Notes under the pieces: generated by a model
What the model was told of the DNA's origin: nothing
Databases searched by the model: none
The model's input: the letters and a program-made list of their open reading frames with translations, nothing else
Sequence record: OL960577.1
Strand: one strand, 5' to 3'
Length of the DNA stretch: 64,000 nucleotides
Origin: Escherichia phage vB_EcoM_SA35RD
Program-made: the position numbers and the translations under genes
Shown here: positions 1-64,000 of the stretch, in pieces
Position numbering within the stretch: position 1 is the stretch's first letter
Layout: each line of letters starts with the position of its first letter

Positions 1-2214
1 TTATTTGGCTGCTTCCACAGCCTTCATGAATTTAACGATTTGAGCGACTTGTTCTTTAGAAAGAGTACCACGTCGTCCCATGTAGTCTGACACAATATGA
101 TAATTGGTTTCGAATTCAATAACCATTTTATCATCATTATCGTAAGCATTATCTTTAAGCTTATCGAAAATTTTAGCACACAATTCTAACTTCTTATTCA
201 GGTCTGTATTAGTAGCACCTGCGAATCGATTCCATCCCCAACGATTATTTACTGTTGAGAGTTTTGCAAAGTCTTTACTGATTTCTTTGTTCTTAGAGCT
301 AAAATACTTACTAAGGAAGTTAAGCTCTTCATTACGAGTAATATGATTCAAATAAGGCTGTGCTCTACGACTTGGTGATACATACTCATCATAATCCACT
401 TTATCGATTAGCATAATATAGTCATTAATTGATTTTTCGAACAAGCATTCTACTTCACCAAGTTTACGAACTTTCTTAGCAATCTGTGGACGGACTACAG
501 TGAACTCTTTAATACCTGACAAATCAGCAATACGGGTCAAGAAATTGGAGTCATAGTTCAACCAACCTTTATCTGCGTCAAGACATTCAGCATTAGAACG
601 ATTACGAACTATAGCATAACCTTGGATTTCATCAGCTTCACTCGCTGGAATAAAGAGATCTTCTGATACCCAAACATCGTTTTCATTCTTAAAGAACCGA
701 TGAGCACTTGGGGATTTAGGACGAGGCCCATTAGAACGAGTCTTGACTTCAATCCATGGCTTAACGATTTGTAAAAGCTCTGAAGTCTTGTACATGTTAA
801 TGTTGTCGCCATCAAAGATAACTTTAAGGCGTTCAAGAAGTTTCATTGCATCTTCGTCTGTAGGGTCAACGAATAGTACGCTTTTACCAAAACCGCGTGG
901 AACTTTACCAGTTAATTTAACCTCGTCTTTAGACATTTCAATTGAATTAAGAGCTCGCATTAATGGAACGCGTCCCTTAACGTCGTCAATAACAATTTCA
1001 ACATTTTTAATGTTAATGCCAATCAGACTGTTAATTGAAATAGTTGCCGATGAGCTACCACTTTCACGAATACGACGAAGTCGTGGGTCTGAAACGATAT
1101 CATATACAACACCAAGGTTGCACCATTCGGGCCCCATTTTAAAACGTTTGTACAACTCGGAATAAGTTAGTTGTTCTTTAGAGTATTTCAGTGATTCAAT
1201 ATTAGACCCAGCCTTTTCCATGTATTTACGAGCGGTATAACCAAGAGAATCAATTTCACGGAATACATGACGTGGGTATTTACAATCAATCCATTTCTTA
1301 GAATCTTCAGCGAACAATTTAGCATCGATTTCTGCAACACGTTTATGGATATTTGCTACTGTACGTTTATCAAATGACAATGCTTCACGAGACGGGGCTA
1401 CATCTAGTTCACCCATAGGGAATTTAATATAAGCTGTAGTGCATCGCGTCATCATCCATGTTTGTTCTTTAATAACACTTCCGATTGGATATACAATACC
1501 ACCATAAACAGCCATGATATTACCACGTTCACCCCATGGAGCTTCCTTGGCCAAATATACATCGTCAAATTCAGGGAAGTATTTAATATCTTTAACACCA
1601 CGAACTTCTGCGATATCACCTAGAGGACGCATAACATATGCAATTTCGGATGCAAACTTTTCAAAATCTTCCGGGTTAACCGGCACAACTACTTCTACAC
1701 CCGTACGGTCATCAGGGCCCATCTTATCTACAAAGGTTGGCTTAATTTGTGGACCCGTGTCATCTTGGTAGATTACATAACCACGAACTTCGCCGTTGTG
1801 ATAAGACGTAAGGTTAAACGTATCGGTATACGCTAGTGGAGCTTTAGAACCGAGTCCGAATCCACCAATGAAATCGTTACTCGATGTTTTAGTTGAAGCA
1901 AAATATGAATTATAGATTCCTGGCTCTTCGTCATTACCTCGAATGGTGAAATCACTCATACCAGGACCAAAGTCTCGAACTACAAAACGTGGGTCTAAAC
2001 GACCTGGAGCCTGAACAATAAACTTATCAGTGCAACCATTAAGAATTTGACCATCGATACAGTTTGTGATTAATTCACGTACACAAGCCAATTCTTTGTT
2101 TGTATAAAGGTCATTAGACAAAATCTTATAAACTTTGCTATTGCCTTGAATAGTAAATGCTGTGCTCTTACCGCCTGAACCAATAATCGTTTCTTTAGCC
2201 GTTTCAATAATCAT
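1..2214 (-). CDS. rIIA: rIIA membrane-associated protein (GHKL ATPase-like N-terminus)
   Basis: 737 aa ORF; size, position at genome start and T4 synteny (rIIA, rIIA.1, topoisomerase); stop codon at window nt 1-3. Confidence 0.8.
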   Translation of the reverse strand: MIIETAKETIIGSGGKSTAFTIQGNSKVYKILSNDLYTNKELACVRELITNCIDGQILNGCTDKFIVQAPGRLDPRFVVRDFGPGMSDFTIRGNDEEPGIYNSYFASTKTSSNDFIGGFGLGSKAPLAYTDTFNLTSYHNGEVRGYVIYQDDTGPQIKPTFVDKMGPDDRTGVEVVVPVNPEDFEKFASEIAYVMRPLGDIAEVRGVKDIKYFPEFDDVYLAKEAPWGERGNIMAVYGGIVYPIGSVIKEQTWMMTRCTTAYIKFPMGELDVAPSREALSFDKRTVANIHKRVAEIDAKLFAEDSKKWIDCKYPRHVFREIDSLGYTARKYMEKAGSNIESLKYSKEQLTYSELYKRFKMGPEWCNLGVVYDIVSDPRLRRIRESGSSSATISINSLIGINIKNVEIVIDDVKGRVPLMRALNSIEMSKDEVKLTGKVPRGFGKSVLFVDPTDEDAMKLLERLKVIFDGDNINMYKTSELLQIVKPWIEVKTRSNGPRPKSPSAHRFFKNENDVWVSEDLFIPASEADEIQGYAIVRNRSNAECLDADKGWLNYDSNFLTRIADLSGIKEFTVVRPQIAKKVRKLGEVECLFEKSINDYIMLIDKVDYDEYVSPSRRAQPYLNHITRNEELNFLSKYFSSKNKEISKDFAKLSTVNNRWGWNRFAGATNTDLNKKLELCAKIFDKLKDNAYDNDDKMVIEFETNYHIVSDYMGRRGTLSKEQVAQIVKFMKAVEAAK

Positions 2215-2226
2215 ATTTTTCTCTCA

Positions 2227-2427
2227 TCACAAGTTACGTTTAAAAATTTCTGCTACTTCAAGAAGTTCTTCTTTAGTAGCTGTATCGGTTTGTATTTTAT
2301 ATCGAATTTCCTTAAAGCGTTCTTTAAAGGACTCTGCTGATTCGATATCAAAAAATCTTTGGATAAGCCGGAATTCCCGGAGCACCGCTTTATCAAAAAG
2401 TTCCAAGTCCACGTTATATGTTCTCAT
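2227..2427 (-). CDS. rIIA.1: small protein at rIIA.1 position
   Basis: 66 aa ORF immediately upstream of rIIA on same strand; synteny only. Confidence 0.45.
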   Translation of the reverse strand: MRTYNVDLELFDKAVLREFRLIQRFFDIESAESFKERFKEIRYKIQTDTATKEELLEVAEIFKRNL

Positions 2428-2519
2428 AATATTCTCTTCAGTAGATTCCTAGGGCACTATTACTAAAGACCATATAATCTATCATCTTATGTGTAATAGT
2501 GCCTCAGGCGATTCAGGAT

Positions 2520-3620
2520 TTACGCTGTGAAGATTTTATCCCACATCGCAACAACTGCATCTCGGTTATACTTCTTCCATACTGCTTCAGCACGTTTAAC
2601 TCGAGCTTCGTATGTGTCAGTGAATTCTAATACAGCTTTTGTGTAAAGCGCAACTACTTCTTTCTTAGGAGTAGAGGAATCAATTTCTACACGCACAGTA
2701 TCTGGGTCATATTCGAATGTCGCGTGCGGATAATCCTTAAAAACTAACTGAATCACAGGGACACCTTTAGAGATGGCTTCAATAGAACTATTCTCTACCG
2801 TACCCGTGTCAGGACACGTATTGATAAGTGCTTTAGCTGTTTTAAGACGTTCCATGATTTCACTGTGTGGAGCATCAATAATAACAGGATATTTAGCTGG
2901 TGGTGCCCATTTACTAGGACAGTATCCTGCACCATTTTCGCCTAGTGCTTTAATCGCTTCAAGAGCAACATCAGTACGACGCATTTTAGTGTCATAACGT
3001 TGTGCACTAATAATCAGATCAGTCGCCGGAAGAACTTCAGGTTTCTCATTCAAACAAATAACCGGATAATCTTCGGCTTCAAACAACGGATTTGCTCGCC
3101 AATAATCATAATCAATTTTGTCAGTCAGACCTGAAGTCATATAACAATATTTGCGTTCAAATTCACGGAAGGCTTTAGTAGGAGCATAACTCTTACCACC
3201 GTTCTTATGAATTTGAATAGTCTGGTCCCAAATTTGAACAATGCCACGAGATACCGGTTCAAATGGTGTTGCCATAAAATTCTTATGAACTTTAGAGAGA
3301 CCTGCGTCTTTAATTGCCTGAACGGTTAGTTTGGTCGGTTCCATAGTAACAACAAAATCGTATTCATGGATGCCGGCTAGTTCAACAATCTTACGAGCCA
3401 TAGTATAACTCATACCTAGACTGAATTTAGTCAGATGACCAACAGGATGATGATTAACCTTCCAGTCACCAAACGTGTCATTATCAAAGCCGATATAATC
3501 AATATCAGCACCGATGGACACAAGATATTTCAATACATTTAAATGTACTGCTTCAAGACCACCTTGTACACGTTCTGGGTTAAATGGGACTGCGCGAGAT
3601 GGGATAAACATAACTTTCAT
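2520..3620 (-). CDS. GT-B fold glycosyltransferase, candidate DNA hmC arabinosyltransferase
   Basis: 366 aa; N-terminal MKVMFIPS...GGLE and C-terminal GTVENSSIEAISKGVPVI resemble GT1/GT4 motifs; occupies the gene 60/mobA slot of T4. Confidence 0.55.
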   Translation of the reverse strand: MKVMFIPSRAVPFNPERVQGGLEAVHLNVLKYLVSIGADIDYIGFDNDTFGDWKVNHHPVGHLTKFSLGMSYTMARKIVELAGIHEYDFVVTMEPTKLTVQAIKDAGLSKVHKNFMATPFEPVSRGIVQIWDQTIQIHKNGGKSYAPTKAFREFERKYCYMTSGLTDKIDYDYWRANPLFEAEDYPVICLNEKPEVLPATDLIISAQRYDTKMRRTDVALEAIKALGENGAGYCPSKWAPPAKYPVIIDAPHSEIMERLKTAKALINTCPDTGTVENSSIEAISKGVPVIQLVFKDYPHATFEYDPDTVRVEIDSSTPKKEVVALYTKAVLEFTDTYEARVKRAEAVWKKYNRDAVVAMWDKIFTA

Positions 3621-3631
3621 AATTAAGCCTT

Positions 3632-3664
3632 ATTAAAATTAAAATGAAGCTCCCGAAGGAGCTT
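3632..3664 (-). terminator. stem-loop with UUCG tetraloop followed by U-rich tract
   Basis: Plus strand AAGCTCC-CGAA-GGAGCTT preceded by A-run, just after topoisomerase stop. Confidence 0.45.
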
Positions 3665-5480
3665 AGGACATCCATTCTTTACGAAGTTCTGAATCATCAC
3701 CCATCAGCATTTCAAAGAGTTCTTTCCAATTTTCAGGAAGTTTAACTACGTCGTACACAGGGTTCTGAATCATTTCACGATACTCTGACTTTTCAAGGGA
3801 GCCCAATCCCTTGATGTATCGAATACTATGCTTAGGCAGTGTATCTTTAACTTCTTCATACTCAGCTACAGTATAAAACCATTTTTGAGTTTTGCCAATT
3901 TGTGCAATAATTACAGGTGTTTTAACAAAGCGAATACGTCCTTGTTCAAACAATTCAGGCCAATTACTAAAGAAAGCAAGCAAAGCAGGATAAATACTTC
4001 CAAGGCCGTCATGATCGGCATCGGTCATAATTGCAATATTACGATAGTTCGTATTCTCTGCCTTTTCACCAAGAATAAGACCTGTGATAGCACAGATATC
4101 AAAGAGCTCTTTGTTCTTCATCATATCAGCATATGACATACCCCAGCTATTCATCACCTTACCACGTAACGGGAATCCGCCGTGTAGTTCACGGTCACGA
4201 ACATCAATGAGATATCCAATTGCCGAATCACCTTCTGTTAAAAACAATGTCGTATCTGCATCTTTACCACATTGGTTAGCTTTAATATGCTTATGAACCT
4301 TAGCTTTAGTTGCCTTTTTAGCTGCTTTAGTTTCTGCAGCCTTTTCTGCCGCCAATTTACGAGCTAATGCTGCTTCAACAATAGGCATAATCAAGGCTTC
4401 ATTTTTAAGAAGTGCCTGAGCAATTTTCTTAGCATCTAATTGGATATGATTACGAATATCACCATACGTTGACGTTAAACGTTCTTTAGTCTGAGAATCA
4501 AAACGCATGTTGCTCATGTCTCTAATAAACATCAACATTGTGAGACATTCTTTAACACGAGCTTTAGTGACTTCAATACCATTATATTTCTTTTTAATGC
4601 CGGGCAAAAGATGTTCGCAGATATCATCCATTACACATTCAACATGATGACCACCATTTTTAGTATGGATGTTATTCACATAAGTTAAATGACGGAAGCC
4701 GTCTGGTGATGTTGTGAATGCTATAGAGACTTTATCATTTTCTTGAATGATATTATCTTCACCAAATTGTTTAGCAAATCGTTTAAAATTACCATCAACC
4801 TTTTTACCATTAAATGTGAACTTGATATCAGGATAAACGACTGCCAATGTTTGAAGTCGGTCTAAAGTAATATCTAAATAAATTTGAGATAAATTATGCT
4901 CTTCAAATGAAGAGAAATCAGGAGTGAAGATTACTTTAGTGCCTTTACCTTTAGATTTCTTAGAAGACCATGATTTGTTTTCCATTCCGTTTGAACAGTT
5001 AACAGTGATTTCATTTTCGCCATCTGACGTGATGCCTGTAAACAACGTAGAGAAGATATTAGTTAAACTACTTCCGACGCCGTTCATACCACCAGTCTTG
5101 CGTTCAGAATCATCACCAAAGTTACCACCAGCCTTTGGAATAGTCCAGGCTGCTACAGGACCAGGAATTTGTTCACCTGTTTGGTCGGTAACTAAACCTT
5201 GAGGAATACCACGTCCGTTATCTTCCACCGAAACTTGGTTATTTTTAATTTGCACATCAATTTTATTTGCAAACTTAAATGATGTACGAATAGCTTCATC
5301 AACCGAGTTGTCAATAATCTCATCGATTAATTTAACCAGACCAGGAACATATTCAACTTGTTGATATTTACCAAACAAAAAACGCTCGTGGGCTTCTTTA
5401 GCAGAAGAACCAATATACATACCACTGCGTTTCTTAATATGTTCTACATCTGACAATACCTTAATTTCATTTTTAATCAT
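3663..5480 (-). CDS. 39: DNA topoisomerase II large subunit, fused gp60+gp39 (GyrB-like ATPase)
   Basis: 605 aa single ORF, longer than T4 gp39 (516 aa), consistent with gene 60 and 39 fused; synteny. Confidence 0.75.
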   Translation of the reverse strand: MIKNEIKVLSDVEHIKKRSGMYIGSSAKEAHERFLFGKYQQVEYVPGLVKLIDEIIDNSVDEAIRTSFKFANKIDVQIKNNQVSVEDNGRGIPQGLVTDQTGEQIPGPVAAWTIPKAGGNFGDDSERKTGGMNGVGSSLTNIFSTLFTGITSDGENEITVNCSNGMENKSWSSKKSKGKGTKVIFTPDFSSFEEHNLSQIYLDITLDRLQTLAVVYPDIKFTFNGKKVDGNFKRFAKQFGEDNIIQENDKVSIAFTTSPDGFRHLTYVNNIHTKNGGHHVECVMDDICEHLLPGIKKKYNGIEVTKARVKECLTMLMFIRDMSNMRFDSQTKERLTSTYGDIRNHIQLDAKKIAQALLKNEALIMPIVEAALARKLAAEKAAETKAAKKATKAKVHKHIKANQCGKDADTTLFLTEGDSAIGYLIDVRDRELHGGFPLRGKVMNSWGMSYADMMKNKELFDICAITGLILGEKAENTNYRNIAIMTDADHDGLGSIYPALLAFFSNWPELFEQGRIRFVKTPVIIAQIGKTQKWFYTVAEYEEVKDTLPKHSIRYIKGLGSLEKSEYREMIQNPVYDVVKLPENWKELFEMLMGDDSELRKEWMS

Positions 5481-5523
5481 GTTGTCTCCTCGTTATGAAG
5501 GTATTCTATCATCCGAAATCTAA

Positions 5524-5545
5524 AGCAAAAAGGGCCGAAGCCCTT
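5524..5545 (-). terminator. intrinsic terminator-like hairpin (UUCG loop)
   Basis: AAGGGC-CGAA-GCCCTT preceded by A5 on plus strand (U-run on minus RNA). Confidence 0.5.
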
Positions 5546-5969
5546 ATTTAAATTTAATTTTCTGAAGTGCATCAATTGCAGCCAAACGCCCTTGTTCACT
5601 TTTAACTGTAATGACCACATCGCCTGATACGATCACCGAACCATCAATAAATTCTATAGAGCCTTTTTTGAAATCGACAGCTGTATCTGGTTCCTGAACT
5701 TCTTCAAAGAATTTAAATTCTGCACCATAAAGCAGAATATCACCTTGCATACTATGAATAGTTCGGCCATAATCGCCTACGGCTTCTACAGCAATAACCG
5801 AAACACCGTAACCAATCATCTCTTCCACAATAAAATCTTTGGACAATAAAGTAGTATGCAGATTAGTATTAAGACGTTTACCAGTCGTATTAAGAATTCT
5901 CAAGAAATTATCTTCTTGACCTTTGATAATATGATATTTCTTACCAACTTCAAAACCTTTAAAAGCCAT
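5544..5969 (-). CDS. hypothetical protein at goF position
   Basis: 141 aa ORF, same length and position as T4 goF; no motif recognised. Confidence 0.4.
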   Translation of the reverse strand: MAFKGFEVGKKYHIIKGQEDNFLRILNTTGKRLNTNLHTTLLSKDFIVEEMIGYGVSVIAVEAVGDYGRTIHSMQGDILLYGAEFKFFEEVQEPDTAVDFKKGSIEFIDGSVIVSGDVVITVKSEQGRLAAIDALQKIKFK

Positions 5970-5971
5970 AA

Positions 5972-6151
5972 TTATCCCTTCTTAAGTAAGTCGTAAAAAC
6001 CACCGTTCACATGTTTAGGAGCAGAAACCAGACGAGTAGACAGACGATGACATTCAGGGCAAACATCGTTTTCTCGTTCAGAAATCCTTTTAATTTTTTC
6101 ATATTCATGACCACAATCTTCAGATTGACATTTATAGTCGTATAACGGCAT
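5972..6151 (-). CDS. small zinc-ribbon protein (FmdB-like, CxxC...CPEC)
   Basis: Hand translation MPLYDYKCQSEDCGHEYEKIKRISERENDVCPECHRLSTRLVSAPKHVNGGFYDLLKKG (59 aa, below ORF-track cutoff); abuts flanking genes. Confidence 0.4.
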   Translation of the reverse strand: MPLYDYKCQSEDCGHEYEKIKRISERENDVCPECHRLSTRLVSAPKHVNGGFYDLLKKG

Positions 6152-6153
6152 TA

Positions 6154-6582
6154 TTATTCCTTAAAATGTGCTTTCAACATTTGATACAAAGACCATGCCT
6201 GGTCGTTATTTTCGATAGTAATCGACATCACCGGAAATTCAGACAATTCACCAAGTTCACTAGAATCTTGCTCTTCGGACGCTTGATATGGATTTCCAAC
6301 TTCGTCAAAGAACTCTGCTTCATTCGTGGAGAGCCAGATAAAGTTTTCATCAAGGATATCACCACCTGTTGCGTATCCAACCATGCCAGTAGATGTCACA
6401 ATTTTAGTAGGACGACCAAGATGGTCAACATCTAATACTTTAAATGGTTCCATGCCAAGACGTCGTGCATAAATCCCATTATCGGTGTGGTCCTTAATAA
6501 ACTCTTCTTGGGCACGTTTATCTTTAAATTGGTACCACGAGTTAACGCGGAATTTATTAGCCATTAGTAAGTTTCCTTCCAA
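6154..6582 (-). CDS. hypothetical protein (motB region)
   Basis: 142 aa ORF in minus-strand gene array. Confidence 0.4.
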
Positions 6583-6791
6583 TAAGTTGTACCGTTTTCA
6601 GTGATTTCACGGAAGATACCGTAGATAGGCATTTCATCACCGAGTTTTTCGTAAACGTAAACCACTTCGGTGTAGCATAAAAATCCGGTCCAGTTTTTCT
6701 GTACAACAACTAAATCAGGATTAAACAGAACATCTTCAAACTCATCGATGTTTGAATCAGTAGTTACGTTTTTAATGATTTGACGTTTCAT
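6564..6791 (-). CDS. hypothetical protein
   Basis: Start moved to internal Met (MKRQIIK) preceded by AGAGGAGAA SD and upstream promoter motif. Confidence 0.4.
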
Positions 6792-6819
6792 AATATTCTC
6801 CTCTTGTTTTGATAGGTCT

Positions 6820-6847
6820 ATAGTATCATAGGCCATAGTTGTTGTAC
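6820..6847 (-). promoter_or_regulatory. T4-type early promoter-like element (GTACAA -35, TACTAT -10)
   Basis: Minus-strand GTACAA-16nt-TACTAT followed by AGACCTATC, SD and ATG. Confidence 0.4.
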
Positions 6848-6848
6848 A

Positions 6849-7373
6849 TCATTTTAGCAAAATAAAATCAACTTGTTCTGCCAATGAACGTCTAAACATT
6901 AATTGACAACTTCCGAGGATGAAATCAGGTGCTTCATAGACCGCGATGTAGTATCCTTTAGCTTTCAAGAGTTCAACATCCACCTGGTCATCAAACCATG
7001 CATAAACCGCGTCAACGCTTTCAAATCCAAAATAGAACCCTTGAGCCCAATCTTCACTCAATTCAAATGTGTACTCAATTCTATGGTATCTTAAGATATT
7101 TTGTTCAAGAAGTTTGTCTTCATTTACTGTAGGACGATTAGGGACATTATAGTTGTCGCCGTGATGGTAGAAGTTACCTGAGAGTATTCCATGCTTATCA
7201 AGGAACTCCCATGTTTCTTCAGAGTTGTCAGTGCCAGACCAACCGTAAGGTGAGCGAGGTTCTTTATTCCAAGAGGTTTCCCAAATTCTGACGGCTTTAC
7301 CGTCTTCGATAACAATTCCTGGTAATGATTCACGTTGAGTACAAAAACTACGTTCTACGCGGTAAACTAACAT
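6849..7373 (-). CDS. hypothetical protein
   Basis: 174 aa ORF; SD AGGAGA before ATG; promoter motif upstream. Confidence 0.45.
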   Translation of the reverse strand: MLVYRVERSFCTQRESLPGIVIEDGKAVRIWETSWNKEPRSPYGWSGTDNSEETWEFLDKHGILSGNFYHHGDNYNVPNRPTVNEDKLLEQNILRYHRIEYTFELSEDWAQGFYFGFESVDAVYAWFDDQVDVELLKAKGYYIAVYEAPDFILGSCQLMFRRSLAEQVDFILLK

Positions 7374-7398
7374 ATTATTCTCCTCTGGTTGATATGGT

Positions 7399-7427
7399 TA
7401 TAATATCAAAACCAGAGGAGAAGTAAA
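7399..7427 (-). promoter_or_regulatory. T4-type early promoter-like element
   Basis: GTTTAC-17nt-TATTAT; spacer is inverted repeat of downstream SD region. Confidence 0.45.
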
Positions 7428-7432
7428 CAACT

Positions 7433-7852
7433 TTATGCGAAAGCAGCTGGGCTATATTTTTTAATTTGGAATTCAGGAACTACCATGAACTGACCAGCGA
7501 AAACGATGTTATAAAGCTTAACACCATCTTCTACCCAACGGTCGCTAATAAATCCGGCGATTTGCTTAGTTTTCCATGGCGTTCCATCAGTTGCCGCAGC
7601 AATAGTGAATTCATGGTCTTTTTCAACAGAAACTGATCTGCATAGTCCCCATTTGAACGCTTTTTCTTCTGGCTCAATGAACTGGCTTGAGACGTAGCCA
7701 ATATTACCATTAGCATCACGAACTTTAACTTGGTTACGACCAAAAACCGGATCACTCACAGAAAGAACTTCAACCAACTTCCCGGCAACTTTAGAGCGAG
7801 AAGCAACAGATACATATACGTAATCACCTGTAGAGAGATTTACAATATTCAT
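7433..7852 (-). CDS. hypothetical protein, tandem paralog family member 1
   Basis: C-terminal motif SDRWVEDGVKLYNIVFAGQF shared with the two upstream ORFs. Confidence 0.5.
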   Translation of the reverse strand: MNIVNLSTGDYVYVSVASRSKVAGKLVEVLSVSDPVFGRNQVKVRDANGNIGYVSSQFIEPEEKAFKWGLCRSVSVEKDHEFTIAAATDGTPWKTKQIAGFISDRWVEDGVKLYNIVFAGQFMVVPEFQIKKYSPAAFA

Positions 7853-7861
7853 AATAATTCC

Positions 7862-8317
7862 TTAAGCTTTACGAGGAGACACATAGCGAGTGATTTCAGA
7901 TTCTTTAACAACTCGGAAGTCACCTAAGAATACGATATTGTATAACTTTTCACCATCTTCAACCCATTGGTCACTGATGAAGCCGCACATAATATCAGTT
8001 TTGTTTGGATAACCATATTCGTCGATGAAATCAAATTCTTTATCAGTCCGGAATTCAACGCCTTTGCAAAGGGCCCATTTGAACTGTACATTAGGTTCAG
8101 TAGAAGCAAAATGAGCGCTCACATGAGTTTCCAAGAATTTAGGACTTACGTAAGCGTACTGAGTTTCAGTTTTTCCAGAACTAGGAATGATTCGAACTTT
8201 AACTTCTTTAACACGTCCAGTGCCATTAGTACGAAGTCCTACCACTTCAACTAGACGACCTGCAGCTTTAGAACGAGATGCAGACGATACACGCTTAATT
8301 TCACCAATAGTAATCAT
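7862..8317 (-). CDS. hypothetical protein, tandem paralog family member 2
   Basis: Motif SDQWVEDGEKLYNIVFLGDFRVV; start moved to MITIGEIKR after SD, since longer ORF would start inside promoter. Confidence 0.5.
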   Translation of the reverse strand: MITIGEIKRVSSASRSKAAGRLVEVVGLRTNGTGRVKEVKVRIIPSSGKTETQYAYVSPKFLETHVSAHFASTEPNVQFKWALCKGVEFRTDKEFDFIDEYGYPNKTDIMCGFISDQWVEDGEKLYNIVFLGDFRVVKESEITRYVSPRKA

Positions 8318-8347
8318 AATTTCTCTCTCTTTGTTTAAATTGAATTC

Positions 8348-8377
8348 ATTATACTCCATCCATCCTTGGATGTACAA
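8348..8377 (-). promoter_or_regulatory. promoter cassette with internal palindrome (variant copy)
   Basis: TTGTAC ... CATCCA-TCCT-TGGATG ... TATAAT; both palindrome arms changed relative to other copies. Confidence 0.45.
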
Positions 8378-8379
8378 CA

Positions 8380-8874
8380 TTAATTAAGGATATTAACCAC
8401 AGCACTACGTGGAACTACACTAAAATCACCTGCATGAACAACGTTCAGAAGTTCAACACCGTCTTCAATCCACTGGTCAGTTACCCATCCATTTACTGGA
8501 CCTGCGAACGGACGTCGAATTGAAACATATTTACACAACAAATCAGTAGGCTCAATAGGCTTAATCAGGGTACCGTACATACAAGCGATATCCATATCAA
8601 TACAGATATCTTTAACGGGTTCTACTTCTTCAATCAACAGTTCAAAGTCGGTGCTTGGAAGGGCGGTAGTAGAAATTGTACCATATGAATTTTTAATTTC
8701 TAAGAATAACCAAGGGCCTTCAACTTGTTTGATGAAGTTAACAACAGTGAAACTATTACCTTGAGTGGCACCTAAAATTTCACAAAACTTTTCATAAGCT
8801 CGCACTGAAGCACCATACCAGTTGATTTGTTTTTCATCTTTCAGGATGTAAGTAGCCGTTGTATTGATATTCAT
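8380..8874 (-). CDS. hypothetical protein, tandem paralog family member 3
   Basis: Motif TDQWIEDGVELLNVVHAGDFSVVP; start moved to MNINTTAT after AGGAAA SD. Confidence 0.5.
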   Translation of the reverse strand: MNINTTATYILKDEKQINWYGASVRAYEKFCEILGATQGNSFTVVNFIKQVEGPWLFLEIKNSYGTISTTALPSTDFELLIEEVEPVKDICIDMDIACMYGTLIKPIEPTDLLCKYVSIRRPFAGPVNGWVTDQWIEDGVELLNVVHAGDFSVVPRSAVVNILN

Positions 8875-8904
8875 AATGTTTTCCTGTTTGGTTAAGATAG
8901 AAAG

Positions 8905-8934
8905 ATTATACTCCAACCATCCTTGGTTGTAAAC
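8905..8934 (-). promoter_or_regulatory. promoter cassette with internal palindrome
   Basis: GTTTAC-CAACCA-TCCT-TGGTTG-GAG-TATAAT; ~50 bp near-identical to copy at 50541-50590. Confidence 0.5.
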
Positions 8935-8939
8935 TGGTT

Positions 8940-9617
8940 TTATCGCTGTTTTACACTTAACGGGTCAGGATTCTCAGGGACATCTTCAAGGCCAAGCGCA
9001 TAACGCTGAGCATATTTTAACATCAAAATATCTTTAGCACAATCGTGAATACTATCATGGGCAACGAATCCTTTTAGCGTACCCATCGGTAATGGACACA
9101 TACTTAATCCTCGTGTCAACGAGTAAGCTTCGATTGCTGTACGAATATCACGTTGAGCCCAGAATTTAACCGGTTCTAATTTATCAGTATCAATATCTGG
9201 TTCAAGAACACCTTCATCACGATAGAGATCACGAATCAAATCTACCAAGATCGGGAAGTCAAAGCTCATACCACGGCACCACATCTGTGATTTCCATTGG
9301 TCAACTTTATTAGCTCGACAATAATATAAAAAGATTTTAATGCCTTCAAGCGTAGTGACATCGTCTTCAGACGGAGCCAGGTTTTTACGTGCTTCTGCTG
9401 ATTGTTCTTTCCACCATTTCATAGTGGATTTAGCGAAAACTCGCTTCCCTTTTTGAGAAGCTAAATTAAATTTAATTCGCTTACCTCGTTGAACAAGTTC
9501 TTCAAATGTTTCAACAACTTCAGGGTCCGAATTATATGCAATAACCGCAAGGTCAATAACAGCAGCTTTTGACGTATTGCCGAATGTTTCAAAATCTATA
9601 ATAACATCAGTGCTCAT
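8940..9617 (-). CDS. dexA: exonuclease A (DEDDh 3'-5' exonuclease)
   Basis: 225 aa, N-terminal IDFETFG motif; position before dda as in T4. Confidence 0.7.
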   Translation of the reverse strand: MSTDVIIDFETFGNTSKAAVIDLAVIAYNSDPEVVETFEELVQRGKRIKFNLASQKGKRVFAKSTMKWWKEQSAEARKNLAPSEDDVTTLEGIKIFLYYCRANKVDQWKSQMWCRGMSFDFPILVDLIRDLYRDEGVLEPDIDTDKLEPVKFWAQRDIRTAIEAYSLTRGLSMCPLPMGTLKGFVAHDSIHDCAKDILMLKYAQRYALGLEDVPENPDPLSVKQR

Positions 9618-9626
9618 AATTTTCTC

Positions 9627-10940
9627 TCAAATAAAATGGACGTCAAAACGACCACGAGTTGTGCCGACATACAATAACTGTTTAGCTAGTTCTGAATCGG
9701 CATAATGGATACACGGTGTATAAACAAAGGCCGTGTCAACAGACATACCCTGGGCCTTATGGAAGGTTGATACTGGTAGTGCCTTCACCTTAGTGAACAT
9801 GCGTTTAGCATCCCAGAATTCGCTCCATGGAGCTTTACCACCTTTATTCCAGAATTTGTATGTTTCTGCAGTCTTAGCCAAAAACAAATTGAATTTATAA
9901 AGCTCTTCTTCAGAAGAAATAACCTTTATATCTTCGCGGACGTATTCTTCATCATCGCCATATGTTTCTACTGTAAGATTCCAGTATCGTATCATATATT
10001 CGCCTGAAACACCACGTGCTTTAACAAATGTAGACGTTTCTACAGCATCTCGAATACGAACGAATTGCCCGTTATTGAAAAGCATTTCAGACATATTTTT
10101 GCCATCTAGCTTATACGTCTTGGTAAACGGCTCTTGTAGAACAATGACCTCGTCTTTAATAAATGGCTTTTCTGTTTCGAGAAGTTTTCGGCGAATAATT
10201 GAATTTAACTTGTCCACCGACTTATTTGTGAATGCCATCATTCGATTTTCGAAAAGGTCTTCAGGAGTTTTAACGACATTAAAATAGTTCATCATATACG
10301 ATTTAAGGTCTGTATATCCATGAACACCGTGTCCATCAACTACTTTATCGTAAATCCATTTGCCATTACGAATATCAGTCGCAACATCAATAATTGGTGC
10401 ATTGCTACGTTTAACTTCTGTAAGGTTGCATTGCACGAAGTCTTTGTGAGTGAAGAAAGGACTTAGATACGCAGTGGATTCGCCTGGGTCTACCGGTCGA
10501 ATTTGACATCGGTCGCCGATTCCAATTACTGTGCACCATTTAGGGATACTAGCTAACATTATTTTAAACAGAGAACGGTCACACATTGATGCTTCATCAA
10601 ATAACAATACACGGCACAAGGCTAAGTCGGGAACCTTTTTCTGTTCAAATAATACGTTTTCTTCGTATGTAGTTGGGTTGATTTTAAGAATGCTATGAAT
10701 AGTCGATGCTTCTTGACCTGCAAGTTTGCTTAGAACCTTTTTAGCAGCATGTGTAGGGGCTGCTAAAATAATACCTGATTCTCCAGAAGAAATAAGGGCT
10801 TCAACGATGAATCTAGTAAGGGTTGTTTTACCTGTACCAGCAGGTCCATTAATAGTTACGTGATGTTTCTTTTCTTTAATAGCTTTCATAACAACGTTGA
10901 AGGCGTTTTTCTGGCCTTCAGTCAAGTCATCAAATGTCAT
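9627..10940 (-). CDS. dda: Dda DNA helicase (SF1)
   Basis: 437 aa, Walker A GPAGTGKTT; T4 synteny. Confidence 0.85.
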   Translation of the reverse strand: MTFDDLTEGQKNAFNVVMKAIKEKKHHVTINGPAGTGKTTLTRFIVEALISSGESGIILAAPTHAAKKVLSKLAGQEASTIHSILKINPTTYEENVLFEQKKVPDLALCRVLLFDEASMCDRSLFKIMLASIPKWCTVIGIGDRCQIRPVDPGESTAYLSPFFTHKDFVQCNLTEVKRSNAPIIDVATDIRNGKWIYDKVVDGHGVHGYTDLKSYMMNYFNVVKTPEDLFENRMMAFTNKSVDKLNSIIRRKLLETEKPFIKDEVIVLQEPFTKTYKLDGKNMSEMLFNNGQFVRIRDAVETSTFVKARGVSGEYMIRYWNLTVETYGDDEEYVREDIKVISSEEELYKFNLFLAKTAETYKFWNKGGKAPWSEFWDAKRMFTKVKALPVSTFHKAQGMSVDTAFVYTPCIHYADSELAKQLLYVGTTRGRFDVHFI

Positions 10941-11248
10941 CGTAAAGTCCCTGCAATTGGAATACTAACAATACGGCCGGTATCTAGAATTCGTTGATAC
11001 AATCTTTGCGTCTCTGCATCTAGTTTAACGTGTTTCATTTCAAGCTTATTAAACCAGAACTTACGCGGAGTTTCGACCATTCTTAGAACTCCCATTTTTA
11101 AATCTGTTTTATACTGTGTTTTCAAAGTATCGAAAACTTTATCTGCAATATCCTTTCTAAAAAATACTGCAGGACGATGCTCATCAAGTGGAACTGGGAC
11201 AGTAAATCCTTCCATATCTCGATAAACTATTGCATATACATAAACCAT
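10937..11248 (-). CDS. hypothetical protein (dda.1 position)
   Basis: 103 aa ORF overlapping dda start by 4 nt. Confidence 0.45.
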   Translation of the reverse strand: MVYVYAIVYRDMEGFTVPVPLDEHRPAVFFRKDIADKVFDTLKTQYKTDLKMGVLRMVETPRKFWFNKLEMKHVKLDAETQRLYQRILDTGRIVSIPIAGTLR

Positions 11249-11250
11249 AA

Positions 11251-11997
11251 TTAACCTTTAATAAGTTGGAATAATGATGCGCTAAGTGGTAAGCCACGTT
11301 TCAATTTTAATTTACCAATGAAACCAATCTTTTCAAAACGTCGCAGACCTTGGATAACTTTATCATATGTATCGAAAAGCGATTCAGCATCAGTTAATTT
11401 AGTTTTAGTTTTCCAGTCAGAGCCTTTAAGAAGAACGTTGAGTTTAGTAAGTTCATGGCCTTCTGCTTGATGTGAGCCATTAATGCGTGCTTTCAAAGCA
11501 ACAATTCTAAGTTTAGATTCGTTAGATAAAGGTTGATTTTTCATCATGTTCGCCATATGCTTAACACGATTTTCACGTTTTGCTCGGATTTTTAAAATAG
11601 TACCATAAACCTTTTTAATTTGGGCCCATTTCTTCTCGTCGAGATTAAGTTTCTCTACTTTACGGGCAGAAGGATTAGCGATACGTCTTGCAATGGCATC
11701 ACGTTTCTCAATAAGTTCTTCTAATGTTAAATCAGAACGAGCCGTGTTATATTTTTTCTTAACTGGGATAACATTACCTTTAATGTAGCCTATATCGTTA
11801 TTAAAACGTTCTAAGGATAATTTCTCACCTTCAACAGAGTTATTGAAAGATTCACCTGAGTAAGCGCAGACCTTTTGATCAAGAATGTTTTTAAGGTAAT
11901 TAAAGTCTAAGTTAAAATCCTTAGAGCGTCTCTTCGCAGAAGCTCTGGTGTGGTCAAGACGACGATTGATTTTGTTAATTTTATTATTTGATAACAT
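11251..11997 (-). CDS. srd: Srd-like protein (sigma-70 region-like decoy)
   Basis: 248 aa, size and position between dda.1 and modA as T4 srd; no strong motif check. Confidence 0.45.
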   Translation of the reverse strand: MLSNNKINKINRRLDHTRASAKRRSKDFNLDFNYLKNILDQKVCAYSGESFNNSVEGEKLSLERFNNDIGYIKGNVIPVKKKYNTARSDLTLEELIEKRDAIARRIANPSARKVEKLNLDEKKWAQIKKVYGTILKIRAKRENRVKHMANMMKNQPLSNESKLRIVALKARINGSHQAEGHELTKLNVLLKGSDWKTKTKLTDAESLFDTYDKVIQGLRRFEKIGFIGKLKLKRGLPLSASLFQLIKG

Positions 11998-12047
11998 AAT
12001 ATTTTCCTCTGTCTTACGGACGTTAAGGTCATTTAGCTGATAAGTCT

Positions 12048-12076
12048 ATAATATCATGCCCTCAGGTAGTGTACAC
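12048..12076 (-). promoter_or_regulatory. T4-type early promoter-like element upstream of srd
   Basis: GTGTAC-17nt-TATTAT-AGACTTA. Confidence 0.4.
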
Positions 12077-12152
12077 TCTTTTTTTTCATAAAATGCTTTA
12101 ATTTTTTATGTGTTATAATGGTTCTGAGTTCCATCCGGTTATTCCAATTCAG

Positions 12153-12761
12153 TCAGTAACTGACAATAGACAGATTCCAGATTGTATAACGTCCATCCTG
12201 AATAATAGAATCTACACGCAGTGTAGTCCCTATAGGGAGCATAAATTCACATTCGTCAGATATAAGTCTAGCATTAGACCGTCTTGTCGCTTCAGGGAAA
12301 GCTCCATTGAACTCACAAGATGGCGCAGCCAGAATCATGTTAAGCATATGTTCACGGAAGTTGAAAGCAAATGGTGCATCTTTGATGCAGAACATATTAA
12401 ATGTTCCGTAAAAATTATACGAAGCAAAGTTACGTGCTACACCGAACACTGGGCTGAAGCTCATTACTCTGTCAAATTTAATAATACTACCAATACCTTT
12501 ATCATCGAGTGTGGCCATAGTTTTCTTAGAGATTCCACGATACATTGTCTCAGGAACAGAAGACGTCCAATTTCTACGAACGATTGAACTTAACTCCTGT
12601 TGAATACAGTCTGGCTTGTTTTCCATACACTGCCATAGTACACTTTGTTCAATGTCGCTGAATTGACTATCAATTTCGTACTGCAATACATCTTGATATT
12701 CGGGGTTTTGAGCACGACGAACCATTTCTTCAATTTCACACTCGTTATACGGCATAAACAT
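12153..12761 (-). CDS. modA: ADP-ribosyltransferase ModA-like
   Basis: 202 aa; paralogous to next ORF; R (YRGIS) and S-x-S style ART motifs; T4 synteny. Confidence 0.6.
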   Translation of the reverse strand: MFMPYNECEIEEMVRRAQNPEYQDVLQYEIDSQFSDIEQSVLWQCMENKPDCIQQELSSIVRRNWTSSVPETMYRGISKKTMATLDDKGIGSIIKFDRVMSFSPVFGVARNFASYNFYGTFNMFCIKDAPFAFNFREHMLNMILAAPSCEFNGAFPEATRRSNARLISDECEFMLPIGTTLRVDSIIQDGRYTIWNLSIVSY

Positions 12762-12789
12762 TTAGGTTTCTCCTGTGGTTGATAAAAGT

Positions 12790-12819
12790 ATAGTATCATC
12801 GTAGGTAGAGTTTGTAAAC
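12790..12819 (-). promoter_or_regulatory. T4-type early promoter-like element upstream of modA
   Basis: GTTTAC-18nt-TACTAT. Confidence 0.4.
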
Positions 12820-13400
12820 TAAAAATTCAACATCTTTAAGTGAATGATTTTGTATACTCGAGACAAAGGGTCATACTCTAACTCTTCGATTTCCACAATC
12901 TCAAATCTAGAGATACCTGAAACCATGTACTCTTGTTCAGATTCAATCATATCTAGGACGTCAACACGTGTTTCTTCCATAACATGCTTAGGGTTCTTTC
13001 CGGCGAGTACAATGTTAACCATGTTTTGGTAGTAATCAAAAATGAATGGAGCATTCCTGAGACTAAGAATAGTGTACGTCTGATATTCCCAACTCCCAGA
13101 GAATTGACGAGCTGTGCTGAAATCAGTTGTGAACGATGTTACTCGTCCAGGAGACCAATGGCATCCAACAGAAAGAAGGGAAAGACGTTCTACTTCTTCT
13201 GGAGTTACACCACGGTAGAGTTCTACTGGTACTGTAGAAGTCATATGCTTACGAACAAGATGGTCTAATTCATAGTGGAAATCCGGGTCTTCCTTAGAAT
13301 CGGTGCAAGCCCAGAGAATGTTTTGTTCTTGGCGGGTGAATTTGCTATCAATCAGATTTGTTAGGTATTCGCGTTCTTGAAGTTCAGATTGACATGTCAT
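12819..13400 (-). CDS. modB: ADP-ribosyltransferase ModB-like
   Basis: 193 aa; paralog of ModA-like ORF (YRGVT, FTTDFSTARQF); synteny. Confidence 0.6.
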   Translation of the reverse strand: MTCQSELQEREYLTNLIDSKFTRQEQNILWACTDSKEDPDFHYELDHLVRKHMTSTVPVELYRGVTPEEVERLSLLSVGCHWSPGRVTSFTTDFSTARQFSGSWEYQTYTILSLRNAPFIFDYYQNMVNIVLAGKNPKHVMEETRVDVLDMIESEQEYMVSGISRFEIVEIEELEYDPLSRVYKIIHLKMLNF

Positions 13401-13427
13401 GATAGACCTCCATTTAAAGATAAGTCT

Positions 13428-13456
13428 ATCATAACACGAGAGGAGGGAATGTAAAC
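13428..13456 (-). promoter_or_regulatory. T4-type early promoter-like element upstream of modB
   Basis: GTTTAC-17nt-TATGAT-AGACTTA. Confidence 0.4.
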
Positions 13457-13797
13457 TACTTTTTAAGCTTTCCTACTAAAGGTCCATCAGGGCCAGGTTG
13501 TTCTAACATGAATAAGGACGCTTTAAAAAGCAATGTCAACCCTTTCACCATTCGGTACCATGTCTCAAAGTCTTTTTCCTTGATTTCTAGTAAGAATTTC
13601 TCTTTAAATTTCTCTTTCATTTCCAAGGACTCCATGGTGGCGGGTCGTCATAATAAGATGCAAGGTCTTTCAGGGCTTCAACAGGTAAACTAAAGCCGTG
13701 TCGTTGTATAATACTATCTAGTTCATCAACAAGTTCACTACGATGCACTTTAGGAGCCTCAACTTCAGGCTCGTCAAACATACTCATAAGGTCCATA

Positions 13798-14262
13798 TTA
13801 TTCACCTAGATAAAAACTAGCCGGTTCAGAGAATGTTTCTAGTGCTACACCTTTTGTCTTAAAAAATTTCCAAATAGCTCGTTGCAAATGGACTAAATCT
13901 GCTAATGATGTAATAAAGTATTTTTTGGCAAAATACTTATGGTCTCGCTTTTCAAACAAGTCTAAACGCTTTTCAGGATTCACATAAACTGCATTTTCCG
14001 TAGATTCATAACCTAAGTCCTTTATGCCTTCTTCAAGACTAAACGGAGAATTTTTAGAACGAGTAATAGCTCCAACTCGCTCTACACGAATTTTGTAACC
14101 TTTAGGAATCTGCAATTTGCAGAATTCTTCTACGATATATTGCGGATTATTTAGACTTTTGTTAATGAGAATAGCTATTTCTAGTGGAGTCTTATCTTCC
14201 ACTGGTATATGTTTAAATGACTTGGCTTCAAGCAAATACATTTTAAATAGCATAGCATCCAT
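13798..14262 (-). CDS. hypothetical protein
   Basis: 154 aa ORF in gene array. Confidence 0.45.
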   Translation of the reverse strand: MDAMLFKMYLLEAKSFKHIPVEDKTPLEIAILINKSLNNPQYIVEEFCKLQIPKGYKIRVERVGAITRSKNSPFSLEEGIKDLGYESTENAVYVNPEKRLDLFEKRDHKYFAKKYFITSLADLVHLQRAIWKFFKTKGVALETFSEPASFYLGE

Positions 14263-14468
14263 TATAATTTCCTCGATGGTTCACCCATATAAAGTTTTAC
14301 AATACGTTCGCCTTCATCTTCGACGAGCTTTTCTTCATGTTTCTGGAATTCTTTAGCCATATTCTCTTCAAGAACATCCAGCCAATCTTCTGGACCGACA
14401 CCATCGTCCCAGCTTTTAAACCATTTAACTATCTTGTTCATTCGCAGCTCCCTGAGCTTGAACCACAA
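14262..14468 (-). CDS. hypothetical protein
   Basis: 68 aa ORF, start overlaps stop of upstream gene. Confidence 0.4.
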   Translation of the reverse strand: MWFKLRELRMNKIVKWFKSWDDGVGPEDWLDVLEENMAKEFQKHEEKLVEDEGERIVKLYMGEPSRKL

Positions 14469-14674
14469 TCAGAATAACTTGACCCAGAATCACCAGACCA
14501 AGACGATACGTATGAATGATTATAACTTGAAGAGTTTGAAGCAGACTTAGGACGAATAACTTCTTCCATCATGCCGTCACCAATGTATTCCCAAGCCTTT
14601 TCATGTGTATCAGGAATAGGCATCATACCTTCGCCTGGTTTAACAGCAAACAACTTCTTCAGTATCGTAAGCAT
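14438..14674 (-). CDS. hypothetical Ser/Gly-rich small protein
   Basis: Internal Met MLTILKK preceded by GAGGAA SD; overlaps neighbour, start uncertain. Confidence 0.3.
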   Translation of the reverse strand: MLTILKKLFAVKPGEGMMPIPDTHEKAWEYIGDGMMEEVIRPKSASNSSSYNHSYVSSWSGDSGSSYSDCGSSSGSCE

Positions 14675-14867
14675 TAATTGTTCCTCGAACAAAACGAACA
14701 CCGCCATCATCCCAACGGATTTCAGCATTAAATTTGACGTCTTCACCGTCCATCATGAAAGAATGTACCACAACATCATCATAGTATCCAAGACCGTACT
14801 TTAATGAAACTTCTTGAGCAATCAAAGCACCTAATGTGTTATTAGGTTTAATCCAACGATTTAACAT
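14640..14867 (-). CDS. hypothetical protein
   Basis: Start moved to MLNRWIKP after AGAGGAGAA SD; longer ORF would start within terminator/promoter. Confidence 0.4.
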   Translation of the reverse strand: MLNRWIKPNNTLGALIAQEVSLKYGLGYYDDVVVHSFMMDGEDVKFNAEIRWDDGGVRFVRGTINAYDTEEVVCC

Positions 14868-14895
14868 ATTGTTCTCCTCTTGAGTAAGTAGAGTA

Positions 14896-14925
14896 ATCAT
14901 ATCACAATCTAGAACCTTTGTAAAC
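14896..14925 (-). promoter_or_regulatory. T4-type early promoter-like element
   Basis: GTTTAC-18nt-TATGAT then AGAGGAGAA SD. Confidence 0.4.
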
Positions 14926-14933
14926 CACAGAAA

Positions 14934-14960
14934 CGAAAAAAGGAATCCCGAAGGATTCCT
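14934..14960 (-). terminator. intrinsic terminator downstream of soc (UUCG loop)
   Basis: AGGAATCC-CGAA-GGATTCCT preceded by A6 on plus strand. Confidence 0.55.
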
Positions 14961-14965
14961 CATAA

Positions 14966-15199
14966 TTAAACTACATCTGTTGGGGTGAACATTGCTTCGT
15001 TCTTAGTACGCCAGTCTTCTGCATCAGTCACCACCGTAGAGTACGCGGCTTCTTCAGACGGGAAAGTCTGATAATGGGCATTAGCAATTCGGTGCTCATT
15101 CGAATAAATCTCAAATGGAACTGAAACTTCAACGCCTTTAACTTCTTTACCTTCACCGGCCGGATGCGTAAAGGTTTTGATATTGACATAACCACCCAT
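14966..15199 (-). CDS. soc: small outer capsid protein Soc
   Basis: 77 aa; GYVNIKTF...AHYQTFPSEEAAYSTV matches remembered T4 Soc; late promoter upstream, terminator downstream. Confidence 0.8.
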   Translation of the reverse strand: MGGYVNIKTFTHPAGEGKEVKGVEVSVPFEIYSNEHRIANAHYQTFPSEEAAYSTVVTDAEDWRTKNEAMFTPTDVV

Positions 15200-15230
15200 A
15201 ATTAACTCCTTTGCTGTTTAATTACAGGTG

Positions 15231-15238
15231 TATTTATA
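15231..15238 (-). promoter_or_regulatory. T4 late promoter TATAAATA upstream of soc
   Basis: Exact TATAAATA on minus strand ~32 nt upstream of soc ATG. Confidence 0.5.
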
Positions 15239-15240
15239 AC

Positions 15241-15762
15241 TTAATACCCGTTGTCCTGGCGTTCGAAGTTATGTTTATTTTTCAAATAATACAGCTTAAA
15301 GATTTCTTCAGCAGAAAGACCCAGACCTTGGAACATGTTCAGAACGAAATGCAGAATATCAATCATTTCGAATTTAATTTCGAGCTGGTCTTCAGGAGAT
15401 AGTTCATCGATACGACGATTACGATATTCAGCATGTTGGGCCTTCCACGGTTTCCATACAGCAGATGCATCTTTTTCACCATTGCTCATACCACCAAGTG
15501 AAGTCAACAGTTCACGGAATTCATCATCAATATAATCTTTCTGATTACGCAGCCAATCAACAACATCACCAGCAGTAGCCAATTCATCAGGATGTTTGTT
15601 ATGTTCAGGCTTGTCATTTGCCAGACGAACCTGTAAAGATTTCTGCATATCAAGCATTACCTGCAGTGGGTCTTTATCTTCGTGAATCAGAGCATTAAAA
15701 TAAGCTTCTTCTGCTTTATCAACACCAGAAATAAGTTGTGAACATTCGTTAAAGTGTGCCAT
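15241..15762 (-). CDS. 56: dCTP pyrophosphatase gp56 (MazG-like)
   Basis: Start at MAHFNEC after AAGGAAAA SD; size and synteny. Confidence 0.65.
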   Translation of the reverse strand: MAHFNECSQLISGVDKAEEAYFNALIHEDKDPLQVMLDMQKSLQVRLANDKPEHNKHPDELATAGDVVDWLRNQKDYIDDEFRELLTSLGGMSNGEKDASAVWKPWKAQHAEYRNRRIDELSPEDQLEIKFEMIDILHFVLNMFQGLGLSAEEIFKLYYLKNKHNFERQDNGY

Positions 15763-15851
15763 TATTTTTCCTTTCAATTCAGTAATAAGTGAGTTAATTC
15801 TAACATTAATTTTATAAAGCGTAATAAATAATAGGTAACTAAGGAGATATT

Positions 15852-16049
15852 ATGTTTAAACTTCCATCGTTAATCAACGCTATTAAAGGCAATAAAAAGA
15901 AAACTGCTATCGCTGCAATAGTTGTAGGTGGCATTATTTCATGGAACTTCGGGATTGCACCATTGTTAGTTGCCCATGGTATTATAGTTCCTTCTGTTCC
16001 ATTGGATACTGTAGTTGATTTGGCCTTTGCTATTATAGGGCTTGTTTAA
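15852..16049 (+). CDS. hypothetical small membrane protein (plus strand)
   Basis: 65 aa hydrophobic ORF; strong SD AAGGAG 7 nt before ATG; AATAAATA late-promoter-like element upstream; convergent with gene 61. Confidence 0.4.
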   Translation: MFKLPSLINAIKGNKKKTAIAAIVVGGIISWNFGIAPLLVAHGIIVPSVPLDTVVDLAFAIIGLV

Positions 16050-17068
16050 ATCTTCGAATAACGAGATAATCTCATTTTAGCATGCAACCCACTTGAAATA
16101 TTCTGTTTCATATATTCTAAAATTTCTTGTGGTGTTGCATTTTCTTTCATTACCATATCATTCACATCCTTTGAACTCCATGGAGCTCTATCCCAGAACA
16201 TGACACGTTCGCCTGCATCAACTAATCGCTTCATGCGAGCTATAGTATCTGGATGCCTAGGTTCATTATCCATTACCCATACCCGACGTTCTTTAAATGG
16301 TACCACATCTAAATCTATTGAGCCGCCTGTAATAGCGATTGCATTGGGTATGAATAAACTATCAATAGGGCCTTCCATTACCCAGACGTCTCCTTCCTTA
16401 ACACGTTCAACACCATAAATTTTTGTTGCAGACTCAAACGCTTTAATAGTGATATATTTCTGAGGAGCGTCTTTACGAAGTGCACGTCCTTGGAATGACT
16501 CGGCCTTCCCGTCTTTATTAAAAATAGGAATCACTAAACGTGGCTCGGGAATCTCTTTCTTATACGTACCAGGTTGAATCTTGTTGACCAATTTAGGCCA
16601 TTCTAATGTGAACCATAATCTATTCCACGATTCTTTAGGAATACACCGAGACTTAACATATTTCACAATAGGATGCTCTTCAGGCAACTTGTCTAGACGA
16701 GAACAAGACGGCAAAGAATTTATAGTCTTTTTCTCCGGTTCTGGTTTATGTTCAGGAACCTTTTCAATCTTTGGTTCCATTCTAGCTTTTTCTTTACGAA
16801 CTTCCATTAGATATTCGCGATAAAGCTCTTCATCATACTCTTTTAAGTATCCTGAAATTGTATTGTGGTATTGACAGTTATAGCAATGTACATTACCAGG
16901 AGTACCGCCATAATACCATCCGCGAGCTTTCATTGCATCTGTCTGGGAGTCGCCACAAACTGGACATCGAAATGTTAATTTAAATGTACTTGAATTATTG
17001 ATTTGTCTAAAACGAGGTAGGTGAGAAAACGCACGATAAGCAAATTCATTATCTATCCATTCAGCCAT
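16046..17068 (-). CDS. 61: DNA primase gp61
   Basis: 340 aa, zinc finger CPVCGDS...CYNCQYH; T4 synteny. Confidence 0.85.
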   Translation of the reverse strand: MAEWIDNEFAYRAFSHLPRFRQINNSSTFKLTFRCPVCGDSQTDAMKARGWYYGGTPGNVHCYNCQYHNTISGYLKEYDEELYREYLMEVRKEKARMEPKIEKVPEHKPEPEKKTINSLPSCSRLDKLPEEHPIVKYVKSRCIPKESWNRLWFTLEWPKLVNKIQPGTYKKEIPEPRLVIPIFNKDGKAESFQGRALRKDAPQKYITIKAFESATKIYGVERVKEGDVWVMEGPIDSLFIPNAIAITGGSIDLDVVPFKERRVWVMDNEPRHPDTIARMKRLVDAGERVMFWDRAPWSSKDVNDMVMKENATPQEILEYMKQNISSGLHAKMRLSRYSKI

Positions 17069-17107
17069 AGTATTCTCCAGAGGCCTTAAATTAATAAGGC
17101 CATCTTA

Positions 17108-17602
17108 TCACAACTTATTAATATTTACTTTAATTCGCTTTCTTTTCTTGGAAGGAATTTGTTCTGGACCTTTATTTACGACTGCACCTGTAGTTGTTCC
17201 TGATGCAATAGCTTGAGGACTGCCGCCTGAATCACCAGCAACCATATCCTCAAATAAAGGGAGTTCTTTAAATATTTCTTTCTGTTGTTCTTCAGTAATG
17301 TTATAGCGTGAAGCTACAGCACTCCAGGCAGACATCATTGAGGCCATTCCATTAAGACCTGGAACAGTACTCATCATTCGCTTCATTGAACGAACTGAAG
17401 CATGAAAAGGTGTATAAGCCGCTTTCTCTTCGGGAGTAGAAGGACGTTTAAGAACACTTCCACGTTCGTCGATTATTTTGGCTTCGTACGCTTTCCATTC
17501 GGTAAAAGGTTTTTGCATTAGTCGAATAAACTTATATGCGTAAACAGAATCTATTGCAGTGTTAATAATACCCATAGGTACCTCCTGAGTATATTTAATC
17601 AA
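17108..17602 (-). CDS. hypothetical protein (61.1 position)
   Basis: 164 aa ORF. Confidence 0.5.
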   Translation of the reverse strand: MIKYTQEVPMGIINTAIDSVYAYKFIRLMQKPFTEWKAYEAKIIDERGSVLKRPSTPEEKAAYTPFHASVRSMKRMMSTVPGLNGMASMMSAWSAVASRYNITEEQQKEIFKELPLFEDMVAGDSGGSPQAIASGTTTGAVVNKGPEQIPSKKRKRIKVNINKL

Positions 17603-17792
17603 TCACAAAGATCGCTTTATCACCGTTCGCATCTGTGACTTCATATGTAGTGTCTTCATAGTGTGGAATATTCCAAATTACACCATCATTAGCTTTTACG
17701 CTAATATGGCATTGGTGTTTTGAAACAACTTCATAATCTTCAAAACTTGTAAAAACACTAATTTTAGAACCAGTGCAAATTGCAGTAGTCAT
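17595..17792 (-). CDS. hypothetical protein
   Basis: 65 aa ORF between neighbours. Confidence 0.4.
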   Translation of the reverse strand: MTTAICTGSKISVFTSFEDYEVVSKHQCHISVKANDGVIWNIPHYEDTTYEVTDANGDKAIFVID

Positions 17793-17793
17793 T

Positions 17794-18453
17794 TTAACCT
17801 CGATTCATAAATGCATTAAATATTTGGTCATCAACAGAAATTTCTAATTCGACTTCAATTGTTTCAGCCTTTTCTTCAGGTGGTAATTCGTATCCACACA
17901 CTACAATTTTTTCATCGATATCAAAATATACAGAAGCAATACGATTAATGTTACTTTCAGTTAAGTCTAAATCAACATCAACATCTTTTTGACCTACACT
18001 TAAAGGATAACTAATACGAGTTATTTTATTATCTTTAACAAAGAGTCCACCAACATACTCTGTACTACGTTTGAAGTTTACACGTTTCCGAATTGAAAGA
18101 TATGATACATCTTTACCGTGAGCTCGGCTCATAGGACATAATGAATAACTAGAATAAGAGATGTCAAATCCTACGCCTTCAACATGTGCTAGAGTATCAT
18201 GAGTAAACCAATTATAGTCGTATGCTAAATCCATTATATTGTAATATGTGAAAGGCACAGGATTAACATCATATGTTGTACCTTTAAAATCTGCCCAGGC
18301 AACGATTTCGTTATCTTTAACAATTACAAAAATTACACCAATATGGTACCCGTTATTATTTTCATTCGGCGTTATATTATAACATTGTGCATTAGGAAAT
18401 TTACCATATTTAAACGGCGCGTTTTTGTGCATATAATAAATCATATTATTCAC
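17794..18453 (-). CDS. hypothetical protein (61.2 position)
   Basis: 219 aa ORF. Confidence 0.5.
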   Translation of the reverse strand: MNNMIYYMHKNAPFKYGKFPNAQCYNITPNENNNGYHIGVIFVIVKDNEIVAWADFKGTTYDVNPVPFTYYNIMDLAYDYNWFTHDTLAHVEGVGFDISYSSYSLCPMSRAHGKDVSYLSIRKRVNFKRSTEYVGGLFVKDNKITRISYPLSVGQKDVDVDLDLTESNINRIASVYFDIDEKIVVCGYELPPEEKAETIEVELEISVDDQIFNAFMNRG

Positions 18454-18739
18454 CTGTGATTTCGGTTACGATATCTTTGTTATCGAAATTAGGGTCACAA
18501 TACAAAACATAGTTGTACTGCATGATACCACCAGACTTAAGTTGTTCAACAACTTTATTAACCATATTAGGACGGTCTCGTTTAGTGATGTTCATGATAT
18601 CAGAGAAGATTTGTTGTTCAACATCTTCTTGATTTGCAGTCATTGACCACTCACAGAGGTCTTTATCATAACCTGCCGTAACTGGAGCCGGTGCACATGA
18701 TACTGCAAGTAAGATTGCTGCCAATGATAACTTTTTCAT
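18446..18739 (-). CDS. sp: Spackle-like periplasmic protein
   Basis: 97 aa with N-terminal signal peptide MKKLSLAAILLAVSCAPA; same size and position as T4 sp. Confidence 0.5.
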   Translation of the reverse strand: MKKLSLAAILLAVSCAPAPVTAGYDKDLCEWSMTANQEDVEQQIFSDIMNITKRDRPNMVNKVVEQLKSGGIMQYNYVLYCDPNFDNKDIVTEITGE

Positions 18740-18802
18740 TTTAACTCCTTAGTTGATTTGATAGGACTACTATACTATAGTCCATCTATAATGTAAACAA
18801 AT

Positions 18803-19051
18803 TTATTCTTTTTCGCGAATAATAATTACTTGTTGAGGCTGCTGAGCCGATTTCTTTTCGGCAACGAAAGACCAAATTAAAGTTCCAATCCAACCAATCA
18901 TCGTCCAGTTAAAGAGTAAAGATACAAAGAAGATTGCTGTTGTGCTTTTTGTGCCACGAATAAGTGCGATTACCCAAGGCAACATGTAAATGATGATTGA
19001 ACCAATACCTGCGATTAAAACTGCTACTGAACTAGCTACGAATAATTCCAT
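18803..19051 (-). CDS. hypothetical membrane protein
   Basis: 82 aa, two hydrophobic segments. Confidence 0.45.
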   Translation of the reverse strand: MELFVASSVAVLIAGIGSIIIYMLPWVIALIRGTKSTTAIFFVSLLFNWTMIGWIGTLIWSFVAEKKSAQQPQQVIIIREKE

Positions 19052-19079
19052 GTTAATTTCCTCTTGATTTGTTATGTTT

Positions 19080-19109
19080 ATAGTATCTTGGTTTAACTTT
19101 AGTGTAAAC
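19080..19109 (-). promoter_or_regulatory. T4-type early promoter-like element
   Basis: GTTTAC-18nt-TACTAT. Confidence 0.4.
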
Positions 19110-19112
19110 CAA

Positions 19113-19481
19113 TTAATTAAATTTGTTTAAACGTTCAATACACTGGACGTAGTTATTTGCGATTTGTTTCTGGGTAGGCTCTTTACCAGTTGTTTCAACA
19201 TAGCGAATGAATGCGATTTCAGTAGCCTGTAAGCAATGTTCTTTAACGCGCTGTTCTTTTGACATAGCTACAGTATCAGAATCACGATAACGTTGAGCAT
19301 GAGCATCAGCTTGAATCATTCGATTACCTACAGTAACCGGGTCTTCCACTTCAACTTTAGGTTGTTCATATTGTTTAACATTCGGATTGTAAATCAGTTG
19401 GCCAACATTATTAGGAATAAAGCCATGGGCACCACATCCGGTTAATCCAAATACCATTGCTAAAGCGATTAATTTTTTCAT
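19113..19481 (-). CDS. putative lipoprotein
   Basis: 122 aa, lipobox LTGC after signal peptide. Confidence 0.5.
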   Translation of the reverse strand: MKKLIALAMVFGLTGCGAHGFIPNNVGQLIYNPNVKQYEQPKVEVEDPVTVGNRMIQADAHAQRYRDSDTVAMSKEQRVKEHCLQATEIAFIRYVETTGKEPTQKQIANNYVQCIERLNKFN

Positions 19482-19509
19482 TTCAATTTCCTCTGTAGTT
19501 GATAGAAAG

Positions 19510-19539
19510 ATAGTAACACAGTATGTGGTGCTTGTAAAC
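19510..19539 (-). promoter_or_regulatory. T4-type early promoter-like element
   Basis: GTTTAC-18nt-TACTAT. Confidence 0.4.
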
Positions 19540-19550
19540 AGTTTTTAAAA

Positions 19551-19739
19551 TTATCGAAAATCTGATTCGAAAACTTTCTCGTCATTAACAAATGCTTTAA
19601 CTAATGCGTTGTTCACTTCAGCAAGTTGTACCACAACCCACTCGATTTCTTCGCGATCACCTGATAACATGATATCTTTAGTGAACATCTCACCGCTTTT
19701 AAACCAACCGATAAAAGTAACTTTAGTTAATTTGCTCAT
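19551..19739 (-). CDS. dmd: Dmd-like antitoxin (discriminator of mRNA degradation)
   Basis: Start at MSKLTKVTFIGWFKSGEMFTKDI after GAGGAA SD; size (~62 aa) and position before gene 41 as T4 dmd. Confidence 0.5.
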   Translation of the reverse strand: MSKLTKVTFIGWFKSGEMFTKDIMLSGDREEIEWVVVQLAEVNNALVKAFVNDEKVFESDFR

Positions 19740-20053
19740 ATTTCCTCGCAAAATGCCCATTCAGCGTGATAAACTGTAGCGCCTTTAGTATCATTCATTT
19801 GAACTACATCTACCGGAGAAATTACTCGATAGAGACGTGGTTCACCTCCATAAGAGCGTGCTGCTCGTCCTGCATAAATCTTTGCTAAACCAATATCTTC
19901 AGTAAAGAATACACGATCCAAGTTTTTCTTACGTCCAGTTTCAGACAGAACTCCTGTTTCTTCAGGAGGACAAAGCATGTTTTCGATGTTAGCTGAACTA
20001 CTTGAACCGTGATAAAAAATCTTAAATTCTGCTTTACAATCGATGGTTTTCAT
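19736..20053 (-). CDS. small Arr/Tpt1-like protein (possible ADP-ribosyltransferase fold)
   Basis: 105 aa; FYHGSSS...VFFTED...YAG...YRVISPV pattern resembles Arr family; weak, by eye. Confidence 0.35.
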   Translation of the reverse strand: MKTIDCKAEFKIFYHGSSSSANIENMLCPPEETGVLSETGRKKNLDRVFFTEDIGLAKIYAGRAARSYGGEPRLYRVISPVDVVQMNDTKGATVYHAEWAFCEEI

Positions 20054-20079
20054 TTTGTTCTCCAGTAGTTGATAGGTCT

Positions 20080-20109
20080 ATAATAACACAACTACTGGAG
20101 AAGTAAACT
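20080..20109 (-). promoter_or_regulatory. T4-type early promoter-like element with RBS-pairing spacer
   Basis: GTTTAC-18nt-TATTAT-AGACCTATC; spacer AACTACTGGAG complementary to SD region CTCCAGTAGTT. Confidence 0.45.
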
Positions 20110-20483
20110 TAAAAACGTAATTTAGATACATCTGCGTTGATTTCGTTTTGGTTTGCGTCGTATGCAATTAAACGAACCGCTTTAGATGGGTCATTCAATG
20201 CATAGAAATGATGGAACATTGCTCGAACGATATCACCATTTACGAGTTCTACCTGGATAGGAGAACCTTTTTCGAGTTGGAAATGTTCATAAGCTTTGAT
20301 GGTTCGCAGATAATCAAGTTTTTGATTTCCGGCTCCAACGATTTGTACGATACGTTTGCCCATGTTTTCCATACGAGATACAATAGTTTTAGGAGCAAGA
20401 ATAACGTAGGTTGCCAGTGGAGAAACTACTTCAACAGTTGTGTTTTCGGTGATTGCAGTAAAAATTGCTTGAGACATATTCAT
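20109..20483 (-). CDS. hypothetical protein
   Basis: 124 aa ORF with upstream promoter motif. Confidence 0.45.
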   Translation of the reverse strand: MNMSQAIFTAITENTTVEVVSPLATYVILAPKTIVSRMENMGKRIVQIVGAGNQKLDYLRTIKAYEHFQLEKGSPIQVELVNGDIVRAMFHHFYALNDPSKAVRLIAYDANQNEINADVSKLRF

Positions 20484-20512
20484 AATGTTTTCCTCTTGGT
20501 TAGTGTAAGTAC

Positions 20513-20542
20513 ATCATATCATGCCTAGAGGAAGATGTAAAC
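20513..20542 (-). promoter_or_regulatory. T4-type early promoter-like element
   Basis: GTTTAC-18nt-TATGAT; spacer partially complementary to downstream SD region. Confidence 0.4.
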
Positions 20543-20549
20543 CCCGAAA

Positions 20550-20570
20550 GGAGACCGAAGTCTCCTTTTT
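20550..20570. terminator. hairpin with T-run on plus strand and A-run on minus, possible bidirectional terminator
   Basis: GGAGAC-CGAA-GTCTCC followed by TTTTT on plus strand, immediately after gp41 stop. Confidence 0.4.
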
Positions 20571-20571
20571 A

Positions 20572-22014
20572 TTAAAATTTTAACTCATTGGCTAAGCTAT
20601 CTAGGTCAGCACGTGTTGCTTTGGCTTTACCTACGCGTTCCGTACGATTCACCTCTGCCTGACGCATCTGAGCACCTGCGTTTTCATTTACTGTGTTAGG
20701 TGTGTTCATGCCTTCTTGCTCAATCTCAATCCATTTCTGGTTACCTTTACGTACACCCATCAGGAATTTATTCCACTTATTCTTATCACCATATCGTGAT
20801 TTGATTTGTTTGATAAGTTGTTGTTCAGCTTGTGCAAGTTCTTCGGTTTCAATTACAGCCAACATGAAATCTGCCGTTGCTGGTAAACCTGCTGATTCTG
20901 CAATATCACTCATGTTCATATCCGAAGCATCCCATGCTGCACGTCCTACTTGAGCTGCAGTCCATAGAACTGTTTCAGATTCTACTGCTAATGCACGAAG
21001 TTCTTCTGCGATAGCTTTAACTAATGTGTAGCTATTTTCAGTGTAAACTCTGATACGACAAGACCCACAAATACCTAAGTAATCAACCATGATTACAGAT
21101 GGCACAAAGTTCTTCTTAAGTTTTAACTCATTAAGCAATGCACGAAATGTATTAGCATTAGCTCCACCAGTAGGATACTGTTTAACTACTAAACGTCCTA
21201 ATGTGGATTTTGAACGCCATTTTTCCATCTTGGCTTTATATTCAGCATAAGATACGTTACCGTCATCAATATCATCAAGTGATACGTCAAGCATGTTTGC
21301 ATCTATACGCTTAGCGCAAACTTCTTCAGCCATTTCCATTGAAATATAAAGAACATTATGGCCTGTTTGAAGATAATCTGCAGCAAGTGAACAAAGGCCT
21401 AAAGATTTACCAACGTTAACACCAGCCATTAAAACATTCAGTGTACCGGTTTCAGCACCACCTTTAGTGATTTTATTCAGAATGTTTAATTTGAACGGGA
21501 CCTTACGTGCTTTGTTCAGATAAGAAAGCCAGCGTGCTTCATAGTCTTCCATCCAGTCATGCCCAACATAACTATCAAACGAAATTGAAAGTGCTTGACG
21601 CATAATATCAGGAATAGCTCCTACGTCAGGCATTTTCTTGTTACGTTGTTCTGGAGGTAGTTCAGCATTAGACTGAATCTCAATGATTTTGGATGTAGCA
21701 TTATACATCGCTTTTTGCTGGACATATTTCTCAGTTTCTTTAACCAACCATTCATGGTCTTCAGGAGTATCAGCCAATTTTTCAATTAGGTCTGAAGTTC
21801 CTTTATACTCTACTTCGGTTAAAGAACTGTTATCTAAAGCCACCTTTAACGCATTGATGGATGGCATTGCATTATATTCGTTAACGTGGTTCTTTATAAT
21901 TTTAAAGACATTTTTTGCCGGTCCACGCTCAAAGTATTCAGAATCCATATAAGGCCAGACCTTAGAAAAATAAGCCTGGTCGTATACTAGATGAGACAAA
22001 ATAATTTCTACCAC
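20572..22014 (-). CDS. 41: replicative DNA helicase gp41 (DnaB-like)
   Basis: 480 aa; Walker A GVNVGKS; T4 synteny. Confidence 0.85.
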   Translation of the reverse strand: MVEIILSHLVYDQAYFSKVWPYMDSEYFERGPAKNVFKIIKNHVNEYNAMPSINALKVALDNSSLTEVEYKGTSDLIEKLADTPEDHEWLVKETEKYVQQKAMYNATSKIIEIQSNAELPPEQRNKKMPDVGAIPDIMRQALSISFDSYVGHDWMEDYEARWLSYLNKARKVPFKLNILNKITKGGAETGTLNVLMAGVNVGKSLGLCSLAADYLQTGHNVLYISMEMAEEVCAKRIDANMLDVSLDDIDDGNVSYAEYKAKMEKWRSKSTLGRLVVKQYPTGGANANTFRALLNELKLKKNFVPSVIMVDYLGICGSCRIRVYTENSYTLVKAIAEELRALAVESETVLWTAAQVGRAAWDASDMNMSDIAESAGLPATADFMLAVIETEELAQAEQQLIKQIKSRYGDKNKWNKFLMGVRKGNQKWIEIEQEGMNTPNTVNENAGAQMRQAEVNRTERVGKAKATRADLDSLANELKF

Positions 22015-22023
22015 GATAACTCC

Positions 22024-22365
22024 TTAAAAGAATTTAAATTTTTTCTTGGTTCGTTCATTAAAAGCTTGTTGTACTTGCATTGTAACACATTTTTCAACGT
22101 GTGGTGCAAGTTCTGCTTTTCTGTCCTGGTCAAGAACTGCAAAGTCCATTACGATTTTACCATCAACCCAGTCTAGTTTTGTAATATAGACTATATGATG
22201 AGAACCATCTTCAAGTGTAATCAGAATCTCTTGAATGACGTTTTCCATTGCTGAACGGATAATTTTAAGAGATTCATTAAACACTCGTTCTTTGCGAATG
22301 TCTTCCCCTTCCGAAGAAGGGGATTCATCAACGATTTCTAGATTTAAATCATCGAGATTATTCAT
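22024..22365 (-). CDS. 40: gp40-like protein
   Basis: Start at MNNLDDLNLE after GGAAGA SD, 2 nt after uvsX stop; position as T4 gene 40. Confidence 0.4.
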   Translation of the reverse strand: MNNLDDLNLEIVDESPSSEGEDIRKERVFNESLKIIRSAMENVIQEILITLEDGSHHIVYITKLDWVDGKIVMDFAVLDQDRKAELAPHVEKCVTMQVQQAFNERTKKKFKFF

Positions 22366-23530
22366 CGAAATCTTCCATTTCGTCAAGGTCGTTTTCAATA
22401 TCTGCTGCAGACGGAGCATCAGAAGCTTTAACAGGAACTTTAGTTGTTGCTTTGCAATTAATAAGGTCGTTAACAGCGTCATCAACTTCTTTAATAGAAG
22501 AGATAGCACCTAGTTTATATTTAGTTTCAATTGCATCTCGGAAAGGTTTGTGTTTAAACAACGGTCCCCAGAATTCTACACAATCAGTAGCTTTAGCACG
22601 CCACGATTTCTCTTCACGAATCATTTCGCCTGTTTCTTCGTCAAGGAATTCACGAGCATACCAACCGGCTTTAGGCTTAACAACAAATCCAATTTCAGTT
22701 GCCATTTCTAACAAGCCACTGAATGGGTCGATACCACCATCAAAATTAACTGTGATTGGGAAAGTAGATTTTTCTTTAACTGTACGAGATTTTTCTGCTT
22801 TCAACGTGAAGTCATAACCGGTCAATTCTGTACCTTCTTTAACCTGACGTTTAGAGATAAAGAATACAGTGTTAGCAGAGTAAAGAATACCTGTACCACC
22901 ACCCATAATCTCTTTAGGATATAGTCCGCCGATTTCCATTGCTGTATGGTTGATTGCAACGCACGGAATATCTTTAATAGTCAGATAAGGAGTCACAATA
23001 CGGAACAGAGATTTAAGTGCCTTAGCACGAGACATATCACCTACGACTTTCTCGTTCAATGCATCTTCGGTTTCTTTCTTAGATGCAGTATTACCGATTG
23101 AATCGATAAAGATAATAACTTTATCACCGCGTTCAATAGCGTCAAGCTGATTAGTCATATCAACTTTAAGTTGTTCGACGGACTGAATTGGTGTGTGAAC
23201 TACACGGTCTAAATCAACACCCATTGAACGAAAATAAGATTCTGAAGCACCAAATTCTGAATCATAGAACAAACAAATTGCATCTTTATATTTCTTCATA
23301 TATGCTGCAACCATAGTTAGTCCAAACAACGTTTTAAAGTGTTTAGAAGGAGCAGCAAAAATAGTTAAGCCTGATTGCAACCCAGCATTCAGTGCACCAC
23401 CTAATGCAATATTCAACATCGGAATACGAGTAGGGACTTCATCACGATTATTAAACAGCTTAGACTTAGTCAAGTCTGCAGTCATTTTAGAAGTAGAAGC
23501 TTTAATCAGACGAGATTTTAAATCAGACAT
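22358..23530 (-). CDS. uvsX: UvsX recombinase (RecA-like)
   Basis: 390 aa; RecA-like core; T4 synteny. Confidence 0.85.
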   Translation of the reverse strand: MSDLKSRLIKASTSKMTADLTKSKLFNNRDEVPTRIPMLNIALGGALNAGLQSGLTIFAAPSKHFKTLFGLTMVAAYMKKYKDAICLFYDSEFGASESYFRSMGVDLDRVVHTPIQSVEQLKVDMTNQLDAIERGDKVIIFIDSIGNTASKKETEDALNEKVVGDMSRAKALKSLFRIVTPYLTIKDIPCVAINHTAMEIGGLYPKEIMGGGTGILYSANTVFFISKRQVKEGTELTGYDFTLKAEKSRTVKEKSTFPITVNFDGGIDPFSGLLEMATEIGFVVKPKAGWYAREFLDEETGEMIREEKSWRAKATDCVEFWGPLFKHKPFRDAIETKYKLGAISSIKEVDDAVNDLINCKATTKVPVKASDAPSAADIENDLDEMEDFDE

Positions 23531-23630
23531 TGTATTTTTCCATAGGCATCATTATATTTTACTCATGTTTAAAAGATAAGACGATTATATACTAAGGGTT
23601 ATACAGCATTTAAAAACTTTAAACAGGCTC

Positions 23631-24179
23631 TTAACGAGCCCATTTGATAATTTCTGTAATCAAATTATTACGTTCGCTTGCATTAAATCCTATAACTTTG
23701 TTAGCACCATCATGATTAAGTAATTGATACGTTTGGATTTCGTTATGAATTGCAAACTCTTCAAAATATGAAATGACTGTATTAAAACCGAATGAAGACA
23801 AAGTAATAAGGTCGTCTTCAAAACTTTCAGTCATTTCGTTACGTGTTAAAATAATTGTGAACACATCATGGTTTTGGCAAAGACGAACATAATCCTGTTC
23901 ATAAACGTCAAGAACCGAGTCCGCATCTTGTCGAATACGTCCATAAACCCAGTTACTAATATATCCACGGTCTAACAGATAAATCTTAGTAGGGTCTAAA
24001 TAATTCAACATCGTTTCGAAACAGCCAACTTCATTTCGAGACTTAACATCGAAACGTCCATCAACTGTTCGTTTAGGGAAATCAATCTTTACATATCTTT
24101 CACTAATTTCCATTATGTCATTAATGAAAGTTGTTTTACCAGCATTATCCGGGCCATCTACTAAAATAATTTTAGCCAT
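23631..24179 (-). CDS. P-loop kinase, thymidylate/dNMP kinase-like
   Basis: 182 aa; Walker A VDGPDNAGKTT and LLDRGYISNWVYG (DR-Y-like motif). Confidence 0.5.
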   Translation of the reverse strand: MAKIILVDGPDNAGKTTFINDIMEISERYVKIDFPKRTVDGRFDVKSRNEVGCFETMLNYLDPTKIYLLDRGYISNWVYGRIRQDADSVLDVYEQDYVRLCQNHDVFTIILTRNEMTESFEDDLITLSSFGFNTVISYFEEFAIHNEIQTYQLLNHDGANKVIGFNASERNNLITEIIKWAR

Positions 24180-24180
24180 T

Positions 24181-25080
24181 TTATTCCTCGATTACGACAT
24201 CTTCGTATTTAGGTATATTATACGGTGAAGAAATTAAAGCATTAAAGTAGATGAACTCACCAAGACCTGGATGGAATACTTCTTCAGGATTTTCGAAATA
24301 TTGAATCTTCGGACGTCCTTTAAGAATTTGATAGTACTCAGTTTTAGTTGGATTAAAAATTCGAATCAGCGCTTCTTCAGGATACTTATTTCTGTCGAAA
24401 CTATTATTTGGATCAGTTATATAAAGCGGTTGACCTAATTGAATTGCGCATTCAACCACTTGTTCAAAACGATAGCATGGGTCACTAATTCGAAATGGAT
24501 GAAAAATACCATCTAGATGAATAGGAGCCAAATCACCTACAAGACGCTGCATGACGGAAGGACGTATAACTTTCTGCGTTACGATAATCTTATTACCATC
24601 TGCACCTGCGTTAACCAGCACTTCTTTTTGACGTTCATTCAACACAGTAGTTTGAAGTGAACGATTAACAGACAACATGTCGGTTTTTAAGAATTCATCA
24701 ATATAAAAACGTGGTTTATTAGGGTCTGCAGTGATATTGAAATTGAATTCTACATCAAAAGCGCCGTCATATCCAGTGATATCTGTGATTAGAAAATCAC
24801 AATCATAATAAGCAATTAATGAATCAACCACAAATTCATTTTCAGACCAAAAATATTTACGAGTGTTATACGCGTTATCTTTATACCATAATGGAACAAA
24901 CTTAAATTCTGGGAAAAGACGTTCACATTCTTTAATATCAGATGCATTACGTGGATATGTAATCACATCACCCGGATTAGCACGGTGCAAATGAAGTTGG
25001 AAGTTGCCATCCTTAAGGATAGCATACTGTCCAGTTTCATAAGACCGCATACTCAAGATAGGTACGCGGAAAATAGCCAT
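24181..25080 (-). CDS. hypothetical protein in modification locus
   Basis: 299 aa ORF, no recognised motif. Confidence 0.45.
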   Translation of the reverse strand: MAIFRVPILSMRSYETGQYAILKDGNFQLHLHRANPGDVITYPRNASDIKECERLFPEFKFVPLWYKDNAYNTRKYFWSENEFVVDSLIAYYDCDFLITDITGYDGAFDVEFNFNITADPNKPRFYIDEFLKTDMLSVNRSLQTTVLNERQKEVLVNAGADGNKIIVTQKVIRPSVMQRLVGDLAPIHLDGIFHPFRISDPCYRFEQVVECAIQLGQPLYITDPNNSFDRNKYPEEALIRIFNPTKTEYYQILKGRPKIQYFENPEEVFHPGLGEFIYFNALISSPYNIPKYEDVVIEE

Positions 25081-25796
25081 TAGTCAAGGAATCCTTTAAC
25101 ATAATCAAAATCACGTTCAAACACATGGGCACTTACCATGGTATGAGTATAATCACCAACTTCTACACCACATTCGTTAGCGATATAATGAAGTAATTTT
25201 CCTTGGAGATAAAAATCCAACTGCATAACAACAGCACAGTTCTGGGAACGCATATGACAGTGGGTATAAAGCTTACCGTCACGAATATAATAAGTCACTG
25301 AGTCAGTACATGGATATTCAAGCGTTTCGTCCGAATCAAGCAAAGCCTGATCAGAACTTTCTAGAATTTGGAACACAACTCTTCGAGAGTTAGGTTTCTC
25401 TTTAAGTTCTTTTAGAAGAGCTGGTAATTGGGCCGCAATGCGAGGACCATAGAAAGTGTTGAAGTTCGCCGGCAAAGCGTCTGATTTAGGTTTAGAAATA
25501 AATTTAGCGACATTAGGATATGCCTTAAACGCTTCTTCTGCATCAGTACCACCAGAAATCATAAACTTCCAGAAGTCTTCGGCATATTCATAAGAGATGC
25601 GGTTAATACGTGGGTCGGTCATTTTGAATGATGATGGATTGTCAACAACTACTGTCATGGACCCGATTTCATTACAACGTCCAATACGAGAATCAGTTAC
25701 GAATTCAGGATTTTCTAAAATTTCACGATTGACTGCTTTAAATGCGGCTTGAAAATCTGCGGCTTTGATATATTTCATTGTGTTATGTTTTCCCAT
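25080..25796 (-). CDS. 42: dCMP hydroxymethylase gp42 (thymidylate synthase fold)
   Basis: 238 aa; EYPCTD segment and size; T4 synteny (42 upstream of 43). Confidence 0.7.
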   Translation of the reverse strand: MGKHNTMKYIKAADFQAAFKAVNREILENPEFVTDSRIGRCNEIGSMTVVVDNPSSFKMTDPRINRISYEYAEDFWKFMISGGTDAEEAFKAYPNVAKFISKPKSDALPANFNTFYGPRIAAQLPALLKELKEKPNSRRVVFQILESSDQALLDSDETLEYPCTDSVTYYIRDGKLYTHCHMRSQNCAVVMQLDFYLQGKLLHYIANECGVEVGDYTHTMVSAHVFERDFDYVKGFLD

Positions 25797-25838
25797 GTTT
25801 ACCTCAATACAATTTATTATATACTCAATTCGTAAAGC

Positions 25839-26078
25839 TTATTTGAATTTCTTGGCAATGTTGATATAACGTAAAGCTTCAGAATCTATACTTCCAAGAA
25901 CACTATGAAGGAATGCATCAGTGTAGTATTCCAATTGAACAGGTTCTTTAATCACTTTAGCCGCTTTGGTTTCAAACAGGCCCATAAGGGCCTTTTTAAG
26001 AATTTGTTCGTTAGTGTTCAGTTTTATAGTCAAAATCTCTTCATTAAGTTGGTGGTTAAAAGTTTTTCTAGAAATCAT
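25839..26078 (-). CDS. hypothetical protein
   Basis: 79 aa ORF. Confidence 0.35.
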   Translation of the reverse strand: MISRKTFNHQLNEEILTIKLNTNEQILKKALMGLFETKAAKVIKEPVQLEYYTDAFLHSVLGSIDSEALRYINIAKKFK

Positions 26079-27244
26079 TCCGGGTACCTCAAAGCGTCAT
26101 CAGAGTTAGTTATATCAATAATAGATATAGAGTTTTCTGATAACCCATTTTTAGATAACTGACGTTTATAATATCTTTCACAATATGTACACGTCGTCCC
26201 GCAGATTTCATTAGCACAATCGAAATCTGGATGTCTGAACCACCTTTTTTCTAAAAAACCGTCTAACAATGAGGTTTCAATATTTACTGTATGTGAAAAC
26301 TCAGTCTCATTTTCAAGAGTGAAAATAGTCTCTAAAGGCTTCCACAGTTCTAACAAATTACCTTCAAACTTTTCAGAAGCGTATGCTTCAAGAACTTTCA
26401 AAATGTAGTCTGTGCTACCTGTACGTCCTGAAACTTTGAATTGAGTGATACCAATATCATTATAAAGTTTCAAATCTTGAGGACGAACAAAACGAGTTCT
26501 CAACCAGTTAAATGGGTCTGTATCACGAGCTTTAATGCAGTGTTGCATTGGATACCCGTTTAAGGATTTAGCATCATCAGCTGTAACATCAGTACTATGG
26601 AAAATATAGCAAGAGTCACGATAGCTACAATGTGTTGTATACCCTTTACCAGCATTAGAACAGAACTCATTTACAAGAACTTCAAATATTATATTGTTCT
26701 TATTGCAAAACTCTGCTGCACGCTTCAGGAAAGAAACTGAACGGTTCTTATGAATTCCACAGCAGACCTTTTTGATATTGTATTGGTCATGTAAGTATTT
26801 TATTTGAGTTACAGCATCGACATGTAGAATTGTTGAAACTTCAATCTCAATGTCTTTATTGACTTCACGAACAATTTCCATAACAACAGGGTTAGCGATA
26901 GTAATACGCCATACGCCTATTGACCAAAGATACTGAACATAATCCTGAATAGCTTTCTTCTTCCACTCAACTAGTTCTCTTTTTGAACCAGGATTTATCG
27001 TGTTGAGTGTATAGTTAAAGCAAATACCTAATTCGTTACAACGTTTAACGTAATCTTCTAACATCTTTTTGTCAACGTCAGGAAGCCTAAAATCAGGTCT
27101 GGCTGCTACAAAAGCCATTTCTCTTGTAGAGCCGTATACTTCATTTATCAAGCTATTAGGATAAGTTTTATTGAGCTCTACGATTTTATCAAGAAGAGCT
27201 AAATCAAAATTCGTTCCGATTTTAAAAGTATTCATTTTTTGCAT
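26075..27244 (-). CDS. Cys-rich protein, possible Fe-S enzyme (U32-like?)
   Basis: 389 aa; Cys clusters EFCSNAGKGYTTHCSYRDSC and CANEICGTTCTYC (CxxxCxxC); family unresolved. Confidence 0.45.
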   Translation of the reverse strand: MQKMNTFKIGTNFDLALLDKIVELNKTYPNSLINEVYGSTREMAFVAARPDFRLPDVDKKMLEDYVKRCNELGICFNYTLNTINPGSKRELVEWKKKAIQDYVQYLWSIGVWRITIANPVVMEIVREVNKDIEIEVSTILHVDAVTQIKYLHDQYNIKKVCCGIHKNRSVSFLKRAAEFCNKNNIIFEVLVNEFCSNAGKGYTTHCSYRDSCYIFHSTDVTADDAKSLNGYPMQHCIKARDTDPFNWLRTRFVRPQDLKLYNDIGITQFKVSGRTGSTDYILKVLEAYASEKFEGNLLELWKPLETIFTLENETEFSHTVNIETSLLDGFLEKRWFRHPDFDCANEICGTTCTYCERYYKRQLSKNGLSENSISIIDITNSDDALRYPE

Positions 27245-27294
27245 CTCGCGTTAATTGATGCGATGGGTTTTTTTTGCAGGTCTTACTTAAATTA

Positions 27295-27696
27295 TTATAG
27301 ATTCGGTTTATACGATTTAAATGTTTCGAATTCGCCTTTATTCATAAGAGCTTTGAATTCGTCAGGACGCATAGCTTTGTCGTCGATAATCCAATCATAT
27401 ACTGGTTTATGTGTTAGCAAATTATGGTACTTCAAACCAATGTTTTCCAAGTTCTGAATCAGACTTGGGAGAATGTCAATTGCTATACGACCAGGACCTA
27501 CCGACTTCATACCACGAGCAGTGTAAAGCGTTATGGTATGCCCTGCATCATACAGGGCATTAATGGCGGTCACCATTTCGACGTCTGGTTTGAAGTTCAC
27601 ATAATCACGATTGTTATTCCACTCTGTTATACAATCATCGACATCAAAACAAAGATTAAGCATGTTTTCTACACGGTGCATTAGATTCGTTCCCAT
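27295..27696 (-). CDS. HAD-superfamily phosphatase
   Basis: 133 aa; DxD motif in FDVDDCIT near N-terminus. Confidence 0.55.
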   Translation of the reverse strand: MGTNLMHRVENMLNLCFDVDDCITEWNNNRDYVNFKPDVEMVTAINALYDAGHTITLYTARGMKSVGPGRIAIDILPSLIQNLENIGLKYHNLLTHKPVYDWIIDDKAMRPDEFKALMNKGEFETFKSYKPNL

Positions 27697-29366
27697 TGAT
27701 GAGTGATATCGCCACCGATTGGACGATAGGAAACACCAGTTTCTTTATCAGTTAGTACCCATTTACCAGGATTTTTTGTAATCAGAGTAGCCGTTACAGG
27801 TTCTGCTACGTCATAACTAATAGAGCCATCTTGAAGTACACGGCCCGTGTTACGTAATTGCTTAGTCAGAAGTTCCATACCTTTATAATATGCGGCTACC
27901 GCTTTAAGTGGATTATTCTTGAAATAACCACCTAATGCAATCCAGATAATTGCTACTGCCAAATGATGATACTCGTTAAACGAACTCATCTTTCCATATT
28001 TGTAAACTAATGGATTGATGTTAATAGTCACATTACAAGTTGTTTCATCAATAATAAACTGGCCCCAGGTCGGATTAGCGTTGAATTCATCATAACCTGA
28101 AACAGCATAAAGCACTTTAGCTTCATCATACAATTTTGGTCCGTAAATCTTGGTTTCACCAAAATATCCACGAGGGTCGATAAACTTGACTTCGCCGTTA
28201 TCAGTAATCATAGTATTACTGAAGTTCGGATCACCGTGAATAACAGAGTACTGTCCCTGAGAACGGTTATGATAACGAATAAGATGTTCTAAAGCTTGTT
28301 TCAACATTGGCTTCAGACGTCCAATCTTAGTGTAGTTCACGTGTGTGATTTTACCAAATGAATCAATCAATGGCTGAATGCTTTCACAACGATCAATAAC
28401 TTTCGTATAGAACTCTTTAGTGAAATCACGGCGAACAGTTTCAGGACTTACAAAATAAGTGTCTGTGCTGAATTTCAGTGCATCTAAAATTGCATCAACA
28501 ATTTGTGGACGAGCAAGACTTGATTTGGATTTAATATATTCAAATGCCGGCTTACCTTTAATACGTTCCATTTCAAAGTTATTTTCATTAACAGAAACTA
28601 ACTGAGGGACTGAATCTGATTTCACTTTCAAATACCATGAAATCTCATCTTTCTGAAGAGCTCGACCTTGTTCGGTTAACGCGAATTTAGTTACAGTTTC
28701 TTCGCCAATTTCAACTGCATTAAAACTACGATTAAGTTCACGAACTTCATGAGCTTTTTCAAGTTTAGGCATATCGCCAAGGTCGATGATATTCATAAGC
28801 TCTGATTTATTGAATGCGCCGCTGTAAAGGAATTCTACGAAATCACGTCCTTTGCAGTATTCATGAATTTCCTCATCAGTAGAACCCATATAGAATTCCC
28901 AGTCTTTGAACTGATAAATTCCTACAACATTACCACCTGTTGAACCTACGTTAGTGATATTTTCACCGTCGAAATTATATCGACATTCGTCACCCTTAAC
29001 ATAGATTGCGTTAACATTCCAAGACCATGAACCAAAATCAGGAATAATATCACACCAGTTAACAATTACATTATGGCCGTCTAAATCTTTGTGTAATTTA
29101 GCAAGAGCATAAGCAGAACCATACGCTTCGTCAACTGTACGAATAGTCACATTGAACCCTTCTTGCTCACAATAAGCTCGAACAGTTTCAGCAAATTTTG
29201 AATGAACTACTACAATAATTTCATCTGCGCCAAGGTCAGAATAAATTGTATACAAATTGCTCAGAATAGTGTCTTGTTTATAGTTCACAAGAACTTTTGG
29301 AATATGATGCGTTATTGGATACAAACGAGTTGCCAGTCCAGCACCAAGAATAACAGCTTTTTTCAT
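27681..29366 (-). CDS. bifunctional sugar-1-phosphate nucleotidyltransferase / sugar kinase
   Basis: 561 aa; N-terminal GAGLATRLYPITHHIPK (G-x-G-T-R...PK); C-terminal HGDPNFSNTM...IDPRG (APH/choline-kinase-like). Confidence 0.6.
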   Translation of the reverse strand: MKKAVILGAGLATRLYPITHHIPKVLVNYKQDTILSNLYTIYSDLGADEIIVVVHSKFAETVRAYCEQEGFNVTIRTVDEAYGSAYALAKLHKDLDGHNVIVNWCDIIPDFGSWSWNVNAIYVKGDECRYNFDGENITNVGSTGGNVVGIYQFKDWEFYMGSTDEEIHEYCKGRDFVEFLYSGAFNKSELMNIIDLGDMPKLEKAHEVRELNRSFNAVEIGEETVTKFALTEQGRALQKDEISWYLKVKSDSVPQLVSVNENNFEMERIKGKPAFEYIKSKSSLARPQIVDAILDALKFSTDTYFVSPETVRRDFTKEFYTKVIDRCESIQPLIDSFGKITHVNYTKIGRLKPMLKQALEHLIRYHNRSQGQYSVIHGDPNFSNTMITDNGEVKFIDPRGYFGETKIYGPKLYDEAKVLYAVSGYDEFNANPTWGQFIIDETTCNVTININPLVYKYGKMSSFNEYHHLAVAIIWIALGGYFKNNPLKAVAAYYKGMELLTKQLRNTGRVLQDGSISYDVAEPVTATLITKNPGKWVLTDKETGVSYRPIGGDITHQWERI

Positions 29367-29407
29367 GTTGAAGTCCTCATTGGTAAGTAGATGTATTGTA
29401 CACTATT

Positions 29408-29551
29408 CTAGTTAAAGCATTCATACTTTGCCTGTAGACCAATCATAATCCATCCAATTACAAGTGTTGGAATCATTACTGGAGCCGTTAAGCTCCAGTA
29501 GATAGTCATGACAAGCATTAATAGTAAAAGTCCTATTGTTATTGCTTTCAT
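29408..29551 (-). CDS. small hydrophobic peptide translationally coupled to isomerase gene
   Basis: Hand translation MKAITIGLLLLMLVMTIYWSLTAPVMIPTLVIGWIMIGLQAKYECFN; ATGA overlap with upstream stop. Confidence 0.3.
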   Translation of the reverse strand: MKAITIGLLLLMLVMTIYWSLTAPVMIPTLVIGWIMIGLQAKYECFN

Positions 29552-30183
29552 TGTTCGCCTCGTAACATGGCACCTAGTGCACCACCAGGGTGGAACTTAA
29601 GGAAGTCATTAGAGGTAAATCCGCGTTCAGACGAAAGGTTGATAGCAAACGTATCGATAAGCGCTAACAACAATGTGGTGGACATTGTCGGAGCTAAAGA
29701 GTTCTCGTCAACTTCTACCGCGATACCGGTACAGAACGTATAATCAAAAAGAGCTTCGTATTCTTGTGGAATGTCAGGGTTACAATGTAACAGAATCTGT
29801 TTAACCTGAGGACGAATCATACGAAGATGTTTAGCAACACCTATCATTTCTTCAGTCTTACCAGAACGACTAATATGAATCAACACATCATTAGGCGCAA
29901 TGAATCCTGCATCACCGTGAGAATAATGCCCGGTGTTCAAGTACATACTCGGGATACCGAGTGAAGCAAATGTCTCAGAAGCTTTAGTTGCAATATTAGC
30001 ATTCTTACCAACACCTGTAATAATTACTCGGCTTTCATAATTACTAAGTCCTGGGCGTCGAAGAGTTTCTAGAATAGCATTATAACGAGCAGGGTTTTGA
30101 CTAATTACTTTGGCCATAGCGGCCAAAGAAGAAGCTTGTTTTATGATTGCGTCAATAGCGATAGTAATAGGAGTAGTTTTCAT
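29548..30183 (-). CDS. SIS-domain sugar-phosphate isomerase, arabinose-5-phosphate isomerase-like
   Basis: 211 aa; GVGKNANIATKASETFASLGIPS...SHGD resembles KdsD/GutQ SIS domain. Confidence 0.6.
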   Translation of the reverse strand: MKTTPITIAIDAIIKQASSLAAMAKVISQNPARYNAILETLRRPGLSNYESRVIITGVGKNANIATKASETFASLGIPSMYLNTGHYSHGDAGFIAPNDVLIHISRSGKTEEMIGVAKHLRMIRPQVKQILLHCNPDIPQEYEALFDYTFCTGIAVEVDENSLAPTMSTTLLLALIDTFAINLSSERGFTSNDFLKFHPGGALGAMLRGEQ

Positions 30184-30223
30184 ATTTCTCTCATTTAATT
30201 AGTTTACCGTCCATGTCATTATA

Positions 30224-32935
30224 TCAAAAATCGAACATATCGAACAGAGATGCTTTCTTCTCGTAATCGAGTTTCGCTGCTGATGTGAATCCTTCAAGTG
30301 GTTTAATAAATGTCTTCTCAAGGAGAACAGTGTAGTCCATCCAATGAAGTACGTCGTCTTTAATTAAATCTGTTATTTCAGTGCCAGAAGGCCATGCGAT
30401 ACATTTATCACCGAATGGGTTTCCTTCACGTAAAGGCAGAACATATACTTTTTCACCTTCTACAACTTGTGGTGCATCGATATTACCTTTGATAGCCCGG
30501 TTATACGTCAGAATTCCACGAATATGGAACGGGCATTTAGGACCAGGGAATCCACCGACGTCATATTTAGCAATGTTATTCGCAGAAGATACCGACGCGA
30601 TGCTAATATAATTCAATTGACGGAATTCTTTTTCAAACTCTTTAAAATATTCTTGTAATGATTCTTCACCTTCTTGAAGCATACGACGAATACATTCTTT
30701 AAGAGCTTTCTGTACTGCTTTAGGGGTCGAAGATTTCTGAGTCTCTAGACCCATGATTTTGAGTTTAGGCTCAGCGTAACGAGTACCTTCCATATCCCAC
30801 ACGTTTAATGCATAACGTTTCTTACCAGTCCAAAATCCGCCAATACCTTTAGAACCAAGCGGAGGTCCAGCGATAGCTTCTCGGTCCATGAACATCAAAT
30901 GTTGCTTATTATTCATGTATTCGCACATTTCACGGAAACCTCTATCAATAGCAGGTTCCATACGTTCACGAGCGAACTTATCTAAGAAGTCTACCCAGTG
31001 GTTGGTATCACGGAATTTAGATTCACCAACCTTATCGATAATTTTATCAGCAGATACGTAAATAGAGTCTGTATCACCATAAAGAACGAAAGCTTCACCT
31101 TCTGTACCACAAACTTCATTCAGATATTCATTAACTTTACGTTCAATCCACTGTAAAGCCATTTGCCCGAATGTTGTGATTGCAGTAGCATTACGCAAAT
31201 CATAATAACGGAACCAAACGTTTCCAAGTGCACCATAAAGTGAGTTGATGAGCAATTTACGGTTAATTTGTGCAGTCATACCTGCAACTTCAGTACGTTG
31301 AGCTCTAAACAACATTTCATTAAGAGATTTAGCAGACAACTTTTTAATCTTTTCTTTAATCTCATCGCTGAAGTCGAAACGATAATCAACATCTAACGGT
31401 TCGTCAACAGAAAGATTAGGATTATGCAATGCCTCTTTAATTATTTCACCATTACGTTGAGCTGCAAGCATATAACCTTTATGTTCTTTACGTTGATTAA
31501 AGACCTTAGTGATTTCAGTTGGAACAACACCATCACGGTCTTTATAATACATCATGCCGTTAGGAGAGCAACTATACACATCTGAAGGACGTTCAGCGAT
31601 TGCGTTAATATAATCATGCAATGGAGCTACTTTAAACGTTCCTGCTATTGTTTCCGGGCTAATATTCACTTGGCGAATAATACTTGGATACAGAGATGTA
31701 AGGTCGAAACTCATTACATATTTGTATCGATTTGGAATAGGTTCCTTAACAAAAGCGCCAGGATAAGGTTGAACCGGGTGAGAACGACCTTGTGGAATCA
31801 CCTTGTTCTGCTCTTTAAGGCTATTAAAAATAATAGCATCCCATGTTTTAATTGGGCTAAACACAGATTGAATCTGTATCTTAGCATAATAACCCATGTC
31901 CAAGCTCAAGTTGATGAACTGTCGCTTAGCATCAATTTGCAATACACGATACACATCGATAATGTTATAAGAAATATATCGTTGGTGATTGCTTTCACGA
32001 AGCTTAGAAATAGGGCCGTCATATTTCAGTTTACCAACGTTCAATTCAAATTCTGAAATGTAATCCAGAGAATACGACGGTTGATTGGTAAAAGAGAATT
32101 TTTTGTAAAGGTCAATGTAATCAAGAACAGAGATACCGAACAATGTAATGATTTCACGAGAACCATACATGTTTTCGATAACTTTAACACGAGTTTTACG
32201 ATGTGGTGATAAACGTTTCGCAGTAGATTCGCCAAAAATATTCTTGATTCGGTTATACACATATGGAATATCAAATGACTCAACGTTCCATCCAGTCAAA
32301 ATGACAGGAGTTTTCTGTTGCCAGAAGTTGAGATATTCCATCAACAATTCTTTTTCGTTATCAAACGGCATATAAATGATTTTATCGATAATTTCGGATG
32401 GAACTTCATCACCACCTTGTTCTTGAAGCTTAGCCGCAATTTCGATAGACCATTCTTCTACATTACCGTATGGAGAATTCAATAGATCAAATACGTAGAA
32501 CCTGTCGTCAATTGAGTCATAATGGGTGATAGCATCAATCGGATGTTTTGCTTGTGACGGCTCAGGGAACCCATCCGGAGATGTTACTTCGATGTCGAAG
32601 TTAGCCACACGAATTTTTGTATGGTCGTATTTGATTTCATAGTTATAAGTGTCAGACAAATACGCCAATTTGAAATCGTCCATGCCAAGTGCTTCAAGTC
32701 CGATATCTTCCATGCGTTTAATCCATTGGGAGGCATCACGCATATTAGCGAACAACTTACGAGTACACGGCTTACCATAGATATCGAAATATTTCGTAGC
32801 CTGACTTTCCGGACAATGAGCAAACAGTGATGGTTTATATTCTACTTCACGAGTACGTTCACGGCCATTAGAATCGATGTAACGTTCAAAAATTGAATCA
32901 CCAATCTGTTCAACCGTTAAGTAAAATTCTTTCAT
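30224..32935 (-). CDS. 43: DNA polymerase gp43 (family B)
   Basis: 903 aa; N-terminus MKEFYLTVEQIGDSIFERYIDSNGRERTREVEYKPSLFAHCPE matches remembered RB69 gp43; YGDTDS motif. Confidence 0.95.
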   Translation of the reverse strand: MKEFYLTVEQIGDSIFERYIDSNGRERTREVEYKPSLFAHCPESQATKYFDIYGKPCTRKLFANMRDASQWIKRMEDIGLEALGMDDFKLAYLSDTYNYEIKYDHTKIRVANFDIEVTSPDGFPEPSQAKHPIDAITHYDSIDDRFYVFDLLNSPYGNVEEWSIEIAAKLQEQGGDEVPSEIIDKIIYMPFDNEKELLMEYLNFWQQKTPVILTGWNVESFDIPYVYNRIKNIFGESTAKRLSPHRKTRVKVIENMYGSREIITLFGISVLDYIDLYKKFSFTNQPSYSLDYISEFELNVGKLKYDGPISKLRESNHQRYISYNIIDVYRVLQIDAKRQFINLSLDMGYYAKIQIQSVFSPIKTWDAIIFNSLKEQNKVIPQGRSHPVQPYPGAFVKEPIPNRYKYVMSFDLTSLYPSIIRQVNISPETIAGTFKVAPLHDYINAIAERPSDVYSCSPNGMMYYKDRDGVVPTEITKVFNQRKEHKGYMLAAQRNGEIIKEALHNPNLSVDEPLDVDYRFDFSDEIKEKIKKLSAKSLNEMLFRAQRTEVAGMTAQINRKLLINSLYGALGNVWFRYYDLRNATAITTFGQMALQWIERKVNEYLNEVCGTEGEAFVLYGDTDSIYVSADKIIDKVGESKFRDTNHWVDFLDKFARERMEPAIDRGFREMCEYMNNKQHLMFMDREAIAGPPLGSKGIGGFWTGKKRYALNVWDMEGTRYAEPKLKIMGLETQKSSTPKAVQKALKECIRRMLQEGEESLQEYFKEFEKEFRQLNYISIASVSSANNIAKYDVGGFPGPKCPFHIRGILTYNRAIKGNIDAPQVVEGEKVYVLPLREGNPFGDKCIAWPSGTEITDLIKDDVLHWMDYTVLLEKTFIKPLEGFTSAAKLDYEKKASLFDMFDF

Positions 32936-32993
32936 TTAATTTCCTTTAGACGAGTTATTGTCTTTTGTTTGTTGATGAACTTATTATACTCCA

Positions 32994-33013
32994 AATGGGA
33001 CCGAAGTCCCATT
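32994..33013 (-). other. stable hairpin (UUCG loop) between regA stop and gene 43 5'UTR
   Basis: AATGGGAC-CGAA-GTCCCATT; followed on minus strand by GGAGTATAAT and gene 43 SD. Confidence 0.45.
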
Positions 33014-33016
33014 GCT

Positions 33017-33385
33017 TTAATTACCAATTGTATATTTTGCTTTCAAAGTCCAGTCATCTTTCTGTTTAAAAGAGATAACACGGAAGTTATTAGTAAGGCC
33101 AAACAGATCTTCACGAGCAGAGTCTTCAATAACAATCAAGCCCCAGTCTTCAAGCAACTGAGCAATCGAATCACGTCGCTGATAGTCTTCACCGTCAATA
33201 TCAACCTGACGTCCATCCATACGCAGCATTTCTTTAAAGTGGACGATGTAGTATTTACCTTGCTTTTGGAGGATATGACAGGACTGATAAAGGACTTTAT
33301 CCTTGTTATTAGCGATGCCCATACGGGTCAAAGTCTCTTTGACTTTAAGAAAATCTTCAGGGTTCTTCAATTTAATTTCAATCAT
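33017..33385 (-). CDS. regA: translational repressor RegA
   Basis: LKVKETLTRMGIANNKDKVLYQSCHILQK and NNFRVISFKQK match remembered T4 RegA; start at MIEIKL. Confidence 0.85.
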   Translation of the reverse strand: MIEIKLKNPEDFLKVKETLTRMGIANNKDKVLYQSCHILQKQGKYYIVHFKEMLRMDGRQVDIDGEDYQRRDSIAQLLEDWGLIVIEDSAREDLFGLTNNFRVISFKQKDDWTLKAKYTIGN

Positions 33386-33387
33386 TT

Positions 33388-33951
33388 TTACCATTCCAAT
33401 GCTAATTTTTTAAATTGTTTTTGTTCTTTCACATTTTTTGTAACTTCTTTGAGAAACTCATCAGTGACCATGGCCTTCAGTTCTTTAAGGACTATTGGCA
33501 GCTTGTTATTTTTTTCAAGGAGCCGCTTATACTCGGTAGCATCATTCATGTTGATTGTGTAATGTTTCATCAACAGTTTGATAACTAGTAACTCTGAAGT
33601 GTCTTCGACTAGTTTAGCCCATTTAGAGAATCGTCGGCCACGTGGAATTGCCGCCATCATATAGTTGAAGTGCGCTTCATCACTTAATTCAGAACCGACT
33701 AAGTTCATCATGTAAACGGCTGGCATACATTCTGGGAACTGGGATAATGAGTTCTCAACCATAAATTTTGAGTAGTCGACCTGAGCAATTGACATAGATT
33801 TCTTTTCATTAATAGCATTAATGATTTTAAAGAATTCATTCTCAGGTTTTTCTTTAAACATGTCAGCACATTTTTGAATCGCGTCAGCGTCGTTAGACTT
33901 CCATGCAATTTGGTGCTCGTTAAGTTGGACGTCATCATCAAATAAGTTCAT
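33388..33951 (-). CDS. 62: clamp loader subunit gp62
   Basis: 187 aa, same length as T4 gp62; synteny. Confidence 0.7.
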
Positions 33952-33952
33952 A

Positions 33953-34915
33953 TTATTTCCAAGTCAGTTCGCAGGTCAGTTGAAGAAGCATATACATAAC
34001 ATGTAATTCAATATTACTTGCTAATCCATGAAACTTATTATTTTCGCCTGCAATTTCATAAAGCGAAATAATACTTTTACCAGGTGCAACTTGGTCATAA
34101 CATTCTGAAACTAATTTATCGATGAACCATGAATAATCTGCGGCATATTTTGGAGCTAATGCACGAAGCTGTTTGATATCTTTGTTCTTCATTGCTTCGA
34201 TAACATCAGAGACTGTGCCACGGTCATTAGTTACGATAGACAAAATACCAGCATCAAGAACACCTTTAGACGAGTACTGGTCTAATTGACCAATTGTACG
34301 ACGAAAGTCCGGGAAGTTCTTTTTAACCAGAGCTGCAACAACTTTCATATCAGCGATTTCGATATTTTCATTCTTACAGATTTCAACCATACGATGAATC
34401 ATTTTCTTCATCATCGAGATTTTATCTTCTTCGGTTGGACGTCCGAATTCAATAACTCGACAACGACTACGTAATGGTTCAATAATTCCATCGATGTTGT
34501 TAGCAGTAATAACAATAGAGCAGTTACTAGAGAATTCTTCCATAAACGTACGAAGGTGACGTTGTGATTCGGCGAGACCACTACGGTCGAATTCATCAAT
34601 AACAATAACTTTAGGCTTGCCTTCCATTGAGACTGAACGAGCGAATGCAGTTAACGGACCACGCACAAAATCAATCTTACAATCAGAACCGTTGACGAAC
34701 ATCATTTCGGCATTGATATCATTACATAATGCTTTTGCTACGGTTGTTTTACCTGTACCAGGAGAAGGAGAGTGCAAAATAATATGAGGAAGTTTTCCTT
34801 TAGATACTAAAGACTTGAATGTTTCATGGTCATACGCAGGCAGAATACATTCGTCAATGGAAGAAGGACGATATTTCTGTTCTAGAATGTGTTCTTTGGA
34901 ATTGATAGTAATCAT
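33953..34915 (-). CDS. 44: clamp loader AAA+ subunit gp44
   Basis: 320 aa; Walker A SPGTGKTT; synteny. Confidence 0.85.
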
Positions 34916-34990
34916 GTAATTTTCCTCATTATCATTAAACTGGAGGATTTCTCCTCCATAATCGTATCACAATAAACGTAAAGCTTTGAC

Positions 34991-35677
34991 TTAGAAGTCG
35001 TGAGTAGAATCGGCTTCCATCGCAATAACATAACTTACTTGAGAGCTTTCAAACTTGGCTGCAACTTTATCACCGGCTCCCCACAACATTACTTTATAAT
35101 TACCTGGCTGGATTTTCATATTAGCCATATTGATTACGAAGTTAAAGTTGTTAGAACCATCATAATCGGTAAGAGTCAAAGAATACTTAGGACGAGTTAG
35201 TCCAGAATCTTCAACTTTATTATAGCCATTGATAACAATTTTACCATCTTTATTTGTAATAGCAATTGTATCAATCTGAAGACCACGTGAAACTCGAAGC
35301 AATTGTTGAAGGTCTTCAGCTTTAATTTCAGTAATCACAGAAGCCACTGGGAATTGAATTGGCTTATTAGGAAAAACAATGGTGCTCTTGTCAGCGGCAG
35401 GCCAATAAACCGTGGAGCGTGTGTCTGCAATTTTAATATTGCCATCAGTGTGCATTGAAATTTCAGCATCATCAGACACTAGACTCAAAATGCTTAAGAA
35501 GCTATTCAAATCATAAAGTGCTACGTCAAAATCAATTTCATCAGAGATATTTGCTTCCGCATAAGTGGTGCCATTAACTGCACGAGTCATAATAAATTTA
35601 CCTTGACTCAGCAGAATGCCGGAGTTAATAGAGGCAAAGTTTTTCAGAATAGCGATAGTATCTTTAGACAGTTTCAT
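34991..35677 (-). CDS. 45: sliding clamp gp45
   Basis: MKLSKDTIAILKNFASINSGI matches remembered T4 gp45 N-terminus. Confidence 0.85.
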   Translation of the reverse strand: MKLSKDTIAILKNFASINSGILLSQGKFIMTRAVNGTTYAEANISDEIDFDVALYDLNSFLSILSLVSDDAEISMHTDGNIKIADTRSTVYWPAADKSTIVFPNKPIQFPVASVITEIKAEDLQQLLRVSRGLQIDTIAITNKDGKIVINGYNKVEDSGLTRPKYSLTLTDYDGSNNFNFVINMANMKIQPGNYKVMLWGAGDKVAAKFESSQVSYVIAMEADSTHDF

Positions 35678-35719
35678 TTTATTTCCTTTCAAGACAATTC
35701 AAAGTTTATAACAAATTTA

Positions 35720-36136
35720 TTATGCAGCAACCATCTGCTTTTTAATAGCTTCAGGCAGTGATTCAATATATTCTGGAATTTTAGAGGCAACAATTTCGCC
35801 AGCTGCAATTAGTTGTTCGTCGGCATCAACACAGTAGAAATCTTCCAGACGCTCAGAACCGTCTTTATCAAGAACGATTTTTCCACCAGCTTCAATAGAA
35901 TCTTTATAGTGCTTACGCATCAGATGAATCCACATATCAGATACATCGTTATCAATAAAACCGTAAATCATAAAACGAGTTTCTTGTGGCAAAGATTGGA
36001 GTTTTTTAGCACTTGCGTCATCACAATGCAGGACCCATGCTTTACGAACACGATTATGGTTATGTGGGTTAGCGTCAGTACGGATAGAAGTAACTTTCAG
36101 ATCAGCAGCAGTGAAACCTTTAGCAGTAGTAAACAT
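35720..36136 (-). CDS. rpbA: RNA polymerase-binding protein RpbA-like
   Basis: 138 aa ORF at rpbA position. Confidence 0.4.
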   Translation of the reverse strand: MFTTAKGFTAADLKVTSIRTDANPHNHNRVRKAWVLHCDDASAKKLQSLPQETRFMIYGFIDNDVSDMWIHLMRKHYKDSIEAGGKIVLDKDGSERLEDFYCVDADEQLIAAGEIVASKIPEYIESLPEAIKKQMVAA

Positions 36137-36148
36137 ATTATTTCTCTC

Positions 36149-36349
36149 TTATTCGTAGAAGTCGGTAACTGTCCATGCGGAATTGCGATTAGACATTATT
36201 TTATTATACTCATCTTTAAAAGCAGATTTGAGCATTTGTTCAGTAACAATATGTTCTTCACCTGAAAACGTATTGGTCAAAACATATTTTTTAATTTCAG
36301 GGACAACGAGAAGATGTTGGCCGGTTGAATACTCCATGTTGTTCTCCAT
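36149..36349 (-). CDS. hypothetical protein (45.2 position)
   Basis: 66 aa ORF. Confidence 0.4.
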   Translation of the reverse strand: MENNMEYSTGQHLLVVPEIKKYVLTNTFSGEEHIVTEQMLKSAFKDEYNKIMSNRNSAWTVTDFYE

Positions 36350-36391
36350 TTAATTTGATGTGGTCATTATAACCACATCGTGTTAAAGCGT

Positions 36392-38080
36392 TTATGAAAC
36401 AGTCATTACCGTAAATCGTCCAACTTTGCTCATTTGAAGATGTTGTCCATAAGCTTGTGGGTCATGGTCTCTGTGACTAATTATAAACACGTTTGCATCG
36501 GTTAGAGAGTTAAGAATTGTTGAAATAGCTTTAATACCTTCAGAATCAGTCGCGGAATCCATGACTTCGTCCATAATTAATGTATTGATTCTAACACCAG
36601 AGACCTTTTCAGCAATATCTCGCCATGTAAACAACAACGCGATATCGATACGCGCTTTTTCGCCTTGACTAAATGAAGCATAACTGAACTCTTCACGGCC
36701 ACGTGATTTTATAGATTCATTGAATTCTTCGTCAATAGAAAACACGTAATCGGCTTCCATGATTTTAAGATAATGGTTAATCTGCTTATTGAACAAAGGC
36801 ACGTATTTTTTAATGATAGCACCTTTAATACCAGAATCTTTTAACATATCTGTGATAATACCACGATGGTATTTTTCAAGAACGATATCTGATTTTGTTT
36901 TAATGATTTTATCAAGTTCTTTTTGAAGCAAAGCTATCTCATCGGCATGGTCGATAAATTCCGCTGAGGCTTGTTCTATTGCAGCTTTAACTTTCTTAGC
37001 TTTATCAATAGTGGCAATCATTGCTTGTTTCTTGGTACGAATATCAGATGCAAGGTCCTGTTTAGTCTTAACATTAGCTCTATATTCGTCCACTAGGACA
37101 CTCAGATTATCTCTGTGGCAGGTAAGTTGCTCGAATGAGTGATTACATTCATGAAGCTTATCGGTAATCTTAGAGACAATAGGGTCACCCTGGTGCAACT
37201 GTGATGCGCAAGTAGGACATGTACCGCCATCATGATACATCTTAATAACTTTGTTATATGAGTCAATTTTAGATTTAATCAAGAATGCTTCTTGTCCGAT
37301 CTTGTTGAATGCCTCAGTAGGGTCTTCGTCAAGAACGATATTAAGTAGACGCTCGTTAGCTTCTTCAATTTCTGCTTTTAATGAACGAGCTTCTTTGGCT
37401 AGGTCGTCATACATATTCTGTAGACGCGCTACATTATCGCCAGATAATTTCTTTTGACGTTCGATATTCTCGTTATAAATCTTAATTTGTTGGATAATAC
37501 CATCTTTCTTGGCATCGAGAACTTGTCCCTGGGAATTAAGTTCTCGAACTTGAGACTTATTGATTTTATCCATTTCGGCGAGTGTGCCGACTTCTAAAAG
37601 GTCTTCGACAAGTTTTCTACGAGCAGGGGTGCTAAGAGCCATGAAAGGGGTATACCCTGCCGTCCCAAGCACAACGATTTGTTTAAAAGACGCGTATGAC
37701 ATTCCGATGCTACGTTCAAATTCTTCTTGGAAGTCACGACTGCTGGCAGATTCATCAAGACGAACACCGTCAACGGAGATTTCGAAAATATTGGGCTTTT
37801 GGCCTCGTTTAATGAAGTATTTTTTACCATCGAATTCCATCCAAAGCTCAACTAAGAGCTCTTTCTTGTTCGTGCTATTAATGATTTGTCCTTTCTTAAC
37901 ATCACGAAATGGTTTACCGAAAAGTCCGAAAGTAATGGCTTCTAACATCGTAGATTTACCACCGCCATTTTTACCAGTGATTAATGTCTTTTGGACTTTA
38001 TCTAATTGGATATCAATAGGATTCCCACCTACCGACATGATGTTTTGATAACGAACACGATTTAATTTAAATGATTTCAT
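36392..38080 (-). CDS. 46: recombination nuclease subunit gp46 (Rad50/SbcC-like)
   Basis: 562 aa; Walker A GKNGGGKST, central coiled coil, zinc hook CPTC. Confidence 0.85.
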   Translation of the reverse strand: MKSFKLNRVRYQNIMSVGGNPIDIQLDKVQKTLITGKNGGGKSTMLEAITFGLFGKPFRDVKKGQIINSTNKKELLVELWMEFDGKKYFIKRGQKPNIFEISVDGVRLDESASSRDFQEEFERSIGMSYASFKQIVVLGTAGYTPFMALSTPARRKLVEDLLEVGTLAEMDKINKSQVRELNSQGQVLDAKKDGIIQQIKIYNENIERQKKLSGDNVARLQNMYDDLAKEARSLKAEIEEANERLLNIVLDEDPTEAFNKIGQEAFLIKSKIDSYNKVIKMYHDGGTCPTCASQLHQGDPIVSKITDKLHECNHSFEQLTCHRDNLSVLVDEYRANVKTKQDLASDIRTKKQAMIATIDKAKKVKAAIEQASAEFIDHADEIALLQKELDKIIKTKSDIVLEKYHRGIITDMLKDSGIKGAIIKKYVPLFNKQINHYLKIMEADYVFSIDEEFNESIKSRGREEFSYASFSQGEKARIDIALLFTWRDIAEKVSGVRINTLIMDEVMDSATDSEGIKAISTILNSLTDANVFIISHRDHDPQAYGQHLQMSKVGRFTVMTVS

Positions 38081-38325
38081 ATGTATTCTCTTCGAATGAA
38101 GTCCTCTACATATTTTAACATGTCATCTCTATCAGCAAAATATTCATCTAGTTCTGCATACATAACAACACCTGGGGCGTACTCACAGGTAACATACATT
38201 GTTCCAAAGAAACGAGGAGTTGATTCCTCGTAATTCTCAGTCCATTCAACGATACCAATATAACCGTCACCAATACTAAATTCGTGACGATGGATTTCAT
38301 AGTCAGTCTTCGTCATTATACGCAT
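38077..38325 (-). CDS. hypothetical protein
   Basis: 82 aa ORF. Confidence 0.4.
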   Translation of the reverse strand: MRIMTKTDYEIHRHEFSIGDGYIGIVEWTENYEESTPRFFGTMYVTCEYAPGVVMYAELDEYFADRDDMLKYVEDFIRREYI

Positions 38326-38560
38326 CCTCGATACATGCTTCAGCCATTTTAAGAATAGAGCCAGGAGTATCGTTGTCCATTATATTAAAGCTAAATTCAA
38401 TAGCCCAGTCAGTGCAGACATGAACTGCTTTAACTTCATTGCCTTCAACGCGTAATGGCTCAATCCAATACTTGATAGTGTTCTCGAATCCATCGTCATC
38501 TTTAACGTCCATTTCAACTTCAAGCCTGAGACCAGCATTGTTAAATTCATCTAAAGTCAT
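38303..38560 (-). CDS. hypothetical protein
   Basis: 85 aa ORF. Confidence 0.4.
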   Translation of the reverse strand: MTLDEFNNAGLRLEVEMDVKDDDGFENTIKYWIEPLRVEGNEVKAVHVCTDWAIEFSFNIMDNDTPGSILKMAEACIEDAYNDED

Positions 38561-39576
38561 TGTGTTGCCTCAATATAAAGTTCGTTGGAATATTTGACCA
38601 GCGCTTCTCTGTCTTCGTCTGAGATATCTGGAATCGCGTCAATATATTCTTTAATGATATCTTGAAGTGATTTAATCTCGATTTCCTGGTCGTCATCAGA
38701 TTCAACACTGTTATCAACTTTAGAAACCATACGAAGAGAGTGAACTACTTTTTCAAGTTCGGATTCAAACTTAGTCAACTCAGAATCAATTTCTGATACT
38801 ATAACACGTACGGCTAGATTAGTATAATCAGAATAATTGATTTTGCCTTTAAACGGATAAGTGATTCGTCGATGCCATGTTGTTTCATTAGGAATAAATT
38901 CCATACGTTCAACATCGGTGTCAAATACCCAGAATCCGCGCGGGTCGTTCTCATCACCTGCAGTAAGGGTCCATGGTGTCCCAATATATTTGACGTTAGC
39001 AGCTTCAGAGATTGTGTGGAAGTGGCCGGACCAGACTTGTTTATAAGTCTTTAAGAAATCAGGTTCAAGCCCATGAGACTTCATCCCTTTATAGAAATAA
39101 AAGCCATTCAGTTCCCAGTGCCCAACACAATACGCAGCAGAAGAAGTCTTGATGTGCTCTAAGATTTCACCTGTATTTTCTTCACACATCCATGGAACGA
39201 TATCAATCAGACATCCGTCAAAATCTACAGTAGTTGGATGCTCGTAAATAGTAAAGTTTTCAAATTGAGTTAACAATTCAGAAACAGTGTTAGGTGTTAT
39301 TGTATTCTTAAACGCCATGTCATGGTTTCCTATCGTGACATGAACGTGAATGCCTGCTTTAGAAATCATATCAACGATTTCACGATTGAATTCCATTGTA
39401 CGATGTGTTATTGCTTTACGGACGTCAAACCAATCACCGTACTGAATCCAAGTTTTAATCCCGTGTTTCTTAGAGTATTCAATTGCTTGACGAATACCAT
39501 CACGTTGAATATCTTGAACCCATGGGTCGTCTTGTTTGACTCCGATATGGAAGTCGCCTAAGTGCAAAATTTTCAT
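38557..39576 (-). CDS. 47: recombination nuclease subunit gp47 (Mre11/SbcD-like)
   Basis: 339 aa; phosphoesterase motifs HLGDFH, GNHD; synteny. Confidence 0.85.
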   Translation of the reverse strand: MKILHLGDFHIGVKQDDPWVQDIQRDGIRQAIEYSKKHGIKTWIQYGDWFDVRKAITHRTMEFNREIVDMISKAGIHVHVTIGNHDMAFKNTITPNTVSELLTQFENFTIYEHPTTVDFDGCLIDIVPWMCEENTGEILEHIKTSSAAYCVGHWELNGFYFYKGMKSHGLEPDFLKTYKQVWSGHFHTISEAANVKYIGTPWTLTAGDENDPRGFWVFDTDVERMEFIPNETTWHRRITYPFKGKINYSDYTNLAVRVIVSEIDSELTKFESELEKVVHSLRMVSKVDNSVESDDDQEIEIKSLQDIIKEYIDAIPDISDEDREALVKYSNELYIEATQ

Positions 39577-39622
39577 ATTATTTCCTCATTAGTTAATTCA
39601 TTCTATCATCCGTTTATAAAGC

Positions 39623-39648
39623 AAAAAAAGGAACTCCGAAGAGTTCCT
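39623..39648 (-). terminator. intrinsic terminator (UUCG loop + U7)
   Basis: AGGAACTC-CGAA-GAGTTCCT preceded by A7 on plus strand, upstream of gene 47. Confidence 0.55.
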
Positions 39649-39820
39649 ATCCACATAGTACACCGTACAGAGGCTCATTTGAACTTTTAAATCGAATGGG
39701 CTTGTATGTAATAGTTCCTTCGGCTTTAGCTTTATCATAAGACTCTTTAAAACGTCTCATTCTTTCTGCTTTGCCTTTACGGATTTTATCGAAATTTTCA
39801 GAAGTCGGGATGTTCGTCAT
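39647..39820 (-). CDS. small basic protein
   Basis: Hand translation MTNIPTSENFDKIRKGKAERMRRFKESYDKAKAEGTITYKPIRFKSSNEPLYGVLCG; followed by terminator hairpin. Confidence 0.3.
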   Translation of the reverse strand: MTNIPTSENFDKIRKGKAERMRRFKESYDKAKAEGTITYKPIRFKSSNEPLYGVLCG

Positions 39821-39859
39821 GCATAAGCACCTCTCAGAAAATGCCTAAATCAATTTCTC

Positions 39860-40081
39860 TCATCGTTTCCACCATTTCTTAACTTGAAATGAATCAACCC
39901 ACACGAGTTGTTTTGGGTCTGCCTTTACAATAGGCGGACAAATTTCTGTAATAGAACCGTCGTGATATTCCTTTTCAGAAATTTTAACACAAAGAGGACC
40001 TCCCAATTTAAGGGTGAACCCTGCGTTCAGCTTCAGACGTTTAAACTTTGTTTGAACTAGCGCCATTAATGATGTCCTCAA
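39860..40081 (-). CDS. hypothetical protein
   Basis: 73 aa ORF. Confidence 0.35.
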   Translation of the reverse strand: MRTSLMALVQTKFKRLKLNAGFTLKLGGPLCVKISEKEYHDGSITEICPPIVKADPKQLVWVDSFQVKKWWKR

Positions 40082-40364
40082 TAGCCTGACGAGTAGTAAC
40101 CCACTGGATTTTAATTAACTTGTCATTATATGGTTGTCGTAGAATATCCCGAGATTTCTTAATAGCATATTCGTAAGCTTCGAAGTTGTTTTGAATTGCT
40201 GCTTCTTGAGCATGAGCATAAAGACGGTTTAGTTCAAAACGATTCTTTTTAAGAATCTTTTCGGATTTTTTACGTGCTTCAGCTTCATTTTTCTTTTGGA
40301 TTTCTTGTAGCATTTTAGCTACTGCATCTTCTGCTTCTTTATTTTCAATAATCTCGGTAGTCAT
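40041..40364 (-). CDS. hypothetical protein
   Basis: 107 aa ORF. Confidence 0.4.
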   Translation of the reverse strand: MTTEIIENKEAEDAVAKMLQEIQKKNEAEARKKSEKILKKNRFELNRLYAHAQEAAIQNNFEAYEYAIKKSRDILRQPYNDKLIKIQWVTTRQAIEDIINGASSNKV

Positions 40365-40365
40365 A

Positions 40366-40575
40366 TTATCTCATTAAATTAAAATAAAAACGTCCATCCT
40401 CTTCAATACAGAACTCATATTCAACTGGAGTCCCGTTTATCGAAAATGACACGTCATGTGGGTTCAAAGGGTCGATGTCAAAATTAATTTTAAATTCACG
40501 ACCCAACAGTTTTACCAAATAAGGGATTGCTTCGTCAAAAGGTTCTTCTAAGTAGTTAGAGATGTCAATTGTCAT
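40366..40575 (-). CDS. hypothetical protein
   Basis: Start moved to internal Met near gp55 stop; start uncertain. Confidence 0.3.
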
Positions 40576-41140
40576 CCTCATATAAAAAATCCAAACTAGG
40601 CGAATCGCTAACAACTTCCTTCTTTTCAGCCCCAGGAGCTTTATAAGCGGATTCTTCATAATGCGTCATTTTATCGTAGATGTCTTGAATAAACGTTTCA
40701 TCTACCAACGCTACCATATCATCGTCATGGCTGTCGTAGACATTATGAACGAAGTAACTATATTTCTTTGCAACTTCCTTACGTTCTTTTTTGATACGTT
40801 GGACAAAAGCATTAAAACAAGCTCGAGTTATGTATGCATGTGGGTTATTGTACTTAGTTTCGTCGAAATTATGAAGTCCCTTAATAGAGGCTTCAATCCC
40901 ATCTGCAATCATCTCCTGCTTCCAAGACTGGGTATATCCTGAAAAGTTGAAACGTTTGGACAGGCCTTCGGCGATAAGCATAATTGCTAAACCGATGGTA
41001 TCATTCTGACGAATAATTTTGTTTGGGTCTTTATTATTTAAGAGCTCCTTTTTCCACTCGATTATAGCGGCGAGAAGCTCTTTATTATTCACATAGTTAT
41101 TTTTAGGTTTTTGTTCAGTCATAAGTACCTCTTGGCTCAA
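40565..41140 (-). CDS. 55: late-transcription sigma factor gp55
   Basis: 191 aa; size and position downstream of 47; no a-gt between 47 and 55. Confidence 0.7.
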
Positions 41141-41194
41141 TTCATAGGTCTATTATATCATAATATTTAGAGACCTATCTTAAAGCACGAGATA

Positions 41195-41464
41195 CTATCG
41201 GAGCAAACAATAAGCCTGAAACACTTTTTCCATTAAACGTTTGAACTCATGGATATCGATATAAAGCTCAGTAAGACCGGCATTATAAAGAAAATCTAAA
41301 AAGTTCTCATGTGTTTCGTTATAGTCGCCTTCGTTTAATTGAGATACATGAGTTTCCCAAAAACCAACACCTTTAACGAATGGAAAATACGTGACTTTCA
41401 TGTATTCGTCAACATAAAATTCGCCCAGCTTTTCTTCAGTTATACTGATTCGAGTTAATTTCAT
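41195..41464 (-). CDS. hypothetical protein
   Basis: 89 aa ORF. Confidence 0.4.
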   Translation of the reverse strand: MKLTRISITEEKLGEFYVDEYMKVTYFPFVKGVGFWETHVSQLNEGDYNETHENFLDFLYNAGLTELYIDIHEFKRLMEKVFQAYCLLR

Positions 41465-41688
41465 TCTAGTTCCTTTGCTGCTTCAAGAGCAGCATCCAGC
41501 GAATCAAATTGGTCAACGAAATCAATATTCAACGCATCGTCAACCGTAGCATATAACCACCATTGTTTGAATTCGTATTCTAGAATAAATCCAGGACCTT
41601 CAATCTGAGGAAGACCTAGACTATTTGTACCAACTTCGTAACCAGCTAGACGCAGGTCATTAATCAAAGTTTCTGTTAATACGCTCAT
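41461..41688 (-). CDS. hypothetical protein
   Basis: 75 aa ORF. Confidence 0.4.
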   Translation of the reverse strand: MSVLTETLINDLRLAGYEVGTNSLGLPQIEGPGFILEYEFKQWWLYATVDDALNIDFVDQFDSLDAALEAAKELE

Positions 41689-42065
41689 TTTACCGCCTTA
41701 ACAATTTTAAGGTCAACGAATTTTTTCTTACGTTGATTTTTCATACGACGGATAGTCTTTTCAGAGATTTCATGTTTCTGATAAGCTTTAGATTCAACAC
41801 CAAATGCAGCAACGTCAAATTCAGAAAGAATATATTGTACTAGAATTTCACGAATAGAATTACGTCCAATTTTCTGGTCGTGTTTTTGCATGATTTCATA
41901 AAGACGGAATTCCCACGCGTCAAGAACTTGAGGAGTAACAATATTGCCGGATTCCAGAAGAGCAACAACTTTATCGAAAGCGAAAGAATTAACTACGTTT
42001 TTGATTTTAGTAGACATATTATTTTCCTCGGTTATTTTATTATCCAACGAGAGAATTATACTCAT
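41685..42065 (-). CDS. hypothetical protein
   Basis: 126 aa ORF. Confidence 0.4.
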   Translation of the reverse strand: MSIILSLDNKITEENNMSTKIKNVVNSFAFDKVVALLESGNIVTPQVLDAWEFRLYEIMQKHDQKIGRNSIREILVQYILSEFDVAAFGVESKAYQKHEISEKTIRRMKNQRKKKFVDLKIVKAVK

Positions 42066-42083
42066 CTCTCAAGAGTTTGTATA

Positions 42084-42323
42084 TTATTTTTTAAGCATGA
42101 AAAGTAAGTAATTTGTATCACGTGGAGTAATATCAACACCCATATCAAAGACGCCTTTATAGATTGGGTATTTGTTTTCGGTTGTATCGAAGCTGAAACT
42201 ATTTCCATCACAACTAACAGTAATAACATCTGTTAAAATGTCATACTCAATCCTAACAATTGAATCCCCAATTTTAACGTCGAGGTGTTTTTTGAATTTG
42301 ATAAAATCTAATTCTTGGGCCAT
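42084..42323 (-). CDS. hypothetical protein
   Basis: 79 aa ORF with promoter-like element upstream. Confidence 0.4.
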   Translation of the reverse strand: MAQELDFIKFKKHLDVKIGDSIVRIEYDILTDVITVSCDGNSFSFDTTENKYPIYKGVFDMGVDITPRDTNYLLFMLKK

Positions 42324-42386
42324 GATATTTTACTCATTTTAAGACGATAGGAAGATAATAACATGTCTTCCTATCGTTGTACATTA

Positions 42387-42599
42387 TTAACCGAACTTTT
42401 TAGCGCCTTTCCAGCCTTCATACATAACTGCACAAGTCAATAGTACAGCGTGCTGGCATTCTTTGTATTTGTAAACCCAGAACCAGCGTAAGAAGTCTTC
42501 ATCCTCAACGCCGTTGAGTTTCATATTGGCAAAGAATTCTGCACGTTCTTCACGAAGCTTTTGCGATAACATAGATTCAGGATTCATTTTGTGTTCCAC
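42387..42599 (-). CDS. hypothetical protein
   Basis: 70 aa ORF. Confidence 0.4.
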   Translation of the reverse strand: MEHKMNPESMLSQKLREERAEFFANMKLNGVEDEDFLRWFWVYKYKECQHAVLLTCAVMYEGWKGAKKFG

Positions 42600-42718
42600 G
42601 CCCCATTTTCATCGATGAACTTAATCCAGTCATTTACAGACCATTTAGTTGTATCACCCTTTGGATTAACATTTAAAGTGTATAATCCCTGCTTAAAAAG
42701 CATTCGTTTGATATTCAT
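42584..42718 (-). CDS. hypothetical small protein
   Basis: Internal start MNIKRMLF; uncertain. Confidence 0.25.
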   Translation of the reverse strand: MNIKRMLFKQGLYTLNVNPKGDTTKWSVNDWIKFIDENGAWNTK

Positions 42719-42725
42719 AATTTCC

Positions 42726-43019
42726 TCAACTGTAACGATAACATTCGTTAGCTTTACGTTTGGCTTCAGTATGAGAAGTATTATAATCATAATCTTCTTT
42801 ACTGTAAACATCTTTTTTCAACTTACGAACTTCTTTGCGGAGTTGTCGATTCATTTCATTCTTGACTTCAGAATCAACGCCTTTCATACGTTTCCATTTA
42901 TCTGAGCGGAAGATGTTTTCAACCATGTCTTTGTGGCTAACACCATCAGGAGCTTTACGCTTACCAAAATAGTCATAATCACGAACTTTCAAATCTTTAC
43001 GACGATATGTTTTACCCAT
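42726..43019 (-). CDS. hypothetical basic protein
   Basis: Start at MGKTYRRKDLK; Lys/Arg-rich. Confidence 0.35.
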   Translation of the reverse strand: MGKTYRRKDLKVRDYDYFGKRKAPDGVSHKDMVENIFRSDKWKRMKGVDSEVKNEMNRQLRKEVRKLKKDVYSKEDYDYNTSHTEAKRKANECYRYS

Positions 43020-43026
43020 AAGTACC

Positions 43027-43275
43027 TCAGAGGTTGATCGATACAACGCGTTTGATAAAATTCACTTCACTTACTGAAAGGTCTTTAAGACCGATTGATT
43101 CTAAACGCTGAGTAAGCGTCAACATCGGGATATAATCCCATTGAGTTTTATTTGCTTGATAAGTACGAACGCCATTAGCAATTTCAACATGCAAATCGGA
43201 AATGGTAATGAATACCGGATGCTCGTCATTAACTTTAAGGGTTAGAACAACCTTCTTTGAATCTAAACTAATCAT
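43027..43275 (-). CDS. hypothetical protein
   Basis: 82 aa ORF. Confidence 0.4.
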   Translation of the reverse strand: MISLDSKKVVLTLKVNDEHPVFITISDLHVEIANGVRTYQANKTQWDYIPMLTLTQRLESIGLKDLSVSEVNFIKRVVSINL

Positions 43276-43454
43276 GGCTTAATTTCCTTCGCAATTGAAC
43301 AGAAGATACTACGGTCACAAAGCATTTCACCAATTTCTGGATATTTGATTGAACGGTACCAAACATCCAGGCTTGAAATTCTGGTTATCCGTACTGCATT
43401 ACCATTGACAGAATAATACCGGTCAACCTTAATTTCTTTATCTTCAATTGTCAT
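43272..43454 (-). CDS. hypothetical protein
   Basis: Start at MTIEDKEIK after GGAAAATAAA SD. Confidence 0.35.
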   Translation of the reverse strand: MTIEDKEIKVDRYYSVNGNAVRITRISSLDVWYRSIKYPEIGEMLCDRSIFCSIAKEIKP

Positions 43455-43584
43455 TTTATTTTCCTCTATAGTAGATGGTTTAATCTTAACACATTTATTG
43501 AGGATGTAAACTGTTTTATGAAAATATTTTTTGATTTGAGAGGGGCACAAGGAGATAGTGAAGTGAAGATTCCAATGGATTATA

Positions 43585-43622
43585 TTAGAAATGAGATAAA
43601 GAAGACCAGGCGGCACCTGGTC
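43585..43622 (-). terminator. terminator-like hairpin after glutaredoxin-like gene
   Basis: GACCAGG-CGGCA-CCTGGTC overlapping stop codon, followed by U-rich tract on minus RNA. Confidence 0.4.
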
Positions 43623-43944
43623 AATCTTCTATGATATCAGAGTCATATCCTAATGAAATCAAGGACTTTTTAAACTCTGCAATATTCTTTTGTTTCTTAT
43701 CATTTAAAAATATGACAGGATAACGAATATTAAGTGAAGTGAATCCTGCACGTTTAGCAAGAGATACAATTAAAGGACGGTCATATTCAATCTTACCATT
43801 ATTAGTGAGGACTTTATAAAATGTATAAGGAGCATTGAGCTCCTTTAAAAGTTTTGTAACAGTATAACATCCTGGACAACGTCCAACTTCTTCAGGGATG
43901 CCATAGATTTCAATCTTGTTCTTTAAGTTCGAGTTTTGTTCCAC
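43621..43944 (-). CDS. glutaredoxin-like protein (NrdH-like, CPGC active site)
   Basis: Motif GRCPGCYT; no in-frame ATG after upstream overlap, so GTG start with AAGGAA SD proposed. Confidence 0.45.
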   Translation of the reverse strand: MEQNSNLKNKIEIYGIPEEVGRCPGCYTVTKLLKELNAPYTFYKVLTNNGKIEYDRPLIVSLAKRAGFTSLNIRYPVIFLNDKKQKNIAEFKKSLISLGYDSDIIED

Positions 43945-44227
43945 GAGAAATAATTCCTTGGTAAGCCCAATAAGGAGGATTAACAGAATCCTCACCAGAG
44001 TTTTCTTCAGGAAAATAAACCTGGATAACAAATCCAGACTCATCAAAGGTAAAATAAACCGTAGGCAGTTCACCTAACAAATCGGCACGAGCGTTGATTT
44101 CTTCGAGGTCTTGTTCACGCCCAGCCCAAAAACTAGGATTTAGATTACATTCGTAAAAATAATAGTCATTACCGAACATATCAAACCCCTTCCAACTCTC
44201 TACCACATACCGCTCAAAACTAATCAT
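43910..44227 (-). CDS. hypothetical protein
   Basis: 105 aa ORF. Confidence 0.4.
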   Translation of the reverse strand: MISFERYVVESWKGFDMFGNDYYFYECNLNPSFWAGREQDLEEINARADLLGELPTVYFTFDESGFVIQVYFPEENSGEDSVNPPYWAYQGIISRGTKLELKEQD

Positions 44228-44229
44228 AA

Positions 44230-44445
44230 TTAAGCCTTTTTATCAAGAACAGAATTCAGTTTATTAGTAATTTTGTCCAAACGTTCATTGAATTCGCTGG
44301 AGGATAAACCCTTTTCCGGAGAAATTAAACTAATCACGAAAAATACACCAGTAAAAGGAATAAGAAAAATAGCTCCAACTGCCATAAACAAAAAGAACGT
44401 TACAGTTGTAAGAAAATCAGCTAAACCTTTACGAAATTTGTACAT
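44230..44445 (-). CDS. hypothetical membrane protein
   Basis: 71 aa, hydrophobic core. Confidence 0.4.
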   Translation of the reverse strand: MYKFRKGLADFLTTVTFFLFMAVGAIFLIPFTGVFFVISLISPEKGLSSSEFNERLDKITNKLNSVLDKKA

Positions 44446-44555
44446 ATTTACCCTTAATTAACTAAGCATTGATAATCATTAAACTATATTGCGAATAAAA
44501 TTCTGGACCAAAACGAAAAATCATATCATTTATAGTATCCATAATGTAATTCAAT

Positions 44556-45026
44556 TTAATCATGTTTCCACACCCCATCGGTATTTGACCAAAGTCGCTG
44601 ATTATCTGATCCTCGCCACAGCTTTTTGGTCGGAAGATTTTTCTCATACTTCCCATCAATAATAACATCAACATATTTAAGCATTTCTAGTTGTTTAATA
44701 TCTTCAAACTTATATCCTGTCCACAACCAAATGCTTTTACTGGGATAAAGATTTTTTACTGTTTGAACAATGCAATGAATAACATCTCGATTATCAGGAT
44801 AGAGAGGGTCTCCTCCAGTTATAGTTAATCCTTCTATATAATCATTATTCAAACATTCAATTAATTGTTCTAGTGTCTCTCCAGTGAATGGAACACCGTT
44901 TCTAGCATTCCATGTTGATTTATTATAACATCCTTCACATTTATGCAAACAACCTGTAACGAAAAGAACGACCCTGCAACCAGGGCCATTCACAAAATCG
45001 CAAGGATAAAATCTATCATAATTCAT
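44556..45026 (-). CDS. nrdG: anaerobic ribonucleotide reductase activating protein (radical SAM)
   Basis: 156 aa; CLHKCEGCYN cluster; directly downstream of nrdD. Confidence 0.8.
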   Translation of the reverse strand: MNYDRFYPCDFVNGPGCRVVLFVTGCLHKCEGCYNKSTWNARNGVPFTGETLEQLIECLNNDYIEGLTITGGDPLYPDNRDVIHCIVQTVKNLYPSKSIWLWTGYKFEDIKQLEMLKYVDVIIDGKYEKNLPTKKLWRGSDNQRLWSNTDGVWKHD

Positions 45027-46840
45027 TGGTGTTTAACCCTATGCATGATTTCTTTATTTTTGCCAAGATTAAATCCGCGTTCGTTCGGATTTCCCAAATA
45101 ACCACAAGTTCTTCTTATTGTGTTCATCTTTTTAGGGTCAGTTTCTCCGCAAACTGAACAAACAAATCCGTTTTCAGTAGGAGTCATTTCATGGGTACTT
45201 CCACATGTAAAACATTTATCTACTGGCATATTAACACCAAAATAATCTAAATGTTGTGCGGCATAATCCCATACAGCCTCAAGACCTTTTAAGTTATTTT
45301 TCATATCAGGAAGTTCAACATAAGAAATGTGTCCGCCAGTCGCAATGAAATGATATGGGGCTTCGCGAGAAATCTTTTCAAACGGAGTGATATTTTCTTC
45401 TACTGAAACATGGAAACTATTAGTGTACCAGCCTTTATCAGTAACATCCTTTACACTTCCATATTTTTCAGTATCAAGTTTACAGAAGCGATAACAAAGG
45501 TTTTCAGCAGGTGTAGAATACAAACTAAAAGCAAAACCGGTTCTTTCAGTCCACTGTTTAAGATGAGCATTCATTTTAGTTAAAATTTCTTGTCCAATAT
45601 CACGACCGACAAGAATATTCAATTCGTGAATACCAATGTATCCTAGGGACACTGAACTTCTACCGTTTTTAAATAACTCAATTATATCGTCATCAGGTTT
45701 AAGACGAACCCCGAATGCACCTTCTTGGTAAAGAATAGGAGCAACAGTCGCTTTAACTCCTTTTAAGGAACTAATTCTACACATCAAAGCTTCAAAACAC
45801 AAATCCATTCGTTCATTGAACAATTCGGCAAATTTCTGTTCATTGAATTGTGTTCCAATATAAGAATCTAACGCAATGCGAGGAAGATTCAGTGTTACAA
45901 CACCAAGATTATTGCGTCCATCAAGAATTTCATTACCAGTCGAATCTTTCCATACACTCAAGAAACTACGGCAACCCATTGGAGAAACTGGAACTGAAGA
46001 ACCAGTAATAGCTTTATTATTCTTAACCGAAATAATGTCAGGATACATTCTTTTGCTTGCACATTCTAACGCAAGTTGTTTAATATCATAGTTCGGATCA
46101 TCTTTATAAAGATTAACACCTTCTTCAACGAACATAACAAGCTTAGGGAAAATAGGAGTTATTCCATCACGACCAAGGCCTTTAATGCGGTTTTTAAGAA
46201 TTGCTTTCTGAATCATTCGTTCAGTCCAGTCGGTTCCTGTACCAAATGTAATTGTTACAAAAGGAGTCTGTCCGTTTGAACTAAAGAGAGTATTTACTTC
46301 ATATTCATAAGCTTGGAATGCATCGTATACGTCTTTTTCTGTTTTAGATTGAGCATAATTCAACGCATCAGCGATTTGCCATTTTTCTGCATCTTCAACA
46401 TGTTTAGCGTATGTACGTTTAACATAAGGAGAAAGAACTTTATCGACATTTGCAAATGTAGTTCCGCCATACTGATGTGAAGCAACTTGTGCAGTAATTT
46501 GTGCCATAATTGCAGTAGCAACACCAATCGATTTAGGCGTTTCAATTTGAGCATTGCCTAATTTAAATCCATTCTCAAGCATCCCCTTTAAATCGACTAA
46601 ACAGCAATTGGTAAACGGAAGAGCAGGAGAATAATCAATATCATGCATGTGGATAATTCCACTTTCATGCGCATTCATAATAAAAGACGGGACCGTATTT
46701 TTGGCAATGTGCTTAGACACAATACCAGCCATAAGGTCCCGTTGAGTTGGAAAAACACGAGAATCTTTATTAGCATTCTCGTTTAAAAGGTCTTTATTAG
46801 TTTTATGAATTAATCCTTCAATTTCTTTTTCAATTTTCAT
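45023..46840 (-). CDS. nrdD: anaerobic ribonucleoside-triphosphate reductase
   Basis: 605 aa, uninterrupted; C-terminal zinc ribbon CFTCGSTHE...CSVCG and glycyl radical region RRTCGYLG. Confidence 0.85.
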   Translation of the reverse strand: MKIEKEIEGLIHKTNKDLLNENANKDSRVFPTQRDLMAGIVSKHIAKNTVPSFIMNAHESGIIHMHDIDYSPALPFTNCCLVDLKGMLENGFKLGNAQIETPKSIGVATAIMAQITAQVASHQYGGTTFANVDKVLSPYVKRTYAKHVEDAEKWQIADALNYAQSKTEKDVYDAFQAYEYEVNTLFSSNGQTPFVTITFGTGTDWTERMIQKAILKNRIKGLGRDGITPIFPKLVMFVEEGVNLYKDDPNYDIKQLALECASKRMYPDIISVKNNKAITGSSVPVSPMGCRSFLSVWKDSTGNEILDGRNNLGVVTLNLPRIALDSYIGTQFNEQKFAELFNERMDLCFEALMCRISSLKGVKATVAPILYQEGAFGVRLKPDDDIIELFKNGRSSVSLGYIGIHELNILVGRDIGQEILTKMNAHLKQWTERTGFAFSLYSTPAENLCYRFCKLDTEKYGSVKDVTDKGWYTNSFHVSVEENITPFEKISREAPYHFIATGGHISYVELPDMKNNLKGLEAVWDYAAQHLDYFGVNMPVDKCFTCGSTHEMTPTENGFVCSVCGETDPKKMNTIRRTCGYLGNPNERGFNLGKNKEIMHRVKHQ

Positions 46841-47310
46841 TTTAAACTCTTTCTAAGCTGCTTTTTGAATGAAGCTATTAATTGTGTTTTAGTATCAGAT
46901 TCATTATATTCAAATCCTCTTTGAAGCATCTCGGACATCATTTCCTCTTTACCTAGTCTTGAGAACTCTTTAGTTTTGTCTGGAACAAAATTAGGATGGA
47001 TATTATTATCAGAATAATCTTGTTTCAAATAAGCAAGAAGAGATTCAAGCCATTCGAGGTAGTCGACATCACGACCTTTAAGACCAGAACGGTTGAACTT
47101 ATGCTTCATTTGGCCTTCTGCTGCGTTGCACAGATTACAGAGTAACCCACGAACTCTACCTGCTTTTGGCCCGTTTAATTCGTGGTCGTGGTCAAGATGG
47201 TTACCTTGAACATCAGGGTCTAATTCACGGTGGCAAATAGGACACTTACCGTTCTGTGCATCATAAAATTTTTGTTTTTCTTCTTTGTATAATTTGCCAG
47301 ATAATAACAT
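46837..47310 (-). CDS. 49: endonuclease VII gp49 (Holliday junction resolvase)
   Basis: 157 aa; CPICHRELD...HLDHDHE...CNLCN zinc/His motif; TATAAATA late promoter upstream. Confidence 0.75.
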   Translation of the reverse strand: MLLSGKLYKEEKQKFYDAQNGKCPICHRELDPDVQGNHLDHDHELNGPKAGRVRGLLCNLCNAAEGQMKHKFNRSGLKGRDVDYLEWLESLLAYLKQDYSDNNIHPNFVPDKTKEFSRLGKEEMMSEMLQRGFEYNESDTKTQLIASFKKQLRKSLK

Positions 47311-47339
47311 AATAAACCCTTACCATATATAGATAAGGG

Positions 47340-47347
47340 TATTTATA
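47340..47347 (-). promoter_or_regulatory. T4 late promoter TATAAATA upstream of gene 49
   Basis: Exact TATAAATA on minus strand ~30 nt upstream of gp49 ATG. Confidence 0.45.
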
Positions 47348-47349
47348 AT

Positions 47350-47529
47350 TTAGTAAACGTTATAAAAGTCTCGATGAAAACGTTTATACTGTCGAATCAT
47401 TCTTTTAGTAGGACGTGTTACCGAAATGATTGAAGTCCTCATGTTCGGATTGTTTGGAGCCCCAATCATAATAAATTTCCAGGATTTTTGGCCGTTTGTT
47501 CTTTCGCCATAAAATAGTTCAGTTTTCAT
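47350..47529 (-). CDS. small basic protein, paralog of 47954..48124
   Basis: Hand translation MKTELFYGERTNGQKSWKFIMIGAPNNPNMRTSIISVTRPTKRMIRQYKRFHRDFYNVY. Confidence 0.3.
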   Translation of the reverse strand: MKTELFYGERTNGQKSWKFIMIGAPNNPNMRTSIISVTRPTKRMIRQYKRFHRDFYNVY

Positions 47530-47538
47530 AATAAACCT

Positions 47539-47952
47539 TTAACTTAAACGTCTTTCTAAATATTCAATGTATTCCGCTGCGGCTTGCATCAGATTACCTT
47601 CATAACCGTCATTATTTTCTTGGGCGGCTAATTTAGCTAAAGCATAAGAAATACGTTCACCTTCGAATTCGCCAAGTCCACCATCACAAACTACTTGGTC
47701 AATTTCTTCGAGTTCATCTATTGAATGGGATTCCCAGAAGCACCAAAGAGAAGTATCACGGTCATAGATGCAAAGTTTCTCACCTGTGTTCAACATCACT
47801 TCAATAATGCCATGGTCGCCATAACCATCTTCGGTAGTAGTACCAATTACCTTGATGATCGTATCTTTCTTTAATTCAGGAAACTTGACTTGTAGTTCTT
47901 CATCTTCTTTAACAATCTTGAACCATTTACCGCGAGTTTCAGAAATATTCAT
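47539..47952 (-). CDS. hypothetical protein
   Basis: Start moved to MNISETRGKW; flanked by two small paralogous ORFs. Confidence 0.4.
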   Translation of the reverse strand: MNISETRGKWFKIVKEDEELQVKFPELKKDTIIKVIGTTTEDGYGDHGIIEVMLNTGEKLCIYDRDTSLWCFWESHSIDELEEIDQVVCDGGLGEFEGERISYALAKLAAQENNDGYEGNLMQAAAEYIEYLERRLS

Positions 47953-47953
47953 A

Positions 47954-48124
47954 TCAATATTCTCTATAAAAGTTACGATGAGAACGTTTAGCTTTGCGAA
48001 GCTGACGTTTAGTAGGACGAACTGTAAATGGTTGTCCAGAGAAAAAATTCGGATCGGTTTTAATAAGCAAATACCAATCATGCTTGCCATTTTTTAATAA
48101 ACGGTACAATAATTTAACTTGCAT
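47954..48124 (-). CDS. small basic protein, paralog of 47350..47529
   Basis: C-terminus TVRPTKRQLRKAKRSHRNFYREY resembles VTRPTKRMIRQYKRFHRDFYNVY. Confidence 0.3.
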   Translation of the reverse strand: MQVKLLYRLLKNGKHDWYLLIKTDPNFFSGQPFTVRPTKRQLRKAKRSHRNFYREY

Positions 48125-48252
48125 AATAATCTCTTCCCATCTCCATATCAATTAATTCATTTATTGAAGGTTCATCATAACACGTTTCTTCGTCGTTGTA
48201 AACTGTTTCGACGTCTGGCTCGACTGTCTCCCATCGAGCCGAATACCATGGC

Positions 48253-48609
48253 TTAACCCCGGAGTTTATTGAGCTCTTCATAATCAATCCAGGATTCTAG
48301 CCCTGACGGCAGGTCACATTCAATGTTCCACAGAAGCTCTTCAATGGCTTGCAGGCGATTATATTCTTCAACGGTAATGGTAACCATTGGTGCAACCGGT
48401 TCTGTCTTTTTAACCATCATGTCGTTCATCAGGACGTAAAGGTCATCACGAACGACAGTGTCGTTCCATCCCCATGATTTGGCTTCGTAAGCTAATGATG
48501 AAGGGAGCACATTTAAAACTTCAATAATAGTTGGAGCATCAGGACCAAGTTCATTGGCACAAACTTCGTATACATCTTGGAAATCTTTAAGATTTAATGA
48601 ATATGTCAT
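48253..48609 (-). CDS. hypothetical protein
   Basis: 118 aa ORF. Confidence 0.4.
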   Translation of the reverse strand: MTYSLNLKDFQDVYEVCANELGPDAPTIIEVLNVLPSSLAYEAKSWGWNDTVVRDDLYVLMNDMMVKKTEPVAPMVTITVEEYNRLQAIEELLWNIECDLPSGLESWIDYEELNKLRG

Positions 48610-48869
48610 TTAAAATATTCTCGTAGTTGGTCAAAGCCACCGATCGAAGTTCCATCAGGAGCAAACACTTGAGGCATAGTCAATCCGACTTGTGATTCAC
48701 GTCCAAGCTTAACCAGAAGCTCAGCAATTTTTTCTTCATCGAATACACCTTTTTCTGGCATAACATTAATGAATTCGAACGGCTGTTTCTTAACAGTCAG
48801 CAATCGTTTCGCATTATCACAATAAATGCATTTATGAATAATAGAGTCATACCCGTACACTTTAAACAT
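48606..48869 (-). CDS. nrdC: thioredoxin/glutaredoxin NrdC-like
   Basis: Active-site-like CIYCDNAKRL; size ~87 aa; start at MFKVYGYD. Confidence 0.6.
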   Translation of the reverse strand: MFKVYGYDSIIHKCIYCDNAKRLLTVKKQPFEFINVMPEKGVFDEEKIAELLVKLGRESQVGLTMPQVFAPDGTSIGGFDQLREYFK

Positions 48870-49275
48870 TATTTTTCCTTTCATCGATTAAATATGCAAT
48901 GCCAAATACAATACATGTAATAAAACCTGTTATACAGATAGAAACCAACAACACTGTACCAAAGAACCAAATCAAGTTATCTTTAGTAGTTTGTTTGATA
49001 TCCATCTCACGAATTTCTATAGCTATCGTATCACCTTTATTCAGAAGCGTATAAAACGAAGGTGATACACGCCTGTCAAAAACTCGTCCTTGCTCATCTT
49101 TATAGACTGCAATAAATTCTAATTTAGAATATTTTCCTGTAGATTGGCCTGAGATTAATTCCACTACCTCCACAGGAATTACTTTAGTTTCCATGTAAGT
49201 ATTCTGGCTGTTCCAAATGAATGGAATAATAGCAAAAACTAAAGCTGCGATAAAACAACGAAGGCTATATCTCAT
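48862..49275 (-). CDS. hypothetical membrane protein
   Basis: 137 aa; N- and C-terminal hydrophobic segments. Confidence 0.4.
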   Translation of the reverse strand: MRYSLRCFIAALVFAIIPFIWNSQNTYMETKVIPVEVVELISGQSTGKYSKLEFIAVYKDEQGRVFDRRVSPSFYTLLNKGDTIAIEIREMDIKQTTKDNLIWFFGTVLLVSICITGFITCIVFGIAYLIDERKNNV

Positions 49276-49580
49276 TATAATGTTCTCTCAAATTTGTGGA
49301 AGCATTTACGGCATTTCAATTTCAAGTTATCACTGGTCCAGTTAACCAGTTGGACTTGGATAGTTCCACATTCCGGACATGGATGTTTTGCTGCCGATTT
49401 GGCAGCATTTTCACGTCGTTCAACCATTTTCATTATTTCGTTCCATGCCGGAGGAACGAACTCTTCTTCACCATGAATTTTATCTCGCTGAACAAATTCA
49501 ATCTTTGAACTATCATCAATAAACTTAACTAAGCCATGATTAGTGCTCATATCAATATCCTCTAGAAGACGTAGGTTCAT
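49275..49580 (-). CDS. zinc-ribbon protein
   Basis: 101 aa; CPECG...CRKC. Confidence 0.4.
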   Translation of the reverse strand: MNLRLLEDIDMSTNHGLVKFIDDSSKIEFVQRDKIHGEEEFVPPAWNEIMKMVERRENAAKSAAKHPCPECGTIQVQLVNWTSDNLKLKCRKCFHKFERTL

Positions 49581-50527
49581 TATAACACCTCAATGGCATT
49601 TCGTAAACCATCCGCTTTCGCGTTCAGAGCTTTTAACGATTTAGTCTGTTCTTTAATCTGGGCTTCGACTTCTTTAAGACGAGATTTGAGATATTCACGT
49701 TCTTCGCTCAAGTTGTCAACTTTTTCTACTTTAGGTTCTTTAATAGTCTTAAGTTTATACTCGTTAGGGTTCTTCAACTTAATTTGAATGCGAGAACTGA
49801 ATAACATCGAACCGTTATCTTCGGTTTCGTCATACATTTCTACTACGTCCATGATTCTTAACATCATGCGAAGTTTATAAGACAGCGAACGAACGGTTTT
49901 ATTGTGCTTCTTAATTTCTTCAGCTTTCATGGTGCCGAGATTACGTGAGTAGTAATAAGGAACCTGGATATCAATTGACAATGATGCGTTACCATTACCT
50001 GTTGGTTTGAATACTGCAGTAACCCAATCTTTAACATGAACTTTATTTGTACGATCATCGCCACCAGTGAATAATTTACGAGAATGTTTAAAAAGCATAT
50101 TCACTTGGTTATTGAATTCACAAGCAAATTTATCAGCAAATTTAGTTTCAGGAATGGTAGATAACCAATCAGCCAAATGAGTCTTTTTAACATCATTAAC
50201 AATAGTGAATTCAACCAAATCGGTTTTAGATGTCACAGATTTAATAAAGCTCGGCTTCATAAAGTTTTTAATGTTATCGCGAGCTACAGTAGAAGATAAT
50301 AAACGAGAACGTTTGAACCATTGAAGCAGCGTCCCTAATGAATGAGAATATGCATTTTGAGTATCTTTACAGATATGATTTTCTTGGCCTGTGTATGTAA
50401 GAAAATCACGAAGAATACTATAAACCACACCTTTATGTGGAACATCAGTCCAAGCACCAGTAGCACGTTGAGCGTGAGCGTTAGCGATAAGACCGGCAAA
50501 GTATTCAATGTAATGTGAACGTGTCAT
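49580..50527 (-). CDS. hypothetical protein with C-terminal coiled coil
   Basis: 315 aa; heptad-rich C-terminus; palindrome-containing promoter cassette upstream. Confidence 0.5.
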   Translation of the reverse strand: MTRSHYIEYFAGLIANAHAQRATGAWTDVPHKGVVYSILRDFLTYTGQENHICKDTQNAYSHSLGTLLQWFKRSRLLSSTVARDNIKNFMKPSFIKSVTSKTDLVEFTIVNDVKKTHLADWLSTIPETKFADKFACEFNNQVNMLFKHSRKLFTGGDDRTNKVHVKDWVTAVFKPTGNGNASLSIDIQVPYYYSRNLGTMKAEEIKKHNKTVRSLSYKLRMMLRIMDVVEMYDETEDNGSMLFSSRIQIKLKNPNEYKLKTIKEPKVEKVDNLSEEREYLKSRLKEVEAQIKEQTKSLKALNAKADGLRNAIEVL

Positions 50528-50554
50528 AATATTTTCCTCTCGTTAAGATAGGTT

Positions 50555-50584
50555 CATTATACTCCAACCATCCTTGGTTGTAAA
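50555..50584 (-). promoter_or_regulatory. promoter cassette with internal palindrome
   Basis: GTTTAC-CAACCA-TCCT-TGGTTG-GAG-TATAAT. Confidence 0.5.
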
Positions 50585-50589
50585 CTGAT

Positions 50590-51549
50590 TTATGATTTTA
50601 ATGCATTCATTGCGTTAAAAAGTTTAGAGTACTGCAACTGGAGATTGGTCACCACCTGTTGAGCATCACGAAGCTTAGCTTGTGCTTTGTCAAGTTCAAC
50701 GGACAGTTGGTCTACAGTAGCCTTGATTTGGTTGTAATGATAATCTTCGGCCGGAAGAAGGTCATTAGAAACATTTAGTTTTACTGCCGACAGTTTGCAC
50801 ACATTTGGCAAACCTTTAAACATACCAGATTGTGCTGGAGAATATGCGCCTAGAACCTCTGCATTACCGACTGGTGTTGCTGTAATATTGCCTTCAAACA
50901 ATGCATTTTCCTTTTTAAGATTTTGATAGTATTCAGAGTCTTTGTGCCACCATGGCGCAGGAACCTTTTTACCAATAGATACACGAGCTTGGATAGCGAT
51001 ATGGCCCTTATTCTTGATAGGGTCGATAATATTAAGCTCACGAGAATAAATTGCTTTAATCTGGTGGATATTATCACCTAAAACTTCCAACGCTTGGTGA
51101 AATACACGAGCAACGTTATCATTCTTAGGTTTATACGTAAGAGTGAACTCATTCTCACTGATAACCATGATTTCCAACTTATCATAAGTATATTTCAAAT
51201 GTTTCATGTTAATTGCTTGAGGACGAATACGAGAAGCAATGGCCATCAGATTGTTAAGGTTATTCCGGAACTGCTTAGCGAAATATTGTCCTTCACCGCC
51301 AATACAAAAATTACGAAGTTTCTGTTTGGCCAATAAACGGCTGAACTCACCATTTTTAATGAACTCTTTAACGGGTGTGTTAGTAACACATTCAAATTGA
51401 GTAAACTTACGAGAATTAATCCCATAATACGAACAGATTTCCTCAATCTCTTCAGGAGTCTTTACAGGCATACGGATAGGATTAGGTCCTGGAGTATATG
51501 CGTTCGAGGTAAATTCTTTGATAAGTTCTCTACGTGTAATAAAAGCCAT
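50590..51549 (-). CDS. hypothetical protein with C-terminal coiled coil
   Basis: 319 aa; GAGGAA SD; palindrome promoter cassette upstream. Confidence 0.5.
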   Translation of the reverse strand: MAFITRRELIKEFTSNAYTPGPNPIRMPVKTPEEIEEICSYYGINSRKFTQFECVTNTPVKEFIKNGEFSRLLAKQKLRNFCIGGEGQYFAKQFRNNLNNLMAIASRIRPQAINMKHLKYTYDKLEIMVISENEFTLTYKPKNDNVARVFHQALEVLGDNIHQIKAIYSRELNIIDPIKNKGHIAIQARVSIGKKVPAPWWHKDSEYYQNLKKENALFEGNITATPVGNAEVLGAYSPAQSGMFKGLPNVCKLSAVKLNVSNDLLPAEDYHYNQIKATVDQLSVELDKAQAKLRDAQQVVTNLQLQYSKLFNAMNALKS

Positions 51550-51575
51550 TTTATATTCCTCATGTTGAAAAATTT

Positions 51576-51605
51576 ATTATACTCCAACCATCCTTGGTTG
51601 TACAT
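51576..51605 (-). promoter_or_regulatory. promoter cassette with internal palindrome
   Basis: GTACAA-CCAAGGATGGTTGG-AG-TATAAT. Confidence 0.5.
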
Positions 51606-52600
51606 CATTCCTTAAGAAGTTTTACTACCTGAATAAGATTAGCTCGTTCTGTTTTATTTTTACCATTTAAGCCTGCTAATCGTGAGATTTCATCGTCAGT
51701 CTGTTGAATAGTTACATTAAGTTCGTTAATCAAAGCTTCAAAGTATTTGATTTGCTCAGCATGTTTTGATTCAAATTTCTGAACCGGAATAACGTCTTGG
51801 TTTAGTTCATCAATAAGGTCTTTAAGAGCATCTTCTTGGTTGATATCATATTCAACTTCTTTTATTTCTTCAACGAGCTCGTCTTTATATCTAACGTCTT
51901 TTAGTCCTGGTGCTGGTCCTGAAATCTCTTCTTTAAGAGTACAAACATATCCAATACGGTATCCAATGCCGTCTCGCTTGATATCAACTTCGTCGATAAA
52001 TCCACAATGTTTAAGCCCGGAGCCGATTATGTCAAAATATCCTTGACGTCGTCCTTCAAACGTTACACGAACTACTAAGACAGTTTTACCTGCAACCTTT
52101 TGAAGCTCACATTTATAAAAGTCAGTTGAACCTGAATAACGTGGATGAGTTTTAAAGTTCATCTGACGATCTAGGCCCATTTGTAAGCGTGCTGTTACGG
52201 CCATAAAACGTGTTTGGTTCTCGTTAAGATGAGCAACAATCCATTTCAAAGGCATTTTACACTGTTCACGGCCGAACAAATCGGTACGTCCTAAATTACG
52301 CAGGATATTGTTAGAGTTAATCATCGACAGAACGTTAAGTTTATTCAGCGCGCTGAAGATTCCATCAGCCATTGATTTTCCATAACCTTTACACGCTTTA
52401 ATAAGTGCTCGCGGCAGATTAGTATAGATTTCAGACGGCATATGAAAATCAAATTTACTAACCAGTAATTGATGAACTTGGATAGCAATTTGTTCATAAT
52501 TAAGTGCTCTGCGATCGTTATGGTCTTTAAACCACACTTTAATCTGTGAAGCACATAAACCGTTAATTTCATGTTTTACCGCATCAGATGTAATGCTCAT
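51605..52600 (-). CDS. hypothetical protein with C-terminal coiled coil
   Basis: 331 aa. Confidence 0.5.
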   Translation of the reverse strand: MSITSDAVKHEINGLCASQIKVWFKDHNDRRALNYEQIAIQVHQLLVSKFDFHMPSEIYTNLPRALIKACKGYGKSMADGIFSALNKLNVLSMINSNNILRNLGRTDLFGREQCKMPLKWIVAHLNENQTRFMAVTARLQMGLDRQMNFKTHPRYSGSTDFYKCELQKVAGKTVLVVRVTFEGRRQGYFDIIGSGLKHCGFIDEVDIKRDGIGYRIGYVCTLKEEISGPAPGLKDVRYKDELVEEIKEVEYDINQEDALKDLIDELNQDVIPVQKFESKHAEQIKYFEALINELNVTIQQTDDEISRLAGLNGKNKTERANLIQVVKLLKE

Positions 52601-52662
52601 AACTATTTCCTCAGATTGAATTGGAACTCAAAACCATTATAACCCGTCCTTGGGTAAAGCGT

Positions 52663-53190
52663 TTATGCGTGAACCGTCTTTAAACGTTCTTCAAATTTCC
52701 GAAGAGTACTAATACGTTCTGCTTTCTGTTTTGTATAGTTTGCAATACGTTCTGAAGTGAGAGCGTATCGTTCGTTTACTGTTTCTTTCATGAAGTCAGG
52801 GATTTCACGAGAAGCTTTAATTTCATCAAACTTATCGAGTACTGCCTGGTCTTCAGCGATTAAATTTTCGTACATCTCGATATCTTTCTTGATAAACTCG
52901 ATATCTTCCTGGGTTACTTTGGATAAACGAGATGCTTTATCCTTTTTGTACTGCTCGTTAGTTTCACGAGACCAGAATAATGTACGTTTTTTGTTGGTGT
53001 TTTTGTAGACTTCCACAATTCCAACTGAATCGATGATAACGATCCAATTCCAGCGAGATTTGAAAATCTGTCCTCCGTCCACGGTAATCTCGTTACCATA
53101 AGCAATGTCATTAAAGAACTTACTTTGTGCTTCAGATTTAAATTTACCGTCGTTATAATTTACCAGGTTGAAAATATCTTTAGCGTTCAT
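52663..53190 (-). CDS. hypothetical protein
   Basis: 175 aa; promoter cassette upstream. Confidence 0.45.
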   Translation of the reverse strand: MNAKDIFNLVNYNDGKFKSEAQSKFFNDIAYGNEITVDGGQIFKSRWNWIVIIDSVGIVEVYKNTNKKRTLFWSRETNEQYKKDKASRLSKVTQEDIEFIKKDIEMYENLIAEDQAVLDKFDEIKASREIPDFMKETVNERYALTSERIANYTKQKAERISTLRKFEERLKTVHA

Positions 53191-53217
53191 GTTTTACCTC
53201 CAGTAGTTGATAGGTCT

Positions 53218-53246
53218 ATAATAACATAACTATAGACCTTGTAAAC
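53218..53246 (-). promoter_or_regulatory. T4-type early promoter-like element
   Basis: GTTTAC-17nt-TATTAT-AGACCTATC; ~30 bp identical to locus at 20060-20090. Confidence 0.45.
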
Positions 53247-53248
53247 AA

Positions 53249-53536
53249 CTAAAAGAAACTTTTTTCGGTATTTTTTCCACTGAACCAAACAGACTTCGGG
53301 ATTTTTTGTAATTTTTCAGATTTAAGTTTCTCTTCCTGTTCTTTCTTATATACACCCTTGTCGTACTGGAGCGTCTCTATGGCATTCTTTTGCAAACGAT
53401 CTAAGGTAATTAAGGCTTTAGTTTTTCCTTTCAAGGAAGAGTCCTGGCGAACCTCCTCACTATATTGCATCGTAGAACTAACCATACGATGAGCATACAG
53501 TTCGACTGCGGCTTTAATTTTTTGCATAAAATCCAT
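53249..53536 (-). CDS. hypothetical protein
   Basis: 95 aa ORF. Confidence 0.4.
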   Translation of the reverse strand: MDFMQKIKAAVELYAHRMVSSTMQYSEEVRQDSSLKGKTKALITLDRLQKNAIETLQYDKGVYKKEQEEKLKSEKLQKIPKSVWFSGKNTEKSFF

Positions 53537-53673
53537 AACATATCCTCTTTGATTTGTACATCATTATTTTAAATATTTCTATGCCCTCAGTAGGTTCCTG
53601 GTGTCCTTCTTTGAGGTAAGCCATATGATTATTCATCTTTATGGCTTTTGTTACCTCAGAACTTCCTATAAGC

Positions 53674-54675
53674 TTATTTCAGTAAAGTTACTTCAGAGAT
53701 TTCCTCCCAACCATCTTTATCAGTTGAAATAAAATCTGCTACATAAAGAGCGGTACGTAATGATACATTGCGAAGACGAGATACATTAGCCTTCATCCAG
53801 GACAATGCTTTATACGTTTCTGCATCAGTCAGACCACGTTTCTGCATCATGTCAGTAGATAATATTACATCTTCAACTCGAACCATAATCTCTTCATTAG
53901 AGTGTACTCCAAGGTCGAGATACACTGAGCGAGATACTAAAGCTTGAAGGTGTGGAGCAAGTTTCGAACCGCGTTCTAACTCTTTATCGATATCAACGTT
54001 TGTAATGAAAACGATAGTACCTTCAAACTCAAATTCTTTATCAATACCCTTATCATCGAGATAAGATGACGCAGTGCTCCAACAAACTTTGCGTTTATCA
54101 CCGGTATCTAATGCTGCTTTAAGAAGGTTCAGGATGTCCATATCTGAGAATACGTCAACGTCATCGATTAAGAGAACGCTGTCTGCATCACGGTTGAGCC
54201 AAAGTTGTTCGTAAAGGCCAATACCAGAGATTTTACCATTAATGCTTTTGTATTTGATGAAACCATTATCATTAGCATTATTAAGTGCTTTATCCAGAGA
54301 ATACGTCTTACCAATACCGGCTGCACCTGAAATAATGAGTGAACGAATTTTGCCATCGATAATGCCATTCGTCATCATGTTCATTACTTTAAAGCGTTTG
54401 TTGATACGAGTTTTCATATCTTCAGTGCTTTCAACAACTGCAACTGGTGATGTCTCAACTCCTTCCATTACGATGTCTGATTTGAAGACCCATACTCCAC
54501 GTTCAGAACCATCAATCATAACGAAAATTTTACCGTCACCTAAGTGGGAACATTCAGGATTAAGCTTTGCTGGGAACCAGGTCTTTGTGGCAACATAAGA
54601 ACCAGAGATTTCGTTATTACGATAGATACCTTTTTTGATTTGAACGTTGAACATTTTATTCTCCAATTTACTCAT
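53674..54675 (-). CDS. P-loop ATPase (Walker A/B)
   Basis: 333 aa; Walker A GAAGIGKT, Walker B LLIDDVD. Confidence 0.5.
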   Translation of the reverse strand: MSKLENKMFNVQIKKGIYRNNEISGSYVATKTWFPAKLNPECSHLGDGKIFVMIDGSERGVWVFKSDIVMEGVETSPVAVVESTEDMKTRINKRFKVMNMMTNGIIDGKIRSLIISGAAGIGKTYSLDKALNNANDNGFIKYKSINGKISGIGLYEQLWLNRDADSVLLIDDVDVFSDMDILNLLKAALDTGDKRKVCWSTASSYLDDKGIDKEFEFEGTIVFITNVDIDKELERGSKLAPHLQALVSRSVYLDLGVHSNEEIMVRVEDVILSTDMMQKRGLTDAETYKALSWMKANVSRLRNVSLRTALYVADFISTDKDGWEEISEVTLLK

Positions 54676-54692
54676 TTCGTTTCGATAGGTCT

Positions 54693-54721
54693 ATAATAAC
54701 ATATCCTAAAAGCATGTACAC
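54693..54721 (-). promoter_or_regulatory. T4-type early promoter-like element
   Basis: GTGTAC-17nt-TATTAT-AGACCTATC. Confidence 0.4.
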
Positions 54722-54739
54722 TACTTTTTAAAAATATTT

Positions 54740-54767
54740 TAACCCCCTAAAGGGACCCGAAGGTCCC
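54740..54767 (-). terminator. hairpin with UUCG loop downstream of secreted-protein gene
   Basis: GGGACC-CGAA-GGTCCC; moderately U-rich after on minus RNA. Confidence 0.35.
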
Positions 54768-54772
54768 CACAT

Positions 54773-55054
54773 TTACTTATCACACTTAGCAACATAATTA
54801 GGCATATCACAGAATACGGAGCGAGTAACTACTCGACCCTTTGACCATGCTTCAGTTGCTTGTCCGGCCGTGCTATTAATATAGCTTGATTTAATGTTCT
54901 CAATACCCTGAGAATGTGATGCATTTACCGAACCATTGGAAGGCCCAGAAGACTGGTTACCACCAGCTCCTGCACTACCGCTGGCTGCACCCGTGGTAGC
55001 ACCAACAGAGAATGCCATCATTACTGCGAATAAACCAATTGCTAATTTTTTCAT
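54773..55054 (-). CDS. secreted Gly/Ser-rich small protein
   Basis: 93 aa; signal peptide then GATTGAASGSAGAGG. Confidence 0.4.
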   Translation of the reverse strand: MKKLAIGLFAVMMAFSVGATTGAASGSAGAGGNQSSGPSNGSVNASHSQGIENIKSSYINSTAGQATEAWSKGRVVTRSVFCDMPNYVAKCDK

Positions 55055-55085
55055 ATTTACCTCAAGTTAAGGGTTATTTATCTAC

Positions 55086-56075
55086 TTATTTATAGTAAGA
55101 ATTATGATTTTCGAGATAGACTTGCTCAAGGAAATCATCCCAGAAACTCATATCTACTTTTTGTTGCATACCATTCTTGGCAGCTTGTTCTGACGCATGT
55201 TCAACTTGGTCAACGATATCTTCTAGGAATTCTTGTACAGTTTTAAACGTATGTTTACCAAGCTTAACATCGAGAATAAATGGAGCATCCTGAAGTGGGT
55301 AAACCAGGTCGCCGGTTTTGTAAATTTCCAATAATTGAAGTCCACCACGACACGCATGACTCAATGCTTTCCAGTCAATACCTTCGTTAGCTTCTGCCTT
55401 ACGAGCACGTTCACCATAGTTCTCTTCCAGTTTAACCAAGATGGCATTGAACTCTTTATTGGTTAACGTGTCTTGGAATTTACGGTCTAACAGATTATAG
55501 AATGTTTGCTTACCTGTTTTCTCGTTTTCGGTTTCAACCCACGAAGCAAATTCACCTATAGGCAGAACATTCTTCATATGTGATAAACGAATTACTGCAC
55601 CGTTATCAAAGTATTGTCCCCATTCATTAGAACGTTTAAGGGCTTGACGAAGAACAGCCAGTCGAGAACCCTTGACACCATATTTAGAAGCTTGCTTACG
55701 GACGTACCCTAAATAAGATTTCATGTTAGTGGTATAGAAACGAGACCTGTTATCTTGAATATACTTCCATACATCAGGCAAATCAGATTTAACTACTAAA
55801 CTTTGTGGAGTGTGAAGCATATCTAATGCGACAGTTTCACCGTCCGCAGCTAGTTTAAAGAAATATTTGAGACTATACAACTCATGGTCCACGTCGTCTT
55901 TTGTGTTCTTAGAAGATGTGTTATTCGTGTTCTTGCTCATATGTTCTTTAACGTTACCGGTCAAGATATCACGAGCATGAGGGACATAAATTTCTTTAAA
56001 ATCAACGTCAGATTCTGGGGTAGACGTTCCATAAAGGTGGCTACCAAAGTAGCCTTTCATAATTGTTTTCATCAT
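55086..56075 (-). CDS. Pol-beta superfamily nucleotidyltransferase
   Basis: 329 aa; GSHLYGTSTPESDVDF fits G[SG]-x(9-13)-D-x-[DE]; further acidic residues DVDHE/ALDML. Confidence 0.45.
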   Translation of the reverse strand: MMKTIMKGYFGSHLYGTSTPESDVDFKEIYVPHARDILTGNVKEHMSKNTNNTSSKNTKDDVDHELYSLKYFFKLAADGETVALDMLHTPQSLVVKSDLPDVWKYIQDNRSRFYTTNMKSYLGYVRKQASKYGVKGSRLAVLRQALKRSNEWGQYFDNGAVIRLSHMKNVLPIGEFASWVETENEKTGKQTFYNLLDRKFQDTLTNKEFNAILVKLEENYGERARKAEANEGIDWKALSHACRGGLQLLEIYKTGDLVYPLQDAPFILDVKLGKHTFKTVQEFLEDIVDQVEHASEQAAKNGMQQKVDMSFWDDFLEQVYLENHNSYYK

Positions 56076-56545
56076 TTAGCCTTATATTCAAGAGTAGGAC
56101 AGACTTTTTCTTTACGAGCTTTAAGGTATTCACCTATTAATGATTTCTTACGTTCAATAGGCTCAAGTCCATTTTTAATTCGTTCTTGGTTTTGCGCAAT
56201 GAGCTCAATTTCTTTATAATATTTTCTGTCGTTATATTTGTCTAACAACCAAGACGGACCAATTACCAACCCGGTAGCAATAAAAGCCATGACTGCTACC
56301 ATTAAAATGCCTACACCAATTGAAGCCGGAACTAATGTCCATAGACTGCTAAAAACAAAGAATTTAGTTAAAATTTCCTGGCCAATGATTGTGACTGCTG
56401 CTAAAATCGCAAATCCAATAATTGAAACAGCCAATACCGGGATTAACGTTTTCCAAAAATAAGCACACAACGTTTTCGGACGATTCCATGTACTATTGAA
56501 CGCGGCATAAAGTTTAAAGTGCCAAGAGTTTTCATTGATAATCAT
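56072..56545 (-). CDS. hypothetical membrane protein
   Basis: 157 aa; multiple hydrophobic segments. Confidence 0.45.
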   Translation of the reverse strand: MIINENSWHFKLYAAFNSTWNRPKTLCAYFWKTLIPVLAVSIIGFAILAAVTIIGQEILTKFFVFSSLWTLVPASIGVGILMVAVMAFIATGLVIGPSWLLDKYNDRKYYKEIELIAQNQERIKNGLEPIERKKSLIGEYLKARKEKVCPTLEYKAK

Positions 56546-56554
56546 AATAATTCC

Positions 56555-57085
56555 TTATTTCAAAGTTGGGATAATAGAATCGAGATAAGCTTTAAGAGCA
56601 ACTGCTTCATCTTTGTCTAATGTAATGATATGTTGACGAAGGTCATCAATTTGACGAATAACTACGACATCACCATCTTCATAAGAAGGATTAACGCCTA
56701 GGACTGTTGTATAGTCAGGGCGGTCCTGATTTGTAATAAAAGCATTACGGCATTTAGCCCATTGAAGTTTGGCCTTTTTAGCTGTTTCAGATTCCACGAA
56801 TTCTTTCACCTTAGTGACGAATGTTTTCCAATTATTAATAGAAAAACATTCGTCTTCAGTTTCGATATTAACCCCACTATAAAGTCCATGATAAAAACGA
56901 ACTTGAAGGTCTTCGTCAATGTTAATTACAGATGCATGGCCCGGTGGATTGAGTTTCAAAATCTTGTCCAGTTCCATAGGAAGAATAGTAGCAGCATCAT
57001 CTTCTTGTGTCAGAACATACACATAACCACGTTTTTCGATACATAAATCACCAAACAACTCGGTTGTTTCAATTACAGTTTTCAT
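56555..57085 (-). CDS. hypothetical protein
   Basis: 176 aa ORF. Confidence 0.45.
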   Translation of the reverse strand: MKTVIETTELFGDLCIEKRGYVYVLTQEDDAATILPMELDKILKLNPPGHASVINIDEDLQVRFYHGLYSGVNIETEDECFSINNWKTFVTKVKEFVESETAKKAKLQWAKCRNAFITNQDRPDYTTVLGVNPSYEDGDVVVIRQIDDLRQHIITLDKDEAVALKAYLDSIIPTLK

Positions 57086-57265
57086 TTATTCACCAATTAA
57101 AGTTTCAACAAAATTCACCAAAGCATTCTGGCAAGCATCAACCTGATTTTCGTAAAAGTCTCCGCTATCATTTACCGCATGATAAGCTACATCATTCAAA
57201 TCTGAATCGGCTTCACGTAAGTCACGGATAAGGTCCATCAATTTATTAGCTTGTTCACGGGTCAT
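57086..57265 (-). CDS. hypothetical small acidic protein
   Basis: Hand translation MTREQANKLMDLIRDLREADSDLNDVAYHAVNDSGDFYENQVDACQNALVNFVETLIGE; TAAATG junction with downstream gene. Confidence 0.3.
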   Translation of the reverse strand: MTREQANKLMDLIRDLREADSDLNDVAYHAVNDSGDFYENQVDACQNALVNFVETLIGE

Positions 57266-57429
57266 TTTACCATACTCGTTTCAATAAGATTCACTATGCC
57301 GTTTACCATGTTATAAGTAAACATCGGATAATTGTATTGTACTACAACATAAGCGATAAGCAAAAGTTTCATTTTGTTCTCCATTTGTTTTGGTAGGATT
57401 ACTATATCATAGTCCTACCAAGACGTAAA

Positions 57430-57645
57430 CTACCGATTGTGTTTTAAATGTTGATAAAGCTCTTCAACTTGTTTAGGGTCCAGGTAAATAACATCATCAT
57501 CTTGCTCAATGGAAATTCCGCCAGTATTACCTTCAACGAAATTACATTCGCATACTTCAACGGTGCGATATACATCACCAACTGGATGCCCAGGCTCCAG
57601 AACAATCACACCATCTTCAGAACAACCGCTTGGGTCATATAACAT
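57430..57645 (-). CDS. hypothetical small protein, tandem paralog A
   Basis: Start MLYDPSGCSEDGVIVLEPGHP after AGGAAA SD; paralog of next ORF. Confidence 0.4.
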   Translation of the reverse strand: MLYDPSGCSEDGVIVLEPGHPVGDVYRTVEVCECNFVEGNTGGISIEQDDDVIYLDPKQVEELYQHLKHNR

Positions 57646-57736
57646 TACAGTTTCCTCGCTAACCATGAAAAGAATAAACCAATTAAAACAGGTCCTACAG
57701 TCATTGTTAACCAAGCCCAAGGTTCAAGATAATAAA

Positions 57737-57901
57737 TCATCTCATGCTCCTGTGCCAACAGTTTCTTGGTTCACGTTTAAAAATTTCATCATGCATTGAT
57801 TGACAACCAACACAATATATCACCACCATATCATCTTCAGCGCTTTCAGGTAAAAGTTCAAGTACACCGTCTTCAGATTTTCCAGTATAATCGTAAAGCA
57901 T
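57737..57901 (-). CDS. hypothetical small protein, tandem paralog B
   Basis: Start MLYDYTGKSEDGVLELLPESA; similar N-terminus to 57430..57645. Confidence 0.4.
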   Translation of the reverse strand: MLYDYTGKSEDGVLELLPESAEDDMVVIYCVGCQSMHDEIFKREPRNCWHRSMR

Positions 57902-57908
57902 AATATCC

Positions 57909-58088
57909 TCACATAATCTCGTTAACATACATTTGCAATTCGGTGTGGGCTTCGGCCATCTTTTTCATAGCTCTGTTAATGTCGATGTCTCCATCTTCGC
58001 AACCATGAGCATTTTCCCAATCAGATACCGCATTAGCGTACTCTTCAATCAAAAACATTAACTTAGAAATTTTTTCTTTACGTGTCAT
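57909..58088 (-). CDS. hypothetical protein
   Basis: Start MTRKEKISKL after GAGGAGAA SD, downstream of promoter motif. Confidence 0.4.
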   Translation of the reverse strand: MTRKEKISKLMFLIEEYANAVSDWENAHGCEDGDIDINRAMKKMAEAHTELQMYVNEIM

Positions 58089-58115
58089 AATGTTCTCCTC
58101 TAGTAAGTAAGGACT

Positions 58116-58144
58116 ACTATAACACAACCTGAGGAGAAGTAAAC
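58116..58144 (-). promoter_or_regulatory. T4-type early promoter-like element with RBS-pairing spacer
   Basis: GTTTAC-17nt-TATAGT; spacer GAGGAGAA inverted with SD region TTCTCCTC. Confidence 0.4.
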
Positions 58145-58189
58145 TGATAGATGCCAAAAAGCCCCAACCATAAGGAAGGGGCTAGTAAA

Positions 58190-58492
58190 TTAGATAGATG
58201 TAGGCTCTAATTTTATTTTCATGAACTCGGCAAATTGTCTGGCAGTTTTTATGCCTTGTTCATGGCATTCAAATGCATCATCACAGGGGCTATTTTTGTA
58301 ATGCTTTGCCATATACTTATAGAATTTTTCAGAATTCTCGACATTTTGAATTTCAAACAAAGTATATACGTTTTTAATCCCTGATTCCATAAAGTTATCA
58401 AAATATGGGTCGGTGTACGCAGTACCAACGATAGGAGTTGTTGCTGCAAAAAACCCCAGCATCGCCATGACAGCTATCGCTCTTAAGGCCAT
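58190..58492 (-). CDS. rI: rI-like lysis-inhibition protein
   Basis: 100 aa, signal-anchor N-terminus, position just upstream of tk as T4 rI; sequence similarity not verified. Confidence 0.4.
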   Translation of the reverse strand: MALRAIAVMAMLGFFAATTPIVGTAYTDPYFDNFMESGIKNVYTLFEIQNVENSEKFYKYMAKHYKNSPCDDAFECHEQGIKTARQFAEFMKIKLEPTSI

Positions 58493-58504
58493 ATAGGCCT
58501 CCTG

Positions 58505-58717
58505 TTAATTTTGACCAGTATTTATTTTTCGCCTTTGGACGGCCTTAACATCTGTGAGGTATTTTTCCAGCTTGCGCTTGCGTGTATAATCAGCTTTAGA
58601 ACCAGTTTGACGGATATCCTCGTTTAAATGAGAAATAGAATGTCCTAATTCTCTTCGGATTTCATCCAATTGGGTTACAGTAAGATTACGAAGTTGTCTT
58701 TCGTTTAATTGCTGCAT
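58505..58717 (-). CDS. hypothetical protein
   Basis: 70 aa ORF. Confidence 0.4.
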
Positions 58718-58744
58718 ATATACCTCTTGGTTAGATATTAGTAT

Positions 58745-59326
58745 TTATAACAACCCTGTCAAATCATTCCAATGCTTCCGGCATAATGACACGTATCTAT
58801 CGGTATCACCAATTTCAATTTGACTGCCATCTGTAATTGGAAGTCCGTCTTCCGTGACTCTAGCTACCATTGTGGCCTTTTTACCACAATGACAGACACC
58901 TTTAAGTTCAACAAGCTTATCGGCAATAGCCATTAATGCTTGAGAACCTTCAAATAGATTACCTTTAAAATCTGTTCGTAGTCCATATGCCATTACCGGC
59001 ACATTGTATACGTCAACAATACGACTAAGTTGATACACCTTTTCAGTAGTTAAGAACTGAGCTTCGTCAACAAATACACAATGAATATCCTTTTGTGCTG
59101 CAGCCCATTTATAGAATTCAAAGATATCCATGTCTTTTGTAATTATATTGGCATCCTGACGAATACCAATACGAGAGACTATTTCACCTTTTGAATCGCG
59201 AGTATCAATAGCCGGTTTAAGAACTAATACACCCATGCCACGTTCTTTATAGTTGTGTGCGGCAGTAAGTAATGAAGCAGACTTACCAGCGTTCATAGCG
59301 GCATATGTAAAAATTAAACTAGCCAT
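58745..59326 (-). CDS. tk: thymidine kinase
   Basis: 193 aa; P-loop AAMNAGKS and C-terminal zinc motif CHCGKKA; T4 synteny. Confidence 0.85.
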   Translation of the reverse strand: MASLIFTYAAMNAGKSASLLTAAHNYKERGMGVLVLKPAIDTRDSKGEIVSRIGIRQDANIITKDMDIFEFYKWAAAQKDIHCVFVDEAQFLTTEKVYQLSRIVDVYNVPVMAYGLRTDFKGNLFEGSQALMAIADKLVELKGVCHCGKKATMVARVTEDGLPITDGSQIEIGDTDRYVSLCRKHWNDLTGLL

Positions 59327-59335
59327 AAGAGTCCC

Positions 59336-59518
59336 TTATAGTGAATTCACGTAGTCAATGAGTTCTTGTTCTTTCCTGTCAAATGATTCCATCAATGCGT
59401 GATATTCTTCATCTGTTAAAGGAGCATATTCATCGTACGCATTGGTGGCTGCTTGTTCATCCAATAGGTCATGGATAAGTTCGAACAGTTTAGCTTTCTC
59501 TTCTTTAGTTAATTTCAT
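59336..59518 (-). CDS. hypothetical protein
   Basis: 60 aa ORF. Confidence 0.35.
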   Translation of the reverse strand: MKLTKEEKAKLFELIHDLLDEQAATNAYDEYAPLTDEEYHALMESFDRKEQELIDYVNSL

Positions 59519-59742
59519 TTAGGTTCACCTTCTTTAACGAAATCTGGGTAAGGGTAAAATCCTGAGTAAAACCCTTCACCTTTATGATTGCTACAACCTT
59601 TGTTCGAACAGTAACACCAATAATCAAAATCACAAGCCATTTCGTCATTGCATAAAGCAAAAACTACAGGCCATTCGCATTTTTCGCATTTAGCACCTGT
59701 AAGAATTTTTGTTTGACTCATAGCCATGTCACCTTTAAGCAA
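59515..59742 (-). CDS. Cys-rich small protein
   Basis: 75 aa; CEKCEW...CNDEMACDFDYWCYCSNKGCSNH. Confidence 0.4.
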   Translation of the reverse strand: MLKGDMAMSQTKILTGAKCEKCEWPVVFALCNDEMACDFDYWCYCSNKGCSNHKGEGFYSGFYPYPDFVKEGEPK

Positions 59743-59945
59743 TATTCTTCTACATGTTGTTTACGGCCTTTCTTATCAATAAAGGTATATTCAACGAATG
59801 TTCCGATGTAGTCTTTATCTACATCATGTGGACTATTAATTGGGCATTTGGTACGACAAATGCGTTCCCATTGACGAATAATTACTGCCTTATTCTTTGG
59901 GTCATATGGATGTGGATAATGTATATTCATAATAACGGTTCCCAA
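59718..59945 (-). CDS. hypothetical protein
   Basis: 75 aa ORF. Confidence 0.35.
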   Translation of the reverse strand: MGTVIMNIHYPHPYDPKNKAVIIRQWERICRTKCPINSPHDVDKDYIGTFVEYTFIDKKGRKQHVEEYCLKVTWL

Positions 59946-60424
59946 TCAACAATCACAATTTCTAGTTTAGTAGAATACGTATCTAAAATCTCTTCGATGA
60001 CATCCCAGTTTCCACCACCAATACCTGCACCAATTCTTGGCATATAAATTACAGGCTTTATTATCTTATTCTTTCCGAATTCATTTAATTCTATTATACA
60101 ATTCATTAAAGCATAGTACTCAAAATTAGGTCCCGGCTCAAACTGTGTATAAAGATTAAAGCAATAAGCTTTATGGGTCTTAAAATATTTTTCATAAACC
60201 GAATAAGTCCCGAGTTTAGACTCGTCTCCGAATTCGGTTTGAAGTTTATCGGCTTCCAGAATTTTTGGATAAGCCTTTGCTAATTGTCCTGCCACACCGG
60301 CGCCCATTGTATGAAAACAATTACACCCATGAGCAATATTATTACCTTTAGAAAACAGGGCGACAATATCGCCCTTGATGTAGTTTTTAATCACTTGCTG
60401 CAAGTCCTCTATTATAAGAGTCAA
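59927..60424 (-). CDS. macro domain protein (ADP-ribose binding/processing)
   Basis: 165 aa; GCNCFHTMGAGVAGQ and RIGAGIGGGNW motifs typical of macro domains. Confidence 0.55.
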   Translation of the reverse strand: MTLIIEDLQQVIKNYIKGDIVALFSKGNNIAHGCNCFHTMGAGVAGQLAKAYPKILEADKLQTEFGDESKLGTYSVYEKYFKTHKAYCFNLYTQFEPGPNFEYYALMNCIIELNEFGKNKIIKPVIYMPRIGAGIGGGNWDVIEEILDTYSTKLEIVIVDWEPLL

Positions 60425-60734
60425 CTAGACGGTCCACCATAGAATTGCATGCTGCCTTATCTTTAGGTTCCGCCACCGAGCATTCTAATATTTGCCATTT
60501 TTTATAGTATCTTTTAATTAAGGTAGACGCCTTGAACCTACTAGACGCCCCATCTTTTTCTCCGTCTTTATACGCGTATAACAATTTTTGTGAAAAATCT
60601 ACTTTACACTCTTGACTTTTACCACAATAATCAGACGCCGTTCTGTTTGTATACTCCGTTACATCAGTATATGTAGTATTAGCAAGAGCGTTAAATGAAA
60701 CCAAGCTAACTATTAAAGCCAACATTTTGGTCAT
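60387..60734 (-). CDS. vs: Vs-like protein, secreted
   Basis: 115 aa, same length and position as T4 vs; N-terminal signal peptide. Confidence 0.4.
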   Translation of the reverse strand: MTKMLALIVSLVSFNALANTTYTDVTEYTNRTASDYCGKSQECKVDFSQKLLYAYKDGEKDGASSRFKASTLIKRYYKKWQILECSVAEPKDKAACNSMVDRLVDSYNRGLAASD

Positions 60735-61273
60735 TCTTTTATTTCCAGTAGTTTATTTGATTTAAGGTAATTAGCCTTTTCTAGGACTTCAGAAGCATAT
60801 TTACTTCCAGCACTTGTCTTCCATCCCGCATTATATGAGGATATAGCTTTTCTTATATCCCCGTTATGTATATTTAACCAATAAGAAAATTCGATATAAG
60901 CCCATCTGGCTGAATTAGACCGCTTAGATAGCATTTTCTTAATTTGGGCATCAGTCATATTATAACCAAGCTGGTTAATTCTTGCCCTCATTGTTGGTAG
61001 ATAATTTTGGAACATTCCATACGCATGGTGACCTTTCTTATCTTTAAGATTAATACCGGCAGATGATTCTTGCCATAGTATTGCGGCCATTATGTATCCA
61101 AGTCCTTTCTTATGCATATTTTCATGCGTTTTAAATTTTCCGTCCTTAGAAAACTGTTCCCCAAACTGATAAGCATAATTCAAGTTATCGAGTTGGACAT
61201 TACTAAAAGTATGCTCGGAGCTATGTGCTGATAATGAAAGAGCAAATAGACCAGCGAGTAGTGCTTTTCTCAT
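60731..61273 (-). CDS. lytic transglycosylase-like periplasmic protein
   Basis: 180 aa; signal peptide; LWQESSAG...YGMFQ...SYNAG resembles Slt catalytic motifs. Confidence 0.55.
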   Translation of the reverse strand: MRKALLAGLFALSLSAHSSEHTFSNVQLDNLNYAYQFGEQFSKDGKFKTHENMHKKGLGYIMAAILWQESSAGINLKDKKGHHAYGMFQNYLPTMRARINQLGYNMTDAQIKKMLSKRSNSARWAYIEFSYWLNIHNGDIRKAISSYNAGWKTSAGSKYASEVLEKANYLKSNKLLEIKE

Positions 61274-61281
61274 GTTTACCT

Positions 61282-61740
61282 CTAGATTTTAATCACTGCT
61301 TTAGAAGCTTTTCCTGGTAGTCGTTTACTGTTAATAATAGCCATTCTACATTGAAGAGTCTTCATTTTGAATGTCGGATTTTCGCGACAAACTGTAAGTC
61401 CTAACCAAAGATTTCCGTCAGTTATTTCTAAACGGCCTGGACGATACTCGACACCTTCGACAAAATCTTCATCAACATCTGGACGTGCCGGCATTGATAA
61501 AAATTCTGCAACTTCTTTAACGTGATTTTTTACTTTATGAAATAATTCAAAAACGTAATTCTCATCTATTTCTCTCTGGATGGCACGATCTAAGAGATGT
61601 TGAGAATACTTGATATGAAAGCCTGGTAGTCCAAGAGACTTTGCAGCATCTTTTATACCGGCATTTATTTTGCGGAACTCCGTTTCAAAGATTCGACGGA
61701 GTTTATTACGACGGATAAAAACGTCTGAATTGATAGTCAT
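61282..61740 (-). CDS. regB: RegB site-specific endoribonuclease
   Basis: 152 aa; KYSQHLLDRAIQREIDE...RPGRLEITDGNLWLG matches remembered T4 RegB; synteny. Confidence 0.7.
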   Translation of the reverse strand: MTINSDVFIRRNKLRRIFETEFRKINAGIKDAAKSLGLPGFHIKYSQHLLDRAIQREIDENYVFELFHKVKNHVKEVAEFLSMPARPDVDEDFVEGVEYRPGRLEITDGNLWLGLTVCRENPTFKMKTLQCRMAIINSKRLPGKASKAVIKI

Positions 61741-61768
61741 TTTGATTTCTCCTCTAGTTGACAGGTCT

Positions 61769-61797
61769 ATAGTAACACAACTAGAGGAGAAGTAAAC
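61769..61797 (-). promoter_or_regulatory. T4-type early promoter-like element upstream of regB with RBS-pairing spacer
   Basis: GTTTAC-17nt-TACTAT; 14-bp inverted repeat TTCTCCTCTAGTTG / CAACTAGAGGAGAA spans promoter and SD. Confidence 0.45.
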
Positions 61798-61801
61798 TAC
61801 T

Positions 61802-62059
61802 TTATTGATAAAATGGAGTTAAAGCCCAAGATTCTTTAGATACTATATTGGCGAAATGCCTCATCTCTTCGATTTGGCGACGACGTTGGTCAGCATAGTC
61901 TTCTTCGCCTTCTTCCTTACAATCTTCAAGGTCTTCTTCAAGATACTTTAAGTATTCACTACAAATTTTGTTGACCTTTTCTTGGAAGTCCAATAACCCA
62001 GTAATAGTAGAAGCCATTAGTATTTTTCCTCGGGTCGAAATACTGCACGACATGCCCAC
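61802..62059 (-). CDS. hypothetical protein
   Basis: 85 aa ORF. Confidence 0.4.
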   Translation of the reverse strand: MGMSCSISTRGKILMASTITGLLDFQEKVNKICSEYLKYLEEDLEDCKEEGEEDYADQRRRQIEEMRHFANIVSKESWALTPFYQ

Positions 62060-62283
62060 ATGCTGGCTTCTTTTAGATGTTGCTTAGCATACTTAAGAGC
62101 CTGCACTGCATCCATATCTTCTTTGGTTTGTTGCTCTGTTTCATTTTCTTTCAAGATATATGCTTCTTCAATCAGAGCATCAAACATCAATCCAAGACGG
62201 ACTTCTGCATCTTTAATAGCGTTCACTTTACTGATTTTATCATCGGTATGCGGTTTGTAGCCTTTGATGTCTTCAATCGACAT
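62017..62283 (-). CDS. hypothetical protein
   Basis: Start moved to MSIEDIKGYK; longer ORF would overlap upstream gene. Confidence 0.35.
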   Translation of the reverse strand: MSIEDIKGYKPHTDDKISKVNAIKDAEVRLGLMFDALIEEAYILKENETEQQTKEDMDAVQALKYAKQHLKEASMWACRAVFRPEEKY

Positions 62284-62497
62284 AAGGAATTTCCTCATCG
62301 GTGGCAAGGTCATATTCGACCAATTGGATAGGCTCATTAATACCATATCCACGTACAGTGATATCAGTTGTCGGATAGTTTCCAGTAATATCACCCATTC
62401 TAAATGCTTCAGTGAATGATTGCTCGCCTGAGCAACTAAACCAGGCGGCAAAACATTTTAAAACATCTTCAGACCCGTCTATAATCAATTTAGCCAT
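62273..62497 (-). CDS. hypothetical protein
   Basis: 74 aa ORF. Confidence 0.4.
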   Translation of the reverse strand: MAKLIIDGSEDVLKCFAAWFSCSGEQSFTEAFRMGDITGNYPTTDITVRGYGINEPIQLVEYDLATDEEIPYVD

Positions 62498-62859
62498 TAT
62501 AGACTCTCAGTAAAGGTACGAGCGATAACGTCGCGCTGCTGTTCTGGAGTCAGAGAGTTAAAGCGAACTGCATAACCGGATACACGAATGGTCAGCTGAG
62601 GATATTTTTCCGGATGCTTAACTGCATCTTCCAGAGTTTCACGACGCAGAACGTTAACGTTCAGGTGTTGACCACCTTCAATTTTAACTTTAGGTTGATG
62701 TTCAATTTCAATTTCACGGGCGTTAAGACCGTAGAAAATTTCCGGGTCTACAATAGCGTCTTCTTTAAAAGTCTTAGAGACAATAATCCGGGCTTGAGTA
62801 CAGTCTTCAAAATAAATAGTGCCTTTGTGTGTGCCTTCAAGAATTTGATATGCTTTCAT
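62497..62859 (-). CDS. autonomous glycyl radical cofactor (GrcA/YfiD-like)
   Basis: 120 aa; [26 protein letters not shown] glycyl-radical signature. Confidence 0.6.
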
Positions 62860-62865
62860 ATAACC

Positions 62866-63174
62866 TCAATTAGAAAATAAATTTATCCAAGTTTTTTCTT
62901 TAATCAAAAATGGGTCGGAATTAAACGCCATTAAACTTTGAGTGATTAATCCCTTAAATGGCCCATCAATAAATTCCATTTTGAAATGCGGAATACTAGT
63001 CATCAACCGTGCATTAGGAGCAGTACAAAGAACCTGCTGCCCTGCGAACGGACCTTTAGTCAAACGATATCGTTTAGGTTTAAAATGGTAAATCTCGTAA
63101 TTTTCTACAAGGGCCCTTTTATTGCATACTGGACTGTTATAACAATACTCAAAAACTTCAATAGTGGTCATCAT
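62866..63174 (-). CDS. hypothetical protein
   Basis: 102 aa ORF. Confidence 0.4.
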   Translation of the reverse strand: MMTTIEVFEYCYNSPVCNKRALVENYEIYHFKPKRYRLTKGPFAGQQVLCTAPNARLMTSIPHFKMEFIDGPFKGLITQSLMAFNSDPFLIKEKTWINLFSN

Positions 63175-63710
63175 TGCATTCCAATCACAAAAAATTGAGG
63201 ACGAGCATTACTGCCGATGCAATATTTGCTTTTGCAGCAGTGCTGTACTGTTTTAATGTGGACATTGTAAATCTTATCCATATCAGGAGCTTTAATAGGC
63301 TCGTCAATTATATACAGAATACGAGAAAGCGTTAATCCACGGAATTTAGAACCTTCATTGCCAATAAAACTACGAACAGAATCAGTAAATAAACGGAATC
63401 GAATATCGTCGCTAGAATAACGAGAAAATTCTTTTTCAATGTTGCCAGCAGAAATTTTAGCATAAGCTGAAGTATTAGAAAGAACAATAACCGTTCCACC
63501 ATCATACAGCCAATTAGCAGCAAAGTTAGTCACAGCAATTGATTTACCTGATTGTCGGCCGCCGTCTAAACGAAGTGTACAGTACTGCTTGAGTACGTCT
63601 TCAAATGGTGGGGCATAACCGTTCTTACAAATTTCTTCTACTCTAGCATCAGAATGGTGTGTAAAAGCATTCATCAGGGATAGATAAGGTCCAGTTAAAA
63701 ATGTTCTCAT
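63171..63710 (-). CDS. hypothetical protein, possible P-loop NTPase
   Basis: 179 aa; GGRQSGKS and ILYIIDEP resemble Walker A/B. Confidence 0.4.
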   Translation of the reverse strand: MRTFLTGPYLSLMNAFTHHSDARVEEICKNGYAPPFEDVLKQYCTLRLDGGRQSGKSIAVTNFAANWLYDGGTVIVLSNTSAYAKISAGNIEKEFSRYSSDDIRFRLFTDSVRSFIGNEGSKFRGLTLSRILYIIDEPIKAPDMDKIYNVHIKTVQHCCKSKYCIGSNARPQFFVIGMQ

Positions 63711-63823
63711 TTAGTTTCTCTTTTAGGTTGGGCCATTCCGTGGCGCATGAATTGTCCATTTCTGTATTTACCCCTCCAAGTAATTATGAATATACTATCA
63801 CAATTCTAGGAGAAAGTAAACTG

Positions 63824-64000
63824 TTATTTACCTTTAATTACTTTAGCTGCTTCGATAGCCGCTTGCTGAAGGTCATCCATAGACATACCGAATTTAGAAG
63901 CAAAGTTATCAATTTTCTTTTCGACAGCATTCAAAGGCTTGGCCTGTTTACCTTCATTAGCGCCAGGAAGAGCGAGAATACGCTCTTTGTCAATATAAAG
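63824..64000 (-). CDS. hypothetical protein, 5' end beyond window (C-terminal fragment)
   Basis: Hand translation of minus frame ending ...FGMSMDDLQQAAIEAAKVIKGK then stop; open to window edge. Confidence 0.3.
   Translation of the reverse strand, partial: LYIDKERILALPGANEGKQAKPLNAVEKKIDNFASKFGMSMDDLQQAAIEAAKVIKGK

Follow-up and report, generated by a model that had tools for sequence, protein, structure and literature searches.

In the 64,000-nucleotide stretch of Escherichia phage vB_EcoM_SA35RD analysed here (OL960577.1; hereafter the window), an open reading frame with an ATG start and encoding 389 amino acids occupies positions 26075-27244 of the minus strand, the plus-strand frame across these positions being riddled with stops; a gene of this size had been proposed in the original prediction and does exist, its strand being corrected to minus. 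The product is 99.7% identical to gp50 of phage RB69, of which it is the ortholog, and belongs to the U32 family (see below). The gene sits in an arabinosyl-5-hydroxycytosine cluster, between a HAD-type phosphatase and a 5-hydroxy-dCMP synthase, all of these genes, like the further cluster members described next, being co-oriented on the minus strand. On one side lie the HAD-type phosphatase (27295-27696; RB69 gp51, AfhF-like), assigned by homology to UDP-arabinofuranose synthesis, a bifunctional nucleotidyltransferase/kinase (27681-29366; RB69 gp52:53, AfhE-like; Pfam NTP_transferase) and the ortholog of the arabinose-5-phosphate isomerase gp55 (29548-30183; Pfam SIS); taken together, isomerase, AfhE-like and AfhF-like enzymes account for the conversion of Ru5P to UDP-Araf (PMC13326640). 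On the other side, the stop codon of the U32 gene overlaps the start of a 79-aa ORF (ATGA; 25839-26078; RB69 gp49), a possible partner of the U32 protein, which is followed by the ThyA-fold 5-hydroxy-dCMP synthase (25080-25796; RB69 gp48 ortholog), by DNA arabinosyltransferase 1 (24181-25080; RB69 gp46:47 ortholog by homology, role described in PMC13326640), distant homologs of which flank U32 in unrelated phages, and by a thymidylate-kinase-like nucleotide kinase (23631-24179; RB69 gp45 ortholog by homology). The window also encodes the anaerobic NrdD/NrdG.

The ThyA-fold neighbour, previously taken for a dCMP hydroxymethylase, owes its present assignment to an identity of 99.2% with RB69 gp48; when aligned with E. 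coli ThyA, L143E and C146 are reproduced, and the published D169N and N177D are not correctly placed. RB69 gp48 is an FMN/O2-dependent 5-hydroxy-dCMP synthase, the oxygen atom of whose product was traced to O2 by 18O2 labelling; its flavin is loosely bound and must be reduced, and the enzyme is active in E. coli in the absence of gp50 (PMC13326640). The modification specified by the cluster is therefore arabinosyl-5-hydroxycytosine, not arabinosyl-hmC. In RB69 DNA, dC is undetectable, and the same mono- and di-arabinosyl nucleosides are made by RB69 and by DLP3, whose cluster, as listed, contains no U32-like gene (PMC13326640), so that U32 is dispensable for the modification product in air. 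Since the examined clusters of Acinetobacter, Pseudomonas and Dhakavirus phages are devoid of U32 and DLP3 makes the modification, the U32 gene is an accessory, conditional part of the cluster.

The 79-aa ORF has no Pfam or NCBIfam match; its homologs are found 3' of U32 in Mosigvirus, Yersinia Tegunavirus and Pectobacterium PM2. The possibility that it is a diverged chorismate mutase ortholog was rejected on account of this lack of matches and of the observation that in Yersinia TG1 and Pectobacterium PM2 the ORF is present alongside a true CM_2 gene.

Family membership and fold

The original prediction described a protein of unknown family with a loose resemblance to U32; the resemblance proved to be genuine, and the family can now be named. 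The Pfam profile PF01136 (Peptidase_U32) matches residues 97-289 (26378-26956, minus strand) with 42.2 bits, well above the cut-off of 22.4 (E = 7.4e-11), PHROG 5757 matches the protein end to end, and PF01136 is precomputed for nearly all of its homologs. A fold search with the AF2 model (pLDDT 90.3), a check already advocated in the original prediction, returned as its top match 5D88, the sole solved U32 structure, and thus the U32 barrel fold; the protein in question, archaeal Mk0906, has 247 aa, consists of the barrel core only, is 11-14% identical to the phage protein and gives no sequence-level match. The phage protein is thus a member of U32, a family of Fe-S enzymes.

Among the E. coli paralogs, the best profile match is RlhA, with which a U32 domain is shared (hhalign, E = 1.8e-5 over 204 columns, residues 57-288); hhalign comparisons with single UbiU and TrhP sequences were too weak for use, and sequence searches of the PDB, whether the protein itself or the family profile served as query, returned nothing relevant. 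As to the curated orthologous groups, every cut-off is missed by far: the phage protein scores 18 bits against UbiU (NF047963), where 440 are required, and faint matches to UbiU in 14 and to TrhP (NF011996) in 5 of 31 family members are nowhere near the cut-off. Since no score approaches the cut-off of a curated U32 group, the phage protein is, as judged by profile comparison, a separate subfamily.

Conserved cysteines and candidate metal sites

The protein contains 13 Cys residues (3.3%, compared to 1.24% over the 23 remaining large ORFs in the window; binomial P = 0.0014), and among these large ORFs only NrdG, the Fe-S activase, has a higher Cys content. The clustered cysteines quoted in the original prediction are all present, namely VCCGIHKN (C161, C162), EFCSNAGKGYTTHCSYRDSC (C195, C206, C212) and CANEICGTTCTYC (C343, C348, C352, C355); their conservation, evaluated in 125 relatives (22-49% identical, median 31%), is nevertheless very different. 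C195, C206 and C236 are kept in 125 of 125 relatives, while position 212 is Cys in 74 and His in 50 of them; these four positions, with E188 just upstream, define a core candidate Fe-S site (26537-26662, minus strand). C343, C348, C352 and C355 are conserved at 93-95% and form, with the spacing C343-x4-C348-x3-C352-x2-C355, a candidate second metal site, either Fe-S or Zn (26180-26218, minus strand), which falls outside the region aligning with the E. coli U32 proteins. In 57% of the relatives C161 is retained, and C162, C180, C69 and C75 show no conservation; to judge from the alignment, the CC pair of CCGIHKN therefore does not constitute a conserved site. The conservation of C195, C206, C236 and C212 on the one hand, and of the C-terminal CX4CX3CX2C on the other, suggests two metal sites.

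The classical U32 signature, which we take to be E-x-F-x2-G-[SA]-[LIVM]-C-x4-G-x-C-x-[LIVM]-S (PROSITE), is interrupted in the phage protein: E188 and C212 align with its Glu and second Cys, and a 10-residue insertion (GKGYTTHCSY) breaks the pattern. The phage spacing is C-x10-C-x5-C-x23-C and the canonical U32 arrangement, CX6CX15CX3/4C, is not reproduced; the alignments disagree on the counterpart of the first canonical Cys, which is C195 according to MAFFT (one column off) or C206 according to hhalign. When the protein is aligned with RlhA, TrhP, UbiU and UbiV, E188, C212 and C236 prove invariant, and the residues corresponding to E188 and C212 are needed experimentally both in RlhA (E161, C176; PMC5727448) and in TrhP (E162, C177; PMC6599085); C212 and C236 align with the 'GRC' and 'GAC' of UbiU, whose cysteines are, by our own residue count, the [4Fe-4S] ligands C176 and C193 (PMC6747719). 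A K-x-x-G-R motif, in which K270 and R274 are found in 125/125 and G273 in 108/125 relatives, aligns with the KIEGR of RlhA, TrhP and UbiU. The Fe-S or zinc site envisaged in the original prediction is thus strongly suggested by sequence comparison, because invariant Cys and Cys/His positions align with ligands of RlhA, TrhP and UbiU that were defined by experiment (PMC5727448, PMC6747719).

Distribution of U32 and of genes for prephenate supply

The distribution of the U32 gene and of the ThyA-type synthase follows a three-way split: the examined loci of phages with aerobic hosts have the ThyA-type enzyme only, T-even loci mostly have both, and divergent phages as well as anaerobe-associated contigs have U32 together with the glycosyltransferase. 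In T-even phages of facultative anaerobes the two enzymes mostly occur together, as a rule separated by a chorismate mutase gene; a ThyA-fold gene is present in 18 of 18 T-even loci with U32, and in 15 of the 18 a standalone CM_2 chorismate mutase separates U32 from the ThyA homolog. In the examined Acinetobacter and Pseudomonas phage loci, U32 is missing exactly from its usual cassette position, leaving the ThyA-type enzyme alone; the synthase is found in 57 Acinetobacter records, whereas the U32 matches of the corresponding search all lie at 80% identity or above and the genera listed for them do not include Acinetobacter. The link to facultatively anaerobic hosts is not a strict one, since the one Dhakavirus examined (VR5) has no U32 and some 40 records of Escherichia phages seem to carry the synthase alone (synthase in 175, U32 in 135).

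The divergent set consists of 51 loci (40 viral and 11 from genomes), viewed over about 10 kb on either side of U32. Within this distance a ThyA-fold ORF was detected by hmmsearch --max at one locus only (L036), 50 of 51 being without it, while a DNA arabinosyltransferase homolog, often abutting U32, is found at 28 of the 40 viral and 5 of the 11 genome loci. The accompanying sugar genes are not constant: the isomerase and the bifunctional kinase are present at many loci, in place of which two (L014, L042) have a UDP-galactopyranose mutase and a TAGT-like transferase. Enzymes acting at the dNMP level (thymidylate-kinase-like genes, dCMP deaminase, dUTPase/DCD) are placed beside U32 in many loci. 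All 11 genome matches belong to anaerobe-type taxa (Phocaeicola, Tannerella, Romboutsia, Oscillospiraceae, Gastranaerophilaceae and others), MAG bins being weak evidence of the host. The host/oxygen partition of U32 is confounded with phage phylogeny.

Genes for the supply of prephenate recur beside U32, in T-even phages as well as in divergent phage contigs and anaerobe-associated ones. The CM_2 chorismate mutase is found in 48 phage records; Mosigviruses, the window included, are without it. A standalone DAHP synthase lies 3' of U32 at two loci (L003, L034), a fused DAHP synthase-chorismate mutase is present at L045, L047, L048, L050, L059 and L072 (L047 and L048 being apparently one sequence), and CM_2 alone at L068 and L074. 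Given its position near the arabinose-5-P isomerase, the DAHP_synth_1 neighbour was also considered as a KDO8P synthase; this was rejected, its score being 237 bits for DAHP synthase and 63 for KDO8P synthase, and at other loci this domain occurs as a fusion with chorismate mutase. Prephenate is the demonstrated O donor for UbiU/V (PMC10990095), RlhA requires prephenate and Fe-S biogenesis (PMC5727448), and TrhP is prephenate-dependent (PMC6599085).

Proposed function of the phage U32 protein

The best explanation of these observations, and in our judgement a reasonably probable one, is that the protein is an O2-independent, prephenate-dependent pyrimidine C5 hydroxylase making 5-hydroxy-dCMP from dCMP. 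This reading is drawn from RlhA, TrhP and UbiU/V, all of which carry out O2-independent, prephenate-dependent hydroxylations; among the functions considered, the link to O2-independent hydroxylases made in the original prediction is the best supported. Since the window encodes NrdD/NrdG, the phage is expected to replicate without O2, and since the sole known hydroxylase draws its oxygen from O2, an anaerobic one would be needed. In particular, we infer that the protein binds an Fe-S cluster and has hydroxylase activity, that its substrate is dCMP (not DNA or dUMP), and that its reaction depends on prephenate and is independent of O2. The catalytic apparatus would be a [4Fe-4S]-type site on C195/C206/C212/C236, the second, C-terminal four-Cys site acting as an electron relay or having a structural role; C5 of dCMP would be hydroxylated in the absence of O2, prephenate supplying the oxygen. 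After phosphorylation, the resulting 5-hydroxy-dCMP would enter the DNA, where the neighbouring glycosyltransferase would arabinosylate its 5-OH. There would thus be two isofunctional routes to 5-hydroxy-dCMP, an aerobic one relying on the ThyA-like FMN/O2 enzyme and an anaerobic one relying on U32. The broader proposal, that phages at large possess two non-homologous 5-hydroxypyrimidine routes (ThyA with FMN/O2, and U32 with prephenate) between which the oxygen lifestyle of the host decides, is put forward with somewhat less assurance, the balance being slightly in its favour. A literature search of incomplete coverage returned no experiments on this protein and no prior statement of its function, either under the Afh names or under U32, chorismate mutase and phage.

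The systems to which the phage protein can be compared differ from it in various ways. RlhA (YdcP), responsible for ho5C2501 in E. coli 23S rRNA, hydroxylates C5 of cytosine, the same chemistry as that proposed here, and has in addition essential C-terminal cysteines; however, RlhA is a 653-aa protein with a DUF3656 domain that modifies a single nucleotide in a precursor of the ribosome, whereas the 389-aa phage protein would act on a deoxynucleotide, the two are only ~17% identical, and the phage CX4CX3CX2C does not align with RlhA. TrhP and TrhO are two unrelated enzymes making the same product, ho5U34 of tRNA, one anaerobically with U32/prephenate and the other with O2 (PMC6599085), a situation resembling that proposed for gp50 and gp48; here the substrate is an RNA uridine instead of dCMP, the O2-dependent partner is a rhodanese and not a ThyA homolog, and the TrhP cut-off is far from being reached by the phage protein. 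UbiU-UbiV, U32 Fe-S proteins employing prephenate as O donor on a small-molecule substrate, are the anaerobic counterpart of flavin monooxygenases (PMC10990095), and two of the four ligand Cys of UbiU are, by our count, those aligning with C212 and C236; they differ in being a heterodimer working with UbiT on a lipid, and in their spacing (CX6CX16CX38C). Finally, the 5-hydroxy-dCMP synthases (RB69 gp48, encoded two genes from U32, DLP3 gp80 and HY126) make the product proposed for U32, but have a thymidylate synthase fold, use FMN/O2 (PMC13326640) and are also present in phages of strict aerobes, whose examined loci are without U32.

Different substrates can be envisaged for the same chemistry. 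Both characterised pyrimidine-hydroxylating U32 enzymes use polynucleotides (PMC5727448, PMC6599085), and the best profile match among E. coli paralogs is to RlhA, so that the phage protein might act post-replicatively on cytosine in phage DNA instead of on the dCMP pool; this is unlikely, since in T-even phages the replacement of C is complete and proceeds via the nucleotide pool, as the undetectable dC of RB69 indicates (PMC13326640), dNMP-level enzymes adjoin U32 in many loci, and the phage protein has none of the additional domains found at the C-termini of RlhA and TrhP. The RNA specificity of the known enzymes, together with the faint TrhP matches in 5/31 members, could also point to the hydroxylation of phage or host tRNA (ho5U34) or rRNA (ho5C) for the tuning of translation, the position in the cluster being incidental. 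Such a role appears highly improbable for a gene lying within a DNA-modification operon and overlapping its neighbour, linked to a DNA glycosyltransferase across unrelated phage lineages, missing the accessory domains of the RNA enzymes and resident in a phage whose host, E. coli, already has TrhP and RlhA. The original prediction had left open whether nucleotide or sugar is acted upon; since the arabinosyltransferase homolog accompanies U32 while the sugar genes vary, the evidence favours the nucleotide base and disfavours the sugar. A place in the sugar branch is quite unlikely, although the gene lies between the phosphatase and the base-modifying genes and has been labelled 'putative enzyme involved in UDP-arabinose biosynthesis' in the AlbertHofmann record and 'sugar or heterocycle reductase' in Table 1 of PMC13326640: the route to UDP-Araf is already covered by the three enzymes described above, Acinetobacter phages without U32 make the same arabinosyl nucleosides, and U32 and the glycosyltransferase stay together where the sugar genes differ (GLF/TAGT, L014 and L042). 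To our knowledge, no U32 enzyme acts on sugars.

The proximity of the two genes, the presence of two candidate metal sites and the requirement for a reduced, loosely bound flavin in 5hodCMP synthase (PMC13326640) would also be compatible with U32 being not a hydroxylase but an Fe-S redox partner of the ThyA-like enzyme, as a flavin reductase or an electron relay. This we regard as very unlikely, for U32 is without a nearby ThyA-fold gene in 50/51 divergent loci, gp48 works in E. coli without gp50, the examined Acinetobacter and Pseudomonas phages do without U32, and the chorismate mutase and DAHP synthase neighbours would be left unexplained. As for the annotation as 'peptidase', 'putative protease' or 'collagenase' found in the records, and as 'peptidase' for PHROG 5757, a genuine proteolytic activity is scarcely credible: the label is inherited from the name of the family, for which no catalytic mechanism or residues of proteolysis have been defined (PMC5727448), and the genomic context is throughout that of nucleotide and DNA modification.

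If the hydroxylase reading is correct, the phage protein would be the first U32 hydroxylase from a virus and the first with a DNA precursor as substrate; prephenate-dependent hydroxylation by U32 enzymes, described for RNA and quinones, would then also operate on DNA precursors and in viruses. A gap would likewise be closed in the pathway described in 2025-2026, in which the only known route to 5-hydroxy-dCMP is O2-dependent, although these phages, whose hosts are gut bacteria, encode an anaerobic ribonucleotide reductase. The phage-borne chorismate mutase and DAHP synthase genes would be explained as auxiliary metabolic genes feeding U32. No in vitro reconstitution of the hydroxylase activity of a U32 enzyme has been achieved to date (PMC10990095), and dCMP would offer a soluble small-molecule substrate for such an experiment. 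Were U32 the sole hydroxylase in phages of strict anaerobes, glycosylated 5-hydroxypyrimidine DNA would be widespread in anoxic microbiomes, such as that of the gut, and the pair formed by U32 and the glycosyltransferase could provide a genomic marker of hypermodified DNA in phages of anaerobes, of relevance to restriction/CRISPR evasion, to sequencing artefacts and to the choice of phages for gut therapy.

The U32 gene and its candidate metal site

The window is that of a Mosigvirus, an RB69-like T-even phage; a 4.5-kb stretch of it matches many Escherichia phages at 98-99% identity. The 389-aa reading frame that the original prediction had placed at 26075-27244 is present, though encoded on the minus strand (ATG start), the plus-strand frame over the same interval having many stops, and its product is 99.7% identical to RB69 gp50. 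All three of the cysteine motifs singled out in that prediction are found in the protein, and its description as Cys-rich holds: 13 Cys correspond to 3.3%, versus the 1.24% averaged by the window's 23 other large ORFs (P = 0.0014), among which NrdG, an Fe-S activase, is the only one with a higher content. The loose resemblance to the U32 family noticed by eye is borne out by a Pfam Peptidase_U32 match of 42.2 bits (cut-off 22.4); PHROG 5757 aligns to the protein end to end, and an AlphaFold model built from 31 homologs (pLDDT 90.3, pTM 0.90) finds its best fold match in the archaeal U32 protein Mk0906 (5D88), the other matches being generic TIM barrels. Among the curated U32 orthologous groups, UbiU and TrhP give faint matches far under the cut-offs and none claims the protein; the subfamily is large, with 454 clusters (50% identity level) at E <= 1e-30.

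The best alignment of the subfamily profile is to RlhA (hhalign E 1.8e-5, 204 columns), a 23S rRNA cytidine-C5 hydroxylase (PMC5727448). When the phage protein is aligned with RlhA, TrhP, UbiU and UbiV, residues E188, C212 and C236 are invariant; E188 and C212 align with E161 and C176, which are required for RlhA activity (PMC5727448), and with E162 and C177, required for that of TrhP (PMC6599085). In UbiU, the positions aligned with C212 and C236 are, by our own count, C176 and C193, two of its [4Fe-4S] ligands. Among 125 relatives of 22-49% identity, C195, C206, C236, K270 and R274 are conserved in all, C343, C348, C352 and C355 in 93-95% and C161 in 57%; C162, C180, C69 and C75 are without conservation. 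Position 212 (codon at 26609-26611) divides the family cleanly, 74 relatives having Cys there and 50 having His; judged from sequence, such an alternation is typical of a metal ligand, and the division may reflect two metal-site subtypes with different redox properties. We infer a candidate site for iron-sulfur binding, in which the Cys spacing is unlike the canonical U32 motif CX6CX15CX3/4C.

The arabinosyl-5-hydroxycytosine cluster and the proposed reaction

RB69 DNA contains mono- and di-arabinosyl-5-hydroxycytosine and not arabinosyl-hmC, as reported in a 2026 paper (PMC13326640), where the ThyA homolog gp48 was found to produce 5-hydroxy-dCMP using flavin and molecular oxygen, as confirmed by 18O2 labelling. 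The neighbouring gene at 25080-25796 (minus strand), originally read as a dCMP hydroxymethylase, is instead 99.2% identical to gp48, the FMN/O2-dependent 5-hydroxy-dCMP synthase; genes of this type are still named thymidylate synthase or dCMP hydroxymethylase in many GenBank records. The rest of the cluster comprises an arabinose-5-P isomerase, an AfhE-like bifunctional kinase/uridylyltransferase, an AfhF-like phosphatase, an arabinosyltransferase and a nucleotide kinase. The U32 gene has been catalogued, yet the literature searched, which did not include two key papers, gives it no function; RlhA and the tRNA pyrimidine-hydroxylation pathways are raised in the Discussion of PMC13326640 without being tied to gp50, and the authors of the Thanatos paper, who left the U32 homolog out of their tests, state that they cannot offer a hypothesis on where the hydroxyl group comes from.

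The window also encodes the anaerobic ribonucleotide reductase NrdD (45023-46840, minus strand; PF13597, 569 bits) and its Fe-S/radical-SAM activase NrdG (44556-45026, minus strand), so that the phage is equipped for replication without O2, with a dedicated O2-free route to dNTPs. T-even phages clear dCTP from the nucleotide pool; a phage relying on an O2-dependent hydroxylase alone would therefore be without any C nucleotide to use when O2 is absent. We consider it rather probable that the U32 protein is a prephenate-dependent, O2-independent pyrimidine C5 hydroxylase making 5-hydroxy-dCMP, which would act as the anaerobic twin of gp48. A direct precedent for such a duality is offered by TrhP and TrhO of E. 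coli, which form a C5-hydroxypyrimidine redundantly, by one route that depends on prephenate and one that depends on O2 (PMC6599085); in vitro reconstitution of any U32 enzyme has not yet been achieved (PMC10990095). If the proposal is true, U32 hydroxylases would extend to a new class of substrate, a DNA precursor, and to viruses.

Candidate prephenate-supply genes and distribution among T-even phages

Prephenate was shown to be the oxygen donor of UbiU/V (PMC10990095) and is also required by RlhA and TrhP (PMC5727448, PMC6599085). In 15 of the 18 T-even U32 loci (L019 and L027 being one phage), a CM_2 chorismate mutase scoring above the Pfam cut-off sits between the U32 and synthase genes; tblastn retrieves this gene from 48 phage records, all of them from U32-carrying genera. 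Loci of divergent phages carry a standalone DAHP synthase (L003 and L034; 237 bits versus 63 for KDO8P synthase), a fused DAHP synthase-chorismate mutase (L045, L047, L048, L050, L059 and L072, L047 looking identical in sequence to L048) or CM_2 alone (L068 and L074); were the proposed function true, the viral hydroxylase would travel with its own prephenate-supply genes. Mosigviruses, including the window, are without chorismate mutase and have instead the 79-aa gp49 ORF; here prephenate would come from host PheA/TyrA. The gp49 ORF (25839-26078, minus strand) has no match in Pfam or NCBIfam and differs from the chorismate mutase found at the neighbouring slot in other genera; homologs of it are located after U32 in Mosigvirus, Yersinia Tegunavirus and Pectobacterium PM2, and the short protein may work together with the U32 enzyme. 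Its ATG overlaps the U32 stop codon (ATGA), an arrangement that suggests translational coupling.

In T-even relatives, U32 and the small downstream gene are inserted as a discrete unit that separates the phosphatase gene from that of the synthase. The 220 T-even U32 records, every one at least 80% identical, come from phages of Escherichia, Shigella, Klebsiella, Enterobacter, Serratia, Yersinia, Proteus, Providencia, Edwardsiella, Erwinia, Pectobacterium and Shewanella; the synthase is carried by 372 records, of which 57 are from Acinetobacter phages and 20 from Rhizobium phages, and the insertion is absent at the exact site in Acinetobacter phage fHyAci03 and Pseudomonas phage PspYZU05. This host/oxygen partition is confounded with phylogeny, and Dhakavirus is an exception to it: the E. 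coli phage VR5 is also without U32, and among Escherichia records the synthase exceeds U32 by about 40. In the VR5 locus (L009, 5854-10589) the 5hodCMP synthase, transferase, phosphatase and bifunctional enzyme are present, and the arabinose-5-P isomerase was undetected; VR5 is predicted to be incapable of anaerobic hydroxylation.

Divergent loci and alternative readings

The divergent set consists of 40 viral loci, in which U32 is 40-56% identical, and of 11 taken from bacterial genomes or bins, each viewed over about 10 kb of flank. In 28/40 viral and 5/11 genome loci an arabinosyltransferase homolog is found close to U32 and often adjoins it, the loci without one being mostly short or ending at a contig edge; isomerase and bifunctional kinase are also present in many. 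In an HMM search of the ~10 kb flanks with filters off, a ThyA-fold ORF was found in one of the 51 loci; U32 thus occurs where the ThyA-type hydroxylase is missing. All 11 genome matches belong to anaerobe-type taxa (among them Phocaeicola faecalis, an isolate, Tannerella, Romboutsia, Oscillospiraceae, Erysipelotrichales and Gastranaerophilaceae), MAG bin membership being weak evidence of host.

Among the alternatives, all of which we regard as weaker, the assignment of U32 to the sugar pathway agrees with the name 'putative enzyme involved in UDP-arabinose biosynthesis' in the record of BASEL phage AlbertHofmann and with the sole mention of gp50 in PMC13326640, a table entry reading 'sugar or heterocycle reductase' on the basis of the 5D88 match. 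In air, DLP3, whose listed cluster has no U32-like gene, forms nucleosides identical to those of RB69 (PMC13326640), so that neither the sugar branch nor sugar transfer nor aerobic hydroxylation needs U32; the position of U32 beside the transferase amid varying sugar genes indicates that its function follows the base acceptor and the transferase, and not a particular sugar. A role as redox partner of gp48 would suit the T-even clusters, where both genes occur, and fits poorly with the divergent loci that have U32 and no ThyA-fold gene nearby. An RNA hydroxylase would be in keeping with the known U32 pyrimidine hydroxylases, which act on RNA, and has to be set against the recurrent linkage to the arabinosyltransferase. 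A protease would agree with the database names 'peptidase', 'putative protease' and 'collagenase' (other records have 'hypothetical protein'), and has to be set against a gene neighbourhood devoted to nucleotide and DNA modification. The same chemistry acting on DNA after replication, a reading that differs in the substrate only, is likewise placed below synthesis of 5-hydroxy-dCMP.

Several divergent arrangements deserve mention. The single ThyA-fold ORF (75 bits) lies with U32 on a 230-kb viral contig (L036, at 5491-6357 and 9998-11086), which may be an independent instance of the dual arrangement. In L014 (6028-13179) and L042, U32 is found between the arabinosyltransferase homolog and a TAGT-like glycosyltransferase, with dUTPase/DCD and UDP-galactopyranose mutase close by and the arabinose genes absent; the gene content suggests that the same hydroxylated base bears another sugar there, which may be galactofuranose. 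In two DnaE-type phage contigs of huge size (L002, 7447-9939; L004, 7504-9826), one of them 466 kb long, a dCMP deaminase gene is directly followed by U32 and then by a conserved gene of ~250 aa, with no transferase nearby, which may point to a 5-hydroxy-dUMP route or to an unglycosylated hydroxypyrimidine. A radical-SAM/SPASM gene recurs in several DnaE-type contigs, where it precedes the transferase homolog and is two genes upstream from U32 (L015, 4980-6011; L016, 4972-6000; L002, 1-249). Elsewhere in the window, a 366-aa ORF (2520-3620, minus strand) with no match in Pfam adjoins a topoisomerase subunit gene (3663-5480), and positions 1-2214 correspond to a putative rIIA.

Follow-up and report, generated by a model that had tools for sequence, protein, structure and literature searches.

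In this RB69-type phage, the 81 nucleotides that separate regA from gene 43 form a compact control region in three parts, of a kind already characterised in T4 and RB69. Taken as a whole, it is best explained, with a probability that we put at roughly 0.85, as a terminator or stabiliser hairpin (hairpin 1), followed by the promoter of gene 43 and then by a second hairpin (hairpin 2) that would be the true operator for self-repression by the gene 43 product, gp43. Every part of the spacer matches a described element, and the feature is already known. An earlier note on this DNA had proposed that the gene 43 leader carries an autoregulatory operator and had named hairpin 1, a conspicuous UUCG hairpin, as the candidate. 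The region was well chosen, but the hairpin was the wrong one: the published description of the operator fits hairpin 2, which lies in the same interval, adjoins the Shine–Dalgarno (SD) sequence, and had been overlooked.

The regA–Gene 43 Junction

The window analysed here is a stretch of 64,000 nucleotides from Escherichia phage vB_EcoM_SA35RD (record OL960577.1). Gene 43, encoding the DNA polymerase gp43 (903 aa), occupies 30224..32935 on the minus strand, with its ATG at 32935-32933; regA, encoding the translational repressor RegA (125 aa), occupies 33017..33394 on the same strand and ends in a TAA stop at 33019-33017. Both assignments follow from the list of open reading frames and from the annotation of gp43 and regA in RB69 and its relatives. 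The same list places genes 62, 44, and 45 further upstream of regA, also on the minus strand.

With a 701-nt query, the regA–43 junction shows 98-99% DNA identity to RB69 and to about 150 other Mosigvirus genomes. With a 106-nt query centred on the spacer, 156 phage records match, 149 of them with an identity of 99% or more, and the spacer itself is the same, base for base, as that of RB69. Read 5' to 3' on the minus strand, its elements are the regA stop, the UUCG hairpin, GGAG-TATAAT (32992-32983), the second hairpin, the SD sequence, and the gene 43 ATG. The first half runs TAA-AGC-AATGGGAC-TTCG-GTCCCATT-TGGAG-TATAAT, and the portion after TATAAT runs AAGTTCATCAACAAACAAA-AGAC-AATAACTC-GTCT-AAAGGAAATTAA-ATG. 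An Rfam scan of 32700-33300, at E values up to 10, returned three chance-level matches, and neither hairpin was covered by any family; there is therefore no curated RNA family in which membership could be tested.

The junction was compared with its counterparts in viral contigs. A scan of these contigs for RegA gave 80 loci, in 45 of which gene 43 was within reach, and the 45, together with the window, T4, and RB69, reduce to 39 distinct regA–43 junctions. A common module is found in 36 of the 39. It consists of a G+C-rich hairpin with a tetraloop, a stretch rich in T, (c/t)GGAG-TATAAT or something close to it, an operator hairpin with the loop AAU(A/C/U)ACUC, an SD sequence, and the ATG, with a spacer of 3-21 nt between the –10 block and the operator hairpin.

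The gp43 Operator

The gp43 proteins of T4 and RB69 bind an RNA hairpin together with a stretch overlapping the ribosome-binding site (reviewed by Uzan and Miller, PMC3014915). According to the same review, the hairpin is 18 nt long in T4 and 16 nt in RB69, its top and loop are shared between the two phages, and the loop contains -UAAC-, a sequence that was also recovered in the first SELEX experiment. The underlying work is that of Andrake et al. 1988, Tuerk & Gold 1990, Wang, Pavlov & Karam 1997, and Petrov & Karam 2002 (via PMC3014915). Both polymerases are autogenous translational repressors, with RNA targets that have diverged (PMC535899).

Hairpin 2 (32948..32963, minus strand) has the form AGAC-AAUAACUC-GUCU, with a stem of 4 bp and a loop of 8 nt. 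The whole hairpin, AGACAAUAACUCGUCU, is 16 nt long, is identical to that of RB69, and directly abuts the SD sequence AAAGGAAA at 32947-32940, which the earlier note had correctly picked out before gene 43. The 3' part of the operator and the ribosome-binding site together span 32936..32947 (AAAGGAAAUUAA). The T4 counterpart, AGCCU-AAUAACUC-GGGCU, is 18 nt long, carries the same loop, and occupies the same place 5' of the SD sequence. Since a 16-nt hairpin with a -UAAC- loop that runs into the SD sequence is what has been published for RB69, the operator of this phage is, as judged from its sequence, hairpin 2 with the SD region rather than the UUCG hairpin. Free gp43 would bind hairpin 2 and the adjoining SD region and block entry of the ribosome, so that synthesis of the polymerase would be autoregulated. 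Hairpin 2 is weak (–2.2 kcal/mol), yet it is present in the minimum-free-energy fold of the leader.

Comparison among the junctions indicates that the structure is conserved. In an alignment of 17 distinct sequences anchored on the loop motif only, four of five stem pairs change on both sides and 85.9% of cells are paired. The covariation score was reached by none of 500 shuffles, and pairing is lost when the registers are slid. The loops vary almost only at position 4, which may be A, C, or U: among the 36 junctions AAUAACUC occurs 11 times, AAUCACUC 17 times, AAUUACUC seven times, and AAUAACUG once. No further copies of the operator hairpin were found in a search of the whole window, and a literature search for AAUAACUC returned unrelated papers only.

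The proposal that the UUCG hairpin is all or part of the RNA operator has a certain appeal. Nothing else in the regA–43 spacer folds as stably, it is conserved, with pairs that covary among relatives, and read-through transcripts from upstream promoters would carry it. The hairpin that the earlier note described is indeed there, with its 8-bp stem, at 33013-32994 on the minus strand, and the distance of about 60 nt that was given for it comes to 59 nt when measured from the end of the hairpin to the ATG. At that distance, however, it lies too far away to occlude the SD sequence, and it precedes both TATAAT and the counterpart of the start of the T4 promoter P43, so that it is absent from P43 mRNA. 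It also differs from the known operator in loop and size, having a UUCG loop on an 8-bp stem and a length of 20 nt, versus AAUAACUC on a stem of 4-5 bp and a length of 16-18 nt. Its loop varies among relatives (UUCG, UACG, UCCG, GAAA), and the same CUUCGG hairpin recurs after seven other genes in the window, which argues against a site specific for gp43. Moreover, the CUUCGG tetraloop has no known binding protein (PMC4371310). An operator role for the UUCG hairpin thus appears highly improbable.

Some relatives have no operator of this type. A hairpin with the loop AAU(N)ACUC was not found before gene 43 in locus L045 and loci L046-L048, which belong to more distant relatives whose RegA is 56-63% identical, or in locus L025, which has an insert of 780 nt. 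These cases are consistent with the statement in the literature that some T4-related polymerases do not autoregulate.

The Proposed Promoter of Gene 43

Between the two hairpins lies GGAGTATAATAAG (32980..32992, minus strand), in which TATAAT at 32988-32983, preceded by TTGGAG like those of the window's early promoters, is the proposed –10 element of a gene 43 promoter. The earlier note had recognised here the –10-proximal half of a repeated promoter cassette, and the block does follow the hairpin, at 32992-32980. The cassette in question is a set of four near-identical early-promoter blocks of about 30 nt (GTTTACAACCAAGGATGGTTGGAGTATAAT) on the minus strand, with TATAAT starting at 51581, 50561, 8910, and 8353 and with the pattern (G/T)T(T/G)TACA(A/T)CCAAGGATGG(T/A)TGGAGTATAAT. 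The gene 43 copy has in common with these blocks only their last 12 nt, TTGGAGTATAAT. The description of this block as a remnant is probably wrong, since the hexamer is retained in all 36 operator-bearing junctions and its counterpart in T4 is a mapped promoter.

That counterpart is P43, a middle promoter whose start site is listed at position 29933 (Hinton review, PMC2988021, Table 1). With the T4 gene 43 ATG at 29893 (NC_000866), the P43 start is 40 nt upstream of the start codon; it follows TATAAT by 5 nt and precedes the operator hairpin by 3-4 nt. The order of elements in T4 is a CUUCGG hairpin, TTGGAG-TATAAT, the start site, the operator hairpin, and the SD sequence; the window keeps this order and shares TTGGAGTATAAT with T4. 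By analogy with P43, and from the spacing to the –10 element, transcription in this phage is predicted to start near the A at 32976 (32974..32978, minus strand), 7 nt past the hexamer, with an implied leader of about 41 nt. TTGGAG-TATAAT may therefore be regarded as the –10 region of a homologue of P43 that would likewise depend on MotA and AsiA, and a leader of this length would carry the hairpin 2 operator. Because the P43 start lies downstream of both the UUCG hairpin and TATAAT, the UUCG hairpin would be absent from promoter-proximal gene 43 mRNA; it is predicted to serve as promoter DNA and as part of upstream RNA, outside that message.

As DNA, hairpin 1 spans positions –37 to –18 relative to the predicted start, and the –30 region of the promoter would lie inside it, as ACTTCG (–31 to –26), 13 bp, and TATAAT. 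For promoters of the MotA/AsiA class the expected –10 sequence is TAnnnT, preferably TATAAT, which is the hexamer found. The candidate MotA box, TGGGACTTCG, is a poor one, agreeing with (a/t)(a/t)(a/t)TGCTTtA at only about 5 of 10 positions; its CTT core is separated from the –10 element by 13 bp, versus an allowed 12±1. The two phages share TTGGAG-TATAAT, its placement between the CUUCGG and operator hairpins, and an implied leader of 40-41 nt, but they differ at –30, where T4 has a GCTT core with a 15-bp spacer, outside the stated 12±1, and the window has ACTT with a 13-bp spacer.

It is conceivable that hairpin 1 matters mainly as double-stranded DNA, with the CTT of its loop acting as the MotA box and the inverted repeat being incidental to any function in RNA. 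P43 belongs to the class of middle promoters activated by MotA and AsiA, and T4 P46 offers a precedent for an ACTT core (both PMC2988021). The only CTT near –30 is that of the hairpin 1 loop, and in the window ACTTCG precedes TATAAT by exactly 13 bp, a spacing within the allowed range. Against this, the stem pairs of hairpin 1 covary, which recognition of DNA by MotA does not need; lineages with GAAA or UACG loops have lost the CTT and kept the hairpin; the corresponding spacing in T4 is 15 bp; and the relatives with an extended layout (see below) possess a separate TGCTAT or TACTTTA box and still retain the hairpin upstream of it. We regard this explanation as unlikely in its exclusive form, noting that a role as an RNA hairpin and a role as a MotA box do not preclude one another.

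A different suggestion is that the TATAAT block is what remains of a promoter that no longer works, that gene 43 is expressed by read-through only, and that the conserved GGAGUAUAAUA is, in RNA, a site for the endonuclease RegB at which the gene 43 message is parted from regA. The absence of a –35 element and of a consensus MotA box would accord with this, as would the work of Nolan et al., who predicted no early, middle, or late promoter at this interval of RB69. Read as RNA, GGAGUAUAAUA (32992-32982, minus strand) agrees with the strong RegB consensus GG*AGRAYARAA at 5 of 7 variable positions, and RegB processing is described in a T4 review as stimulating gp43 synthesis in T4. The homologous T4 sequence, however, is listed as a promoter on experimental grounds, and its start has been mapped (PMC2988021). 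Furthermore, a hexamer of the form TA(T/A)AAT lies upstream of the operator hairpin in 36 of 36 distinct operator-bearing junctions (TATAAT in 32, TAAAAT in four), while GGAG is replaced by GTAG, AGAG, GGGG, CTGGG, or GATGA in 11 of them. No documentation of RegB cleavage at the gene 43 GGAG was found in the literature consulted, and the RB69 regB gene has diverged, according to the T4 review. The dead-promoter explanation is therefore judged improbable, and TATAAT, from its conservation and its T4 homologue, is probably a working –10 element.

One may also imagine that the 33 bp running from hairpin 1 to the end of TATAAT are triple-coded, serving as an RNA 3'-end hairpin, as a Mot box in the loop, and as the RegB site GGAGUAUAAUA. 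If so, the compensatory G–C to A–U change that keeps hairpin 1 paired would also retune the Mot box from GCTT to ACTT. RegB cleavage would trim read-through RNA to nearly the same 5' end as that of promoter-initiated transcripts, and every gene 43 mRNA would therefore present the operator near its 5' end. This idea is speculative, and we think it rather doubtful.

A scan for sigma-70 promoters missed the proposed gene 43 promoter, which lacks a –35 element. The sole sigma-70 call on the plus strand, TTGTCT-18-TATTAT, is a reverse reading of the same A+T-rich block and was taken as chance. An early-type –35 element inside hairpin 1 was also considered and rejected: the hexamer there, GGGACT, whose spacer would be 16 bp, agrees with TTGACA in 3 of its 6 positions, and the motif GTTTAC is absent.

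Two side observations concern promoters at this junction. On the plus strand, 33010-33036 holds CATTGCTTTA, 11 bp, and TATATT, a near-consensus MotA-type middle promoter that would read into regA in the antisense direction. The T4 sequence at the corresponding place is cccTTGCTTAA-10-TATATT, and the site is absent from the published list of RB69 middle promoters. Most lineages retain its AAGCAA motif, which lies between the upstream stop and hairpin 1; the –10 part is missing where the hairpin comes after a different ORF. Separately, in loci L019 and L028 no more than 3-5 nt separate the gene 43 –10 hexamer from the operator hairpin. If transcription started 7 nt past the hexamer, it would therefore begin inside that hairpin, and promoter-initiated transcripts of these two loci might lack an intact operator.

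The Hairpin Following regA

Hairpin 1 (32994..33013, minus strand; AAUGGGAC-UUCG-GUCCCAUU) begins 3 nt after the regA stop and has eight Watson–Crick pairs and a UUCG loop closed by C–G. Its fold has a free energy of –11.1 kcal/mol (z = –4.3), and none of 200 shuffles folds as well. In an alignment of 21 distinct sequences, both partners have changed in seven of the eight pairs and 92.3% of cells are paired, a percentage inflated by anchoring the alignment on the best hairpin in each sequence. The loops at this position in the 36 junctions are UUCG in 29, UACG in three, and UCCG, UUAC, GAAA, and AAAA in one each. We take UUCG, UACG, and UCCG to be loops of the UNCG class and GAAA to be of the GNRA class, both stable tetraloop classes. 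Since the loops are mostly of these classes, it is the structure and not the loop sequence that is kept in most junctions.

T4 has GGGGC-UUCG-GCCCC at the same place and, reportedly, this regA–43 hairpin was among the CUUCGG hairpins that Tuerk et al. studied in 1988. Hairpin 1 shares with the intercistronic C(UUCG)G hairpins of T4 the C–G-closed UUCG loop, the G+C-rich stem, its location on the transcribed strand, and its position between the cistrons regA and 43. The stems differ by a compensatory G–C to A–U change, GGGGC/GCCCC in T4 versus GGGAC/GUCCC here. Intercistronic CUUCGG hairpins in T4 mRNA are the subject of a commentary on Tuerk et al. 1988 (PMC4371310).

The window has eight C(UUCG)G hairpins, hairpin 1 among them, versus 0.5 expected by shuffling, and every one is on the minus (transcribed) strand. 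Stems of at least 5 bp were required in this count, and those found have 6-9 bp. They lie at 54767-54752, 39648-39629, 33013-32994, 22323-22304, 20568-20547, 14960-14941, 5545-5530, and 3664-3647. Most of them sit just past genes, and several are then followed by T-runs. Those at 5545 and 39648 continue with a T-run, TTTTGCTTTA (a consensus MotA box), 11-12 bp, and TAGAAT, a layout that makes 5545-5490 and 39648-39590 canonical composite modules of a hairpin and a MotA promoter; the hairpin at 20568 is followed by an early –35 element, GTTTAC. Composite arrangements of terminator and promoter have been published for T4-like phages as PeSL and PmSL cassettes (Comeau et al. 2014, PMC4122927; see also Arbiol et al. 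2010, PMC2839356), and the modules at 5545, 39648, and 20568 fit this description. The gene 43 element resembles these cassettes in having a stem-loop and a –10 sequence, with the stem-loop directly before a proposed promoter, and in lying at a site of ORF gain and loss. It differs in that the stem-loop overlaps the –35/–30 region (the –35 or Mot-box segment) instead of preceding it, and in that it belongs to the core replication cluster and not to a hyperplastic region.

The relatives display both arrangements. In 24 compact junctions, including those of T4, RB69, and the window, the hairpin is 13-17 bp from the –10 element and occupies the –30 region. In 11 extended junctions, hairpin 1 is followed by TTT(T), a separate Mot-like box (TGCTAT or TACTTTA), 11-12 bp, and the –10 element, which is the canonical order of terminator and then promoter.

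Whether hairpin 1 terminates transcription was considered by the usual features of an intrinsic terminator. The hairpin is G+C-rich, only UUU follows it before GGAG, and a scan of the minus strand did not call it. Nolan et al. have no terminator entry near RB69 33,3xx-33,5xx. The scan did call a terminator on the plus strand only, with the tail GCTTTAATTA; this candidate was rejected because no plus-strand gene ends there. Since the conserved RNA hairpin lies just past the upstream stop, and since relatives have terminator–promoter layouts, hairpin 1 is read as a 3'-end structure of the upstream unit. It would act on the 45-44-62-regA messages as a leaky intrinsic terminator, as a barrier to 3' exonucleases, or as both, and it would not be a binding site for gp43. 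The most likely description is thus a hairpin that terminates or stabilises transcripts at their 3' end and is fused to the promoter of gene 43.

Gene Content and Significance of the Junction

In 35 of the 36 junctions with the module, hairpin 1 lies no more than about 4 nt past the stop of the upstream ORF; in locus L044 the distance is 11 nt. Where an extra ORF (38-234 aa) follows regA, the module still adjoins gene 43, and hairpin 1 then follows the stop of the extra ORF. A family of small ORFs (54-78 aa, ...YGL..TQTxFDL.E..Q.EFQ...), represented by 18 distinct insert sequences, is found between the regA stop and hairpin 1 in loci L006-L008, L010-L016, L020, L021, L024, L032, L036, L038, L040, and L069. 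It is shortened to 38 aa in L011 and is absent from the window, RB69, and T4. Unrelated inserts occur elsewhere after regA, an example being a 234-aa ORF in L025. The junction after regA is a site of small-ORF gain and loss.

The module of hairpin, promoter, and operator travels as a unit with gene 43. The comparative additions made here are small, and they raise no new question for specialists. The interval holds the classic autoregulatory operator of the T4-family DNA polymerase, the RNA target of the first SELEX experiment, and the main value of the analysis is a correction: the operator is the weak AAUAACUC hairpin beside the SD sequence, not the conspicuous UUCG hairpin.

Follow-up and report, generated by a model that had tools for sequence, protein, structure and literature searches.

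DUF7279 paralogs around the Lon-inhibitor gene pin in an RB69-type phage and a candidate route to pin loss

Experiments have established that PinA of T4 inhibits the E. coli Lon protease (Hilliard et al. 1998 and Skorupski et al. 1988, both as cited in PMC8835725). Within the PinA family, biochemical work on inhibition of Lon ATPase activity and of proteolysis is known for this T4 protein only (cited in PMC8835725). Literature searches returned nothing on the PinA C-terminus in the searchable text, and no mention there of DUF7279 or of the RB69 ORF names.

The second described system of relevance is the modular shuffling of T4-type genomes. In their hyperplastic regions, intergenic cassettes composed of an early promoter and a stem-loop terminator (PeSLs) act as repeats in this process (Arbiol et al. 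2010, PMC2839356; Comeau et al. 2014, PMC4122927). Short repeats around accessory genes thereby serve as recombination sites, and close relatives differ in these plastic regions by insertion, deletion and replacement.

The window analysed here, a 64-kb stretch of DNA, comes from a phage of T4 type that belongs to the RB69 group (Mosigvirus). Over the 1.9 kb surrounding the locus, identity is 99% to WFbE185, JK36 and JK45 and 96% to RB69. Two small, unannotated-looking ORFs in this stretch, here called ORF A and ORF B, are placed in a catalogued family, and the gene between them is named. We consider it rather likely that A and B are translated accessory early genes, DUF7279 paralogs around pin, that their basic helix probably binds nucleic acid, and that recombination between their tail repeats removes pin. 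Taken as a whole, the finding is an ordinary accessory gene family, real and already annotated.

The DUF7279 pair and the gene between them

The whole locus lies on the minus strand and is transcribed in the order nrdC, 118-aa ORF, 49.1, ORF B, pin, ORF A, 49, nrdD (Table 1). A sequence-only reading of this DNA had proposed two small ORFs flanking a 137-aa gene; all three were confirmed at the places and on the strand given in Table 1, as was the flanking arrangement, and the middle gene, which that reading left unnamed, proves to be pin. The start of ORF B was set at the ATG at 48124; the mechanical ORF list runs on to a TTG at 48151. This ATG overlaps the stop codon of gene 49.1 (ATGCAAGTTAA) and is preceded by GGGAAGAG, and the TGA stop of ORF B lies 1 nt ahead of the pin ATG. 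ORF A begins 9 nt downstream of the pin stop, in the reading frame of pin, with its ATG 6 nt past an AAGG Shine-Dalgarno sequence. Both ORFs would sit within the nrdC-49 early transcription unit.

Table 1. Features of the pin locus in window coordinates
Feature	Position	Strand	Description
nrdC	48606-48884	-	locus gene order
118-aa ORF	48253-48609	-	between nrdC and gene 49.1
gene 49.1	48114-48287	-	57 aa, acidic, pI 4.05; phrog_2382, E = 1.7e-28; RB69 annotation
ORF B	47954-48124	-	56 aa from ATG; DUF7279 paralog upstream of pin
pin	47539-47952	-	137 aa; PinA-type Lon inhibitor (by profile match); acidic, pI 4.4
ORF A	47350-47529	-	59 aa; DUF7279 paralog between pin and gene 49
direct-repeat copy 1	47361-47415		DNA for the ORF A basic tail
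direct-repeat copy 2	47965-48019		DNA for the ORF B basic tail
late-promoter motif and hairpin element	47316-47347	-	right-hand boundary of the ORF A module
gene 49 (endonuclease VII)	46837-47310	-	conserved downstream anchor of the locus

Beyond ORF A, a T4-type late-promoter motif, TATAAATA, at 47347-47340 leads into a 9-bp hairpin (47340-47316) whose 3' arm holds the Shine-Dalgarno sequence of gene 49. The hairpin is terminator-like, with a fold of -12.8 kcal/mol and z = -2.1. This late-promoter and hairpin element before gene 49 is also kept in T4, PP01, FP43 and Shf125875.

The 137-aa ORF matches Pfam Inhibitor_I24 over positions 2-136 of 136 (E = 3.5e-47, 160 bits against a cut-off of 27) and phrog_2167 with E = 3.7e-51, and its counterparts in RB69 and JK45 bear the annotation pin. 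These matches identify it as pin, a PinA-type inhibitor of the host Lon protease. Pin proteins measure 161 residues in T4, 148 in PP01-type phages and 137 in RB69-type phages; the window protein is thus 24 residues shorter than the characterised T4 protein, and Lon inhibition by RB69-type Pin is a prediction. The pin gene is near-identical to that of RB69 while ORF A is about 10% diverged (dS 0.37), which places a mosaic boundary at the pin/A junction.

The two small ORFs belong to one family. Against Pfam PF23945 (DUF7279), with a gathering cut-off of 24.5, ORF A scores 53.1 bits over profile positions 2-53 of 53 and ORF B 54.5 bits over positions 1-53 of 53. Both match phrog_3272 end to end (1-59 of 59), with E values of 3.8e-30 for ORF A and 5.8e-27 for ORF B. 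Each also has perfect matches (100% identity) among the annotated hypothetical proteins of JK45 and WFL6982: ORF A corresponds to RB69ORF087c and JK45 gp083, and ORF B to RB69ORF089c and JK45 gp085. Members of DUF7279/phrog_3272 such as RB69ORF087c, RB69ORF089c, PP01 gp083, VR7ORF082c and JS98 ORF076c occupy the same slot by pin and 49 and have the same length as the window ORFs, and no difference was found between these known members and the window ORFs. By these profile matches and identities, both small ORFs are already catalogued and annotated members of DUF7279, a family without assigned function. Neither this placement nor the part that the duplication plays in recombination belonged to the sequence-only reading. 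No third copy was found in the 64-kb window when a profile of the pair was run against the 1243 stop-to-stop segments of its six-frame translation (next best E = 0.76).

Tail repeats and the probable loss of pin

The conserved tails of A and B have a consequence at the DNA level, namely a direct repeat of 55 nt whose two copies share 76% identity at a spacing of 604 nt. Because the two copies flank pin, the gene is easily lost. The Mosigvirus Shf125875 lacks pin and has a single 171-nt gene between 49.1 and 49. This gene consists of B-type DNA, with one mismatch, up to ...CATCGTAACTTTTATA, then takes the A-type end AACATTTACTAA and continues into the late promoter and hairpin found downstream of ORF A. 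The start codons of B and gene 49 lie 814 nt apart in the window and 210 nt apart in Shf125875; the difference of 604 nt is exactly one repeat period.

The same junction is widespread. A 160-nt probe across it is unbroken in at least 28 phage records, among them phiE142, ST0, SHSML-52-1 and the AV109-116 series; matched to B-pin-A phages, it splits into two pieces spanning 764 nt. The records with the unbroken junction have a single B/A hybrid gene in place of the pair, lack pin and are shorter by exactly 604 bp. A rough tblastn census of Mosigvirus-type sequences, counting records at 80% identity or more, gives 144 records for B-type, 121 for Mosigvirus-type Pin and 53 for A-type. By this census, the full B-pin-A order of the window is a minority state, and the pin-less hybrid is present in about two dozen genomes. 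Arrangements with B and pin but no A (B-pin-49) are common; FP43 is one, its pin stop being joined directly to the late-promoter region.

In the proposed mechanism, unequal or intramolecular homologous recombination between the B and A tails would excise pin. The crossover would fall toward the 3' end of the repeat, in the ACTTTTATA common to both copies, and its product would be one in-frame B/A hybrid gene without pin. Parsimony suggests the direction, a deletion from B-pin-A; an insertion would have had to regenerate the homolog in register and is far less likely. A much less probable reading is that selection maintains the flanking paralogs as homology arms, by which pin could be switched on and off in phage populations.

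This arrangement resembles PeSL shuffling in that short repeats around an accessory gene act as recombination sites, with close relatives differing by gain, loss or exchange. Unlike PeSLs, the repeats here are the coding 3' ends of paralogs, and exchange between them yields an in-frame hybrid gene. No PeSL-like composite was found at the repeat positions, both of which fall within the small ORFs. The sole stem-loop, at 47316-47340, belongs to gene 49, and no minus-strand sigma-70-like site is paired with it. The locus thus offers a clean natural case in which coding direct repeats appear to mediate loss of an anti-host gene in RB69-like phages, and such loss is relevant to comparing and engineering therapeutic T-even phages.

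Similar deletions acted elsewhere in the subfamily, placing a DUF7279 tail onto PinA in T4 and onto the first 14 pin codons in S16. In PP01, pin ends in ...SFSDRAF and a stop that overlaps the ATG of a full DUF7279 gene, itself ending ...KKMIRQYKRLHRMFYNT / ...RPTKKMIRQYKRLHRMFYNT and a stop. T4 Pin ends instead in ...SFSDR-MIQQYKRLHQMFYNT and a stop, followed by the same downstream sequence as in PP01. Relative to PP01, a 137-bp deletion in T4 (positions 1993-2129 of PP01 locus L003) joins pin in frame to DUF7279 codon 44, and the family HMM matches the T4 Pin C-terminus at E = 1.9e-5. By this comparison, T4 PinA closes with 15 residues that are a relic of a DUF7279 tail and not Pin sequence. 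The fusion accounts for the greater length of T4 PinA relative to the PP01-type and RB69-type proteins, and structure-function work on Lon inhibition by PinA should allow for these 15 C-terminal residues from a neighbouring gene.

Other phages show further variants. In Yersinia phage ZN18 (L008), a tailed pin is followed by a second copy of its final ~25 nt and after that by an entire DUF7279 gene. Salmonella phage S16 has two Pfam DUF7279 matches around an unrelated 116-aa gene, which raised the idea of a conserved cassette of two DUF7279 genes around a cargo gene. This was ruled out, since deletion gave rise to the downstream copy in S16: it consists of the first 14 pin residues, identical to the N-terminus of CGG4-1 pin, and a Moonvirus-like DUF7279 tail. 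In CGG4-1, an S16 relative, the 116-aa gene follows 49.1, and pin and a short remnant come next, ahead of gene 49.

Predicted fold and candidate ligands

AlphaFold2 models of the single chains, built from a 17-sequence family alignment, gave a compact fold for both proteins. The ORF A model (pLDDT 90.3) has strands at residues 2-9, 15-22 and 31-36 and a helix at 42-58; the ORF B model (pLDDT 81.2) has strands at 2-9, 15-24 and 27-33 and a helix at 39-55. Both share a strand-strand-strand-helix topology, in which about 57 residues form an antiparallel sheet followed by a C-terminal helix. This helix is the RPTKR...FY tail to which the sequence-only reading had drawn attention. It is amphipathic, with a hydrophobic moment of 0.75-0.77 and its basic residues at 80-200 degrees on the wheel. 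K42, R43, R46, K49, R50 and R53 lie on one face (K/R at i, i+1, i+4, i+7, i+8 and i+11), and the face packed on the sheet carries M/I/Y/F/H/F/Y. The proteins have pI values of 10.75 (A) and 10.82 (B) and net charges of about +9 and +11.

Searches of structure and family databases gave no significant relative outside the family. Foldseek against the PDB returned best E values of 0.67 for A and 0.83 for B with TM scores of at most 0.48, all insignificant; dsRBD, Dicer and Pur-alpha recur only among these insignificant matches. A profile search of PDB sequences yielded only chance beta-hairpin matches, the best of them a beta-propeller hairpin at E = 0.095. Across these searches, and in Pfam and NCBIfam, no significant structural or sequence similarity to a known nucleic-acid-binding fold (dsRBD, Pur-alpha, AP2/integrase arm-binding) was found, and neither the named NCBIfam families nor the PADLOC defence and anti-defence HMMs gave a match at E of 1 or below.

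The nearest comparison is with the beta-beta-beta-alpha part of dsRBDs and with Pur-alpha repeats, which have the same order of secondary structure and a basic N-terminal part of the helix. It is an analogy at most, with Foldseek E values of 0.7-3, TM scores of 0.3-0.46 and no sequence relationship. dsRBDs also have an extra N-terminal helix, which sets them apart from the predicted DUF7279 fold.

The charge distribution and the type of fold, the two features from which the preferred mechanism derives, suggest that the basic helix face binds a polyanion, with nucleic acid (RNA or DNA, host or phage) as the most probable ligand. DUF7279 proteins might then act as small modulators of the infected cell through nucleic acid binding. 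The suggestion of the sequence-only reading that the basic tails bind nucleic acid is in this sense plausible. The main alternative is that the helix has an acidic protein partner. Such a partner could be bound by a basic helix just as well, and both neighbours, Pin and gp49.1, are acidic (Table 1). A confident fold model and the polyanion-binding hypothesis are by-products of the analysis for DUF7279 as a family.

The strongest competing explanation develops this alternative. It holds that DUF7279 belongs to the Lon/PinA system, with the aromatic basic helix binding PinA, gp49.1 or Lon, as a docking element, decoy substrate or PinA cofactor, and not nucleic acid. The order pin, DUF7279, gene 49 is indeed kept in Mosigvirus, Tequatrovirus, Gaprivervirus/Dhakavirus and Moonvirus, and T4 and ZN18 retain the last 15-16 family residues fused in frame to PinA. 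The charges are complementary as well, the net positive values of A and B facing -16 for Pin and -9.5 for gp49.1, and ORF B overlaps 49.1, with pin in frame with ORF A. However, the two partners also occur apart: at least 28 records have a DUF7279 hybrid without pin, and the reverse, pin without DUF7279, holds for FP43-type phages, Karamvirus and Jiaodavirus. The T4 fusion, moreover, may be a neutral by-product of deletion. On balance, we regard membership in the Lon/PinA system as unlikely.

A bolder version, which seems less probable still, makes DUF7279 an unrecognised Lon-directed module whose C-terminal helix (..KRxHRxFYxxY) docks on Lon or PinA. If true, it would account for DUF7279 travelling with pin in six genera and for the retention of precisely this helix in T4 as a fusion to PinA. 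The T4 PinA of the biochemical work would then be chimeric, with a tail that takes part in inhibiting Lon.

Coding evidence, paralogy and distribution

The preferred reading of A and B as translated accessory genes draws on their pattern of substitution. Pairwise Nei-Gojobori dN/dS values for ORF A of the window are 0.13 against RB69, 0.09 against Logan contig L011 and 0.12 against Tequatrovirus PP01; between the ORF A orthologs of PP01 and Gaprivervirus VR7 the value is 0.25, and for ORF B of the window against its divergent ortholog in L011 it is 0.29. Synonymous sites are saturated in the comparisons between genera. Additionally, the conserved tail arginines of A and B are encoded by different codons (CGT/AGA, CGC/CGA, CGT/CGA), so that it is the protein that is conserved and not the DNA. 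The Shine-Dalgarno sequences and start/stop overlaps, the annotation of both ORFs in RB69 and JK45 and the confident AlphaFold2 models point the same way. ORF A and ORF B appear on this evidence to be genuine coding genes.

The same evidence bears on the view that the ORFs have no protein function, their conserved tails being DNA- or RNA-level elements for recombination or for regulation of gene 49 or pin, or the ORFs being decaying relics that happen to stay open. Their presence and absence is patchy, with many deletion derivatives, and the family is tiny. Moreover, RB69 ORF B has a +1 frameshift, caused by an extra A in an A-run, and is for this reason annotated as a 38-aa ORF. Against this stand the dN/dS values of 0.09-0.29, with saturated synonymous sites between genera, the differing codons for conserved Arg and Lys residues in A and B, and the confident, compact AlphaFold2 fold of both paralogs. 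Furthermore, Rfam gave nothing meaningful on the region, its sole match being to a plastid intron model at 27 bits, far under the gathering score, and no promoter-like site was found on the coding strand inside ORFs A or B. A lack of protein function is very improbable.

The relationship between the two ORFs extends beyond the tail that first suggested it. The sequence-only reading had called them paralogs because of a shared RPTKR..R..KR.HR.FY tail; the tail is present, and alignment of the two proteins gives 22 identities in 59 positions (37%) over the full length, with a BLASTP pair E of 1e-11. Y7, N12, G13, W17 and P28 are common to both and include positions in the N-terminal sheet. Chance resemblance of two low-complexity basic tails, for which nothing speaks except that the tails are short and compositionally biased, has next to no likelihood, being refuted by this full-length pair match, by phrog_3272 and by Pfam scores that lie about 30 bits above the gathering score for each ORF.

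The sequence-only reading had also staked its proposal on conservation in related genomes. This was borne out by tblastn, which finds A-like sequences in 372 phage records and B-like sequences in 408, that is, in about 370-410 of 50,697 records, all of them enterobacterial T-even relatives. The family is very small and limited to a handful of enterobacterial T-even genera. An exhaustive HMMER search of 1.84 billion representative proteins gave 11 matches at E of 0.001 or below, the phage ones being family members or fragments; the long matches, such as a 1685-aa ankyrin-repeat protein, were rejected as spurious repeat matches and not remote homologs. In a word-indexed protein search the family came to no more than 20 clusters at 90% identity, with lengths of 29-61 aa throughout, and a scan of IMG/VR found only 3 loci.

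Within the T-even phages, the slot formed by 49.1, pin and 49 holds DUF7279 in RB69, JK45, PP01, VR7, S16 and Merlin, with proteins of about 54-61 aa. An ortholog of ORF A lies between pin and 49 in Tequatrovirus, for example in PP01, at 56-60% identity, and positional orthologs at about 50% identity occur in Gaprivervirus VR7 and Dhakavirus JS98. DUF7279 is absent from beside pin in Jiaodavirus KPV15, Karamvirus PS49 and T4. The KPV15 and PS49 cases rule out a pairing with pin across all Tevenvirinae. The genes are dispensable in nature, a point against the preferred reading: many Mosigviruses of the FP43 type are without ORF A, these other phages lack the family beside pin, and ORF B of RB69 is frameshifted. 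B-type copies are found in Mosigvirus only. Foldseek against BFVD returned nothing beyond family members and a 54-aa protein of Moonvirus Merlin, which matches with TM scores of 0.83-0.90 and is a diverged positional ortholog of ORF A, as its position confirms.

Fusion of pin with DUF7279 tails

The last 15 residues of T4 PinA (MIQQYKRLHQMFYNT) correspond to the tail of a DUF7279 gene, a small basic family of T-even phages. Comparison of the T4 locus (L005, NC_000866, 1898-1945) with that of PP01 (L003, 1993-2177) shows that a 137-bp deletion produced this in-frame fusion of pin with the DUF7279 tail. An annotated hypothetical protein adjoins pin in T2, T6 and PP01-type phages, as expected if these phages have kept a separate DUF7279 gene, with sequence evidence from PP01 only.

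In Yersinia phage ZN18 a tailed pin, ending in …SFSDQKIRQYKRLHQMFYNT*, is followed by a repeat copy of pin's final ~25 nt and then by a complete DUF7279 gene. This arrangement (L008, 2480-2770) is a partial tandem duplication, and is possibly an intermediate, or a recombinant of T4-type and PP01-type loci.

Further rearrangement is seen in Salmonella phage S16 (L013, 3001-4831), which was compared with its relative CGG4-1 (L014, 2000-3010). The S16 order runs from 49.1 through DUF7279, a 116-aa phrog_13441 gene, a pin/DUF7279 hybrid and a SegE-like GIY-YIG endonuclease to nrdD, and this 49.1-to-nrdD interval contains no gene 49. The hybrid joins the first 14 codons of pin to a DUF7279 tail. 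CGG4-1 has an intact pin and gene 49, and its DUF7279 gene is reduced to a 15-codon remnant (MKLELKH...).

Divergence from RB69 and initiation-region repeats

In ORF B, the DUF7279 paralog upstream of pin, a run of 6 A in the window (48085-48095) is 7 A in RB69 (L001, ~2771-2790), breaking the RB69 frame after about codon 10; for this reason RB69ORF089c is annotated at only 38 aa. Either the lab strain truly carries this mutation, or the extra A is a sequencing error from 2003. Across 47350-47952, divergence from RB69 shifts sharply at the boundary between pin (~4 differences in 414 nt) and ORF A, the paralog between pin and gene 49 (~17 in 180 nt, dS 0.37). The shift points to a recombination breakpoint at that junction.

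Gene 49, ORF A and ORF B have translation-initiation regions that together make up a direct repeat resembling TAAGGGTTTATTATG on the coding strand, with 80-85% identity among its three copies. This repeat offers a further short homology through which ORF A could be gained or lost, as in FP43-type phages.

Features in and around the pin region of the window
Feature	Position	Strand	Basis or remark
Late-promoter and hairpin element, ORF A/gene 49 gap	47316-47349	minus	sequence, fold
Direct repeat, gene 49 initiation region	47308-47327	minus (coding)	
Direct repeat, ORF A initiation region	47527-47546	minus (coding)	
Direct repeat, ORF B initiation region	48122-48141	minus (coding)	
118-aa ORF	48253-48609	minus	RB69ORF091c and 092c joined as a single gene

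Promoter-hairpin element before gene 49

On the minus strand, a T4 late-promoter motif, TATAAATA (47347-47340), abuts a 9-bp hairpin (-12.8 kcal/mol, z = -2.1) whose 3' arm (TAAGGGT) includes the gene 49 Shine-Dalgarno sequence. The element is kept in T4, PP01, FP43 and Shf125875. For T4 gene 49, Barth et al. in 1988 reportedly found that the ribosome-binding site is masked in the long early transcripts but accessible in the late ones, which start inside the stem. The window element matches that arrangement.

Other differences in local gene content

The divergent Mosigvirus-like Logan contig ERR15137311_302 carries an additional 275-aa gene between ORF A and gene 49 (3780-4607 of L011), the N-terminus of which resembles DNA methyltransferases (phrog_5172, 2e-23; phrog_799, 2e-15). 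A 49.3-like gene of ~300 nt, present in JK45 and the other closest relatives between the 118-aa ORF and nrdC (48606-48884 in the window), is absent from the window. The window nrdD (45023-46840) is uninterrupted; in JK45 an I-TevII-like intron endonuclease divides the gene.
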